From positions 64,914,001-64,978,000 of the forward strand of contig NC_086386.1 of NCBI RefSeq assembly GCF_036588685.1: DNA of 64,000 nt, in the 5' to 3' direction. Below are positions 1 to 64,000 of this stretch, in pieces. The notes under the pieces are model-generated. The model was not told the origin of the DNA. It made no database searches and was given only the letters and a program-made list of their open reading frames with translations. Origin of the DNA: Mytilus trossulus (taxonomy: Eukaryota). Every line of letters starts with the position of its first letter. Position 1 is the first letter of the stretch. Made by a program: the position numbers and the translations under genes.

Positions 1-169
1 ATCCATTATTACTATAACACAATTTGGTCGCCATATAATATGTAGGTTTGGATGGCAGGCATTTGTTTTGGGAAAAAAGAGTCTGAAATCTACCTGTCAC
101 TTTGTTGATACACTCTTCACACTCAAACACAAGGCCCACTAGCCCAGGCTTGTAAAACTTGTCAGCCTG

Positions 170-255
170 TAAAAATCATCTCCAAAGGCCAAATTTGTCA
201 ACTGAAATTTTATAAAAATCATCTCCAAAGGCCAAATTTGTCAACTGAAATTTAA
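170..255. repeat. 43-bp tandem duplication
   Basis: taaaaatcatctccaaaggccaaatttgtcaactgaaattt(t/a)a occurs twice. Confidence 0.9.
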
Positions 256-2248
256 TAAAAATTCAGCTTGCAGTCCTAAATTTAAAAATCAATTGTAAAG
301 AATGTTGATAGGGTATTTCACTAAGATTTATCACAATTTATTTGAAGAATGCTTAATATTGAAAAAAATGAAGTTATTTCAGTTAGCCTCTAAAAGAAAT
401 CAGAATTTATCTTGTCCTAGATATGCATCCATGAAATATTTGCCACTGGACATTATGTATCAAACAATGTATCGATGGTCCCCACTCCTTATATCCTCAC
501 TGTTTTGGTGTTTTGGTAAAGATTTGACTTGAAGTGAATACTATGTTTTATCCTGGTGTAATATAGGAATGTTAAGTGGATTGGACAGGTGGACAGTTGA
601 TAAGACAGGAAAACATTGTACCATCTATCAGTAGTTAAGGAGAGACTTTTAAATCATAAAACCATTGATACAGATTTACAGTTAACTGAAAAAAATATAC
701 ATCAATATCTAGTGAAAAATAGTCATGAAATATTTAGGTATCTAAAAAATGTCAACCTACAGCCATCCAACAACCTTGTTGAACTAAGAATAGATATCAA
801 GATGTTTTACTGTTACATTATAACTCAAATTGTCTTTAATGATAAATAAGCACCCACACCATACATGCCATAAGGCAAGCTCTGATTAAGAGTTATTAAG
901 AGTCTAGAAAAGTCATGAACAAAATAAGCAGAGAATGTACCTGATTACATGTATACTACAATATAAATGTATATTATTTAACAATTGAGGTAAAAGTTAT
1001 CAAGTGAACTGACATAAGTGTTATCCTTACTTTTCACCTGATGACTTCTTCGGAAATCTGAAAACAAAATTGATATGAAACTTAAGAAAAAGATCACTTT
1101 CTTTAGATGAGCATAGATATCTTATATGTCAACACAATCACTCCTACAACAATCCATGTACTGGTGCATATATTGTTTGAACTTTTTTATCAAATGAATA
1201 ATATTATACATAATAGGGGAAACATGGGACTACAATATTGAATTTAGGGGGATAGGAACCCTGATTTTACTCATTTATGACACATAATTCACTTGAGCTA
1301 AAAAAAAAAATTGATTACTTTGGCTTGTCGCCTACTGTCTCGCAAGTGTTAATCCTGTAATCATTTCATTCACGTCTGACGCAGTATTGATCGCTTTAGT
1401 AGCTTAATTCTAGAAGCATGCATAGGATTTTGTTTACATCTTTTGTATGCAATATTATTATTATTGACTAAATGAATGATTAATTGTTTATCACTTGACT
1501 TTGAGAAAATGTTTTTCATTATAGTAAATAGATCAATTGCAAATATCGTAAACATGCTTAAGGCTTATGTAAACAAGTGAATGAAAAAAGTGGTAAAACT
1601 AATAAATTTGTACTTCTATTATGTTTTGAAGCTATTTCCAATGATGTTGCTTAAATGGTCAAAAACAAGAAAAAGTGAACGGGACTTCATTTACATAAGT
1701 CAGCTGGGCCTTAGAAATTTAAGTCATATTAAGGTCCACATTTTCAAGCTTATATTAATATATCCTTGGTTTTCAAATATTTGGCCTTGAGCTTTTGTGA
1801 TGAATAGCAGTTCCAGGAAAATAGTTTGGATGCACCAAAACTATAAAGTGTTATTTGTTGTCTTTATTTGGGTAATACAAAACAAACTTACAGGACAAAC
1901 CAGCCAAATTCTTTGCTGTATTGAAGATTAAAACATGCAAATATAATAAAGTATACTGTAAGTGAGAGCTCTAGAAAAAATTCCCAAACCAATTAGAGTG
2001 TAAATAAGATGCTTTTCAGAAATACATGTTGTGGAGTGATGTGTTGTATGCCAGACTTATTCAGGTTTTGACAACATTATTATCGGAGGCATGTAGATTT
2101 GTATAGTAGATACTTTATAAACGAATATACTTCTATTGTGAGATTTTAAAATAAAATAGTTGATTCTCATGCCATTCATGTACATGCATAACCAATGTAT
2201 TACTGTAAGAGGTTTTGTTTTTGTATGTTTTACCTGTTTATTTTCCAG

Positions 2249-2332
2249 GAAATGACTCATTTAGAGCTACCATTGACTGCCATATCTACTCCTCAGAAAG
2301 ACGAACACTTCCCTTTCCCAAATTCTGTTATT
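2249..2332 (+). CDS. AFF4: AFF exon: EMTHLELPLTAISTPQKDEHFPFPNSVI (ELL-binding region), phase 0/0
   Basis: Acceptor ttttccag, donor gtaagt. Matches the vertebrate AFF motif EMTHSWPPPLTAIHTP..KFPFP. Confidence 0.93.
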
Positions 2333-2868
2333 GTAAGTTTGTTTATTTTGTGTATTTTGTTAAAATCAAGTAAACTGTTGTTTTTTTTCAAACACCCTAA
2401 AAAAATGAAAATATTTTCTCATAAATTTTGCTATCACTTATGATGTTATCATGTAAATATGTTAGCAGATGTGGTTTTGACATGGATTAATCAAAGTTTA
2501 TATGAGTAAGGAAGTCACTTTCCAAAATTTCTCTTAATACTTTTGAAGATGTTTATTTTGTAATTCTGTATATTAACCCTTTGTATCAGTGTTGTTCAGA
2601 TGTTCTCTCACTCTCTTACATGTATGCTAATTGAAGAGACAGATTTAATCTTGTAGATGCCTTAATGGGTTGTCTTCTTTTGACTTTTACACATATCATG
2701 TAACTATTCGAACCAAAATCTACTTCAACAACAAAAATCTGTAATGTTTGAAATTTGGATTTTAACATTATTATTTTTTTTTGAAAAATATTAGCCAGCT
2801 TATTAATATCTTTTGATTTCCAAAATTGTATATTAATTCTTACAAATATTTCATGTTTTCTGTTATAG

Positions 2869-2893
2869 GGAAGAAGTTTCTCTGAGTTAAAAA
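2869..2893 (+). CDS. AFF4: AFF 25-nt microexon GRSFSELK(N), phase 0/1
   Basis: Acceptor ttttctgttatag, donor gtaagt. It supplies the phase shift needed between the 2249 exon (ends phase 0) and the 4569 exon (starts phase 1). Confidence 0.75.
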
Positions 2894-4568
2894 GTAAGTA
2901 GCATCTATCAGTATAATAGTGATACTGTGCCAGTAACAATAGTTGTGTTAGTGCCACTATCTGGTTAATAGGTTGGTTACAGTACAACCTGTTGTGTTTA
3001 GTATCTTCACTTGAGCTTATTTTATGGTGTTTTCATAATAATATGTATTTTTAAGAGATTGTGATGAGACATCAGAAATAAATAGAGTAGACATTTTTAC
3101 CTGTCATCCTGTTGTTTTACATTTATTGACTCTATATACAGTCCTATTGAGTGTCTTAACTAAATCCAGGTGTTATGTAGCATTGGATCCTTGATAAATT
3201 TCTACCTTGCAGTTTGGCCAGGTATGATTTTCTACCTTTTCAGCCTAGTATGAATTATCAAAAGTAATGCAAGGTCCCTCACTTCTAGTGTCATACGGTT
3301 ACCAATTCCTGTTGATTTATTATATTAAATTTATATGCAAAAACATAGTTAACATAAAAAAGTTTGTTTCAGATAAAACAGTTATAAATACTGAAATCAT
3401 GAAATGAAGGGGAAAAAAATCTGAGTGATATAATTGGAGTGTTAATTTAATATTTTTTAATCCTCCAATCTTTCCTCACAACAGATTGTGTCCTCCTTAT
3501 AGACAGGTTTTGACTACTTTTGACCTTTTATTTTTGACTGTTTAATGTTCTTCACCTATTATTCTTGGAGACAATTACTTCACTTCACCTCTGGATGATA
3601 CAATTTGGGCCTTTTTTATCATATATACAGTAATCTGCTTGAAAGTAAACCTAATCATGGTTTTGCTGTATATCAGCAGTTCCTTGCTCATTAAGGTAGT
3701 TAGTTGTCATTATAATTAAATCATTGTTAATTACACAGAACTTGTCATTTGTGTAAACATTCCACACATGTTTATACTACTGTTAGGATGATCACACCTT
3801 GCTACTGAACTCAGACCATAGGCTATAAAATCTATTATAGGTAACAACATATAGGTTACTCATTCTGTCACCTAAAGGATAAAGATCCTGTAAAACAACA
3901 ATGATTTAGTTTGATTCAACATTGATCACTTCAGCCCCCATGTGAATTAATTATATATTGGAGAATCATTTCTGTGGATCTCTTGGGCTGATTTAGGATC
4001 TTTTCTCTGTCTAACAGCATCATTTATTTCCATTATTTCATTGCTTCACAGAACAAGTAATGAAAACATGGAAGTGGCTTTAAAGAGTTATTGTGTATAG
4101 GGATTGCACCTTTTATTCCAAGGAAGATGTTCAAATTAAAGATAACATCCCAATGTGAAGCTCACTGCATGGTGTTCAAAGATCAGTGTAAACTGGTACA
4201 ATATAAAGAGTTGGTGAAGTCATGTGAAGAGAAACCAGTCCCATATCAAGAGCTTCAGAAGTTCAAATAATGCAAAACCAGTGCAATATTGATAGCTTAA
4301 GAAATCCAAATAAAATGAAACCAGTGCAGCAGTTTTAAAGCTCAAGCTCTAAAAGCCCAAATAAAATGAAATATATGCTATAAAATTAGATTATTAAAGG
4401 ATATAAAAGTAAAACCATTGCTTTATAACGAGATTTGGAAGTCCAGTTAAGCGGACAAGTGCAATACTACGTAAAGAATTTATGAAGCCATAATAAAGTT
4501 AAAAAGACATTGCAAAATACTTTTTTATAGGACTTTTTACCTGTAACTAATTTTGTTATTTATTTCAG

Positions 4569-4722
4569 ATCTCCAATCCAAGCTAAGCAAATGCCCTATA
4601 ATAACAAACGACTTGAAGAAAGATGACTTAGAGTTAGATATACCTTTAGTTGCTCCTATAGAGCCTTTAATCACACCACCAGAAACACCCATCAAACCAC
4701 CACTAGCTGCTAAACACCAAAA
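4569..4722 (+). CDS. AFF4: AFF exon LQSKLSKCPII...PPETPIKPPLAAKHQ, phase 1/2
   Basis: Acceptor tatttcag, donor gtaagt. Open 154-nt Pro-rich frame, phase-compatible with the next exon. Confidence 0.85.
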
Positions 4723-5374
4723 GTAAGTCAGCAATGTTATTTGATTTTACAATTGTATACAAATTTGTCTGATGTTAGATAAGTTCACATAGTTCCCATA
4801 AAGTTTCACATCACATTAACTTAAAGAGTGATTGTTGTTTTACATAAGAAGATTATTCGGAGCAGATCTTGGGTCATTCCGAGACAAAAATCAGCTAAAT
4901 ACAGAAAGAGTAAATTGTCTTGAGATAGAACAAAATTGATAGTAAATATCTTGCTGCTATATTGTGTAAACTGGAATTTTATGAATGCCAGTTTTCAGGT
5001 TTCTTTTATTTATTTCACATTCCTCACAATAGATGCTGTAAGAAAGTCATCAACATGTTTTAGAATAAGTAGCCACCTGAAGTGTTCCAAGTCATGAATT
5101 ACAGGAATATAACACCTGCCAAAAATACTCCAGTTTACAGTATTATGTAAAACTTTATCAGTGTAATCCACATGTTAGTTATATCATAATGGAGAAATTA
5201 CAAACTTTAATGTTTTAAATGAGTGGTTTGAGGAGTATTGGAGGTGACTTTACTAATGAGATTTTCTTCAGTTGAATTTGGCATGAACTTAAACTCTTCA
5301 ATCAAATATTAGGCACCTAAGTCAACAAAGAGCAATTTTAGACCCACCAATGATTAAATATTTAAGTTTCAGTA

Positions 5375-5553
5375 CTGTAAATTCAAAAATAATTGTGATG
5401 TATTTGTACGATAATGAGACGGGTGACTATTGCAATAATCAGAACTCGTATTTTGATCATTAATATATATATATATATCAGTATCCAGCTTTTCCTGAAT
5501 CTCTGGTTCATGGTTGGCCATGTGAATCTTACTTATAATATGTGAATTTCCAG
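5375..5553. mobile_element. Degenerate Tc1/mariner-like MITE with TA TSD
   Basis: ta|ctgtaaattca ... tgaatttccag|ta; same family as 11625-11834. Confidence 0.6.
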
Positions 5554-6542
5554 TACATAAGATTAATGATCATGCAATAGTGCACAGGTGTAACTATATC
5601 TGCTCTTAGTATCGTTGAAGTACAATAGTTCAAAAATTGAGAATGGAAATAGATGCTTATTAAATTTTTTGATATCAATAGTGTTAGAATCAAAGATGGC
5701 CACCAGGACTTTTAGTATTGCTAGTTGGCTGAAGTCAAAAGTTTTGACAATCTTCAACATAAGTTACTTGCATCTCTAAAGACAGACAAAATCTGTAATG
5801 GATCTCAGCTTGAACTGATCCTTTTGAAAGCATATAGCGGTCTTTTAGTTTAAGCATTAGAAAAAAAGAATTGAAAAGTAAATTAGAAATTGTTCTTGCT
5901 GTATTTATTGTTATGAGGACTTTTAAAGTGCAATTATGTCCAACTTAAGTTTGTGGTATTTTTAGGATATGAAAGACGAGATAAAATCAATCATATTTCC
6001 TTTGTACATCTTTGTTTAACTTATGTTCATGATAAAGCATTTTCATATAAAACTTAGTGGAAAAAAGCTTATGATTATACACTGATTAAGGATTTATGTA
6101 TTTTGAATATAAAGTTAAAAAATCAATAATGTTTATTCTTTTGATCTATCAATGAAATTGAATTTTCTTTAAGGGCATGTCCATAAATGTTATCGACCTG
6201 GCTTTGAAGACACTCGCACAAAAAATTTCTAATTCTAGGGATGGTTAATTCCATATTTAATTATCAAGTGTATATGAAGTATTACTATTTATGTAAGGGT
6301 TCTGAAAAGATCCTTTAAAAACACCATATATAGTTGTTTTAGAACCATATAATGGCATATTTTTACTATGCCTATATGAATGTTAAGCCAAATTTTTGTT
6401 TAAATTGATAGAAGTTATGATATTGACTTACAGATTGAGTTCACTTTTACACTTGGACTCCCTTACAATAGCGAAGGAGGGAGTCCCCCCCCCCCCCCCC
6501 CCCCAATCTAAAAATGTGAATGAAAGTAAATGATCTACTTAA

Positions 6543-6941
6543 GGATGTACTTAGGTGAGGTTTTGGAATTTGTGTCAAATGTTCGGACTCCTTGGTGGTT
6601 TTCCATACAGTACCATGTAAAATATTTTGCCCCATAACACCCATTTATTTTTTCATACAAGACTTAATAGCTCATTAAAAGTCATTTACCAAAATTTTAG
6701 AAGATTCTTAATTTTCTTTCTTCTGTTTTGAGACCTAATAATACCAATGCAAATATAAGGTAAAAGTCAGAATCAGCCTTTTCCCGCCATAATTTAAATC
6801 TCAAATATCTCGAAAAGGAGGTCCATGACCTATCAATATTTTTAGCTTATTGTTATCCTTAATTGAAACTCTACCAGCTTATAGTGTCAATTTTAACTTC
6901 TTAATTTATTAATTTTTACCTAACCTCACCTAAGTACATCC
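6543..6941. mobile_element. Non-autonomous Kolobok-like DNA transposon
   Basis: Perfect 20-bp TIR ggatgtacttaggtgaggtt / aacctcacctaagtacatcc, with TTAA on both sides. Purine-purine termini fit Kolobok rather than piggyBac. Confidence 0.8.
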
Positions 6942-9900
6942 TTAAAGCATGTATGATTGTACTTTTCATCAACTCATTTGAATGAGTTTTATTGGATGTT
7001 ATTAGATGACAGATGTTCAGTAGAGGTCTCCTTTCTTCATATCTATTACAGAGCTTCTCTCTTTCCTACTTAATTTCATGTCTATAAAACATTGCCAATA
7101 GTGAATACAATAGAAAGGCATTCCTACTTACCATGAGAATGTGTGTAGTGCAAGTACAATATAGTTGTATTCTGAAACTAGAAGTATAAACATTTGAAGG
7201 GATTTTTAAGTGTAGTGTAAGAGAATTATAATAACGGTAAGTAGCTTGATATTTCACGACTTAAGAACTCAATATATTAGCAGTGAAATGTCATCAGTAG
7301 AAGTATTGTAATGACATTGTCAATAACATGTAACAGTCTGTGTCATTTCCATCATGGTATATTGTATTTAAAAAGTGATTTTAGACATTATCATGTTTAA
7401 TCTACTGGAAACATATAGCCCAGGACTACACTTAGTGAGGACATATTATGTATTACAATATATATTTGTTCCTCATTAATTATTCAGGATATAATTCACT
7501 AAGTCATAATAAAGTGCATCTTACAATATTAATTTTGATTTCATAAATAGGTTATGAGCTACTAGTATTAACCACAGTTGAGAAATTGGTTGATGTAATG
7601 TTGGACATTGTTATTTGGTTTTTAGTCGAATTGAATTTATGTGAATTTTGTTTTGATTGTGCATCATGCTAGTTGCATATTGAGGATAACTCAATTATGA
7701 CTCAAACTCAGCAACAATTTATCCCATTTTCAAGTTCATAGTTTACATAGAAATCAGAGGGGAAAATGGGTTGATAGATCAAAACCAATAAATGATCAAA
7801 CTTACTTCAATAATTACAATGTGATGATTGGCTCTTCTCTTCAATCATTGTTGCTAAAGTATTCTTTTTAAATCACCCAAGGGACCCAAAGTTAAGTTTG
7901 TTGACATTTATTGCTTAGATTTTAAAGAGATTCAAGATTTGCTGAATCAGCAAAAATGATCAAACAAATTTCCAAGTGAAATGATGACAGCTTATCAGTT
8001 TGAAATATTTGTCAGTAGAAATGACCCACATTTGGTTACATGAGTTCTTGGTTTGATACAATACAGATATTGGACCAGTATTTCATGATCTTCTTTGTTT
8101 TCATACATTGCAAGGTTACGTGGAGTTTTTCTGGTCCTTGTTGTTAACCATCATACAAAATCCTTTTTGGCTCAACATCCCTAACATATAACATGTAGAT
8201 GTATTACACTATAAAAATGGATTGAACCATTTAAGTTAACATATAATATCCTATATGGTATAAATTATGTAACAATATGATGAGGGACCATTGTATCTAA
8301 TTATAGGGTTGTAACTTTAGAAGCCACAATCTTTATTCTTGACATTTAATCAATCAAAAAACTAAATTAATACAGATTCATCTATTTCATGAAGGTCATT
8401 ATATTTTTCTTGACTCTGATTCTAAAGGTTTTAGTACAATCAATATTCAGCCAATTGTTTAAATAAAAAAATTCAAATGGTCTTCAATACCATATAAGTT
8501 GTAGTAGTTAAGATGTGCACATTTCTGCAAATAACCGCAATGACTTGTACCTACTTTTGACTGTGATGAGAGTATTTTAAATGAGAACTTGTCAGTCAGT
8601 CAGGCAGGCATTGTCACTTGACCTTACCTCAAATTTCTTGCTTCATTTGTCATTTTTAAGTTTTTATGTGTTCTAAAAGTGAGAAGGTATACATTCCATT
8701 CTCAATTTTATGAATAAAATGCTGAAACAATTGTGATTGTTAATTTATTACATATACATGGACTTTTAAACCTGTTCTATTAATTTTGACCATTTAGCTG
8801 ACCTAAGCTTGAAGTTCATTACCCCTTAAAATTCCAAATTCACCACAGGCAAGACAGTTTAAATTCTTGTTTCCTAAATTATTTTCATTAAAGAATCTTT
8901 TTTACCCCTGAACTTTTGCCAATTGGCAATACAAGACAATTGAATGATCTCACTTATAATGAGTTAAATTAAGGTTATTAAGGACAGTCTTTGGGTTTAC
9001 AGTCAGTTTTGTATTGTAAAGATTATTACATCAAATCCTTTTTCTCCCTAAAAAAGAACAAATAAATTGACGGGTAGACTCATTCCATTTACAGATTTGT
9101 GCAGAATACTTGTCGTGGAGAAGAGAAAATTATTTGTCTATTTTGTTGTCAGTTTGATATCCAACATGTACATACACAGAGTAATGCACAATATTTACAA
9201 ATGTAGCAATTTCTGTCCTTTTGGGGAATAATTTAAAGGTCAGAAAAGATATAATTATACACTGATTTTTATCTGTTGATTACTTAATTTTTAGTTGTCA
9301 CTCTTTTTATGAAATGGCATGTTGAGGGAAGATGTTTAATGTTCAGTATATATTGTACAGGAGAAGCAGGTTGTTCACCCGTTCTCTAACACCTGTTTGA
9401 ATAACTTACCTGTGGTTAGGTACAAATATTGCTTCGTGTAGCTGCTGTTGTTGACAGAAAATTTATCTAAATTACATTTGTACATACTTTATTTTGTATT
9501 GTACAAAATCAGTCAAAGTCATGTTTTAACATATTTTAAACTTAAACATTGCCATGTTTACTGTGAGCTCTTTTGATATACATGTGTGTGTGTGTAATTA
9601 ATGTGTATGATTAATTTTGTCCTTGTTTTCTACGGGTTAGCCTTGTATTATATCATTTGGATATTTATTTGTCGTTTAGATCTGGTTCTTGCCCTTGTCA
9701 TACAGGTAACTTTGCTACATTTTATGCAAAGACAAGGTATTAAGTAGCTACAATTTATTGTAATTCCAACTTATGTTTATCTATTCTTCTTAGAAATTTG
9801 CAAGAAATTCTTTAAAATAACAGCTGACATTTAAGAGACAGCTATTACAACAACACATTATTACATCACAACTCTTTCTGAAATATGATTAGCTTTCCAC

Positions 9901-9962
9901 ATGTCTTGGAAAGTGGGGGTCCATAGGTTGTTACCAACACAATTTTGTTTAAAGGATGACAC

Positions 9963-10160
9963 GATTTTGGTATATAAAAATAGTGTAAGAAATGGAAGAT
10001 TTTCGTATATAAAAATAGTAGTAAGGAATGGCAGATTTTGGTATATAAAAATAGTAGTAAGGATAGTAAGGAATGGCAGATTTTGGTATATAAAAATAGT
10101 AGTAAGGAATGGCAGATTTTGGTATATAAAAATAGTAGTAAGAAATGGCAGATTTTCGTA
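9963..10160. repeat. ~36-bp minisatellite, ~5 copies
   Basis: Unit gattttggtatataaaaatagtagtaaggaatggca. It explains the repetitive ORFs at 9861-10259. Confidence 0.9.
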
Positions 10161-10185
10161 AAGAAACACCATATTCAAAAATTCT

Positions 10186-10464
10186 GTACACAACTGTATT
10201 CCTCCCTGTTTGTTGGGGATGTTGAACCTACTCGTGTACCATTAGTAAATTACAATTGAACAGGAGTACTTATGGTACACAACTGTATTCTTCCCTGTTT
10301 GTTGGTGGTGTTGAACCTACTGGTGTACCATAAGTAAATTACAATTGAACAGGAGTACTTATGGTACACAACTGTATTCTTCCCTGTTTGTTGGTGGTGT
10401 TGAACCTACTCGTGTACCATAAGTAAATTACAATTGAACAGGAGTACTTATGGTACACAACTGT
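10186..10464. repeat. 89-bp tandem repeat, 3 copies plus a partial one, with an internal hairpin
   Basis: gtacacaactg recurs at 10186, 10275, 10364 and 10453. 14-bp inverted repeat gtgtaccataagta / tacttatggtacac. Confidence 0.9.
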
Positions 10465-10483
10465 TTGTATATATATATATATA

Positions 10484-11238
10484 CTAGAACACACCCGTGA
10501 TATCACGGGTCAGTCACTAAATTAAAATATATAACTATGCGCAAGCCTTATTTTAGTATTACTTTAGTATTTTCATCTGATAAAGTCATGCCGATTATAA
10601 GATACACAGGTTTTCTCTGCTTTCAAATCTTTCTGTTAAACCCGAACTTATCAATTATTGGTAATATTTATTATTTGGAAAACAAAAGGTCCTGGAATGG
10701 AGTATTTTTTAATCAACAGCATTGTCCTATTCTATATAGATAAAAATATAAAGTTGAATTCTTTGATTCGATGTTTTTACGTCATGCCCACTAACAAATT
10801 GAAAACTGTACCTATACGCCTTATTTTTAGTCCATATTTTTAGTATTCGTATTGTTATCTTAGAAAGTCTTACTGATTAAAATACTACAATAGGTAACAA
10901 CTTGACACTTTAGTAGTGTCAACCCTGTGATCATGACCCGTGTATATAGTATATTAATCCTGAATACACCGTTTGGTGGTGTGCCTGTCAGATGCGGAAC
11001 GTATAGATAAGGTAATAGGTAACAGGTGAATATAATTGGTATCGGTATCGGACTGGACCCGGAACTTCTTAATTATTGGCAATATTAATTACGTGGAAAA
11101 AAAAAGGGTCTGGAGTGGTGTAATTTTTAATCTACACCTTTATACTATATTAGTTATATATAAAGTTGAATTCTGTGATTCGTCGTTTTTACGTGATGAC
11201 GGCTGACAAATTGGACCTCGTAATTTTAGTATTATAGA
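10484..11238 (-). mobile_element. Non-autonomous Helitron (755 bp)
   Basis: The minus strand begins TCTATAATAC and ends CTAG. A perfect 18-bp palindrome acccgtgatatcacgggt (10493-10510) lies just before the 3' end. Inserted between A and T; has an internal ~150-bp duplication. Confidence 0.88.
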
Positions 11239-11353
11239 TATACATAACTCATGGTACATAACTATATATGCAGTTGTATCTTGTTGTTGTCTTGTAACAA
11301 ATTTGTAAACTAATTAGAATATCTGTACTGATGGTCTTTTTTCTATTTCACAG

Positions 11354-11447
11354 AAATGATGATATTATATTAAGAGATCTGACTGTCAGTGATGACAGTG
11401 AAGATGAGGCGGAGAAAGAACCCATTGAACCTGTTGAACCAGTCAAG
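11354..11447 (+). CDS. AFF4: AFF exon NDDIILRDLTVSDDSEDEAEKEPIEPVEPVK, phase 2/0
   Basis: Acceptor tttcacag, donor gtaagg. Resembles the AFF motif MLKDDLKLSSSEDSD. Confidence 0.9.
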
Positions 11448-11624
11448 GTAAGGATTATCTCTCTTGATTTTTACTCAACAATGTATCCGAAAAATCTCCA
11501 GACAAATATGTAAACCTTTCAAATACTGTTTATCTTCAAATTTTTATCCTTCTTTTTAATTATTTTAACATACCGTAATTTGAACTGACATTTTTAAAGC
11601 TCTGCTCACATGGTTATTGTAATA

Positions 11625-11834
11625 CTGTAAATTCAGAAATTATTGGGAGAATTTATTAATGCAAATAATGCTAGTGGATGAAAAACACAATAATAAGAAC
11701 TTGCATACTGATATCTGATGCTTATATTTGTATGCAGATTTCCCTGAAATCGCAATAACTGATCAATCTCACATTTTCATCCATTCTACCAAAATCGCAA
11801 TAATAAATGCACACAATATTTTTTTAATTTACAG
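11625..11834. mobile_element. Tc1/mariner-like MITE with TA TSD
   Basis: ta|ctgtaaatt ... aatttacag|ta. Confidence 0.7.
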
Positions 11835-12540
11835 TATTTCTTTTCAAGGTCAAATACATGTAGCTCTTAGAAAATTGATTTGACATACATTTAGAAGTAA
11901 AAAAATGCCATAGAAAAAAACGAATATATGAATATCTATACTTAGAATATCTTTTATAACTTTTGCTTTCTTCTTGGACCTTTTCAATGTCATGTGTATT
12001 GTTTCCTACGCTATTTGTAGAATTGACAAAGTTGACAGTTAGTTTGTAATCACATTGATAGCTTGATAATAAGATCATTTTCTACAGACAAGAACTCTAT
12101 ATATAGAAGTTTATAAAGGCTGCCTAGATTAATTCTGTATAGCTGTAGTCCATATACTTTTGTGTATTGTTGTAGCTTAATCATTTTAACACGCCATAAA
12201 TAGATAGGTGCTATCATCAATAATCAAGGTATTATCAAGTTATCTCCTCAGGAGCATTTATATAATAGTCATTATCTTCAAATAAACAAAAATAGAAATA
12301 AAAGGATATGTTGGGGTGAATGAAATAAGGCAGCAAACTGCTCACATAAGTTGATAGACAGGTCATCCTTGGGCAGAAAATAATGCCTTTTACTTTATGT
12401 ATATTTGTAAATCAGAAATTTTGTATGTATTTTTTGTTATGTGATTTTGATGAATTAGCAAAAATATGAGATTATTTTATTGTGATTTTATTAGAAGCAG
12501 TTTACAAATATTTATATCAACATGTACCGTAAAAAGCAAA

Positions 12541-13338
12541 TTTTTATACCCCAGCTTTAAAAAAGGTTTTACCTCTGTCTGTCCGTCAGTCCGTCCGTCA
12601 GTCAGTCCGTCCCATGAAACTTTCATCACATTTTTCTCAGGAACTACAATACAGGGATTTCTGAAATTTGGTTTCAGGGTTTATCTAGGTCACCTATACC
12701 ATGTGATGCGTTTTTCAGATTGATCGCTTGGCAACTTCCTGTTTACCGAACACTTGTATGATTTTACACATGATAGCCAAGTTGAAAATTTTCGTCACAT
12801 TTTTCTCAGAAACTACAATACAAGGATTTCTGAAATTTGGTTTCAGGGTTTATCTAAGTCAGCTATACCGTGTGATGCGTTTTCAGATTGATCACTTGAC
12901 AACTTCCTGTTAACCGAACACTTGTATGATTTTACACATCATAGCCAAGTTGAAATTTTTCGTCACATTTTTCTCAGGAACTACAATACAAGGATTTTTG
13001 AAATTTGAATTCAGGGTTTATCTAAGTCAGCTCTACCATGTGATGCGTTTTCAGATTGATCGCTTGACAACTTCCTGTTAACTGAACACTTGTATGATTT
13101 TACACATGATAGCCAAGTTGAAAATTTTCGTCACATTTTTCTCAGGAACTACAATACAAGGATTTCTGAAATTTGGTTTCAGGATTTATATAAGTCAGCT
13201 ATACCGTGTGTTGCGTTTTCAGATTCATCACTTGACAACTTCCTGTTTACCGAACACTTGCATATTTTTACACTATTAATATTATCCACTTGCGGCGGGG
13301 GTATCATCAGTGAGCAGTAGCTCGCAGTTTCACTTGTT
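12541..13338 (+). mobile_element. Helentron-derived non-autonomous element (HINE/pearl-like) with 168-bp internal tandem repeats
   Basis: T-rich ends, subterminal inverted repeat atacccc/ggggtat, (GTCC/GTCA)n microsatellite, ~3.8 units of 168 bp, 3' hairpin gagcagtagctc. Confidence 0.8.
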
Positions 13339-13496
13339 ATTTATGCAAAACCTATTCCATCACAACTTTTCCAATTAAAAAATACATAAAGAAAAAATCT
13401 GAATGAAGGTTATTTTGTGCTGTCTTAATTCATGGACTGTGAGAGTAACAAAAACATCACTAAACATCTTCAGGAATGAATCTTGTGTATGATTAA

Positions 13497-13897
13497 GAGC
13501 GCATTTGTTTCTAACCTAAACGATGTAAACGAGTTCGCGGGTAGTCGTTCAATCCATTTGTTTCTTACATTTTGTGATCAACTTTGACATCGTTTACATA
13601 AACGATGAACGCGCAAAATAGTCGCGTAGTCGTTTATTGTTGAGACGTGTAAACGATAAATTTGTTTCTGCATCTGTCGTTTAAATAATTATGAGCAAGT
13701 GTTGTTTTCACAAATTCTTGTTTATTTATTTCCCGTACTTTTACCAGTTTGTTTACAGTGCGTGAGTGTAATCTATTTCTGTCTGATAACGTGGGGTCGA
13801 TAAAGTTTATTAAACGATGTATTTGTTTTTAGCAGCTTCACGTTTACTAAACAATAGTCATCGATGACAAAATTTCGGGTTAGAAACAAATGCACTC
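13497..13897. mobile_element. PIF/Harbinger-like (Tourist-type) MITE
   Basis: 20-bp TIR gagcgcatttgtttctaacc / ggttagaaacaaatgcactc with 1 mismatch; TAA TSD on both sides. Confidence 0.82.
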
Positions 13898-14039
13898 TAA
13901 CTATTTTAATTCTGATGACAGTCCCAAAACTTTACAACATGAGAGTTGAGACATACAGGAGGTGAAACTGCTGACAGTAAACAATCTATTGAAATGAATA
14001 GTCTCATCTATATTTTTTTTGTATTATGCCTGCCTGAAG

Positions 14040-14190
14040 TTTTGGAGGTTGTAGAGTTAGACCCAGACCAGGACAAACCAAAAAGTTGACAGTTGGTATT
14101 TGCTGCGTTCACCCTTAGCAGGTAGAATTCAGGAATAAGAATAAAGACTGGTTGACCTGGCATAAGAATAATGTGTCTGGAGGGTGTTAC
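14040..14190 (+). mobile_element. Degenerate SINE fragment (a related fragment lies at ~34130-34190)
   Basis: ggtatttgctgc...taagaataaagactggttg...ataatgtgtc resembles an abundant mollusc SINE body (recognised from memory, not searched). Confidence 0.5.
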
Positions 14191-15201
14191 AATCTTTTGT
14201 GTGGACAATCTTTGATTAAAAAGATACCTTTCTATTTTTGGAGGATTGTATGTATGTACTCCACAAGATCATGTTATTTGGTTTATTGAGATATACTACA
14301 CATCACCTTTAATAATATTCATAGGCAACAGTCATTCAATTATGATGTTATTAGAGTACTAGTGTGCACAGTTTTTATAAAGTTTGTTAAGCTTAGCCTT
14401 AGGATGTACGACTTGTAGTGTATTCATTGAGGTCAAAACACCAGAGTGTTGAGGTCTTTGGCCCTGGTCAGTATGGTCAGTAGGTGTAGGGGGGAGTAAT
14501 AGTTAAATATACCGTATAACTTGTCTGACATGGTTTAAGGTCAGTTGACTTGCTTATGAAGTATGAGTTGTGTAGAAACGTGTCAATAATAAGTTTATAT
14601 TTGTACAAGATATTAAGCACGTCCATAAAATTTGTAGAGACTTATTCACCAACACAAATGGTTTAGTGGTTGTGTAATAACATAAAAACCATGTCTTTAC
14701 AGAGATAAACATTGATTAATGACATTCTACTACTGATCTACAAATGACAAAAGGCCTACAGCAAAAATCTTTCCTAAGATTAGGTCACATAATGTACTAC
14801 AAAAAATTCTTTAATTAGTATGTCTCAGAGAAAGCAGTCCGATACAATTTCTTTATTGATTTGTGTATTGTTTGAAGGGACATAAATCCTGCATGTTTTT
14901 ATTCTGAGTTTGTTTGATATTGATCTGTCAGTTTAAATCTCAGCTCATTTTCCCTTATCAAATAACAACTTGTACACACATAGCATGACACTTCATTATA
15001 ACATGTTTGTTGGCAAAGATGGAATGAAAATAGTTGTGCATTAGGTGATGAACTGTAAGCATGTTACAACCTGTTCCCCCTTTGTACTAACAATGGATTC
15101 ATCTATGGCTGCAGTCTTGGAGTGGAGACAGTAAAATGTTATGGCTATCGGATAATTCCCGTAATAAGTGCAATGACCTTTTGTTCCATTCCTTATTTCA
15201 G

Positions 15202-15263
15202 ATTTCTGAATGTCCACCCCGGAAGGACACACGGGATAACAAAGCCCCTGTAAAGGAGCCTAG
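15202..15263 (+). CDS. AFF4: AFF exon ISECPPRKDTRDNKAPVKEP, phase 0/2
   Basis: Acceptor ttatttcag, donor gtgagt. GC-richer than the flanks, and it bridges phase 0 to phase 2. Confidence 0.8.
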
Positions 15264-16497
15264 GTGAGTAACGTTTATCTTTTGCTAAAAGTTGTGTATT
15301 TTTTGAATTTCTAAATTTCAGTCAAACTATGATTTATTAATTGATATTAATGTATGTATATGTATATGTCTGCAATATTTCACATTATCAAGGATTTTTA
15401 TTGTTAAATTATTTAGAAAATGAAGTAGTTGATGTATTTCTACGAATTGCTAATAAAAGTACACCTTCATGTTTACCTTAACCTTTTTAAATTTTGAATA
15501 AATCAGATTTGTTGGAGCAGTAAACAACATACATGACATCCATTAATTTTAACTATCATAAAAAAATAAAAGCATGACATGTGGGATTTAAATACATTAT
15601 GTGAATATATATTAGTAAATCGTTGGTTATGTGAATTTATATTAATAAATTGTTGGTATTTAATTTTTGGAGGATACAGCAGGTTTTAAGGTCCTACTTT
15701 TTCTTCCTGAGTTTTAAATTGTAATTAAGGTGACAAAAGAATTTACATGACATTTTTTTTTATAAAGAAAATGAGACTTAGCATATTTAAAAGGTGATAA
15801 TTTAAATATATAGTTAAATGAAACTCAATCAACACACTAAATTGACTCTCACTGAAATTAATGTTATAGAAAGTATGGAGCTAGATACAGCTTTTGATCC
15901 TTTTTAAATTGAAATTTCTCACGAGTTGAAATTCTAATTTACGAAACAACGCACTTTAGTCACCATTTAAAGTCTTGTCAAAGTGATTTTTTTCTGTATG
16001 ATGCACTCTGTGTACAGTACATGATTTATGTAACATCTGTAATCCTTAGTCTTTTTTTTACTGTATAAAATACATTGATTAGACAAATATATGATAATAA
16101 TGTAAAAAGGCAAATATGTTCAATTTAGGAAGGTAGGTTTTGGCGATATTTTAAAATGGTTGAAGTGTTAATTTACTGGTGCTTAGAATAAATCAGTTTT
16201 ACTTGATTTCATTAGAGTAAGTGATCAAGCAACGAAGTGATGACAAATCATGAAATTCAATACTTGTGAAATTAGATGAATCCATAACTGTTTAAGTTTT
16301 AGGTAATTTACTTGTTAGTCTTCAAATGAGTGGTTTCCAAATTACAGATATTATGCAAGAATGGAACAGAACAATCTGATTCTCTCAATTTTTTTCAAAT
16401 TTGCCATTTTAAAGTGTGTGAAAATCTTGAAAATATACACAAGTCTCATCACTGGTGTTGCATTTAAATCAGCAAAATTAAAATCTGAAGAGGAAGA

Positions 16498-16640
16498 TAA
16501 AATGGAGAATGGAAATGGGGAATGTGTCAATGAGACAAGGACCCGAACAAATAGCAGACAACCTGAAGGCCACCAATTGGTCTTCAATGTAGTGAGAAAC
16601 TCCCGCATCCAGAGGCGTGCTTTAGCTGGCCAAGAGCATT
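16498..16640 (+). repeat. Dispersed repeat fragment (a homolog lies at 60893-61205)
   Basis: gagaatgg(aaatgg)ggaatgtgtcaa.gagacaa...ggtct.caa shared between the two loci. Confidence 0.6.
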
Positions 16641-17015
16641 GAAAAACCAAAAATTCCAAAATGTTGGCTACATCCATCTTAAATTAGACCCACTAATAAA
16701 CATTCCATCGTCCAAAGTATACTAATTTTTTGGTGGGGATATCAGTACAGGTCCTTTCATAAATGACAAACTTTTACCAAAGATATGAATTAAAAATATG
16801 ATTTTACTGCTTAGGTGGCTCATCATAATACCTATTCCTTTAGTGGCATCCAGTTTTATCATAACAGTTTCTTTTTATTATAACGGTTATTTCTGTTCTG
16901 TTTAGGCCTACTTTATACATATCTGGCTGGTAGCAATTTTCTGGAAACATGTGTCTTATTATGTCTATATATACTAGTTTGATGTTTTACACTTTAATTT
17001 CTAATTTTTGTGCTA

Positions 17016-17364
17016 TTTTCACATTTCCTGACCGGTGTGAGAGAAATATTTCTCCTCACTAGTGAAAAATCTGTTCTCGGCAAATGATTCGTCGAAATAT
17101 GATTATGAAGTCAATATGTTTTGTTTTCTTCTGAATTTTACTATTGTGACATCATGAAAAAAGGCGACCATGCCTGTTGACATTGCAAATAAAGAACACA
17201 AGTTTCTGAAAATCTTTGAATACGAAGTATAAAAATCACCAGAGAAACAGATTCCAACAATATAACTCGTGTATTACGATATTTCTCCACTCTCAACAGT
17301 TAAATTTTAACTGTCACGAGTGGAGAAATATCGTAATACACTTGTTGCAGTGTAGGAATCTATA
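17016..17364. mobile_element. Unclassified non-autonomous element with a ~110-bp imperfect palindrome
   Basis: Arms gtgtattacgatatttctccactc / gagtggagaaatatcgtaatacac centred near 17305; a related agaaatatttctcc motif at 17042. Confidence 0.55.
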
Positions 17365-17409
17365 TATTGTTCCCTTTCTTGAAATGGTCAGTTTCATGTG
17401 TGTTTACAG

Positions 17410-18190
17410 TTTTTAACCGGATTTTTGTGACAAAAATGTCGTTTATTGATTTGGGGATGTACGACAACTGGGCGGTTGGTCGGTCGGTCGGGCGTGCGGC
17501 AATCAAATGTTGTCCGTGCATTAACTAATGAACCGTTCAACCAAAGCTTTTAAAATTTTAATATGTTGTTACTGACAACTAAATGAATTTCAATAATGGC
17601 TATTTTTACCGTTCAGGAGTTATGGATCTTGAAAGATTGAAAGATTGAAAAATGGAGAATCCAGTCGTGTCCGTGCATTTCCACATGAACTGTTCTACCA
17701 AAGCTTCCCAAATTTTAATATGTTGTTACTGATGACAAAATTGAGGTCAAGTTCAATAATGACGATTTTGACTTATACCATTCCTGAGTTATGGTTCTTG
17801 AAAGATTGAAAAATGGTGTTTCCAGTCGTGTCTGTGCATTTTCTCATGAACCATTCAACCAAAGCTTTTGAAACTTTTATATGTTGTTACTGATGACAAA
17901 ATAGAGGTCAAGTTCAATTATGACGATTTTGACTTTTACCATTCAGGAGTTATGGTTCTTAAAAGATCGTAAAATGGCGTTTCCATTCACGTTGTTGCAT
18001 TTACTCATGAACAATTTAATCTAAGCTTTTCAAATTTTAATATTTTGATACTGATGACAAAATGGAGGTCAAATTTGATATTGACTATTTTCACTTTCAC
18101 CATTAGTCAGTAATGGTTCTTGTGATATTGCCAGGACACAAATAAATGTTAATAAATCTGGTTTGTTGTCCTTGTGACAGCCTCTTGTTT
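17410..18190 (+). mobile_element. Helentron-derived HINE-like element with ~161-bp internal repeats
   Basis: T-rich ends, aaccggattt / aaatctggtt subterminal inverted repeat, (GGTC/GGCG)n microsatellite, ~3.8 diverged units. Confidence 0.75.
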
Positions 18191-20261
18191 GATAGAACAG
18201 TCAAAGACTACCCTAGATTAGGTATTGTCATTATCTGAGATCTTTTTATCAGACACTTTTCTGACACCAGTTCCTTAAAAATGGCAGTTCAAAATTTAGC
18301 TATAATCTAAGCTGAAGAATTACTGTAATCTAATCTATTAAAATTTCTTAAACATTTTGTGTTGAGCAAATAATAATGTCAAGTTGTAAAAAGATATGAA
18401 GTTGATCAGTACTACATCAGACTAAGATTTAGATCTAATTTAAAATTCTTTGTCCCATATGTTTATTTGTCGATGTAAGAAAGTCCTTTAATTTTGATTG
18501 ATGAAATATAAGGTAGACATTGTGGACAATATAAATTATAATATTTATATGTTGACGCTCAGTTTACCAATTTCTTTTTTTTGTCAGATTAACCTGTTTC
18601 TATGAAAGCCTAACTGATTGCAGTGAATCAATTGATTGAGTTAATAATCCAACTCTCGCTCTGGTTAAATACATAATGAAAACTGACTTAATGAGATTCT
18701 AAATTAACTCTTGTGTTACATGGTGAATGTCTTATAAAATCTTTGGTCATACATGATAAAGATTTAGTCGCTCCTATAGGATGTGGGAGGGAAAATAATT
18801 CCAGGAAAATAGTATTTTCTTAAAGTCATCCTTGTTTTCAGTAGCTGTTGTTTGTTTACAATTGAAATGAATGAAAGGAGATTGGTAAAAAATCAAACAT
18901 CTTTGACACATAAAAGTCATCTTTGTTTACTGTTAATTCATAAATTATTGTGAGGTTTTTATTAAAAATGCGACTGAGTTGTAAACGCAATAATTAAGAC
19001 TCGCATTTTGAAATATTGTAAATGAATTAATCAGGATTTTTTTCTCATAATCGAAAAATTAAAATTGCATTTAACTCTAAAATAACAAAATCGCAAAAAT
19101 AAATCCATGCAATAATTTATGAATTTACAGTAATTAATTTCTTTTAAAAAACCATGCATGAAACTTTTTTAGTTAATACAGTTTTAAAAGTGAAGTTCCT
19201 TTCAAAAGATTTTGTTTTATTTCAAAATGATCAAGTACATTTAATGTTTTCAATTATCAAAGGTTTGTCTATCCAACATATTACTGTAATCCATAAATTA
19301 TGTCAAAGGAAGTACTCTGTATTATTGTGGACTGGAGCTTTTTGTAGAAACACCTGTTTACTACACTTTAGTAGGCCTAGAGGAATAATTCCTAAACAGC
19401 AATGTTCTGAAATAGCTTTTAACAGTGGACTAAAGATGTTAGTAAGCTATCTTCAATGATTTTCGTATATTGCTGTAGAATACATCAGACAGTTGGTTCC
19501 TGAATTGTTTCTCATGGTATTCGATTTTTGTGTTTTTACTTTTCATATCTATATATAGGTAATGGATTCTATCATTGTTAAAGTGACCTATAACTGTTGA
19601 CATCTTTGTCATTTGGTTGCCTCCTCATTATCATTATACCACATCTTCTATTTATGATATTTCTATTGTTTAAAGCTAATCGCCCACAGGTGTAAGCAGT
19701 AAGCGGTTGTTTAAAGTGAGGTTTTAGGAACATTTTTGCTTGGGTGGCAAATTGCACCATATTTCCCCGATGTGTATTTATGTAAAAATGCAGAGTTAAG
19801 GGTATTTATTAGTGTGTCATTAGTTTGACATGCTATACTGATATAAATCTTTATTGTGATGAATAGTTTATTTAAGGGCACTTGTTTCTCAGTAGTTTAA
19901 CCAACCATGTCTCTGTAAATATCTTGTTACACACTTTTAGAATCTGGTTAGATTACTACCATTAAATGTGTGTTTTGTCCTAGATTTTGCGTAGTATTTC
20001 TAATGCATCTAGTCTATTAATTGATGATTTGTACTGTGTAATAACTGCTTTCTCATTAATAATTCAGACTGCATATAAATGATCCCAGGAGAATGTCATC
20101 ATGGAACAATATCTTCCCATACACAGGCGAATGTCAGCATGGAACCATATCTTCCCTGACACTGATCTAATCACATTTAACAACATGTTAAACAAATAAA
20201 TGATTAAGCTTACAGAATCAGCTAAAACATCTAAATAGTGAATCCAATTATGTTGAATGAT

Positions 20262-20728
20262 AAACAACAAACACCCTCATAAACATCCTACTATATCAGT
20301 GTATGTAAACAACCAACAACAAACACCTCTGTAACCAAACAACAAACGTCCTTGTAACCAATCAACACACACCCTCATAAACATCCTACTATATCCATGC
20401 ATGTAAACAACCAACAACAAACACCTCTGTAACCAAACAACAAACGTCCTTGTAACCAATCAACACACACCCTCATAAACATCCTACTATATACATGTAT
20501 GTAAACAACCAACAACACACACCCTCATAAACATCCTACTATATCCATGTATGTAAACAACCAACAACACACACCCTCATAAACATCCTACTATATCCAT
20601 GTATGTAAACAACCAACAACACACACCCTCATAAACATCCTACTATATCCATGTGTGTAAACAACCAACAACAAATATCCTCCTTAACAATCCACAACTA
20701 ACACCTTTGTAAAAAACCAACAACCAAC
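20262..20728. repeat. AC-rich minisatellite: two 98-bp units, then 52-bp units
   Basis: cctcataaacatcctactatat recurs at 20275, 20373, 20471, 20523, 20575 and 20627. Confidence 0.9.
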
Positions 20729-23700
20729 ACACTCTTGAACATCCTATATGAGAATAGTAGAAAGTGTAATCTAAATGAAAGTTTACAACAGATCTTTATC
20801 AGGAGTTCACCAACATAAATGTAGGTTAAGTCTAAACCACAATATCTTTAAAGTACAAATTATAATAAACTTTCATGCCAGTGTCTACAAATTCACTTAT
20901 AAAAGATGCATTTCTATTGTAATTTAGAAATATCTATGGTATCAAATGTGAAAAAAGATACATTCTTATTTGTGGTAAACAAAAGCAGGAAAGATAATTA
21001 GAGAGCTTGGAAGACATATTGAACATGTTGATTAGTTTATATATTGTCTTGATTGTTAGTGTAACAGTGTAAGGGATACAGTATTGAGAAAGGAAGGAAA
21101 TTCATGTAGAAAATCTTTACATTGCTAATGATCACTTTATAGATTTTATAACATCTTTATGTTCTGGATAGTCATGTTATACTTTTAAGTACAAAACAAT
21201 TTTAGTTATGTGGTGCATTTAAGGCACTTTTTCATGTGTAAATTATTTATCGATTTTTCTTTCAAGTTGTAGATCTATGTCAGTGTTTAGTCATGTGAAC
21301 AACAATAAATCTAGATAATTCTTTGAATCTTAAATGTTATAATGTAAAGAGAAGTAACCTATTCATATATATACTTCAAATAAGTAAAAAAAATATATAA
21401 TCGAGCGGAACAACTAATTAAAGAAGTAACAAGAGGGAGAAGATAGCAATGGGGCAATAAGAATAAATAAAAGTTGAGAAAAAAGAAACAGACAATATTA
21501 AATGATAATAAAGAAAAAAAAGGTATGAACAAAACTAAAATTAAAGTTTGTCAATTTAACCCAAGGGAAGGGACATAAATTTCGCAACAACAGATAGAAA
21601 ATTAAAAAAATCCTTAATTTCCTCAATTCGCTCATCATGATGATGCAACTCTAACTTTAACATTTTCTTTTTTCACATCTCTCTACATAACTGGGTCTTC
21701 TCCTGGAAATGCATGCTAGAAATGTGGCAAACCCCTGAATGTGTTTTAAACATGAACAGTTGACAGTAGAAGCATTGTGATGGATGTAACTATGGATGCC
21801 TTGGTTAATAGATTAAGTAAAACCTCCATAAAACTGTCATAATGTGTAACATGGTGTAGCATGGTGTGGGAGTTTAAATTGTACACTTTGTCACAAACAG
21901 TACATTAAATGGCCTTTAATCTCAATAAAGACAACAGGAGAAACAATTTAAAGAATGTCAAAGATTTAATGAATTGTTGTTCTAAACTGCCAAATAACTT
22001 GCATTTCTTGGTCAATTTTCAACTTCAAGAAGGCTAATTTTACAGTTTTAAATTTGCAATTTTCCATAGTAAAACTTTACAAAAAAGCCAGATGAGTGGC
22101 ATGTTATACGCATAAGCTGTTGTTAGTACTATTTTCATTGTGACCCCATTTAATTGACATCTTCATCTTCTTTTTATAAAATTGCAAAAAATTGAGTAGT
22201 TTAGAAATAAAAGACTAGGAATGAAAAAGTTCTGAACAGAAAAGTTTGAGCTACGTTTCATGTCTTTACACCAATATTCTGTTTATTCTGTCTATCCTGC
22301 TTCCAATATAACAAAAAATTCCATCAAACTGTCAAGAAAAGCTGTCATAACTGTGGTCATGTTGATAGTCTTAAGTCATGCCTAAAAATTGATTAGTTGT
22401 GATTAAAGCTTTGTTATGGCTGATATTTATAAATATAAGTATAGAATACACATAATATTGACCCTATTATCTTTAATCTAGATAAGTATTCAAGGTCGTC
22501 TTGATATCAATTGTCAGCTTTATTTTAAATCAATTTAAAATCTTTTCAATAATTGTGGGTTATATTTTATTAATCTCTTATCTAACATAATCTTACTACA
22601 AATTGTAAATGAGTTTTGTATGTTGTACACTTGTCCTTTGGGCTATTTATTTATCGGCTAAGTGACAACAGTTGTGGTATGGTCCTTTGACATTAGAGTG
22701 AGAGGGTGGTTTATTAAACACTTTACTGGTTCAATTAATCAGGGATTACAACTGTAACAGCAATATAACAATTAAATAATGGTGTGGTTTGAATGCCAGT
22801 TACATCAATACCATGAAAAGTGCCCAAAAAATCATTTGTAAAAGTCTTGTCTTGGTTTTACAAAAGGTTCACAAAACTTGTGGACCTAGGTTCTTTTTTG
22901 TTTAAGCAGTCCTGTTGTCCTGTGATTTAAAAGTGTGATATGTTTGTATTTAGCTTTCTTTATATGATTGTGTTGGTTTTACAATGTAAAACCAATACAA
23001 GTGTTCACAAGGCATGTTGATGTTGGTTCTTTAAATGTTCTCAGCAGTCCTCTTGTCCTGTGTGTTATATAAGTGTGATGTGTTTGTGCTCATCTTTTAT
23101 CAAGTGATTGTTTTAAGAGTTTTAATACCTGTTTGTCTCTTTGGTTGTGATTTCTAACTCTGATTGTTTGACAGGTCATATGAGTTTGTTATAAGGGTGA
23201 TATGGATATGTATATAATTTGTTTTATTAAATACCCTACATAAGATTACCTTATTTCAACTATCAATACTGGACAGATCTACCTGCAGTAGTTGATTATA
23301 AACAAACATTCTGGACAATTACTCGTTACCTATAAATAACAACTTGGCATCAATCACTGGTGAAATCTTCACTTGTCATCACTGGTTACCATGATTTATG
23401 CCAGTGCTCCAAACTAATACCCTAGCTTAATGGAAACTCTCTAGTGCTGCTTAAGTAGAGTACTCCACATTATAGACATCTCTAGTGTGGGTTGGTCATT
23501 GTTCATACCATCATTGCAAGTCTGCTTGTCCGTGATGAGTTTAAAATGTGGTCAGCATATCTCTATTAAGAATGTTTGTACTTGAACGTCCCCAAAAATG
23601 TAGTTCTGATTCCTGTAACTTAACATCTACTGAAAGAATTTTATTTTTCTTTAGCACTTTTAAAGTTCAAAACAATTTTTCTATGTTGACTAAAAATATC

Positions 23701-26700
23701 CTAAAATATTTTACCCTATCTACCTATCCTGTTTTTCTGAGTTTCTACAATTTGAGAAATTTCAATTATTGAATATTTTTTTACCCTATTTGTTTAATTT
23801 TGCCAATTCATTATTTTTTTAGAAGTGTTATTTCTTAGGAATTCAAGCCATCACCAGAGACTGGGATACAGAGATACAAGTTCATACAAATGTTAAACCA
23901 ACCCATCCTTTCTTGACAATAAATGAATTGCCATGTAATATGAAGCTAGCTTGTTTCAGGAAAGTTTGATCATTTGACCCCCCATAAACTCATTAGGGTG
24001 AAATGCATTTGGAAAAGATTCTTTAATTGTCTGGGAATAATTTTGTTCATTTTATAACCAATTAATCTTGTTGTTGTTTATGTTATCCAGTAGTGCTACT
24101 GGGCAATAATTGAGAGTAGCTGTCTTATATAACATGATTATTGGCCAGTCTGTCTCCTCACAAATTAGATAATCCGTGCAGCCGACTCTGACATTTCAGT
24201 CAAATATATTGTGACTAGTCTGCAAACATTCCATTATGCTTTACTCATTTGTAAGCTGCTAAATTCAAGTAGAATTTTTTTGTTAAAAATTGACATGTGA
24301 ATCTAACGAACTACTTGAATTATTTAGGCCAAAATTATTTATGTGTCTGAAACGTTTATAATACAAGGCATTAAGTCTTTTTTCTTTTAATTCAAATTTA
24401 ACTGTGAAATTGAAATATTTTGAAGATTCAGTGGGCATTTTGTTGTTATGCAGGCAAGTTTTCAGATAGGAACAGACTATTTGGTGTGAACTTCAAAATC
24501 GGGTTCAAGTTGGCAATGTGAAATTAAATTAGTTTGCTCCTATTAAATAGGATAATTACCATTACTGGACCAATCATACAATGAAGATAGGTCTACCTTC
24601 AGAATATCTTGTAAGCTAGTCTAGTAAAACAATGTTTGGTCCAGTTATATAGTATAATTCTTTAACCTACAGAATGATTTGCATACACATATAGCTTGAT
24701 CTAATGTTTACATAAATTGTAATGGGATAACAGACGTTGACCCTTTAAAAAGCTCACAAAACAAGAAATGAGAATGAGATATAAACTGATTTTTTGGCTA
24801 ATACCATTTAAGTTAAAAACAATCTTTATAAATTGAGTGTGTCCCTGTAGCAACCAAACTATGTACTTTTGTATTTAAAGATACTGATAGATTAAAAGAT
24901 TGTCAGAGCTATTTAATAATTTTGATATTTAACATGAAAGGGGACTTTATGTAGTTAGGTCATCCATTTTAACCAACTTCAAATATCCTGGGAAAATATT
25001 GATTGATATATGATAATTATTAACAAAGAGAATCAAAGTTGATATAAATCAATGATTTGGTCCTAAACAGACAGAAACAGACAGTCTGACACTTTATTGA
25101 TGTACTCTGTGTGTAGGTGAAAGCCTCACCTTACTTGAACTCACTTCTGTGTGCATATTTTCAGATATAAACTTTCAAGTATTTAAGCTTTCCATTGTTG
25201 TTTGATTATAAAATATTCAGTACTTTGTGAAGAAGAAAGATATTAGGAGTTCTCTGTCCTGCTAATGTATGTGGTTCTATTGTGTCATGTTAAGTTTGAA
25301 TTGGTTCATTTTTTGTCCCTTTTGATATTCTATTTCATTTTTGATACAGGTACTTTCAAATAAAAGTACATGTAGTGGGTTGAACCAGCCTTTTTCAGTG
25401 AACCATAACCAGTCTTTATATCAACATTGGTTCTGATTCCTGACAACTGTTATGAGTTGACAGGTTTGAGTTGCTCTTTGGGGAGTAGAAACAATATGCA
25501 ATGCAAACTTAACATGCAAAATTTCCATAAGTCATAAACACATATTGATATAATGACAGAAAAAAGTCGGTCATTATATAATTGAAGATTTTGGATTTTT
25601 GGAAAATTAATATGGTTGACATGTTGCTTCCTAATGCTGTAAAAGTTAATTTCTACACAGAAATTCATCATCATGAAGAAGGCTGTTGTACAATAATGCT
25701 TTTCTCTCATCTTAATATTTCATACTGATGAGAGAACTCATTCATCATGTAATTGAGAATGCTTTAATCACTTTTAGGTTTTGATTGCATTCTTAGAAAA
25801 AATTGTTGACTCCAGGTGAATAAGTAGGTTAGTTCCATACTTAATCACTACATCTTATATTTGTAGTTATTGATTTCTAGAACTATTCCAGATTGATTTT
25901 AATTTTAATGAACAAGATGTCTTTGAAATTACAAAACCTCATCTTTGTTTTTTGTAATTAATGATGAGTTAATAAAAATCTTCCAAGGATTTACTACATC
26001 AGAACTTTGATAAGCATGACACATGATAAGGTGAAGGCTATCATGGAGATATGTCGATAGTTTATCAGTTATTGTACTCAGTCTGGAAAAATATATGACA
26101 TAAAATGGTCTTTTTATGAAGAAAGTTGTAGATATTAAAATACAAACGCTGCTTATGATGTCTGCAGTTGTATCTTGTTTAGAGAAATAATTTTAATTAT
26201 TTTTCGCAATTCACACCTTCAAGACATATTATTTTAGAGAGAAAAGATGACTAAATTTTGTTTACAAGCACTTCTTTCAGCTTTATTTTTAATCCAAACA
26301 TTGATGTTACAAAATCTATTTTTATTCCTTTGTCATATTTTTAATCATATCTCTTTATGCAGTCACAAATAACATTAAAATATGCATTAAATGTGTAAAA
26401 CAATTTGTGAAGTAGAAATTTAGGAGAACAAGAACTACCTGCTGACATACCATTTTCAGTAATTTGATATTAATCAAAGCTATCAAAGCAAAACATATAC
26501 TGAATTAAAAAGCCAATCAGTGCTGAAAAAAGGTTGTAAGCATTACATTTATTTCTCTTCTCTACTTGTACGTTACATAAGAAACTGAAGCTAAGGAATA
26601 GTCTTGAGTGAAAATTGAATATTGGTATTATTTTATTCCTGACAGTTGTACTATGAAATGAGAAAGGTTCATACAGTTACATTTTGTACTTTAGAAAATA

Positions 26701-28226
26701 ACAAATCACTTCATTGTAAACAGAGTGAAGTCATTGAACAATTATTGAATGTTCGTAAAGGTTAAAACACCTCCATGGGACTGCATCAATGGATGGTTAA
26801 ATGAATGTTTTGATAATTTTATTACGAAAAAATGGTAGATAAGATTTATTACTTGTAGATAAGTTTAAACTAATCATTTGTTTATTCTATATGTAGATTT
26901 TTATGCATAATCTATTCTTTGAAAGGACTTAAATGTTGTTGAACTATGTTGATATGGAAGATAATGGTTTTAAATAGTTTTCATAAGATCTGATTTATAT
27001 GTGTAGTTACGATTGTTTGATCCAGCAGCTTGTAATGTTAATCTGTTCAAAAAGAGTTTTGTATCAAATGTTAAATGAGAATTTAATGCAGTTATTATTC
27101 AAAAGGAAACATGGTGAAATGTGTAATTAACTGAAACAAGTGTTAGCCGAAAATTAAATATCTTGTAAAAACATACCATAACTGAGGACTCTCAGGAAGA
27201 TTAGTTTTAACTAATAGGATCATCCTCTTGAAATAAAGATTATTTATTTATTTATTTATTTAACAAGAGGAGGACTTAAACAAATGTTTTCAGATAGTTT
27301 AAAAAAAAAATATAGTCCATATATTTAGTAACACTGGCTACTTTTGATAGAAAAAATTCCAAACTCTCTTTAGTTAAACAAACAATCAGTTGAACCAGTA
27401 TGAATATATTAATTTGTCAGTTTTTAGCTGAAGTCATGTACGGTTTACCAAGTGCAGTTTTCTCTACAGTTTTCCATATTGCTGAGTGCATTTTTTGGTG
27501 AAGTTTTGAAGTTTACCAAGTACATTATGTTATTTCCAGAAACTAAACTGATCAGTGTAACCCTTAGTGACATGAAACCACAAGAAAGTGGAATGAAACC
27601 CTTTAAGATGATATAATTTCTTCATCAGAGGAAAAAAATGAAAGTCCTTGATCATTTGTGTTGTAATAGTTTAAAGAAGCAGTATAGGTCTCCATTAAGC
27701 AGTCACAGAAAGATTTTACTATATATAATGATTGGTTCCTGTTCATTTTATTAGTGATATATGTTGGGATCAAAGTTTACCAACTGTTATTCTATTTTCA
27801 TTAAATTATTGCTTAATACAGACTTACGAAGGCAAAACATGTACTGGATTACAAGCCAATCAAAATAGACTATTAGCAAGGTTTATATTCTGCTCATTGT
27901 TTGTGGTCAGATTAACAAAGTTACCTTTCTTAAGTGATTGACAATGAGATGAAACTAGAAGGTCAAGACTTTGGGCTTGTCTTATATAATGTCACACTCA
28001 ACAAGTTGTATATTCTGACTTATTAAGTTTTGTGATACTTATCAATGTCAGGCACAATCTACCCTAGTACTGTTCTGGGGGTTGGTAAAACATGTATTGT
28101 AAGAAAAGAAAAAATGTTATTCCATAATTTTCTTTCATAAAAGTAGTGCAGTAGTAATTTGATGTTGCATGAAAATACTGTGTTAGAAATAACCATTCCA
28201 TTGTATGTCATAGTTAAACTGCCTCT

Positions 28227-28282
28227 GAGCATCACCGAAGAGACATTTATTGTTGAAACAGGCACCTGGTGCAGAAAAATTG
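28227..28282 (+). ncRNA. Solitary degenerate type I hammerhead ribozyme relic of the same family as the 59.6-60.8 kb array
   Basis: gcatca-cCgaaga-gac(atttatt)gtt-gaaa-caggca-cc-tggtgc; 42/56 identical to the array unit. Confidence 0.75.
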
Positions 28283-30313
28283 TTTTATTAATGTTTTGAC
28301 ATGGCTAATATTACACTTACATCAGAGAGACATGCTTAGTTTTGGTTAGAAATTCTCAGGGGATAATTGAGATACAATACCATGAAAAAAATCTATTGCA
28401 TAATCTATGAGAAAACTATGTTATTTATTGTTTGCAGTCTTCCTCAGGTATTGTCACTCAGGTATTGTCGATCATATTTGAATTTATATTCATAATTATA
28501 TTTCACCTTTTGATAAAGATTATGTTGGCAATTATTATTGTGGAGGAGTTTTGTTTGTTTAATTTGAACTTTATTCAGTTCCAAAACCCTGGTTTAGTTT
28601 TGTATTGAGGAACAATAGTGTAGCTTTAAAGGGGATAACCCTCTTTTGTTCTGCAGCTTTATTTTTTTATTGATTAACAGTGTGAGATTATCTTATTGGT
28701 TAATGATCTCCGATTTATGTCAAGATGTTTGTATGTATTCCTCTTCCTTATAAGACCTTGTAAACATACAGGTGAATTAGGAGGTAAAAACCACCATTGA
28801 TTTACGTCTTACAATTCAGTACTGACTGCCTGTCGTATGTTTACTTATAATTTGTAATATGAGGACTGTTTAAAAGTTTTCTCTGAAAGAACTATATATA
28901 CTGAAATTTAGATTAATATTAAATAAAGGGTTCTTTTTTTGTTAACCTGAATATTGTAATTGGAAGTCTTATATGATAGAATCATTCTCATAAGTTCTTC
29001 CTGTCAATCAAGTTCCAAAATTTAATGGTTAGTAGCCTGTACTTTTTCCCACATTTAGTTTTAAACCCCTACATGACCCTTGTTCTGTAGTTTATATTGA
29101 TTTGAACCTTGATGTTTCTTCTGAAATCATATTGTAACTTGCAATAATTGTATGTGGAAAGAAGACTTAATTTATATAACTGCTAAATAGATTACCTCCC
29201 CTTCTGTTTTGCTTTATTTGATTGTTACTGAAGACTTTTACCAAATATTTCCTCCCCTATGTTTCTTTGATAGAGAAAAGGGGTTTATTCATCTAGTTAA
29301 TCATTATATTTTTTAACCATGTCAAATGTTGGCTTTTGAGTTTTGAAAGTTTATCATCAGCTTTTGAAAGACTAGACTTTAATTATATGAAGTTGTTCTG
29401 CATGTTGAACACTGTGATAATGGAAATGAAGGAACGGCATTTTATAGCTTTGGACTTTGTTATTGATTCATTGTAACATTATGAAGCCAGATTTTCTGAT
29501 AGTTCTATGGCAATGAATTTATTACAGAATTGACTTAATTGGTGATTTTAACTTTTACAGGAATTTTAAACCAATGTAGAAGTAAATTTACACTCAGTAC
29601 GGCACTATGTATTGATGATTCGTAATCGAGAAGTATATTTTCCATTTTTGGTCATAATTCTGTATGATGTGGGTGTCAATCAGTGGTTGAAGAGTCGCAG
29701 GATTGTGCCAATGAATCTTTATATTTTTTCCTACACTTATTTTAATTATATAATCCCTAATACTACTTTCAATTTTCAAGGTTAAACTCGTTTATTCATT
29801 TAAGTATTGAATTGTCTGATTGATAGTAAATGTGATAATTATTTGAAAGGCATTTAAGTAGGTGTTGATCAGTGCTTTTGAACAGTTTCTTGATAAAGAA
29901 GAAATTCAGGAATTTATTCCAAATCAAAAGTGCCAGAAGTTATATTTAATACTATTAGTTAACTAATAGTTAAACAATTTTCTCAGAAAAATTTAAAATA
30001 TCGCCTCAAATATATATTACTTTAATTCGGTGTAGTTAGAAAGCTTTTCAGAAAATTTGATTTACAGAAAATGGTTAAAATTACATAAAATCAAATCAAA
30101 TTAATGCAGTAGTGGTTCAAATAAAAATGTGCACTGATCTTTTATGTAATTAGATCACATTTGTAGTAGATTTTATTTCTTTTCAGTGCATGTTTGGGAA
30201 TTTAAAAAGATTAAAATTCTTTTAATTTATAAGTTTCCTGTATTTGAATGCTTAGACATATTTTGTGATTTAGTTATTGAGTTGTGTATGCAGAGAAGTA
30301 TAATGTTCTATTT

Positions 30314-31850
30314 CAGTGCCTGAAATGAGGGCCAGCCAAAGGCTGGCCCGAAAAATTTTTTTTGGGCAAGTAAAATTTCAGGATTACTGGCCCAAATGAT
30401 ATAGTGCCAGCCCAAATATTTTTGACAAATTTTATAGTAAAAACTAAAGAAAAACACAAAGAGTACTTGTTTGGTGCTTCGTGTGAATCTGTACACTAAG
30501 TACAGGTCATTGACTCAGCAGATACCTGCAGCCAAGGTCTGCATGTCTTCCAAGGGCAAAACTCTTGAAAATGTCTTTTTCCTCTATTTTGTTCATACAT
30601 GTATCTTTCAAGAAAAATGCAAAGAAATTGTAAGACTACTTACCTCTGATCAGGAAAAGAAGCCTTAGAAAATTCATTTTTTTTTTTATATATATAACTT
30701 AATTATACAAGTCTATAAGAATAACCAAGTAGTTCTGAAAGATGAGCTATATGACATATAGTATTCATGTTATTAAAAGTTACCTTACTTATAATCATTC
30801 AAATTGTTACAAAAAAAGTATTAAGAAGTGCACACCAAAGTGCTCCTTAGTAGGGAGTTTTATAAATATAACAGGTGATACAAGAGATTACCATATTATA
30901 TTGATGCAACAATACATTGCATATGTTATAGAAGGTATAAACAGTTATTTTTTTCTCCATTATGGTTAAAAAATAAAAGCATTTGATAAGTGCTCCTATG
31001 TAAGGAGGATTATTAATACAAGAAATAGAACAGGAAGTGGTGTAATCTTGTTATGATCAAATACAAATTTCTTTGGTTCTTCTTTAAATTCCATACTCAT
31101 GGTTATAAAACAAAACTTTTTACTTGTTTCCTAATTTAGTCAAACTATGTATGCCTTTTAAATTGTTTAAAATTTTATTTTTAATATATTTTTTGTTTAT
31201 TTGAATTTGAATTTGAATTTGCTATGATACGTAAACACATGCATTATCTTTTGAAAAGTAAGAGCGGGGGCCATTATTTTGCACAAAGGACAGGCGGGAT
31301 CGCTGGCTTCTACTATTCTCTTCCACTTCTTTTCAAAAACGGCCAGCAGATTTTCAACTCGGTCATATTTATTTTAGTTGTGCCGTATTACGACCTCGGC
31401 TATATTTCCTAACTTCGTTATCATTAGTCGAGTATTTTCACTTTGACCAATCAGTACGTCCGTTACAAATACGTTTCGGTAAAGTTTCAGACAACTCGAC
31501 CTTGAACAACACGGACCAGATTATAGGACGATAGCAAGCCAAGTAATCATAATTTACTGTCCAGGACCGAGTTTCCGATGGGCCGAGTTGTCACAAATGT
31601 CTAGTTAATCAAGAGTTGTCTTCCATTGTTTTTTTACGGGAGAGCAGCTCAGGAAAACCTTCAATTCTTTACATGATTAAATATTTTGTTTTTTTAAATT
31701 ACGATAATTTGAATTTTAGCAGAATTGTAGGGCAGTCGCCCAGACGTTTTATTTTGGGCCAGTAATTACTTGTCTTTTGAGAACTTCTGATCGCCCTGAC
31801 ATAAAAGTGGTCGCCTGAGGCGAGTGGGCGACCGGCCATTTCAGGCACTG
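30314..31850. mobile_element. Non-autonomous DNA transposon with hAT-like CAG termini, probably composite
   Basis: Perfect 14-bp TIR cagtgcctgaaatg / catttcaggcactg and GC-rich subterminal repeats. Only tattt is shared by the flanks, so there is no clean 8-bp TSD. Confidence 0.65.
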
Positions 31851-32049
31851 TATTTATTCTGTTTGTCATGCATCAGAGGAGATAGGTGCATACAAGTCTT
31901 TGATGGTAGATCATATAACTGATAAATACAGTAATGTAAATTTAGGTCTTCATTGTAGGACAAATAAGTGCTAATTTCTCAAATTAAGTTTCAGTTTTTC
32001 CCCCCATTTCTAATGTCCATTAACACCTGAAAGAATAACCTTTTATAAA

Positions 32050-32210
32050 AATAAGAAGATGTGGTATGAATGCCAACTGAATTACCCACCACCAGAGACC
32101 TAATGACGTAGAAGTTATTGACTATAGGTCATTAACAATTGAGAAAAACACATACCACGTGCACATAGTCAGCTATAAAAGGCCCTGAAATGACAACTCA
32201 AACACTTCCA
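32050..32210 (+). repeat. Dispersed repeat fragment (related pieces at ~19575-19630 minus, ~40260-40345 minus, ~52710-52740 plus)
   Basis: Shared motif aagaagatgtggtatga.tgccaa and its reverse complement. Confidence 0.6.
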
Positions 32211-35200
32211 ATAAAATGCATAAAAAATTATGTCCAGATAAACAATGGTCAGAACAAACACTTTACCCAACCCTGCTGATGTCCCCTTTATTAATTGTTG
32301 CTTATGATAAAGCTGTTTTTGTGCAGAATAGTCAATTTCCTTGATAAGATAAACATGAACCAACCACCATCATGAAGGCCAGCTGGATTGGATTGTATAG
32401 TACAGTCAATTGTTGTTTTGCTAATTTTCAAATTATTCTGTGCTTTAAGTGGGTTAAATAAAAGAAGAAGAGAATCCTATTTTGAAAATAATGCCTCTGT
32501 GGGTGGTATTACAGTAAATTTCTCACGTTCATTCCATTGGTTGTCTGTTTCAATAATAGTAAACAAAAGTCTGTGATGATTTGTAAACAAAACTTGTAGA
32601 GAAAGTGTAAAGAAGATGTTTATCCTAATAGAATACAGGTAAAGATAGACAGATTAAAATTTAAAATTCTTAATGTACTTGGTTACACTATAACTTACCA
32701 TGATCTCAGTCAATAGGATAAAGGATCAGTGTAGAAACGTATAATAGACCAGGTATTGGAATATCAAATTTATACAGTTAAATGATAGATTGTACAAAAT
32801 AATTATCAATATTCAGATTATAAAAGACTTGACTTTGTCCAATACAAAATAAAAGGTAGTGCTTAATCCAAAGTTAAAGTTCTGTACAATTTACAAAATG
32901 TAGGTTAATAAGTTGTATTGTATGGATAATTGTTTGTATCAAGTTGTATGTACATTGCCTAAACTATTGTGACAGTTGATTGAAAACAAGTTTTAGGACA
33001 GGATGCACTTGCCATCAATGTTTATGGTATATATTGTTCTTTGTATTGAAGTTATATGGTTATCTTGTTGTATTTTAACTTTGACCTGACTTGTGGACCT
33101 GCTTTTGTTTTCTATTGTATGGATAATTGTTTGTTCAAGGCTTACTAAAAATCCAGCTTCAAATATTACATAATATGATATTTATAAATAGACATAAACA
33201 CAGAGTTGAATTTTTAACTTGCTTCTTCATAAATTAACAGTTTGCAATAAAACATATCACCCTTTCTCAACACATTATTTTGTTCCCAAGCTAAAAAAAG
33301 AACAACTAAATAGTATGATTTTCATGCTTTTGGCGTACTCATTGCTCTGAGCAGTTGAAACTTTATTGGGGGCTAACAATCCTAAAATGGTATCCTAGGT
33401 GTTTGTAGATAAGCAGCATATACAATATTTAAGTATCAAGTGATACCTTCCATACTTGAGTGTACATTAGACCACCCAGACAATTGTTTTATCATTGGAA
33501 TAAGCAAAACATAGGTTAGGAAAGGAGGGTGAATGCCTGTAATTTCTGTAATTAATACTAATTTAATTGGGAATTGCCAAAACACTGTGAACATAAATGA
33601 TCTTATGCATAGAGCTTTTGGGACAATATCTGTTAACAATTTTTTTAATGTCATAGATGCTGTACTTAATCTAGCATAGGATAAAGGTCGTTGACCACTA
33701 TAGGTATTTTTACTCTAACTGCTGTTAGAGGTCATTGTCTTGAGCATTCAGTGATGTTTTCTGTTACTATGAGCAAATCTTTGAAACATTTGAAATTTAA
33801 AATGTCAGCTCCTGGTGGCATTCAGAAATACTAGACCGTTGACATTTTCCATTTTTTAAAGGTATCAAGTATTTTAGTAGGATGAGAAAAAGTAATTATT
33901 AAGTTCTGTTTTAGAATTTGATATGAGAAATGTGCCATATGTTACAATGCTATTCTAATTCAGTCTATTAGGTGTATTGATTTTATAATACCAATAATGA
34001 TCTTACCACCTTTAAATCTCAGGTGTGATATATTGTTCTTTATCTCCACTTTATTACAATTATTATACCAACAACTGGTTTGTATCAGTCTAGCCTCTTG
34101 TTGTGTGTGAGGTACAATTGTGACCTGGTGAAATCCAAGACTTATAATTAGGTATAGCTGCTTGACAGCTAAGCATGCAGCATTTAGTCTTTTGAAAAGG
34201 CTGACAAATCTGTTGCCAGACTTATAAAGTATCATATATCATGTTATACATCAGATTAAAGGTTGTTGGACCAGTACAATTGTCTTATGTGATATTGGCT
34301 GTTGAACCCATCAATCAGTGAACCAATAGAATCGTGTATATAAACTTTTTGATACCTTAAGTTTGTAGTAGTCAATAGGATGTGTTGATAAGGCATAAAA
34401 CATTTATTATCTGCCTGTAACTTTAATAAATACATCTACATGTCAAGGATCTTAATGATATCTTAAATGTATTCGTAAATTAGCTGAGCATGCTTGTTTT
34501 TGGTGTTGCATAATCTCTCTAATGTATGCAGATGTTGGTTTTTTCTTCACAGGTGTTTTTATTTATGTTACATGAAGTTGTTTTGTATTTGTGGTGAATT
34601 CAGAACATAATTTATGTAATGGATGGTTGCATTTTCTAGGCTTCATCTACATGTATTTTGAAAAATTGACCAATGTGTTTAAAAAGGAACACATTTTACA
34701 TAATTTTACTACTAAAGAGAGCTAATTTGAACAGTATGTGGCAACACTGAGTGAAGGTCTGTAAGATATTTGTATGTCTGAAATGATCTGGTATAATATT
34801 TGTGAAACCCATATACAGTGTTGCAATGAATCAGAACTTAGTTTATTAAAATATTAAGTTATGGCTAATACGGTCAGACTGACACATTAATAAGAGGAAT
34901 ACTACTTGATATTTTCAGAAGAAAAAATGGCTCAGTTTGAATAAAATATAATGCATTATAGATGCCTCCTTCTAGTGGTTTTGGTGTCTGAGTGGTCTAA
35001 ATAGTCAAACCACTGTATCTGAACACTGAGGTTTAGAGGTCAAATCCAGCACTTGACTCCAATCTTAATTATCTAGTATTTTCAGTTTTCTAACCAAAAG
35101 TTGGTGGTTCCCTCTGTACACTCTAGATTCTATAAAAAGCTATCCCTATGAAAGTGCACAGTTGAGTCGATAGTGTTGTTAAACACAATCAATAAATCTA

Positions 35201-35273
35201 GCAAATTTCTTTGAAATAATTATTTGGCTACTTCTACCACAGTGTCCTTTGTTGTTTTTCTGTTTTGAATATG

Positions 35274-35722
35274 AGACAGACATGGTATTATAGATCACCA
35301 GAGCTCTTTGACAGTTCAAGCAGTGAATCAGTAATGATTCAGACATATTATTGTGAACCACCAGATCCCTTTGACAGTTCAAGTAGTGAATCAGTAATGA
35401 TTCAGACATATTATTGTGAACCACCAGAGCCCTTTGACAGTTCAACAGTGAACCAGTAATGATTCAGGCATATTAAAGTGGATCACCAGAGCCCTTTGAC
35501 AGTTCAAGCAGTGAATCAGTAATTATTCAGACATATTGTGAACCACAAGAGCCCTTTGACAGTTCAAGTAGTGAATCAGTAATGATTCAGATATATTAAT
35601 TATTGTGAACCACCAGAGCCCTTTGACAGTTCAACAGTGAACCAGTAATGATTCAGACATATTACTGTGAACCACCAGAGCCCTTTGACAGATCAACAGT
35701 GAACCAGTAATGATTCGACATA
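35274..35722 (+). repeat. 63-bp minisatellite, ~7 copies, homologous to the start of the adjacent exon
   Basis: caccagagccctttgacagttcaagcagtgaatcagtaatgattcagac recurs at 35296, 35359, 35422 and onward. Confidence 0.9.
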
Positions 35723-35761
35723 GTGGATCAACATGTTTAAAGTTTTCCTTTTGTTTTGCAG

Positions 35762-35930
35762 GTCACCGATGTCCTCTGATAGTTCTAGCAGTGAATCGGG
35801 GAATGATTCAGATAGCAGTTCTGATGACAGTAATTCATCTTCGAATTCAGATGATGATGAGGAAGAGGAAAAGGTTCAAGTGAGGGTGGACAGGGTCAAA
35901 TCTCCATCAAAATCTCCTGCACATGACAAG
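35762..35930 (+). CDS. AFF4: AFF Ser/Asp-rich exon SPMSSDSSSSESG...KSPAHDK, phase 2/0
   Basis: Acceptor ttttgcag, donor gtaaga. Poly-Ser tract typical of AFF proteins. Confidence 0.92.
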
Positions 35931-36315
35931 GTAAGATAGATAAGATAAGTAGTATATGTCATAAACCAACACTTTATATGGTTTTAACTTTTGATTATAG
36001 AAAAATGCAACTTCGTTGTTAATCGAAACACTGAAGTTAAAAATCCAAGATTTAATATCAAACAAACTAAGCCAACATGCACTTGTTTTTGTTCACACAT
36101 TTCAAAAGCTTTGAAAGGATAGTTATAGGCTGTACAGTTGCCTATAATAAGTATTCCTAGTGTAAAACCATTCAAACGGGAAAACCAACGGTCTAATCTG
36201 TATAAAAAACAAGAAATATGTATAATGCACAGTTTTGAAACCAATTTGTTGATTCTGTCACATTTATTTAAGAACCTTTAAAAGTGTGTAAAAGTTATGT
36301 CTTATTACATTTCAG

Positions 36316-37526
36316 TCTTCAAACTCTACATCATGGAAGTTAGAGAACTTTCTCCCTGGTGACAAATGTCCAAAGCCATCTCCCATTGTATCTGACCATA
36401 GCGATGACAATAAAGAACTGCTTGATAAAATCTGCCTAGAATTCATCCACAAAAGTCCAACAAACAGTATTGAAAAATCACCAAACCAGCAGCTTCATTC
36501 TGACACTAGTAGTAGTAGTAGTGGCAGCAGTCCACAATCTATTCACTCACCGGCAGAGTCCTCACCATCAAAATCACCATTGGTGAATGGGATAGCGCCT
36601 ACCAAAAAGATAAGTTTACATAGTGACAATAGTGATAGTGAAATTGATGTTGTGAATACACCGCAGAAAAAAGTGTCTTTAATGCCACAAAGTGACAGTG
36701 GTGTTGCTAAGTGCTTAAATTTTGCTGATCCCAACAAACAGACATCAGGGAGATTATCTTCACCACACAAACCAACATTAGGGAGATTAATGTCACCCAA
36801 AAAACCAACATTAGGGAGACAATCGTCCCCCAACAAACCAATATCAGGGAGATTATCATCCAAGAGATTGAGTTCAGGGTCTGGAAGTATTATTGGACCT
36901 GTGAGTAGTGATGACGAGGATGAGAATGATGGACCTCGTAATAATAATAATATGGAATTAAATTTACAAGACATCATCGATTCTGTCGGTACCAAACATA
37001 CTCCCTTATCACCAATACATCAGGAACCTGAGAAAGTTCCCCCCAAATCTCCATGTTTAAAGACAACAGTGAATAAAGACGCTTTGAAATTCAATGATGG
37101 AAAACCTTCAATAGTGGTCCGTCTTAATTTTAAAAATGTTGAACACTTGATAAAGAACAGAATAAAAAAGTCACCATATCGGGATAAAGTAGGAATTAAG
37201 TGTGAGGAATTGAAGCAAAAATCACCATATCCTATCATCAAATCACCAGATCATAAGCATGATAAGTTTATTGACGAAACTGCCAATACTGAACCCCAGG
37301 AAATGGATTTAGATACAGACTCAGAAATGGCCAATGTCCATATTGAGGATTATAGTTCTAAAAATGTGTCTTCTTATTCTTCTTCACCTCATAATGATAA
37401 GTGTTGGAAACCTAGTGACAAAATTAGCATTAAACGCAAAGAAAATGCACCGGAAAAAGTGTTCACAAAAAGACGAAAAATCACGCCGAAGACAAATAAT
37501 AAATCAACAGAAACTGCTCAACAAGA
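36316..37526 (+). CDS. AFF4: AFF large exon (1211 nt) SSNSTSWKLENFL...KSTETAQQ, phase 0/2
   Basis: Acceptor catttcag, donor gtaagt at 37527. Includes ORF 36580-37530. WKLENFL resembles WQLDNWL; IVVRLNFKNV (37111-37140) resembles the AF9/ENL-binding LIVKIDLNLL; basic NLS-like KRKE..KRRK. Confidence 0.93.
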
Positions 37527-37730
37527 GTAAGTGTTTAATTTTATTTGTGTGTTGCTCAACAAGAGTAAGTGTTTACCTTTTGTCTTTTGCTCAACAATAG
37601 TAAGTGTTTGATTTATTTGTGTATTTTGGATTTTACGATGTATTCGTATGGATTATTTTAAAGCTAATGATATCAATTGGTATGTATACGTTAGTTTGAG
37701 TAGGTAAGTATACATTGGTAATATCACTGC

Positions 37731-37853
37731 TGAATTTAAAGATTCAGAAAAAATTGACAACAAGTGATGAATTTAAAGATTCAGAAAAAAATTGACAACA
37801 AGTGATGAATTTAAAGATTCAGAAAAAAATTGACAACAAGTGATGAATTGAAA
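37731..37853. repeat. 37-38-bp tandem repeat, 3 copies
   Basis: Unit tgaatttaaagattcagaaaaaa(a)ttgacaacaagtga. Confidence 0.9.
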
Positions 37854-38488
37854 GAGATATATATTCAACAATTTTCCTGACAATTTCACCCAAAAAAATC
37901 TTTAAAAAATGAGAAATGAATCATGTAATAGAAGAAGTGTTAAAAGCTAGATGTTTCAAAATATCACACAGATTTTGAATGCAAAAAGAAGTACCATTTT
38001 CTGTTCATTTTAGAAATTTGTTTTTTTTCTTTTCACCAAAGTGTTCAAATAAGTTGAGACCACATACAAAAAAACATTTGAGATAGATATTTCAGGGACT
38101 TTCAGAACACCTAACAAACAGAAACATTTAGCAACTTTCAGAACACCTCTCTAACAACCTCTGTTATACTGATCTTTCAAAGCATACAACAAAAAACAGG
38201 TAGTTTAAGATAATGAGCAGTTGTCAACTTTGAAGTTGGTGGCTCTGGCTGATCAGGACAGTTCAGACAAAATATTCGTTTTTTTTTGTAAACCTGATTT
38301 ATGGAGTTCTCAAGAATTTCCAGAAAAAATACAAAATGGGTCTAAAAGCTCTCAAAATGCAGGATTTTGTAACAATATTAGATTGTTGATAAACATCTCT
38401 GAAATAATTTTACAGTAAATTAACTCATTTATGTTAACACTGTTAGGTTGATAACGTTTGTCCAGAAATTCCATGATTCTATTTTCAG

Positions 38489-38612
38489 GAAAGACAGCCA
38501 TGAAGATGACCATAAATGGGACAGAAAACGGCCCCTGCGGTCGACAGAGAGTAAAGGTCCTCTTAGCAATAGTAGTAGTTCTAGTCATACAGATAAACCA
38601 GAGTTTGAATTG
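38489..38612 (+). CDS. AFF4: AFF exon KDSHEDDHKWDRKRPL...KPEFEL, phase 2/0
   Basis: Acceptor attttcag, donor gtaaat; phase-consistent. Confidence 0.85.
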
Positions 38613-38890
38613 GTAAATATACCCTGTCTTAATGTATAGCCCACATGTTGTCTTTTCCATCTGTCAATGGTGAGGTTGTCCTTTGTGGCAACCTCTTTCA
38701 ATATAAAACCAAGTACAAATATGTTTTCACCATTTTAGAAGAATGTGATATGAATTTTGAGTGAGCACGAGTTGGTGTTCAATGTTTTGGAGGAGGGAAA
38801 TGACCAAATCAATGGTTAATTGGTTCTTGCATGGATTGGATGTTTTCTGCCCCACCTGCTGTTTTTTTGCCAAAAATTTGTGAAACTACA

Positions 38891-40146
38891 TTTTTAGCTC
38901 ACCTGACCTGAAAGGTCAAGTGAGCTTTTCTCATCACTTGGCGTCCGTCTACCGTCGTCCGTAAACTTTTACAAAAATCTTCTCCTTTGAAACTACTGGG
39001 CCAAATTTTACCAAACTTGGCCACAATCATCCATGGGGTATCTAGTTTACAAAATGTGTCCGGTGACCTGGCCATCCAACCAAGATGGCCGCCATGGCTA
39101 AAAATAGAACACAGGGGTAAAATGTATATTTTGGCTTATATCTTTGAAACCAAAACATTTAGAGCAAATCTGACATGGGGTTAAATTGTTAATCAGGCTA
39201 AGATCTATCTGCCCTAGAATTTTCAGATGAATCGGACAACCCGTTGTTAGGTTGCTGCCCCTGAATTGGTTATTTTAAGGAAATTTTGCAGTTTTTGGTT
39301 ATTATCTTGAATACTATTATAGATAGAGATAAACTGTAAACAGCAATAATGTTCAGCAAAGTAAAACCTACAAATAAGTCAACATGACCAAAATTGTCAG
39401 TCAACCCCTTAAGGAGTTATTGCCCTTTTAAGTCAATTTTTAACAAATTTTCGTCAGTTTTTGTAACTTGTACAAAAATCTTCTTCTCTGAAACTACATG
39501 GCCAAATTAAACCAAACTTGGCGATAATAATCATTGTGGTATATAGTTTGAAAAATGTGTCCGATGACACCGCCTACCAAACAAAATGGCCGACATGGCT
39601 AAAATTAGAACATAGTGGTAAAGTGCAGTTTTTGATTTATATCTTTAAAACTAAGACATTTAGGGCGAATCTTTCAAGATTTAAATGTCCATCAGAATAA
39701 GATCTATCCCCTCGCAAATTTTCAGATGAATCTGACAACTCGTTATTGGGTTGCTGCCCTAAAATTGGTAATTTTAAGGAAATTTTGCAGTTTTTGGTTA
39801 TTATCTTGAATACTATTATAGATAGAGATAAACTGTAAACAGCAATTTTGTTCAGCAAAGTAGGATCTACAAATAAGTCAACATGATAAAAATTGTAAGA
39901 GTACCCCTTAAGGAGTTATTGCCCTTTATAGTCAATTTTGAACAAATTTTCATCATTTTTGTAACTTGTACAAAAAAATCTTCTTTTCTAAAACTATGGG
40001 CCATATTAAACTAAACGTGGCCACAATCATCACTATGGTATCTATTTAAAAAAAGTGTCTAATGACCCCACCTACCAACCAAGATGGCCGACATCAGTAA
40101 ATACAGTAACAGGTGAGCGACACAGGCTCTTGAGAGCCTCTAGTTT
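38891..40146 (+). mobile_element. Helentron-derived HINE/pearl-like element with a ~500-bp internal repeat (~2.3 copies)
   Basis: T-tract ends, subterminal inverted repeat gctcacctg / caggtgagc, 5' hairpin tgacctgaaaggtca, cgtccgtc microsatellite, 3' hairpin aggctcttgagagcct. Confidence 0.87.
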
Positions 40147-40368
40147 TTTAATTTTAAGGTCATTTTAAAAGTACCAATAAAATCTGTTAATCTTGCTGTA
40201 AATACAATATTAAATTTCTAAAGTACATTGTTTTAAAATAGATACCTAATAAACCATACTTTGACCTATAATGGTTTACTTCACAAATTATGGCTTGAAT
40301 GGATGGAGAGTTGCCTCATTGGCACTCATACCACATCTTCTTATATCTTTGAAATACATATTCAGTTA

Positions 40369-40557
40369 CTGTGGATTCATTTATTTTCGTGGGTATGAGT
40401 TTTTGTGGATTGCAGAAAACTTGCATATTTGTGGATATTCGATTTTGTGGTTTTTCAAATCTCTGTATACTTTAGCCTTAGTATTGAAAATATGTTATTT
40501 GAATTAGTGGTTCACTTGTATCCACGAAACCCACAAAAATTGGTATTGAATCCACAG
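40369..40557. mobile_element. Tc1/mariner-like MITE with TA TSD (a decayed relative lies at ~50071-50248)
   Basis: ta|ctgtggattca ... tgaatccacag|ta; perfect 11-bp TIR. Confidence 0.75.
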
Positions 40558-43500
40558 TATGATGAGAGTTCTCACTATCTTTTTTGATTTGCATAGATAT
40601 TTATTTGAATGCTCTTTGGATTGTTGTGAATGATGAGTAGATATATAACAATGTGTATTTTGACAAGTTGTAGATAAGTTGGTCAGATGTGTAAATAAAC
40701 ATTAAGGTCATGAAGGTCATGGTTACTGCAACATAAAAATCTTAAAAACTTTACCTACATAATATACTTTATAAATAATTAACAGGAGTATCCTGTTGTG
40801 GACAATTCTTTATATATATACAGATAAATACAGTTTAATGTAAAGTTCAAGGTTGAAAAGTCATTGTTTCTGCATTTATCATGTTTATGTATTGCTGTTT
40901 ATATGTCAGATAGGATTTAAAATTAAATCCCTTCTGAGGTGTAAGAAAATCTTCCCTTTCTTGCCCTGTCCTTTTTTACCAGTTTCATGAAAAAAATATC
41001 CAGGTCAGGATTGACATTAATTTAAATTGTATCATTCATTTTTCCTAACCTTTTTGCCCCTATCAAGTTATATGAATTTAGAATAGTTAACATGGCTACT
41101 ATGAATATTCATAATCCATTCTTTAAAAAAAGTTCTGCTATTGATACAATTCTAAACCATTTGTCAAAGACTCCTTAATTTTTTTTAGGAAAACTTCCAT
41201 CACAAGTCCAAAATCTAATTATATTTCAGTTTGATAAGAACATGACCAACCAACTTTCAAATCAAAGTGCATACAGGTCGTTAAATATGGAAAGTGAGAT
41301 GTGTTAACAAGTTATGTGCATTAGAATGAACACATTAAAACCTACTCTTGGGAATCATTGACAACAACTCTACATTTAATCTGTCACTACTCTATTTATT
41401 ACAGCATGTTATGACCTAATGCATTTCTACACTTTTTAAACATCAGAATATGTTCTTTTGAAGATAATGAACCTTTGATAGAACAATACACAAGAAATCA
41501 ATTGTTTAAACACAATCTCATAAATCACATTCATAATCATATCAAAGAGGGTAGTCTCTTGTAAACAAAAGGAATCGGAAACCTGCAAAAATATTGATTT
41601 AGTAACTTGTATCTTATTTCCTGACTAAAAAGCATCTAGCAGAATTATGGGTAGAAAAATCTGTCCAAATAAGTTTTGCCATGCAATTTCTAATTAAAAA
41701 ATTGATCCTCAAAAAATTGTTTGTTGGCAAATAGCCTGGTTTTTGTGGAACCTCTTAATATGTAGGAATTTGAACAACATGGGATAGTCAAGAACTGGAA
41801 ACCTGTCACTGTCAGAAAGCAAATGTATACTTTATGCTGATTTAAATTCATTTGATTATAAGAGAGGAACCAACACATGATGTTCAGAAGAACAATCTGT
41901 TAGTTATACTACTACTAGAGTGTGTTTAATGACCTTTACTTTTCATGACGATCTCGCATTGTTTACTCAGTAATACTTATTTTATGAATGGAACAAAGTA
42001 AGCAGTAAGCAATTGCACCCAATATAAATCATCTGGGGGGGGATCCTGATTGCTTTTTATGAAAACATGACACCAAGAATGAGCTCAATTTAACCTCATA
42101 AATGTTTTTAATAAAGTATTTTAAGTTATCTTTCCAAATATTTTAAGGTACAATATAATAGGTTAAGGTTTTGTTATTGTACATGAAAAAAATAGATTTC
42201 ATAATTTTGAAAGCCAAAACAAAAACAGGGTACCTAATGTCCTATTTAAAGTTATCCTATTGTAAGGCCTTATTTTGTTGTACATGTGTGGTTAAAACTG
42301 TCAGTATTTTTATTTAGTTCTTGGTTTGTTAGTGCTTTACATCAATTTTAACAAGCCTTATCATAATGAGAGTAATTGAAACATGCATTATAAAATTGAA
42401 TGAAAAGATAAAACTGAAATTAACTTTCCAGATGATCAACACTATTTTGGTTTCTAAGATAAAATTGTAAATAGAAACAGTGCAGTAGCATCTGATGTAA
42501 ACATTTACATTGATAAAGGAGAGATTATTAATCACACCTTTGTGCTTGGAAAATTCATTGATTTTTTTATGTTTTGGATTCCTAATAATGTTTCTTTGAG
42601 TATTTTCAATCATTTATTTTGACTTTGGTATAAAAAATCTTTTCAAAGTTATGATAATATTTGTATTTTAAGTCAGTCATTGTGCTACATTTATCTATTG
42701 AGTGTTGACACCTTCCGTTAGAGGCAATAGACATGTTGTTATTTATTACCTTTTCATTGTTCAAGTGGTCCTTATGATTACATAAATATTTTACTTCTTT
42801 GTGATGTTTTGTTTTCCCTTAGAAGATTTTTTTTTTTGTTAATTAACTTGCCCAACCAACCTTTTCTCTGGTATGTGACAAACTAAATTTTCAAGCTTGT
42901 TATAGACTGAGAGGACCCATAGGTTGGCATTATATGCCATTAAATAATGCTGATGACAGTATTTTGAATTTAGGTTTATTGTTTTGTTGGGTTGATGTCG
43001 CATGAATATTAAATCTGTCATCTCTCCTTACTTCTTATGTAGAAATTCTGAAAGGAAATAAAACTTGCATTATCATTTCATGTAAAAAAAAAAAAAAGAA
43101 GATTAAGTTGTTTTTATTTTTGAGGATTCCCATGGCCAGTAGTCCTAATGTATTTTTAATGACGGTTTAAGTGTGCAGATGCTTTGATGATGGTTTGGTT
43201 TAAACTGGTTTATAAAATCTACATAAAACACAGAACATGGGAAAGCTGCCACATAACTCGTACTTTGAACAATGTAACAATGTAACAATATGTAAAGGGA
43301 GAGTTTCACAGTTAAACATGTTATACTAGAAAAATGTAGATGCATTTGACCTATATTGTTATAATAACTCTTATGTTGAGTATTAAAATTAGTTAGGCTG
43401 GATAAGGAGTTGATCGTTCAAAGCAGCCCATGAGTAAACCTTCCTATAGATCCTTAAAATCAAAGACACTGAATTAGGAGTTGGTAGTTAGATTTCTTTT

Positions 43501-44536
43501 CTTTTTTCTATTTTTCATTTTACACCATTATCATGATTGATTAGGTTTAGTCATTAACATATTTTTCTAGCCAATGTTTTTATTATCATTTGGTAAATGG
43601 ACTTTTCCTTACCTGTATGTTACAGTAGTCATGTTTATATTTTGTTTGTTGATTTGTAAGTCATCAGTATGTTTAGGTCACTAAGCCAGTAAATACAATA
43701 ATTTTATGTATACTTTCTGTATAATTTGTCTGTCTTCCCATTAACTATGACTTGTCATTAATTAAATTAATCAATTTAAAGCACTTCAGTGAATTTAAAT
43801 GTAAAACATATGTATTGCTTGCATGGAAATTCGTGGAATCTGTTATTTTTTAACATCTCTGTAATTGTTGTAAATTTGTGTTGGTTAATTGTTTGATATC
43901 CTAGTTATGTCATTATAAACCAAAGATATAGTGTTACAAATGAATCAATTCTGTCCTCTTGTGAACTTTGTTGATAAAAAACGCTAGAAAATAGCTTGAC
44001 CTAAAGCACATATTTTAAAATTGTGCTCCTGCAATTTATACATTTATACGTTTGATTTTATTGATATTGAGGTATATCATACCAAGATATGGACTTGGCT
44101 GTATTAATTTTTTATTCGTAAATACTTAAAAACTGACAGAATTCCACAAAACATCTAAGAAATGAAGTTGTGCACCTGCAATGTTTCTGTCTGATCTTGG
44201 TGTTTTAGGGCTTTTCATATCAAACATGGACTCTTTCTGTTCACATCTTTTAGAGACAGTAGGAAACATGAATCCTCTTATGAAAACTCAAACACTCTTC
44301 AATATGATCTTAAGCATAAATGTATAAATATCAAAAAACTTTATTTATAATTATAAGACTGAATGGCTTAAACAAAGTCACCCAGCTAGACGGTATTTGG
44401 AGATAAAAGAAATTTACATACAATAATACAGCATAAATATGTTTCAATGTTTGATGCATGCCAAAACATGAACCAATTAATAAAATCATGGAAAGTTATT
44501 TCTGAGATTTAACAGAATCTTTGTACTGTTTTGCAG

Positions 44537-44664
44537 GTGGAAGACCTTAATGGCCAGGCTAACAGTGATGCTCACCCGTCCTCTGTAGAAACCATCTTCA
44601 ATCGAGAAGGAGACGGTGATCATGAAACTTTCAGTCGTAAACCAGTCAGGAAACCAGATGAACC
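44537..44664 (+). CDS. AFF4: AFF exon VEDLNGQANSDAH...KPVRKPDE, phase 0/2
   Basis: Acceptor ttttgcag, donor gtaaga; open frame, phase-consistent. Confidence 0.87.
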
Positions 44665-45155
44665 GTAAGATATTGGTTAACGTCATTTACTGGTTCCAAG
44701 AACTGTGGTTCATTTCAATGAGACAGCGCCAAAAATCCCAAGTTAACAAAATAAATCTATATAAGTCACATTGTGGTCATTAAATGTTTAGGTGATTTCA
44801 GCAGACAACCAAAGGAATTGAAAAAGAAACAGACAATCAGACAATAAATGCAGCTAATGAGATGGCACTGCATTTAAAATGGATATTTGAAGTACCAAAC
44901 TCATTATTGTCTACTTTATTTGTTTTCTCTTCATGATATTTTAGATAAATAATTAAAATTGGTTGATTGATATTTGCCTACACTGCCTCAGCAAAAAGCT
45001 ATATTGTAACAATAACTTTAGATAGATAAAAGCATACAATAAGTAACCTGGAAAACACTTTCTGTTGGTAATGTTATGTGTAGATGCTTTTAGCACATGC
45101 TTAAAGCTTAGTTTTAAGAATTTGGAATAAATAACTGATGACCGATTTATTACAG

Positions 45156-45249
45156 TTTGGAATCAAGTGATATTCACCGATCTCGTGCCAGAGATCTGAA
45201 GCATCAGGCAGATGAACTTGCCAAACGACTGAAGCATCATCCAGACTTT
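45156..45249 (+). CDS. AFF4: AFF exon LESSDIHRSRARDLKHQADELAKRLKHHPDF, start of the C-terminal homology domain, phase 2/0
   Basis: Acceptor ttattacag, donor gtaagt. Resembles SADHYLQEAKKLKHNAD. Confidence 0.9.
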
Positions 45250-46888
45250 GTAAGTTACAGTAATGTTCACAGATATATTTAGATGAAGACCCTAAAAAAA
45301 AACACAAATATATATTATGTAATAGTTTTGGACAGTGCACATAGTGCAGTGCCAGAAATTTTCCAGGAAGTCCTGCATGACAGGCTTGTTTCCGCAGTGG
45401 ATTTATCAATTAGAAAAGTACAGAAATATAACAACTAGATATCATCAATCTAAAAGTAGGATTAGGAAAACTAGATCTGTCGTCTTTTATTTATCCTTGT
45501 CCTTAAGTGATGAAGGAAATTAAACATTAATTAAATAAATACTTTGCTTGTATACTAGTACAACCGAGCCTGTTATTTGGTGGTTGAAATTTTTTTCCTC
45601 GTGTCTGAATTTTGGAAATGGACTCATCTAAGCTGCAAAAAACACCTCAAATTCTGTAAAAGTGCATATTGTCTTTCTTCAGCCAGTTTGATCTTAATTC
45701 TCTAAACAGCTATTAAAAGAATTGATTGTTATTGAAATACATCTACATAAGAATAACAAGAGCTAGAATAACCAGTCCGAGATGTTGTAATTGAATGTCA
45801 AATGGTTGAAGCAAAAGTATTTAATAGTTAACAATTCATTTTGATGACAATGAAGATGATTTTGAACTTTAATATATAAACTTATCTGAAGTTATCATTA
45901 AATTTAGATTTGTTTGATTATCTGACACAGTACTGTCCTGTCAATGTCAACAATAATGACAGTTGTTTCTTATCAATTCTTCTAAGTCTGATGATTGAGT
46001 GCATTTCTTTGCAACATTTGTTTAATAAATGGCGGACATGTTTTTTGCTCATAAATCATGTGGTAGTGCAGAATAGGTGTTGATTAGAACGTAAATGCCA
46101 TTTACATAACTGAGATGTGAGAAATCATAATTACCATACTTATACAGACAGTCTGTGATGAAGGCTTATAAATAACTTTTAAATAAAAGTGTTATTATTT
46201 ATCAGTAAAAACTACAGGTTTTTGGTAATCAAACCATACAAAACCAAAGAATGGGGGAGGGTTGAGATATTAAAAGTACTTTGAATTCAGAAATTATTGT
46301 TTGCATTTATTATAGTGATTTGGGAATTTTTGACAAAAATAGTTGATAAGTTATTGCGATTTTCAAGAGAGAGAAAAATATCCACCAAGATATATGTATC
46401 AGATATAAGAAAACAAGTTCTTATTATTGCAATATTCACTAAGTTGCATTATTCAATTAATTTAGACCTGGCAATAATTTGTGAACTAACACTAACTAGT
46501 TTCTTAACTTATACTAACTAGTTAAACCAGGCTTTATGTACCCTTGTGATTGGTTGACACTTTAAGTTTTATCTCAAATTAATTTTGTTTATCATTGTTG
46601 TGTTGATCTGTTAAAGTCTGTTACCCTCTAGATGTCTTTTAGTTATTTAGGTCATTGGGTCACTATATGATGTAGAACTAGTTGATAGTTGATATTGAAT
46701 TTATTGACAACATTTCTTCTCTGGGCCATTTTGAACTTGGCATATTGTAGACATACATCTATTATTGAAGACAATAAAAATCATATAGATTCAGCTTATG
46801 CCAGCCAGTTATTACATTTTCCATCCATTTTAAATAATGAAATATGTTTTGCTTCTAGGTATTTAAATAATTGTGATTTTTGTTTCAG

Positions 46889-47025
46889 ACTGACAGAATT
46901 GCTATGTATTTATTGTATACCGAGTCTATGTCGTCCTTTGTATTGTGTGGGTATGCCATGGAAAAAGAGGAACGCAAGGCCACCGATGTTTATAAAATGT
47001 ACTCTGACACATTTAACTTAATATC
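46889..47025 (+). CDS. AFF4: AFF C-terminal domain exon TDRIAMYLLYTESMSSFVLCGYAME...MYSDTFNLI, phase 0/2
   Basis: Acceptor tgtttcag, donor gtaagt. Resembles [34 protein letters not shown]. Confidence 0.93.
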
Positions 47026-47083
47026 GTAAGTATCTACAAACAATCAACAGTTACAATTTATATGGTAATATGTATTAGAAATG

Positions 47084-48432
47084 TTATAGAAAGCATTGCC
47101 ATCACCTACTTACTGTAACAAGGCTTTAAACAGGTGTTGTACACAAGTAGGTATCCAAACATTCCCTTTATAGAAAGCATTGCCTTCACCTACTTACTGT
47201 AACAAGGCTTTAAACAGGTGTTGTACACAAGTAGGTATCCAAACATTCCCTTTATAGAAAGCATTGCCATCACCTACTTACTGTAACAAGGCTTTAAACA
47301 GGTGTTGTACACAAGTAGGTATCCAAACATTCCCTTTATAGAAAGCATTGCCATCACCTACTTACTGTAACAAGGCTTTAAACAGGTGTTGTACACAAGT
47401 AGGTATCCAAACATTCCCTTTATAGAAAGCATTGCCATCACCTACTTACTGTAACAAGGCTTTAAACAGGTGTTGTACACAAGTAGGTATCCAAACATTC
47501 CCTTTATAGAAAGCATTGCCATCACCTACTTACTGTAACAAGGCTTTAAACATGTGTTGTACACAAGTAGGTATCCAAACATTCCCTTTATAGAAAGCAT
47601 TGCCTTCACCTACTTACTGTAACAAGGCTTTAAACAGGTGTTGTACACAAGTAGGTATATAAACATTCCCTTTATAGAAAGCATTGCCATCACCTACTTA
47701 CTGTAACAAGGCTTTAAACAGGTGTTGTACACAAGTAGGTATATAAACATTCCCTTTATAGAAAGCATTGCCATCACCTACTTACTGTAACAAGGCTTTA
47801 AACAGGTGTTGTACACAAGTAGGTATCCAAACATTCCCTTTATAGAAAGCATTGCCTTCACCTACTTACTGTAACAAGGCTTTAAACAGGTGTTGTACAC
47901 AAGTAGGTATCCAAACATTCCCTTTATAGAAAGCATTGCCATCACCTACTTACTGTAACAAGGCTTTAAACAGGTGTTGTACACAAGTAGGTATCCAAAC
48001 ATTCCCTTTATAGAAAGCATTGCCATCACCTACTTACTGTAACAAGGCTTTAAACAGGTGTTGTACACAAGTAGGTATCCAAACATTCCCTTTATAGAAA
48101 GCATTGCCATCACCTACTTACTGTAACAAGGCTTTAAACAGGTGTTGTACACAAGTAGGTATCCAAACATTCCTTTTATAGAAAGCATTGCCATCACCTA
48201 CTTACTGTAACAAGGCTTTAAACAGGTGTTGTACACAAGTAGGTATCCAAACATTCCCTTTATAGAAAGCATTGCCATCACCTACTTACTGTAACAAGGC
48301 TTTAAACAGGTGTTGTACACAAGTAGGTATCCAAACATTCCCTTTATAGAAAGCATTGCCATCACCTACTTACTGTAACAAGGCTTTAAACATGTGTTGT
48401 ACACAAGTAGGTATCCAAACATTCCCTTTATA
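47084..48432. repeat. 84-bp tandem repeat, 16 nearly identical copies
   Basis: Unit ttatagaaagcattgccatcacctacttactgtaacaaggctttaaacaggtgttgtacacaagtaggtatccaaacattccct. Confidence 0.97.
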
Positions 48433-49154
48433 TGTCTAGACGATTTTCTTTAAAAAAAAGAATTCACTGAAAATAGCAAACATTAATTTAAACTCTCATT
48501 CCATATCCTTTAGATGTCCAAAACCTAGCCAGAGATATTTTATTGGTTATTACAAAGTTGGTTATGTGTTAGAAAAAATCCTTTGATCTGAAAGAGTGCA
48601 ATTTTGTAGTAACTTGGCAATTTGAAGCAGTGTAGGATGAAAAGTTATTTATAAAATAGTTTCCTTTAATTTATTTCCCTGACTTGATAATTTTTATGAA
48701 CTAATATTTGACTATATTGATTCAGCTCCACTGTTTTAGAAGATTAAGTAACATTAAATTAACATTAGTTTTACGTCTTTTTTGTGGTTTTGGAGAAAGC
48801 CATTTATTTTCTGTACAGATCACAACATAAAAGGATGTTGTGATATAGGCTCTGTAAGTGTAATGAAAATCCCCCCAAACAAATTACTTTTAAATCTAAT
48901 AAATTGATACAATTTCTTATTGCAATCCTCACCAAGAGAATAATTATGTATTTTACTGATGAGCATATCTAGTACATTTTACCATCATTGATATAATTCA
49001 GATTATGAACAGTGATTTTCTCTTGAATGTACTTTACAAATACACTTGGGAAGGACAGTTTTAATAACCTTGAATTTGTCTAAATGGACTATTTCAGATA
49101 TTAAACTGTCACTGCAAATTATTTTGCACATTATACTATAACCAGAATGTTCTT

Positions 49155-49380
49155 AAGCAGTCTAAGTAGTTACTACTGAAATCTCTATCCAGTCAACACT
49201 GAGGTTGTGAGTTTGATCCCCACTCGTGTGGGTGCACTCAACTCCAATCTTAATTGACCAGGATTGTCATTTTTCCTGTAGAAGGTCATGGTTTTCTCCT
49301 GGCACTCCGGCTTCCTCCATCGATAAAAATTGGCGGTGCTTAAAAGTTGTGTTCAAACACAAAAATCATTCAAATCAATT
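49155..49380 (+). mobile_element. tRNA-derived SINE (a decayed copy lies at ~34975-35170)
   Basis: B-box-like gagtttgatcc, V-SINE-like core ggttttctcctggcactccggcttcctcc, and a (AATC)-like tail. Shares aacactgaggtt and actccaatcttaatt with 35021-35070. Confidence 0.65.
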
Positions 49381-50318
49381 TGGTTGGGAGGTTTACATGC
49401 AAAGAAGACTTTACAAATTAGGATTTTTAAGTCTAAAAGAATTCACATGATATTGTCAAACTCTTTTACAAAATACATAAACATTTGTATTGATAAACAT
49501 TGAAGAATTGTAGAATTATTAACTGTTAAAATTGTTACCAGGATTAACATGTGTTCATTTGACATTTTTGTAATTTATCAATCTTCAGACTTTGCAGTAA
49601 GGAGATTTTATCCTACAGGAGGTATTAAAAACTCATTACTTCAATGGAATACAGTATTGCCATTAATTATGTATTCACTAAACTCAAATGTATAGTTTGT
49701 TGACTTTTACATAGTCATGATTTTCTTCAATAAAGTGTTTAGGATTACATTACTTCTCTGATTAATGACAACAATACAACTGCCTTATAAGGGATACATA
49801 CATATTTATTAAAGCAGGTTAATGCAAGATTTATACTTGTTGTACTTATGGTATTGTATTCATAATTTGTTTTTCATAATTCAATGTAGTGTTTTGAAAT
49901 TTAGACTGTATTTAATTAGCTACATATGTGGGAATCTTTTGTATAAATTTCCCATTATAAACAATTGTCATAATATACAATAATAAATACAAACTGAATA
50001 TAAATGTTCAATATTTCCTATTGAACAAAGATGGGCACACAATGTTTTACTTATATTTTATGTTGCTTCATACTGTGGATTCATCATCATTATTGTCTGT
50101 GGATTTCCTGGATATAAGTTAACAGCAAGATGTTCATAAAATAGAAATTTACTAGAGATTCTGGCAAAACCTTGAAATCAAAATATCCACTAAAGTTTTC
50201 CTCAATCCATGGAAATTGGTAATTATGGAAATAAATGAATGCTGAGTATCTGTAGATCTTTCCATAAATATATGTGCTTTTTTATGAATAATTGATAATC
50301 TGTTTCATTTGTTTGTAG

Positions 50319-50384
50319 TCATATCTGTAAAATAAGGCCCAGTGCTGAAACTTCAGAAACAGAGAAAAAACTAGCAGTATTAAT
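50319..50384 (+). CDS. AFF4: AFF C-terminal domain exon HICKIRPSAETSETEKKLAVL, phase 2/2
   Basis: Acceptor gtttgtag, donor gtaagt. Resembles ADKRLTVL. Confidence 0.9.
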
Positions 50385-50931
50385 GTAAGTGTTATTATTT
50401 GGGATTTTAAAAAAATGGTGGAGTGGGGACTGATATACCATACTGGTTTCGGTGCTCTGTCACATGTTTCTAGAATTTTTTTTCATCAAGTATGTTTGAG
50501 ACCAAATGCCAGATAAGACTTTGATTAAAATGTAGAAGAGCTAAAAAGGTCTGAAATAGATAGCTTTTAACATTGCTAGAGGAGTTGCAACCTTTGTTTT
50601 TATGAATTTGATAAGAACCTACGGCTGACTACTGGAGATCAAATCAATTAGCAATTGCAGATTTATTAAAAAAAAAAACATTTATGAAAAGTATGTTATT
50701 GACCAATGATGTAAGTGTTGAACCTATTAGGTTTATAGTATTTAGTCAGATGATAATGGATAATTGTAAATAGTGTTAATATTTGAACTTGTGTGTCGTT
50801 ATTTTGTTTTGAGTAAAACACCAATAGTTAGGATTAAAATTGTACAATTTGATTTTGAATGTGAGAATGTCACTGATATACTGAATTATTCTGAATGTAG
50901 AACCAAAGATATATTGTTTCTCTTTTATCAG

Positions 50932-51025
50932 ATATAGAATCCAGTCAATACTATGTTTTAAGTTGTACAAAATGAAAAAAAACGAAGCTTTGAAGTTCAA
51001 GAAAATCATTGATGAACATAACAAG
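50932..51025 (+). CDS. AFF4: AFF C-terminal domain exon YRIQSILCFKLYKMKKNEALKFKKIIDEHNK, phase 2/0
   Basis: Acceptor ttttatcag, donor gtaaat. Resembles [31 protein letters not shown]. Confidence 0.92.
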
Positions 51026-51531
51026 GTAAATAAGCTCATAATAAGGTGTTTAATAATGTGTGGACCAGGGGAAATAACTCCAGTCTCAATGTGAATGTTT
51101 TCTTTCTTGTTTAAGATCTCTCAATATACAGCTTTAATGGAACATTAAAACAACCCAACAACACAAATGATATTTTTTTTTAATTCTTCTTGATAATGCA
51201 AACCAGAAAGAAAGAAAAAAAATTATTACATACATTCTATCTTTAACTTGAATGGACAAATGTATTCTAAAATGGCCTGTAAACGTTGCAGAAAGTTTAT
51301 TGCACTTTTAAAACAAAACAGATGATATTATGATAAACTTACTTGAATGAAAATGTAGCACAACAAACTGATGAAATAACATATCTGATTAAAACAAGAT
51401 ATATCTAGAGTAAAATACTTGGAATTGGTTTCATTCAGTTGTATGTTACTAAAAATTCTTTTTTAGGTATATACATTTCATTGTCTTTAAATTTTCAATC
51501 TTTTTTTTTTAATGATAATTTTGTTTTTCAG

Positions 51532-51651
51532 ACTTCATCATCAAAACAACCAGCTCATGCGCCGTCCCCCCATTGGAACAACCGATCGACGCCATCTCCC
51601 ATGTCGCCTTCTCCTTCCCCTGCTGGCAGTGATGGGTCTATAAGATCACAG
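51532..51651 (+). CDS. AFF4: AFF C-terminal domain exon TSSSKQPAHAPSPHW...PSPMSPSPSPAGSDGSIRSQ, phase 0/0
   Basis: Acceptor tttttcag, donor gtaata. APSP..PSPxSPxxSP motif of AFF proteins. Confidence 0.92.
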
Positions 51652-52319
51652 GTAATACATCTTCTTCTTCAAGCTTTTATTTAAACCTTGGGGGACTCAA
51701 GACATCATCTTTCCTATCATTTGTTCTCTTTACAAAATAGGATTATTACATTTTAATTGATTATAAAAAAAAATATAAGGAAGTATCATCTTCTTTCAGA
51801 ATTTAGGACAGCATTAAATGTTTCCTTGTAACTTCTGTATATAGAGGACAATAATCTTGACATCTAAATTTATAAACATCAATAATCGTTTAAAGAGACT
51901 GTAGGTAAAACCTTTATTCAAATATATCAGTTCATGAAAAGGATCATTAGACTAAAAGTATATTAACATCAGAATCATTAATGAAATCAGTGAAATTTAA
52001 ACATGAAGTAAAGAAACAGAAATCATTAAAATAGGACAGGGATATGTACCAGGAGTAAAAATAGAAAAAATAAAACGCAATACAGAACAACAAGATTATA
52101 GATATCTTTTATGTTGTAAATTTGATATTGATTTTATATTTGATATTATTTTTGTAGTTGTGTGACTGCTGCAAGGCTGACATCTGTGTAATGTTTGTTA
52201 TGCAATAAATATTATTTCAATAACCTCTAATGTAATAAAAATTGGGCAGGGACTCATCTTCAACATCAATCAGAAAATCTAATTCAGCCTTACTATATTA
52301 TGTAATGTTTATTTTACAG

Positions 52320-52512
52320 GATAGTGGTTATACGCCTTCCAAACTTCCAAATGGGAACATTTCCACCCAACCAACCATGTCATCACCAGGAACGGTGGCA
52401 GTTCCTCAGCGGATACATTCCATTACTCAACAGTATCATAGTATAGTTAATTATGTCGTCCAGTGCCATGAATTCTGGGATCAAGCAGAATCTGTATATA
52501 GTGATCATAAAG
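52320..52512 (+). CDS. AFF4: AFF C-terminal domain exon DSGYTPSK...VAVPQRIHSITQQY...EFWDQAESVYSDHK, phase 0/1
   Basis: Acceptor ttttacag, donor gtaaga. Resembles VTIPQKIHQMAASY..EIWDQAE. Confidence 0.93.
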
Positions 52513-53162
52513 GTAAGAAAATAATGCAATACAAATTATCATACATTATTTATTGTTGGTTGCTTTAGAAATTTGCCTTATATTTTTGTTTCAATGTTCC
52601 TTTAATTAGTCTCTATCTTTCTAAGGACATTTGAACAATTTTTAACCAGCAATCATATTTAAGAAAAAAAAACTTGCATAAGAAATGAAAATGAAATTAT
52701 TATAATAGATATGAGATATGGTATGAGTGCCAATGAGACATTGTAAATGTGAAATGTTTATATTATATTATATACATATATATATATACAACTCGTCTTA
52801 ACATCAACCCAACAATGTTAGATCTGTAAATTTGCTTTCGCAATATATATATATATATATTCAAACAGAAATCCTGACCTTACTTTATATTATAAGCTGT
52901 TGTAATATAAAAAAAAAATATAAGCAAACATCATGATGAACAAGTGCAGAAATTATTTTACAAGGATTTTTTTCAAGCAAGATACCCCATATAGCATTCA
53001 CACATGCTTTTCAATTTGGCTTTTCAAAGTGTTACAAATATTGTTTTTACTGATACTTTATTTTTCACTAGTTGTGAATTTTATTGTTTTACTGATATTT
53101 TATTTTACTTCAGTTTCCAAATTTTAATTTGTTACTGACAAGTTATATTTCTCTAGTTGTAG

Positions 53163-53272
53163 AATTTTATGGTGATATTGACGATCAGTGTGGATCTCTG
53201 ACTTTACATTCTTCTGTGCCAGATCTGGTATATTATGTACAAATTGGTCTTCAAAAGATCAGAGAGACGTGA
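53163..53272 (+). CDS. AFF4: AFF last coding exon EFYGDIDDQCGSLTLHSSVPDLVYYVQIGLQKIRET*
   Basis: Acceptor ttgtag (an in-frame alternative ctctag lies 6 nt upstream), TGA at 53270-53272. Resembles EFFAELDKVMGPL..DLVRYTRQGL. Confidence 0.92.
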
Positions 53273-56200
53273 CAGTGATCCTGTAGTTAAGTGTATGGCA
53301 GCTATTGGCTGACAACCTATGTGATAAAACCATGGCATTCTCAAGGTCTTCCTTCCTCAACAGTCTTACCATAAATGTGTCCTGGAGGGAGATCAGGTGC
53401 CCTGTTGTCAGATCGGAGAGGACAGTTTTTATTCAGTTCTATAAACCCTTTTTAGTTTGTTTATTTTGTTTTATAAGAATTAAAACATTTGGTCTCATAT
53501 TGTAGAAAGTTGAATGTTTGTAGTTAAATTATGTTTATTTTCTTAATGATATCTGAAATGATCATTTGTAAAGTATTTTTGGTACCTTTTTCTTTGACCA
53601 TGACTATCCTTTTAACTTCAGATTAAATTTGAGATAAGGAGTATTTTAGCCACATATTTCATACATTCCTCCAAAGTTTTTGTTGTTCAACATGTTATGC
53701 TTACTACATTTGAAAGTTTAGTTTTTGAGATAACACAATTTTATGGTTTAAGCCTTAAAGTGCTAAGTTGTTCTTCCATTGCAAAGTTCAGTTATAAGAT
53801 TCCAGTTTAATAAAAATGGCCACTGTTACACTGTCATGCAGAATTATTTGCTAAATAATTTTAAGCAAAATTTAAATCTTTCTGTTTCCATGGCATTTCC
53901 AAAATCTCAGTTTGTTTATAGATCTCAGTTGACTTTGAAGTACTTAACAAAGGAGCATGACAAGAAAAGTGCATTCCACAGGAAACATTCATGTCACTAC
54001 GGCAATAAAAGTTGTTGTTACTACAGCAATATAACTTGACCATGGTTATTACTAGTCATAAGTGATTGTTTACAAGATACAACAAACAGGATTCTAGTGT
54101 CTTTTATCAAGTTGTGTAATTTTATGTAATTAATGAAGAACAATGCCAAAGTTGTTTTGTGTATATTATTAGAGAGTGCTATCAGGGGGGATAATCAAGG
54201 CATGATGGTTGGTTGTGAGCCATTGTGATAGAATGGGGACAAAGGGTAATTCTTCTGTATTGTCCTATTCTTGTAGAAGTTAAAATGAATGTACAAATAA
54301 AGGAATACTGAAAGTTTTATATTTATAATGATGTCAGCTAAACCAGATATTATCAGTTGGGTACTGAAATTTCCATAGTCTTATGTGCATATTAAAATCA
54401 GTTAAAATTTTGACAGCTGTCATTATTAAACTAAATTTTCAACTTCTACAAAATCAAAATTATGAATGATTCAAATACATTTTTTTTTCCTGAAGTCTTT
54501 TATCACATGAACTCTAAAAATCTAGCTTTGTGTTAATCATGCACATTCAAAAACTATCTTGGTTGTGAATTTTAATTGTTTATAATAAAAATGACTTGTT
54601 TAATATGGAATGACAATCTGGTTTCTTAAGCTGCCATTAATATTAAATGTTTTGTTTGTTATTTGGTCAGAATCTAGAGAATTATGGGTATTTTTATTGT
54701 AAGTACACCAAAATTAGAATACAGTTACATCATTGGTTTGATTAGGTGTATGAATAATATAACTCTGAATCAATCCAATTCTCAATCAATTAAGATTATA
54801 CGTCAGGTGCAAGAAGAATTTCCCTTTGTTTTTTTGTAAAAGCCGGTGGTGTTTGCCGAAATATGTCAAAAAACTATATTTATTGTTTCAATATTTATAT
54901 ATTTATTAAAAATTTTGTATATAGACTTAGTTTATGCATTATTTAAGAATTGTGTATTTTGTTCCACATTTGTATGTTAGACCTGTTCATATAGTAGTGA
55001 TTTTGAAACATGTGGTTCATTTTTGCAAAAATCAGTAAAATTTATAAAAAGGGTACTTTAAAATTTTGTCAAATGATATTCCTATTATTAATCTTGATAA
55101 ATAAGTCAATTGATTCCATGTTAAAATACCCAATAAACAAAATACAAGATTTAATCCATTTGAAAATTCTAGTCTGTTTTAATTAGATGCTGTAAATTCA
55201 CATTTTTTTAAAACATTCTATGATTTAAAAAAAAAGACTTTTTTCAAGTTTTTAAGAACTAAAATTCAAGATATGTTTAAAAAATTAAAAGTCCATGATG
55301 ACTGGATAATGTCTATAAAAAACATTTTTTTTCATTGCATAATCTCTTCTTTTTTTTGCACTTAATTAATGCTGTCTAGCAACACGGCACAGATGGATAA
55401 ATGTCTGGTAGACAACACCATCTACATGTTAAAATATGCCATCTGGTTGATCCTTCTGTACTTACTATAGACTTTTGGCACTTTTGGTATAATCAAATTT
55501 TAATTTATTTCTTCAGATAATGAAATACTAATGATAAACCATTGACATGTGGTATGCATTCTCATATTTTGAAATTGTGTTCTTACATTGATTTTACCTT
55601 CTTGCTCTCGGTCAAACACTTAGGGTCTCTTGGTTATTTTTGATTAAATATTCTATATATATTTTCTAAAGATTTAAATAACAGAAATACAGAAACCTGT
55701 TTTGTTATGTTAGTGTTTGCAAACATTATTTGCAGATAACCAGATATTTATTTTTGTTGAAGTTTAATTAATCAAAACCATTAGGTAGTACTGAGAATAA
55801 TAGAGGAATATCTAAGGTCTGCCTTAGAAAGTTAAAACCCCATAGTTGTTAGCCAAAAATACAAGTTAAAGGGAAGGGGGAAGTCATTCTACCTGTTATA
55901 ATAAAATACTCTCCAAAAGGAGGAGAAACTTTTGACAATACCCACTCCTGTTATGTATAGATCAACATTCTTATATACTGTAAACCAACTTATTTTGGTG
56001 AGCAATTTATTGTCTTGACTTTATTCATTGGGAAAATTAACAACGCCAATATAAATGAGCTTGAATATTTTCTAACTAAAATACAGTAAAAATTATGGAA
56101 ATAAATTGAAGCAAAGTCCACTAGAATGGCTAAATTTGAAATTGAATGTGAAAAAATATCTAGGTTTTAAGTATCGGTATTCTGAATTAATTGTGACTTT

Positions 56201-59200
56201 TGAAACATCAGCCGATGCTTTTTATTTACACAAACTATCGTTAAACAAGCTGTTTGTCTCGTTATAAAATCAACAGTATATTGTATGTTATGACGAAAAA
56301 AATTATCAAATAGGAAAAACAATGAAGTTTGAAATAAATAGATGAATAGTTTATTTATTTTGATCTCTGAAGTAATATAATATATATATATATCATATTT
56401 ATAGTAATTTATTTTTGAATGGAAATCAAATTGTGAAAATGCCAAAAAGTGGACATAATTGACATATTGTTTATCATTTGTGTATCTATTATTATTACCA
56501 TTGATCACATTCATCTTCTCACGTCTGCAGTCAAATGATTTAAAGATCATGACCTCATCTTCATTCCATGCATCACTGGGTTAATATCTAGAAAATCACA
56601 ATAAGTACATAGGTTTAATATTTTATGCAATGCAATATTTTTAAGATAAATTTTTGACACTAACTGCTTTTCTAAAAGATTTGGTGTGACAAGATATTTG
56701 ATATGTAAAATGCAAAACAAAACTTTCCTTAGTTTTTGATAGTTGTGAAATCTTATTAATTTTTTCCCCAAAGGAATTGATTTTTTTTTATCTTTTCATG
56801 AAGACAACAATTTGATAGCAATAAAGCATTTGATATATGCAAGGGATTCCATTGGCTTAGATTTAAATCATTTGTTACTGCAAACGATTGGTTGTTATGG
56901 AATCTGAAGGATCATGGGTATTATCATTGAATAATCCAATGCATTCAATGTTGGTTGATAGGTATAATCATGGTTTAATAAGTGTAGACATATCATTTTA
57001 CCCAGAATCCTTTACAATTTGTAGCAACAAATCTGATGAAGATATTTTAGATAAGGGTAATTGGGTCTCATTGTCATTTGCCTTAGTGATGCAACAATTT
57101 GTATGTGAAGTGCTTTAAATTTACAATTGCCATTATTGTTTGTAATTGTATACTTATAACAATACTCTGTTTAAAACTAAAATGTTTATCTAAAGATACC
57201 ATGGCTTACAGACAGTCAACTATTCTGCCCCACCCCTAATAAAAGTTGACAGGAAGCTTCAATTATAAACTCCATAGACCTATCCCCTATACATTGTTTC
57301 TCAGACAGAAGTCGTCAGTTTTACAGTTACTAAATTAAAAGAGGTCAGCTTTTCAAGTTTCTAGTGATGGATATCCCAATAGGATAAAAATTTAGCAAAA
57401 GATCATTACATATATTTTCTTTTTATTAATTTGCACATTTTACAAATATATCAAAAATGATTAACATATAAATGAGTATAAATCTTAATTGATATGTTAA
57501 ACAACCTGTAAAAGTAGGCACTCAATACTGTGTAAACAGATATGATAAATTGATAAATTTTATATGACAAACAAAGACTTGTAATGAAATGTAAAGATGA
57601 AAAGGAGAGGTTTTTCTGAAGAGTGAAAAAACTGACCTCCTTGTTATTATTGGATTGATCTTTAAAAGGGGGGTCTAAATTTCTTAAAAAAGATATTTGC
57701 AGGCTTCCATGGACATTTGAAGAGTTGACAGCTGGCTGCACCTGATTTTGTACAACCCCTTGCTTTTCTATGCAACAACATATAACTGACATCAGTGCTA
57801 TATATGTTGACCCTCAATAGATTACCAGTGTGCTATTTAATTTTGTTTCATATGAACAATATAAGTTTGTAAATATGGTGCTAGGACATAGTGTGCTAAA
57901 CAGGGATACAATGGTTAATACCTTACAGTGACGTCTTGATTCAAAGTCTGGTTAACACTTTATCATTCTTTAATAATGACTGGTTAACAATTTATCACTC
58001 TTTAATAATGACTGGTTTGTAGAACTTAGTGGTTAAATATAGCTTGTGAAAAAAGGTTATTAGAGTATCTGGAAAGATTTTCAAATTAACCAGCAACAAT
58101 AGTGACTTGTCAAAAAATTCATCATGTTGAATGTGGGTAGTACTTGGACAAAGACAATATACAGATTTTCAAACCACTCATACGTATAACAGAATATTTA
58201 CAAACATTAGTAACTGGCTGTTTTGGCATTTAATTCTACTATAATAGCTCAAATTGCAAGTTTTATTGAAATTTTCATGCTCATTTGTATTTTTCTCATA
58301 ATTTATTTTTTTGTTGGAAGAAGTTGAGATTTTTAAGCTCATAGTAATCAGATATGGGAATTATTTAGTTCAATGAAATTATTGGAAATTAATTGATGGT
58401 TACAATTTATTAAGTTATTTATTTCCAAGCTATATTTGATCAAGTTATTAGATCCTTGAAGTTTTTTAAAATATTAAAAAGTTGTGCAAATCCAGTCACA
58501 TCTCAGTAGCCTAGATCTCTTGTATTGTTAGTTGTAATGTTTTTTCATACATAAAACTGGGCAATAAAGTAGAAAACCTTCCTGTTAGATAGACAAATAG
58601 AATGTGAGACTAGGCACGATTTCTTGATGAATTTCAAGTCTTATTTTATAAATATTTGGCTGTTTATAAAGGGGGAAAAACGTTTGAGATGTCCCCAAGT
58701 GTAAATTTGTAGAAAAGATTTGCTTAAGTTAAATGTACATTGTTTGTAAGGCTATTTATATCATTCCAGTTTCTGTGATCTGTTTTGTTAAAACTGGATC
58801 TCCTAATTTGCACATGTGGAAGGTAACCAGTTTAAATCAAGTGAGGTAACCATGGATTCATTTATGAGAATTTCATATAAAAAACAGTAATCAAAATTAT
58901 CTCCCTTTGGTGTTCCTTTGTCATTTCATGCTTTTAATTCTTTATCAATACATTAAATGCATGATTAATGTCAGGGATCTATACTGTTTCAGCTCCACCC
59001 ATCAAATCTATTCTTGTTAATGCAAAAATCTCTTGTATTAATTGTTTTCCATTGATTTGAACCATGGTTGCCTTGGTAATTATTTTTCTGTGTTCAAAAG
59101 TATTTATTGATATTGCGTAAATATGAAATGTACGAGAACCATGTGCAATGATACTGAAGATTCTATATTTGACAAAAATATGCATTATTATTATTTTGTT

Positions 59201-59571
59201 TTCATCACCATGACAACGGTTGTGTTGATGCTTAATTGTTTGTTTGCCATTGGTTAAGACCACATTAAATTAGTTCTACAATTGATAAGCATTGTATTCA
59301 TACAAATTATATATCAAATGTGCTCATTATTTTTGTAAATTTTGCAACAAGTTACAAAGTACAAAGTTGAGTATATAAACCAATTTGTAAAATTCATTGA
59401 ATTTTAAGAATTTATTTGTATTGGTCAATACAATATAGGCCAAATTATATACTTCATGTTCATTATTAAATGACACAAATGTGATTTTGTACTTTTTTTT
59501 ATTTATTAAAAGCCTTGTACATCATCAGGGATATCGTCTGCAGAACTTTAAAATAAATCATAGTTTGAACA

Positions 59572-60789
59572 ATTCCTTTCACGAATTTGGCTATGCTTTT
59601 TGGACCTTTTGGATTGTAGCTCTTCATCTTTTGTATATGCTTTGGATTTCAAGTGTTTTGGCCACGGGCATCACTGGGGAGACGTGTATTGTCGAGGTGC
59701 GCATCTGGTGCAGGAAAATTGGTGCCGTTGATTTGATTACTACCACTGGGTCGATGCCTCTGCTGGTGGACTATTAGTCCCAGAGGGTATCACCAGCCCA
59801 GTAGCCAGTACTTCGGTACTGGCATGAAAATACGGATTTTTTGTGTTATATAAATTTGCTGTTAACAAATCTTAGAAATTATTATAAATTAAGGAATGTA
59901 TCTCCCTCATGCAAAGCTCTGATTCCTTTCACGAATTTGGCTATGCTTTTTGGACCTTTTGGATTGTAGCTCTTCATCTTTTGTATATGCTTTGGATTTC
60001 AAGTGTTTTGGCCACGGGCATCACTGGGGAGACGTGTATTGTCGAGGTGCGCATCTGGTGCAGGAATATTGGTGCCGTTGATTTGATTACTACCACTGGG
60101 TCGATGCCTCTGCTGGTGGACTATTAGTCCCCGAGGGTATCACCAGCCCAGTAGCCAGTACTTCGGTACTGGCATGAAAATATGGATTTTTTGTGTTATT
60201 AAAATTTGCTGTTAACAAATCTTAGAAATTATTATAAATTAAGGAATGTATCTCCCTCATGCAAAGCTCTGATTCCTTTCACGAATTTGGCTATGCTTTT
60301 TGGACCTTTTGGATTGTAGCTCTTCATCTTTTGTATATGCTTTGGATTTCAAGTGTTTTGGCCACGGGCATCACTGGGGAGACGTGTATTGTCGAGGTGC
60401 GCATCTGGTGCAGGAAAATTGGTGCCGTTGATTTGATTACTACCACTGGGTCGATGCCTCTGCTGGTGGACTATTAGTCCCCGAGGGTATCACCAGCCCA
60501 GTAGCCAGTACTTCGGTACTGGCATGAAAATACGGATTTTTTGTGTTATTAAAATTTGCTGTTAACAAATCTTAGAAATTATTATAAATTAAGGAATGTA
60601 TCTCCCTCATGCAAAGCTCTGATTCCTTTCACGAATTTGGCTATGCTTTTTGGACCTTTTGGATTGTAGCTCTTCATCTTTTGTATATGCTTTGGATTTC
60701 AAGTGTTTTGGCCACGGGCATCACTGGGGAGACGTGTATTGTCGAGGTGCGCATCTGGTGCAGGAAAATTGGTGCCGTTGATTTGATTA
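59572..60789 (+). mobile_element. Non-LTR retrozyme array: 350-bp unit x ~3.5, one hammerhead per unit
   Basis: Exact 350-bp period. Each unit has a minimal type I hammerhead fold and a structured 3' half, including the cUUCGg hairpin gccagtac-ttcg-gtactggc (59804-59823). Tandem hammerhead-bearing units of this size are the known architecture of animal non-LTR retrozymes. Confidence 0.85.
59668..59711 (+). ncRNA. Type I hammerhead ribozyme with A-to-G mutated core (identical copies at 60018-60061, 60368-60411, 60718-60761)
   Basis: Helix I gcatca/tggtgc, core ctgggga, helix II gac/gtc, gagg, palindromic helix III tgcgca, and an AUC cleavage triplet ending at 59705. Confidence 0.85.
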
Positions 60790-61208
60790 AGTTTAGCTAA
60801 AATATCCTCATGAGGGAGGAGTGATTAAACCCATGGAATTATTGTCACATTTTCAGAGCTTCATGAAATTTGGTATAAAGCTGTATGTGAGAAAATTGAG
60901 AATGGGAATGTGTCAAAGAGACAACCCTACCTACATGTAAGAGCAGAAAACAGCTCATGCCACTTATGGGTCTCCAACACAGCGAGAGTATCCTGCACTT
61001 GAAGGCAGGCTTTTATCTTGCCCCTAACACGAATGTACTAGTTCAGTGAAATGGATGTCCGATCAAACTCCGAAACATATAAATGAACTAAATATTTTAA
61101 AAACATATAAATGAACTAAACTTTTTAAAAACATACAAGACTTACAAAGACTTAAGAGGCGCCAGACTAAGGACAGGTGCAAAAATGGGGCATGGTTAAA
61201 CATATTAA

Positions 61209-61807
61209 GGTAGGTACATGGAATTCCCGCGTATACCGTCATCTTGGATTGTATAATCACGTAAAAAATCGGTCTAGTTATTTGACTAAATCTGCAAATT
61301 TGGAGACAGATTTGCAATTTAAAGGTTCGACTGTTTGATAATATAAAGAAAAGTTGGTAATTTATTTTATAATTCAAAATATTTGAACAAATATATTTGT
61401 TTTTGCATTTAGAATCATTTTTTTCAAATGAGTCATTTAAGGGAAGATAACTCTTTTAGTACAAAATTTACACTAGACTGATAGGGAATTTTTTTCTTTT
61501 TACTTGTAACAAGAAAACAAGTTCGGTGACACCATTTTTTCTTTTTATTTTCTTAAACTATAGTACAAAACCTATCTTTTCACAATTTATTTAAAAATTC
61601 TATCTCATAGATTTTTTTTATGCACACAAACGTGTTTTTCCATTAACAATCTAACCAAATTTAGACAATTTTCAATGACGCATAGCTTGAAAAATAGCAC
61701 GGTGACCCATACTTTTTATTACATTTCTGAAAAGAGAATACTAAAATCTTCATTTTGGCTAAGTATAAGAAAATTCTGTCTCAAAAAATATTTACTTATG
61801 ATCTACC
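61209..61807. mobile_element. Non-autonomous Kolobok-like element
   Basis: ttaa|ggtaggtacat ... tatgatctacc|ttaa; short imperfect TIR, TTAA TSD. Confidence 0.6.
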
Positions 61808-62450
61808 TTAAGTGAGATCTCAACCCTCTCCCTATACCTCTAGGCAATAGACAAACACACAGCAATATGCAATTCAGTTTTGAAGATGTCTGATGTTAAA
61901 ATACTAAGCAAAATGACAATGAATCATTATGATAAATAAATATACAAAGGACTATCAGAGGTTACTGACATGCCAGCTCTAGATACCAGTATCAATTTAA
62001 CAGACTGAGAGATTGTCTTACTCATATGAAAATCAAGCACTATACCTCCTGTTGGGTATATATATGTGAAGAACATAAGCTGTATCATGTTAACAACTGG
62101 TTTTAGAATAAATCTTTTATTTTCCATACAAAAACCTTATGAGTGAATCAATATTAATTCCAAAATACTTTGAACTAGAAACAGGAGAAATGGACATGTA
62201 CATCATCGTCCAACAGCACTTGTTGTCATAAGGCTGTGTTCACTTTGAGCTTCACTCAGGGAATATAAAAGCAAAAGTATCAGGCATGAAAATCATTGTT
62301 TCAAAATCAATACCATACAAAACCCTTTGACTAAAAGGAAAGGAGTAGGTCCAGTAAGACCACTTTTTGGCCCCAAAATATAGCAGTTTTACAGAATTGT
62401 TAAAAAGTACTTTTAGTTATTTATTGGAAAGAAGAATGATTCTTCTACAT

Positions 62451-64000
62451 AAACATGAGCAAGAGTAACGGACATGTAACAAAACTGACTGTATGACTAA
62501 GGATGTGTTCACTGTGTGCTTAACTCAATAGAAACATGAGCAAGAGTAACAGACATGTAACAAAACTGACTGTTTAACTAAGGCTGTGTTCACTTTATGC
62601 TTAACTCAATAGAAATATGAGCAGGAGTAACAGACATGTAACAAAACTGACTGTTTGACTAAGGCTGTGTTCACTTTATGCTTAACTCAATAGAAATGTG
62701 AGCAAGAGTAACAGACATGTAACAAAACTGACTGTATGACTAAGGCTGTGTTCACTTTATGCTTAACTCAATAGAAACATGAGCAAGAGTAACAGACATG
62801 TAACAAAACTGACTGTTTGACTAAGGCTGTGTTCACTTTATGCTTAACTCAATAGAAACATGAGCAAGAGTAACAGACATGTAACAAAACTGACTGTTTG
62901 ACTAAGGCTGTGTTCACTTTATGCTTAACTCAATAGAAATGTGAGCAAGAGTAACAGACATGTAACAAAACTGACTGTATGACTAAGGCTGTGTTCACTG
63001 TGTGCTTAACTCAATAGAAACATGAGCAAGAGTAACAGACATGTAACAAAACTGACTGTTTAACTAAGGCTGTGTTCACTTTATGCTTAACTCAATAGAA
63101 ATGTGAGCAAGAGTAACGGACATGTAACAAAACTGACTGTATGACTAAGGCTGTGTTCACTGTGTGCTTAACTCAATAGAAACATGAGCAAGAGTAACAG
63201 ACATGTAACAAAACTGACTGTTTAACTAAGGCTGTGTTCACTTTATGCTTAACTCAATAGAAATATGAGCAGGAGTAACAGACATGTAACAAAACTGACT
63301 GTTTGACTAAGGCTGTGTTCACTTTATGCTTAACTCAATAGAAATGTGAGCAAGAGTAACAGACATGTAACAAAACTGACTGTATGACTAAGGCTGTGTT
63401 CACTTTATGCTTAACTCAATAGAAATGTGAGCAAGAGTAACAGACATGTAACAAAACTGACTGTATGACTAAGGCTGTGTTCACTTTATGCTTAACTCAA
63501 TAGAAACATGAGCAAGAGTAACAGACATGTAACAAAACTGACTGTTTGACTAAGGCTGTGTTCACTTTATGCTTAACTCAATAGAAATGTGAGCAAGAGT
63601 AACAGACATGTAACAAAACTGACTGTATGACTAAGGCTGTGTTCACTGTGTGCTTAACTCAATAGAAACATGAGCAAGAGTAACAGACATGTAACAAAAC
63701 TGACTGTTTAACTAAGGCTGTGTTCACTTTATGCTTAACTCAATAGAAATATGAGCAGGAGTAACGGACATAAAACAAAACTGACTTTTTGACTAAGGCT
63801 GTGTTCACTGTGTGCTTAACTCAATAGAAATATGAGCAAGAGTAACAGACATGTAACAAAACTGACTGTTTGACTAAGGCTGTGTTCACTGTGTGCTTAA
63901 CTTAATAGAAATATTAGGAAAAGTAACAGAGATGTATCAAAACTGACTGTTTAACTGAGGCTGTGTACATTTTGTGCTTAACTCGATAGAAGAATGGGCA
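62451..64000. repeat. 81-bp tandem repeat, ~19 copies, reaching the window end
   Basis: Unit aaacatgagcaagagtaacagacatgtaacaaaactgactgtttgactaaggctgtgttcactttatgcttaactcaatag; the terminal copies are degenerate. Confidence 0.97.

What the first reader, a model, noticed from the sequence alone, without database searches (positions are those of the whole stretch)
59572..60789. Retrozyme array fixed with A-to-G hypermutation: possible genomic fossil of an ADAR-edited circular RNA
Seen: all four hammerheads keep intact helices I, II and III and the AUC site. The invariant core adenosines are G (CUGANGA->CUGGGGA = A6G; GAAA->GAGG = A14G and A15.1G). Against the solitary relative at 28227-28282, 8 of 14 differences are A(solo)/G(array) and none are the reverse. 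The relic at 1766-1792 also has tttcaaAtAttt..gAgc where the array has tttcaaGtGttt..gGgc. The G states are identical in every copy, while the copies differ at a few other sites. Known: retrozymes make circular RNAs and are thought to integrate as tandem copies by rolling-circle reverse transcription; ADAR-generated inosine is copied as G. Inference: one hyperedited circRNA was retrotransposed, writing RNA edits into germline DNA and killing the ribozyme. This would point to ADAR acting as a restriction system against retrozymes.
Basis: partly seen in the sequence, partly recalled or inferred. Interest (0 to 1): 0.92.

Follow-up and report, generated by a model that had tools for sequence, protein, structure and literature searches.

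The report
RNA-edited dead retrozyme array, mussel-type genome
A 3.5-unit tandem array of a hammerhead-ribozyme retroelement carries 13 clustered A-to-G changes, identical in every unit and absent from the rest of its family; they inactivate the ribozyme core and look like RNA editing copied back into germline DNA.

Summary
Window 59572-60789 is a 350-bp x 3.5 tandem array of a family with at least 3,900 hammerhead copies in this 1.3-Gb genome.

Compared with 83 other insertions, the array differs by 13 A>G changes. There are no T>C, G>A or C>T changes. All 13 lie in unit positions 24-153 and are identical in all four units. The other insertions carry A at these sites in 93-100% of cases. The changes include hammerhead core positions A6, A14 and A15.1.

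Private changes in the other insertions show a flat spectrum (A>G 19, T>C 20), so Poisson P for 13 is about 1e-16.

I found one more insertion of this kind, at C13:37249350, with a duplicate on C40. It has 18 A>G in positions 10-142 and none in its other half. No T>C-hypermutated copy turned up.

Best reading: ADAR-type hyperediting of the sense retrozyme RNA over a roughly 140-nt duplex, then reverse transcription of one edited monomer into a multi-unit array.

No read data could be obtained. Editing, circularity and loss of cleavage are inferred, not shown.

The parts
59572..60789 (+). Whole retrozyme array: three full 350-bp units (59572-59921, 59922-60271, 60272-60621) plus a 168-bp terminal partial unit (60622-60789)
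   Evidence: TRF. BLAST to the family yardstick gives unit positions 1-350 three times, then 1-168. The 3' end at unit position 168 is the end shared by nearly all family insertions.
59668..59711 (+). Hammerhead 1 (type I, short palindromic helix III), core mutated: A6G, N7 A>G, A14G, A15.1G, helix II A>G (A-U becomes G-U). Predicted cleavage site 59705|59706
   Evidence: Sequence reading and comparison with family copies
60018..60061 (+). Hammerhead 2, same mutated core. Predicted cleavage site 60055|60056
60368..60411 (+). Hammerhead 3, same mutated core
60718..60761 (+). Hammerhead 4, same mutated core (in the terminal partial unit)
59595..59724 (+). Hyperedited domain, unit 1: A>G at 59595, 59616, 59633, 59653, 59655, 59667, 59677, 59678, 59684, 59696, 59697, 59713, 59724 (unit positions 24-153)
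59945..60074 (+). Hyperedited domain, unit 2: the same 13 sites (59945 ... 60074)
60295..60424 (+). Hyperedited domain, unit 3: the same 13 sites
60645..60774 (+). Hyperedited domain, unit 4 (partial unit): the same 13 sites
28227..28282 (+). Old solitary fragment of the same family (unit positions 95-150, 84% identity). Its own hammerhead is decayed (U4C, U16.1C). It has A at the sites that are G in the array

Best explanation
This is a dead copy of a mussel-type non-LTR retrozyme, a 350-nt tandem repeat with one type I hammerhead per unit.

Proposed sequence of events:
1. One sense-strand retrozyme RNA was hyperedited (adenosine to inosine) over a duplex of roughly 140 nt within unit positions 1-168. 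About a third of the adenosines there were converted.
2. The most likely duplex partner is an antisense transcript of one of the many 5'-truncated genomic copies, which consist mostly of that same domain.
3. The edited RNA was reverse transcribed, with inosine read as G, and inserted by the family's usual target-primed route. That route gives a fixed 3' end at unit position about 168.
4. All 3.5 units carry the same 13 G, so they were copied from one edited unit-length template. That means either repeated passes round a circular RNA or repeated re-copying of one monomer.
5. The edits hit A6, A14 and A15.1 of the hammerhead core, so the array should no longer self-cleave or make circles.

Shown: the substitution pattern, its privacy to this array, its strand and domain restriction, its identity across units, and a second event of the same kind.

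Inferred: the enzyme, the duplex in trans, circularity of the template, and loss of catalysis.
For: - 13 A>G and no other transition against 39 units of 13 arrays.
- A in 93-100% of 57-79 other insertions at each of the 13 sites. The nearest relatives differ at only 4-6 of 337 other positions and have 0 of 13 G.
- Private to the array: the G-state 34-mer occurs only 4 times in 1.3 Gb.
- Clustering: 13 of 43 A in unit 1-168 against 0 of 51 A in 169-350, P=1.2e-5. Span permutation P=5e-5.
- Background is flat. In 83 other insertions the private changes are A>G 19, T>C 20, G>A 19, C>T 24, and none has more than 2 private A>G. Poisson P(>=13) = 1.4e-16.
- Second event at C13:37249350, with a copy on C40: 18 A>G in positions 10-142 and 0 of 45 A in its 207-349 part, P=1.8e-7. 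It shares 8 sites with the array against 5.4-6 expected, P=0.08-0.15, which fits an independent event.
- No hammerhead with 3 or more T>C was found in two T>C probes.
- No helix longer than 9 bp in the predicted circular fold, and pairing probability does not separate edited from unedited A. Short insertions cover unit positions 1-166 in 54-87% of cases against 13-27% for 169-350.
- Nearly all insertions end at unit position 166-172 with variable 5' ends. That is 34 nt past the cleavage site, so the template was not a self-cleaved linear monomer primed at its end.
- The within-array variants are 5 positions, each in a single unit, with none shared between units.
- Literature: a mussel retrozyme family of about 5,000 type I hammerheads in 350-390-bp repeats makes abundant circRNA, and the authors raised RNA editing as one explanation for clone heterogeneity (PMC7229834). 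Bivalves including Mytilus galloprovincialis have ADAR-family gene models, and mollusc ADAR1 hyperedits overlapping sense/antisense viral RNA (PMC6651903).
Against: - Editing, expression and circularity are untested.
- Neighbour preference is weak: 5' G at 3 of 23 edited against 6 of 16 unedited A (P=0.12), and no 3' G enrichment.
- No dsRNA partner was demonstrated. The trans-duplex idea rests only on the domain boundary and on fragment abundance.
- An array of about 29 kb (roughly 80 units) on C8 also has an A6G core in nearly every unit. Dead-core arrays can therefore become large, probably by DNA-level amplification. This weakens the argument that identical units must come from rolling-circle copying.
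- Target-site duplication at this insertion is weak: a 5-mer AGTTT offset by 5 nt.
- Two non-A>G changes, T164G and an AC/CA swap at 294-295, are unexplained by editing. They fit the background divergence of about 1.4%.
- ADAR genes were not searched for in this genome.
Confidence: 0.58

Rival explanations
1. The RNA-editing origin is the same, but there was no rolling-circle copying. Either a short edited insertion was later amplified into 3.5 units at the DNA level (unequal crossing-over, slippage, conversion), or the array was copied from an already edited donor array that is missing from this assembly.
For: The array of roughly 80 units at C8:65007844-65036488 shares an A6G core in nearly all units. 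This shows that arrays unable to make circles still expand. Arrays of many sizes exist in the family.
Against: Unequal exchange needs at least two repeats to start, and these would already have had to carry identical edits. The five within-array variants are each confined to one unit, with no nested sharing, as expected for units born together. No donor with the G state exists in the genome.
Confidence: 0.22
2. A DNA-level, strand-biased mutation cluster (for example error-prone repair synthesis at WA motifs) hit one unit, followed by homogenisation.
For: 10 of 13 edited A in the array have a 5' A or T, which also fits a polymerase-eta-like WA preference.
Against: The density is 30-43% of A over about 140 nt, with no accompanying changes at T, G or C. 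The same element domain and the same element strand were hit at two unlinked loci, which have different genomic surroundings. Over both events combined the 5' A/T preference disappears (P=0.52). No T>C counterpart was found.
Confidence: 0.07
3. Reverse-transcriptase misincorporation (dC opposite template A), for example under a skewed nucleotide pool, during synthesis of the first ~170 nt of cDNA.
For: In both events the hypermutated domain is the part next to the element's 3' end, where first-strand synthesis starts.
Against: Errors made during copying would differ between units, yet all four units share the same 13 sites. By my own recollection of the literature, which I did not check here, reverse-transcriptase hypermutation yields G>A or U>C through G:T wobble mispairs, not A>G.
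Confidence: 0.03
4. Assembly or sequencing artefact.
For: None specific. Reads could not be inspected.
Against: The pattern is repeated four times in the array. A similar pattern is present on two separate contigs for the second locus, whose flanks have diverged to 94.7% identity.
Confidence: 0.01

Closest known systems
Metazoan non-LTR retrozymes, in particular the Mytilus galloprovincialis family (Cervera & de la Pena 2020, PMC7229834)
   Same: Tandem repeats of about 350 bp with low G+C (38%). One type I hammerhead per unit without loop-loop tertiary contacts. Thousands of copies (3,910 pattern matches here against about 5,000 reported). Arrays range from dimers to large multimers.
   Different: This array's hammerhead core is mutated at three invariant adenosines, so it is a dead derivative. 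Sequence identity with the published family could not be checked, because no sequence is held in the paper's supplement. The species of this genome is not known to me.
RNA-edited retrotransposons fixed in mammalian genomes (Knisbacher & Levanon 2015, pmid 25722083; reference seen in PMC6669771 and PMC5850729, content recalled from my own knowledge)
   Same: Clusters of A>G on the element's sense strand relative to its family, explained by ADAR editing of the RNA intermediate before reverse transcription.
   Different: Here the host is a mollusc and the element is a ribozyme-bearing, circRNA-forming, non-coding retroelement. The edits are replicated identically across tandem units. They destroy a catalytic RNA rather than a coding or promoter sequence.
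ADAR hyperediting of sense/antisense viral RNA in molluscs (Rosani et al. 2019, PMC6651903)
   Same: Low-frequency hyperediting is confined to stretches where transcripts of both strands overlap. This gives a precedent for active ADAR1 in bivalves.
   Different: That work sees editing in RNA only. Here the marks are in germline DNA, and the overlapping antisense transcript is only inferred.
Penelope-like elements, the proposed autonomous partners of animal retrozymes (PMC7229834; bioRxiv 10.64898/2026.07.22.740005)
   Same: Insertion as partial tandems, variable 5' truncation, a fixed 3' end, and variable and sometimes long target-site duplications (about 29 bp in L061 and about 14 bp in L019).
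   Different: No reverse transcriptase or endonuclease is encoded here. The link to a particular Penelope-like element was not tested.

Membership tests
Metazoan non-LTR retrozyme | Short tandem repeat (150-450 bp), low G+C, no LTR, primer-binding site or polypurine tract, no coding capacity | tested here: met
   350-bp period, 3.5 copies. Base composition T122, A94, C67, G67, which is 38% G+C.
Metazoan non-LTR retrozyme | A type I hammerhead with intact catalytic core in every unit | tested here: not met
   Family copies have CUGAAGA...GAAA...AUC with helices I-III. This array has CUGGGGA...GAGG in all four units. Rfam models detect neither form. The array is a dead descendant of the family, not an active member.
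Metazoan non-LTR retrozyme | Transcription, self-cleavage and accumulation as circular RNA | not testable with these tools
There is no cleavage assay.
Metazoan non-LTR retrozyme | Dispersed insertions with retrotransposition hallmarks | tested here: met
   At least 3,910 hammerhead copies on both strands. Insertions end at unit position 166-172 with variable 5' ends. Target-site duplications occur in some insertions.
ADAR (A-to-I) hyperediting footprint | Strand-specific excess of A>G over all other changes | tested here: met
   13 A>G against 0 other transitions. Second locus 18 A>G. The background is flat.
ADAR (A-to-I) hyperediting footprint | Dense clustering within a stretch of about 100-200 nt | tested here: met
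   Unit positions 24-153 and 10-142. 30-43% of the A in unit 1-168 are changed, and none elsewhere in the unit.
ADAR (A-to-I) hyperediting footprint | Neighbour preference (5' G depleted, 3' G favoured) | tested here: inconclusive
   5' G at 3 of 23 edited against 6 of 16 unedited A, P=0.12. 3' G is not enriched.
ADAR (A-to-I) hyperediting footprint | A long double-stranded RNA substrate | tested here: inconclusive
   No helix longer than 9 bp in cis. A trans duplex with antisense truncated copies is plausible but was not observed.
ADAR (A-to-I) hyperediting footprint | A>G mismatches between RNA and DNA of the same animal; ADAR present | not testable with these tools
   No reads. ADAR-family genes are reported for bivalves (PMC6651903).
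Rolling-circle (monomer-templated) reverse transcription product | Template-borne variants identical in every unit, with later variants each confined to one unit | tested here: met
   All 13 G are present in all four units. Five single-unit positions. This feature is also compatible with DNA-level amplification.
Rolling-circle (monomer-templated) reverse transcription product | Insert ends not at the ribozyme cleavage site | tested here: met
   The 3' end is at unit position 168, 34 nt beyond the cleavage site at 134|135.

The most novel reading that the evidence does not exclude
The edits act as a natural barcode. They would show two things:
- Multi-unit retrozyme arrays are written in one event from a single unit-length, most likely circular, RNA.
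- Retrozyme RNA meets antisense transcripts of its own truncated copies in the germline, forming a defined duplex over unit positions about 1-168. The host's dsRNA-editing enzyme then attacks this duplex and occasionally sterilises the element.

That would be the first genomic evidence for both the rolling-circle insertion model of animal retrozymes and an ADAR-retrozyme interaction.
Probability: 0.35. Interest if true: 0.8.

Novelty: new variant of a known kind. Interest (0 to 1): 0.62.

Why it matters
Animal retrozymes are thought to spread through circular RNA, but the copying step has never been observed. The evidence so far is the tandem layout and the abundance of circles.

An RNA-level mark that is identical in every unit of one insertion, and absent from all other copies, is direct genomic evidence for two things. 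The insertion passed through RNA. All its units came from one unit-length template.

The sharp limit of the edits to one half of the unit, seen at two unlinked loci, points to a specific double-stranded region of the RNA in vivo. It can be looked for in existing RNA-seq data.

The finding also bears on the sequence heterogeneity of cloned mussel retrozyme circles. Its authors left that unexplained and named RNA editing as one candidate.

The evidence does not show that editing is an effective defence, because the events are rare.

Tried and rejected
- Rfam scans of the window (gathering thresholds), of the array (E<=10) and of three canonical loci (E<=1) gave no hammerhead hit. The models miss this short-helix-III form, so motif calls are manual.
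- A paralogous empty site could not be used to define the insertion. The upstream flank is single-copy.
- No inverted family copy lies near the array that could form a local hairpin.
- A cis-structure explanation for the edited domain was rejected. The longest predicted helix is 9 bp, and pairing probability is no higher for edited A.
- Common ancestry of the two hyperedited loci was considered. 8 shared sites against 5.4-6 expected (P=0.08-0.15) does not require it.
- I searched the supplement of PMC7229834 for the hammerhead sequence, to tie this family to the published one, and found nothing.
- Earlier notes of the scan gave no other record of A>G hypermutation.
- The 1766-1792 'relic' was rejected as evidence because it is too short.
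- For tabulation I used a column majority of 39 real genomic units as a yardstick. It is nearly identical to real copies such as the first unit in L004. I propose no repaired version of the array.

Full report
**What is there**

Window 59572-60789 is a tandem array with a 350-bp period, 3.5 copies and 99% identity between copies. It consists of three full units and a 168-bp terminal partial unit.

Each unit holds a type I hammerhead layout that can be read directly from the sequence. In unit 2:
- helix I is GCAUCA (60018-60023) paired with UGGUGC (60056-60061);
- the core is 60024-60030;
- helix II is GACG/UGUC around a 5-nt loop;
- then come GAGG, a two-pair helix III closed by GCGC, and AUC before the predicted cleavage site at 60055|60056.

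The helix III segment is palindromic (AUGCGCAU in family copies). That is the arrangement that lets such motifs act as dimers, as described for salamander repeats (PMC7229834).

Rfam finds no hammerhead in the array, nor in canonical family copies. The motif call is therefore manual.

**The family**

The window lies at C14:64914001-64978000 of a 1.30-Gb assembly. The unit has hundreds of near-full-length matches on all large contigs.

A pattern for the 34-nt hammerhead that tolerates A or G at each adenosine matches 3,910 times, 1,987 forward and 1,923 reverse.

These features match the retrozyme family described in the mussel Mytilus galloprovincialis:
- unit size, low G+C (38%) and copy number;
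- a type I hammerhead without loop-loop contacts;
- about 5,000 hammerheads in 350-390-bp repeats;
- circRNA at up to 1% of total RNA (PMC7229834).

I could not confirm sequence identity with that family, and I do not know the species.

**Testing the observation against the family**

I aligned the four units of the array with 39 units from 13 other arrays. The array differs from all of them by:
- 13 A>G;
- one C>G (unit position 143);
- one T>G (164);
- an AC/CA swap (294-295);
- one site that is polymorphic in the family.

There is no T>C, G>A or C>T.

In a wider sample of 83 other insertions, each of the 13 sites is A in 93-100% of copies. Position 143 turns out to be a common C/G polymorphism. 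The nearest relatives differ from the array at only 4-6 of 337 other positions and carry none of the 13 G.

The G-state hammerhead occurs four times in the genome, allowing up to two mismatches. All four are in this array.

That fragment is an old decayed copy, however, and the family comparison is the real test.

**More than chance**

All 13 changes lie in unit positions 24-153.
- 13 of 43 adenosines in positions 1-168 are changed, against 0 of 51 in 169-350 (P=1.2e-5).
- A permutation of the span gives P=5e-5.
- Private substitutions in the 83 other insertions are spread evenly: A>G 19, T>C 20, G>A 19, C>T 24, out of 189 in 18,963 nt. No insertion has more than two private A>G.
- At that background rate the array expects 0.35 private A>G. 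P(>=13) is 1.4e-16.

**A second event**

I probed the genome with the hammerhead pattern with G fixed at one of four adenosines. The probes returned only one other hammerhead with many A>G. It is at C13:37249350, with an identical copy on C40:3272845.

That insertion spans unit positions 207-350 followed by 1-166.
- It has 18 A>G, all in positions 10-142.
- It has none among the 45 adenosines of its 207-349 part (P=1.8e-7).
- The C40 copy carries the same 18. Its flanks are 94.7% identical to those of the C13 copy, so the event predates that split.
- Eight sites are shared with the array, against 5.4-6 expected by chance (P=0.08-0.15). The two events can be independent.

Two matching probes for T>C found no hammerhead with more than two T>C.

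The process is therefore recurrent, acts on the sense strand of the element, and is confined to the same half of the unit at two unlinked loci. A process acting on the element's RNA fits this. One acting on chromosomal DNA does not.

**Which RNA process**

A-to-I deamination by an ADAR-type enzyme is the known process that converts a large share of adenosines on one strand of a duplex RNA and is read as G by reverse transcriptase (established knowledge).

The neighbour test has the expected sign but lacks power: 5' G at 3 of 23 edited against 6 of 16 unedited adenosines, P=0.12.

The predicted fold of the circular unit has no helix longer than 9 bp. Edited adenosines are no more paired than others. 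The substrate was probably not the RNA's own fold.

The domain limit suggests a partner in trans.
- Nearly all family insertions end at unit position 166-172 and are truncated at variable 5' positions.
- As a result, short genomic fragments cover positions 1-166 in 54-87% of cases but positions 169-350 in only 13-27%.
- Copies lie on both strands in equal numbers.
- Antisense transcripts of such fragments would pair with exactly the edited domain.

This step is inference. Mollusc ADAR1 has been shown to hyperedit stretches where sense and antisense viral transcripts overlap. ADAR-family gene models are listed for M. galloprovincialis (PMC6651903).

**How the array was built**

The same 13 G are present in all four units. 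The only differences between units are five positions, each changed in a single unit with none shared.
- Errors made during copying would differ from unit to unit, which rules out reverse-transcriptase error.
- Independent editing of a multimeric transcript would also differ from unit to unit.
- So the units descend from one edited unit-length template.
- The shared 3' end at position 168 lies 34 nt beyond the cleavage site (134|135). The template was therefore not a self-cleaved linear monomer primed at its end.

A circle copied more than three times round fits all of this, and it is the model proposed for these elements (bioRxiv 10.64898/2026.07.22.740005).

The alternative is DNA-level amplification after insertion. 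An array of about 29 kb on C8 shares an A6G core in nearly all of its roughly 80 units. That shows dead-core arrays can grow, so I rate the rolling-circle step at about 0.6, given that editing occurred.

**Consequences for the ribozyme**

The helices are kept: the helix II change turns A-U into G-U, and A15.1G leaves a G-U pair. A6, A14 and A15.1 are invariant positions whose substitution abolishes or greatly reduces cleavage in classical mutagenesis. This is established knowledge and was not tested here. The array should not release or circularise monomers.

**What is not supported**

- I found two hyperedited insertions among about 3,900 hammerhead copies. The four probes would catch roughly 80-90% of hammerheads carrying four or five edits, by my own combinatorial estimate.
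- The rest of the family shows no A>G excess.
- Rare collateral editing explains the data equally well.

**Comparison with what is known**

The element family is known. Fossil A>G clusters from edited retroelement RNA are known in mammals (Knisbacher & Levanon 2015; the reference was verified, the content is from my own knowledge). The authors of the mussel study raised RNA editing as one possible cause of circRNA heterogeneity but did not analyse it.

In the paper searches made here, I found no report of hyperediting marks in a retrozyme, of their identical replication across tandem units, or of a defined edited domain.

**Limits**
- No sequencing reads could be consulted.
- The census of insertions is a sample: 13 arrays chosen by similarity, plus about 60 loci from the first 31 Mb of C1.
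- ADAR genes were not searched for in this genome.

The earlier notes of this scan record many retrozyme arrays elsewhere in this genome. None records A>G hypermutation other than this same stretch.

Noticed in passing
G000 C13:37249107-37249416 (L096:1257-1566) and C40 (L097:1295-1568): A second hypermutated retrozyme insertion. It spans unit positions 207-350 plus 1-166, with 18 A>G confined to positions 10-142. It is present on two contigs whose flanks are 94.7% identical (haplotig or old duplication).
   Followed up: yes
G000 C8:65007844-65036488: An array of about 29 kb and roughly 80 units. Nearly every hammerhead has A6G plus a helix II-loop A>G (60 exact copies), and a few units have A at position 6. 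This is a large array with a dead core. Irregular spacings (350, 689, 700, 1038) hint at higher-order structure. It could not be fetched.
   Followed up: partly
Loci L004-L095: Nearly all insertions of the family end at unit position 166-172 (…TTTTATTA), 34 nt downstream of the hammerhead cleavage site. Their 5' starts are variable. Some have long target-site duplications (about 29 bp in L061, about 14 bp in L019).
   Followed up: partly
Genome-wide, e.g. C1:13043409, C2:9172438, C3:9600302: A dispersed subfamily (about 25 loci) whose hammerhead differs from the main form by two A>G (helix I CA to CG, helix II GACA to GACG). Both changes are compatible with pairing.
   Followed up: no
L075 = G000 C1:19258600-19266800: A 105-nt retrozyme fragment (unit positions 63-167) recurs at 769-bp spacing. 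It has apparently been captured inside a larger tandem repeat.
   Followed up: no
L004, L020, L024 and window 59400-61000: Rfam hammerhead models fail to detect even the intact canonical hammerheads of this family (short palindromic helix III). Rfam-based screens would miss thousands of copies.
   Followed up: partly
window 61073-61135: A small 28-bp tandem repeat (2.2 copies, 94% matches) 280 bp downstream of the array.
   Followed up: no
window 60790-60830: The downstream flank contains CCTCATGAGGG, which resembles the unit's own …CTCCCTCATGCAAAG… tail. This may be a remnant of another family fragment at the target site.
   Followed up: no
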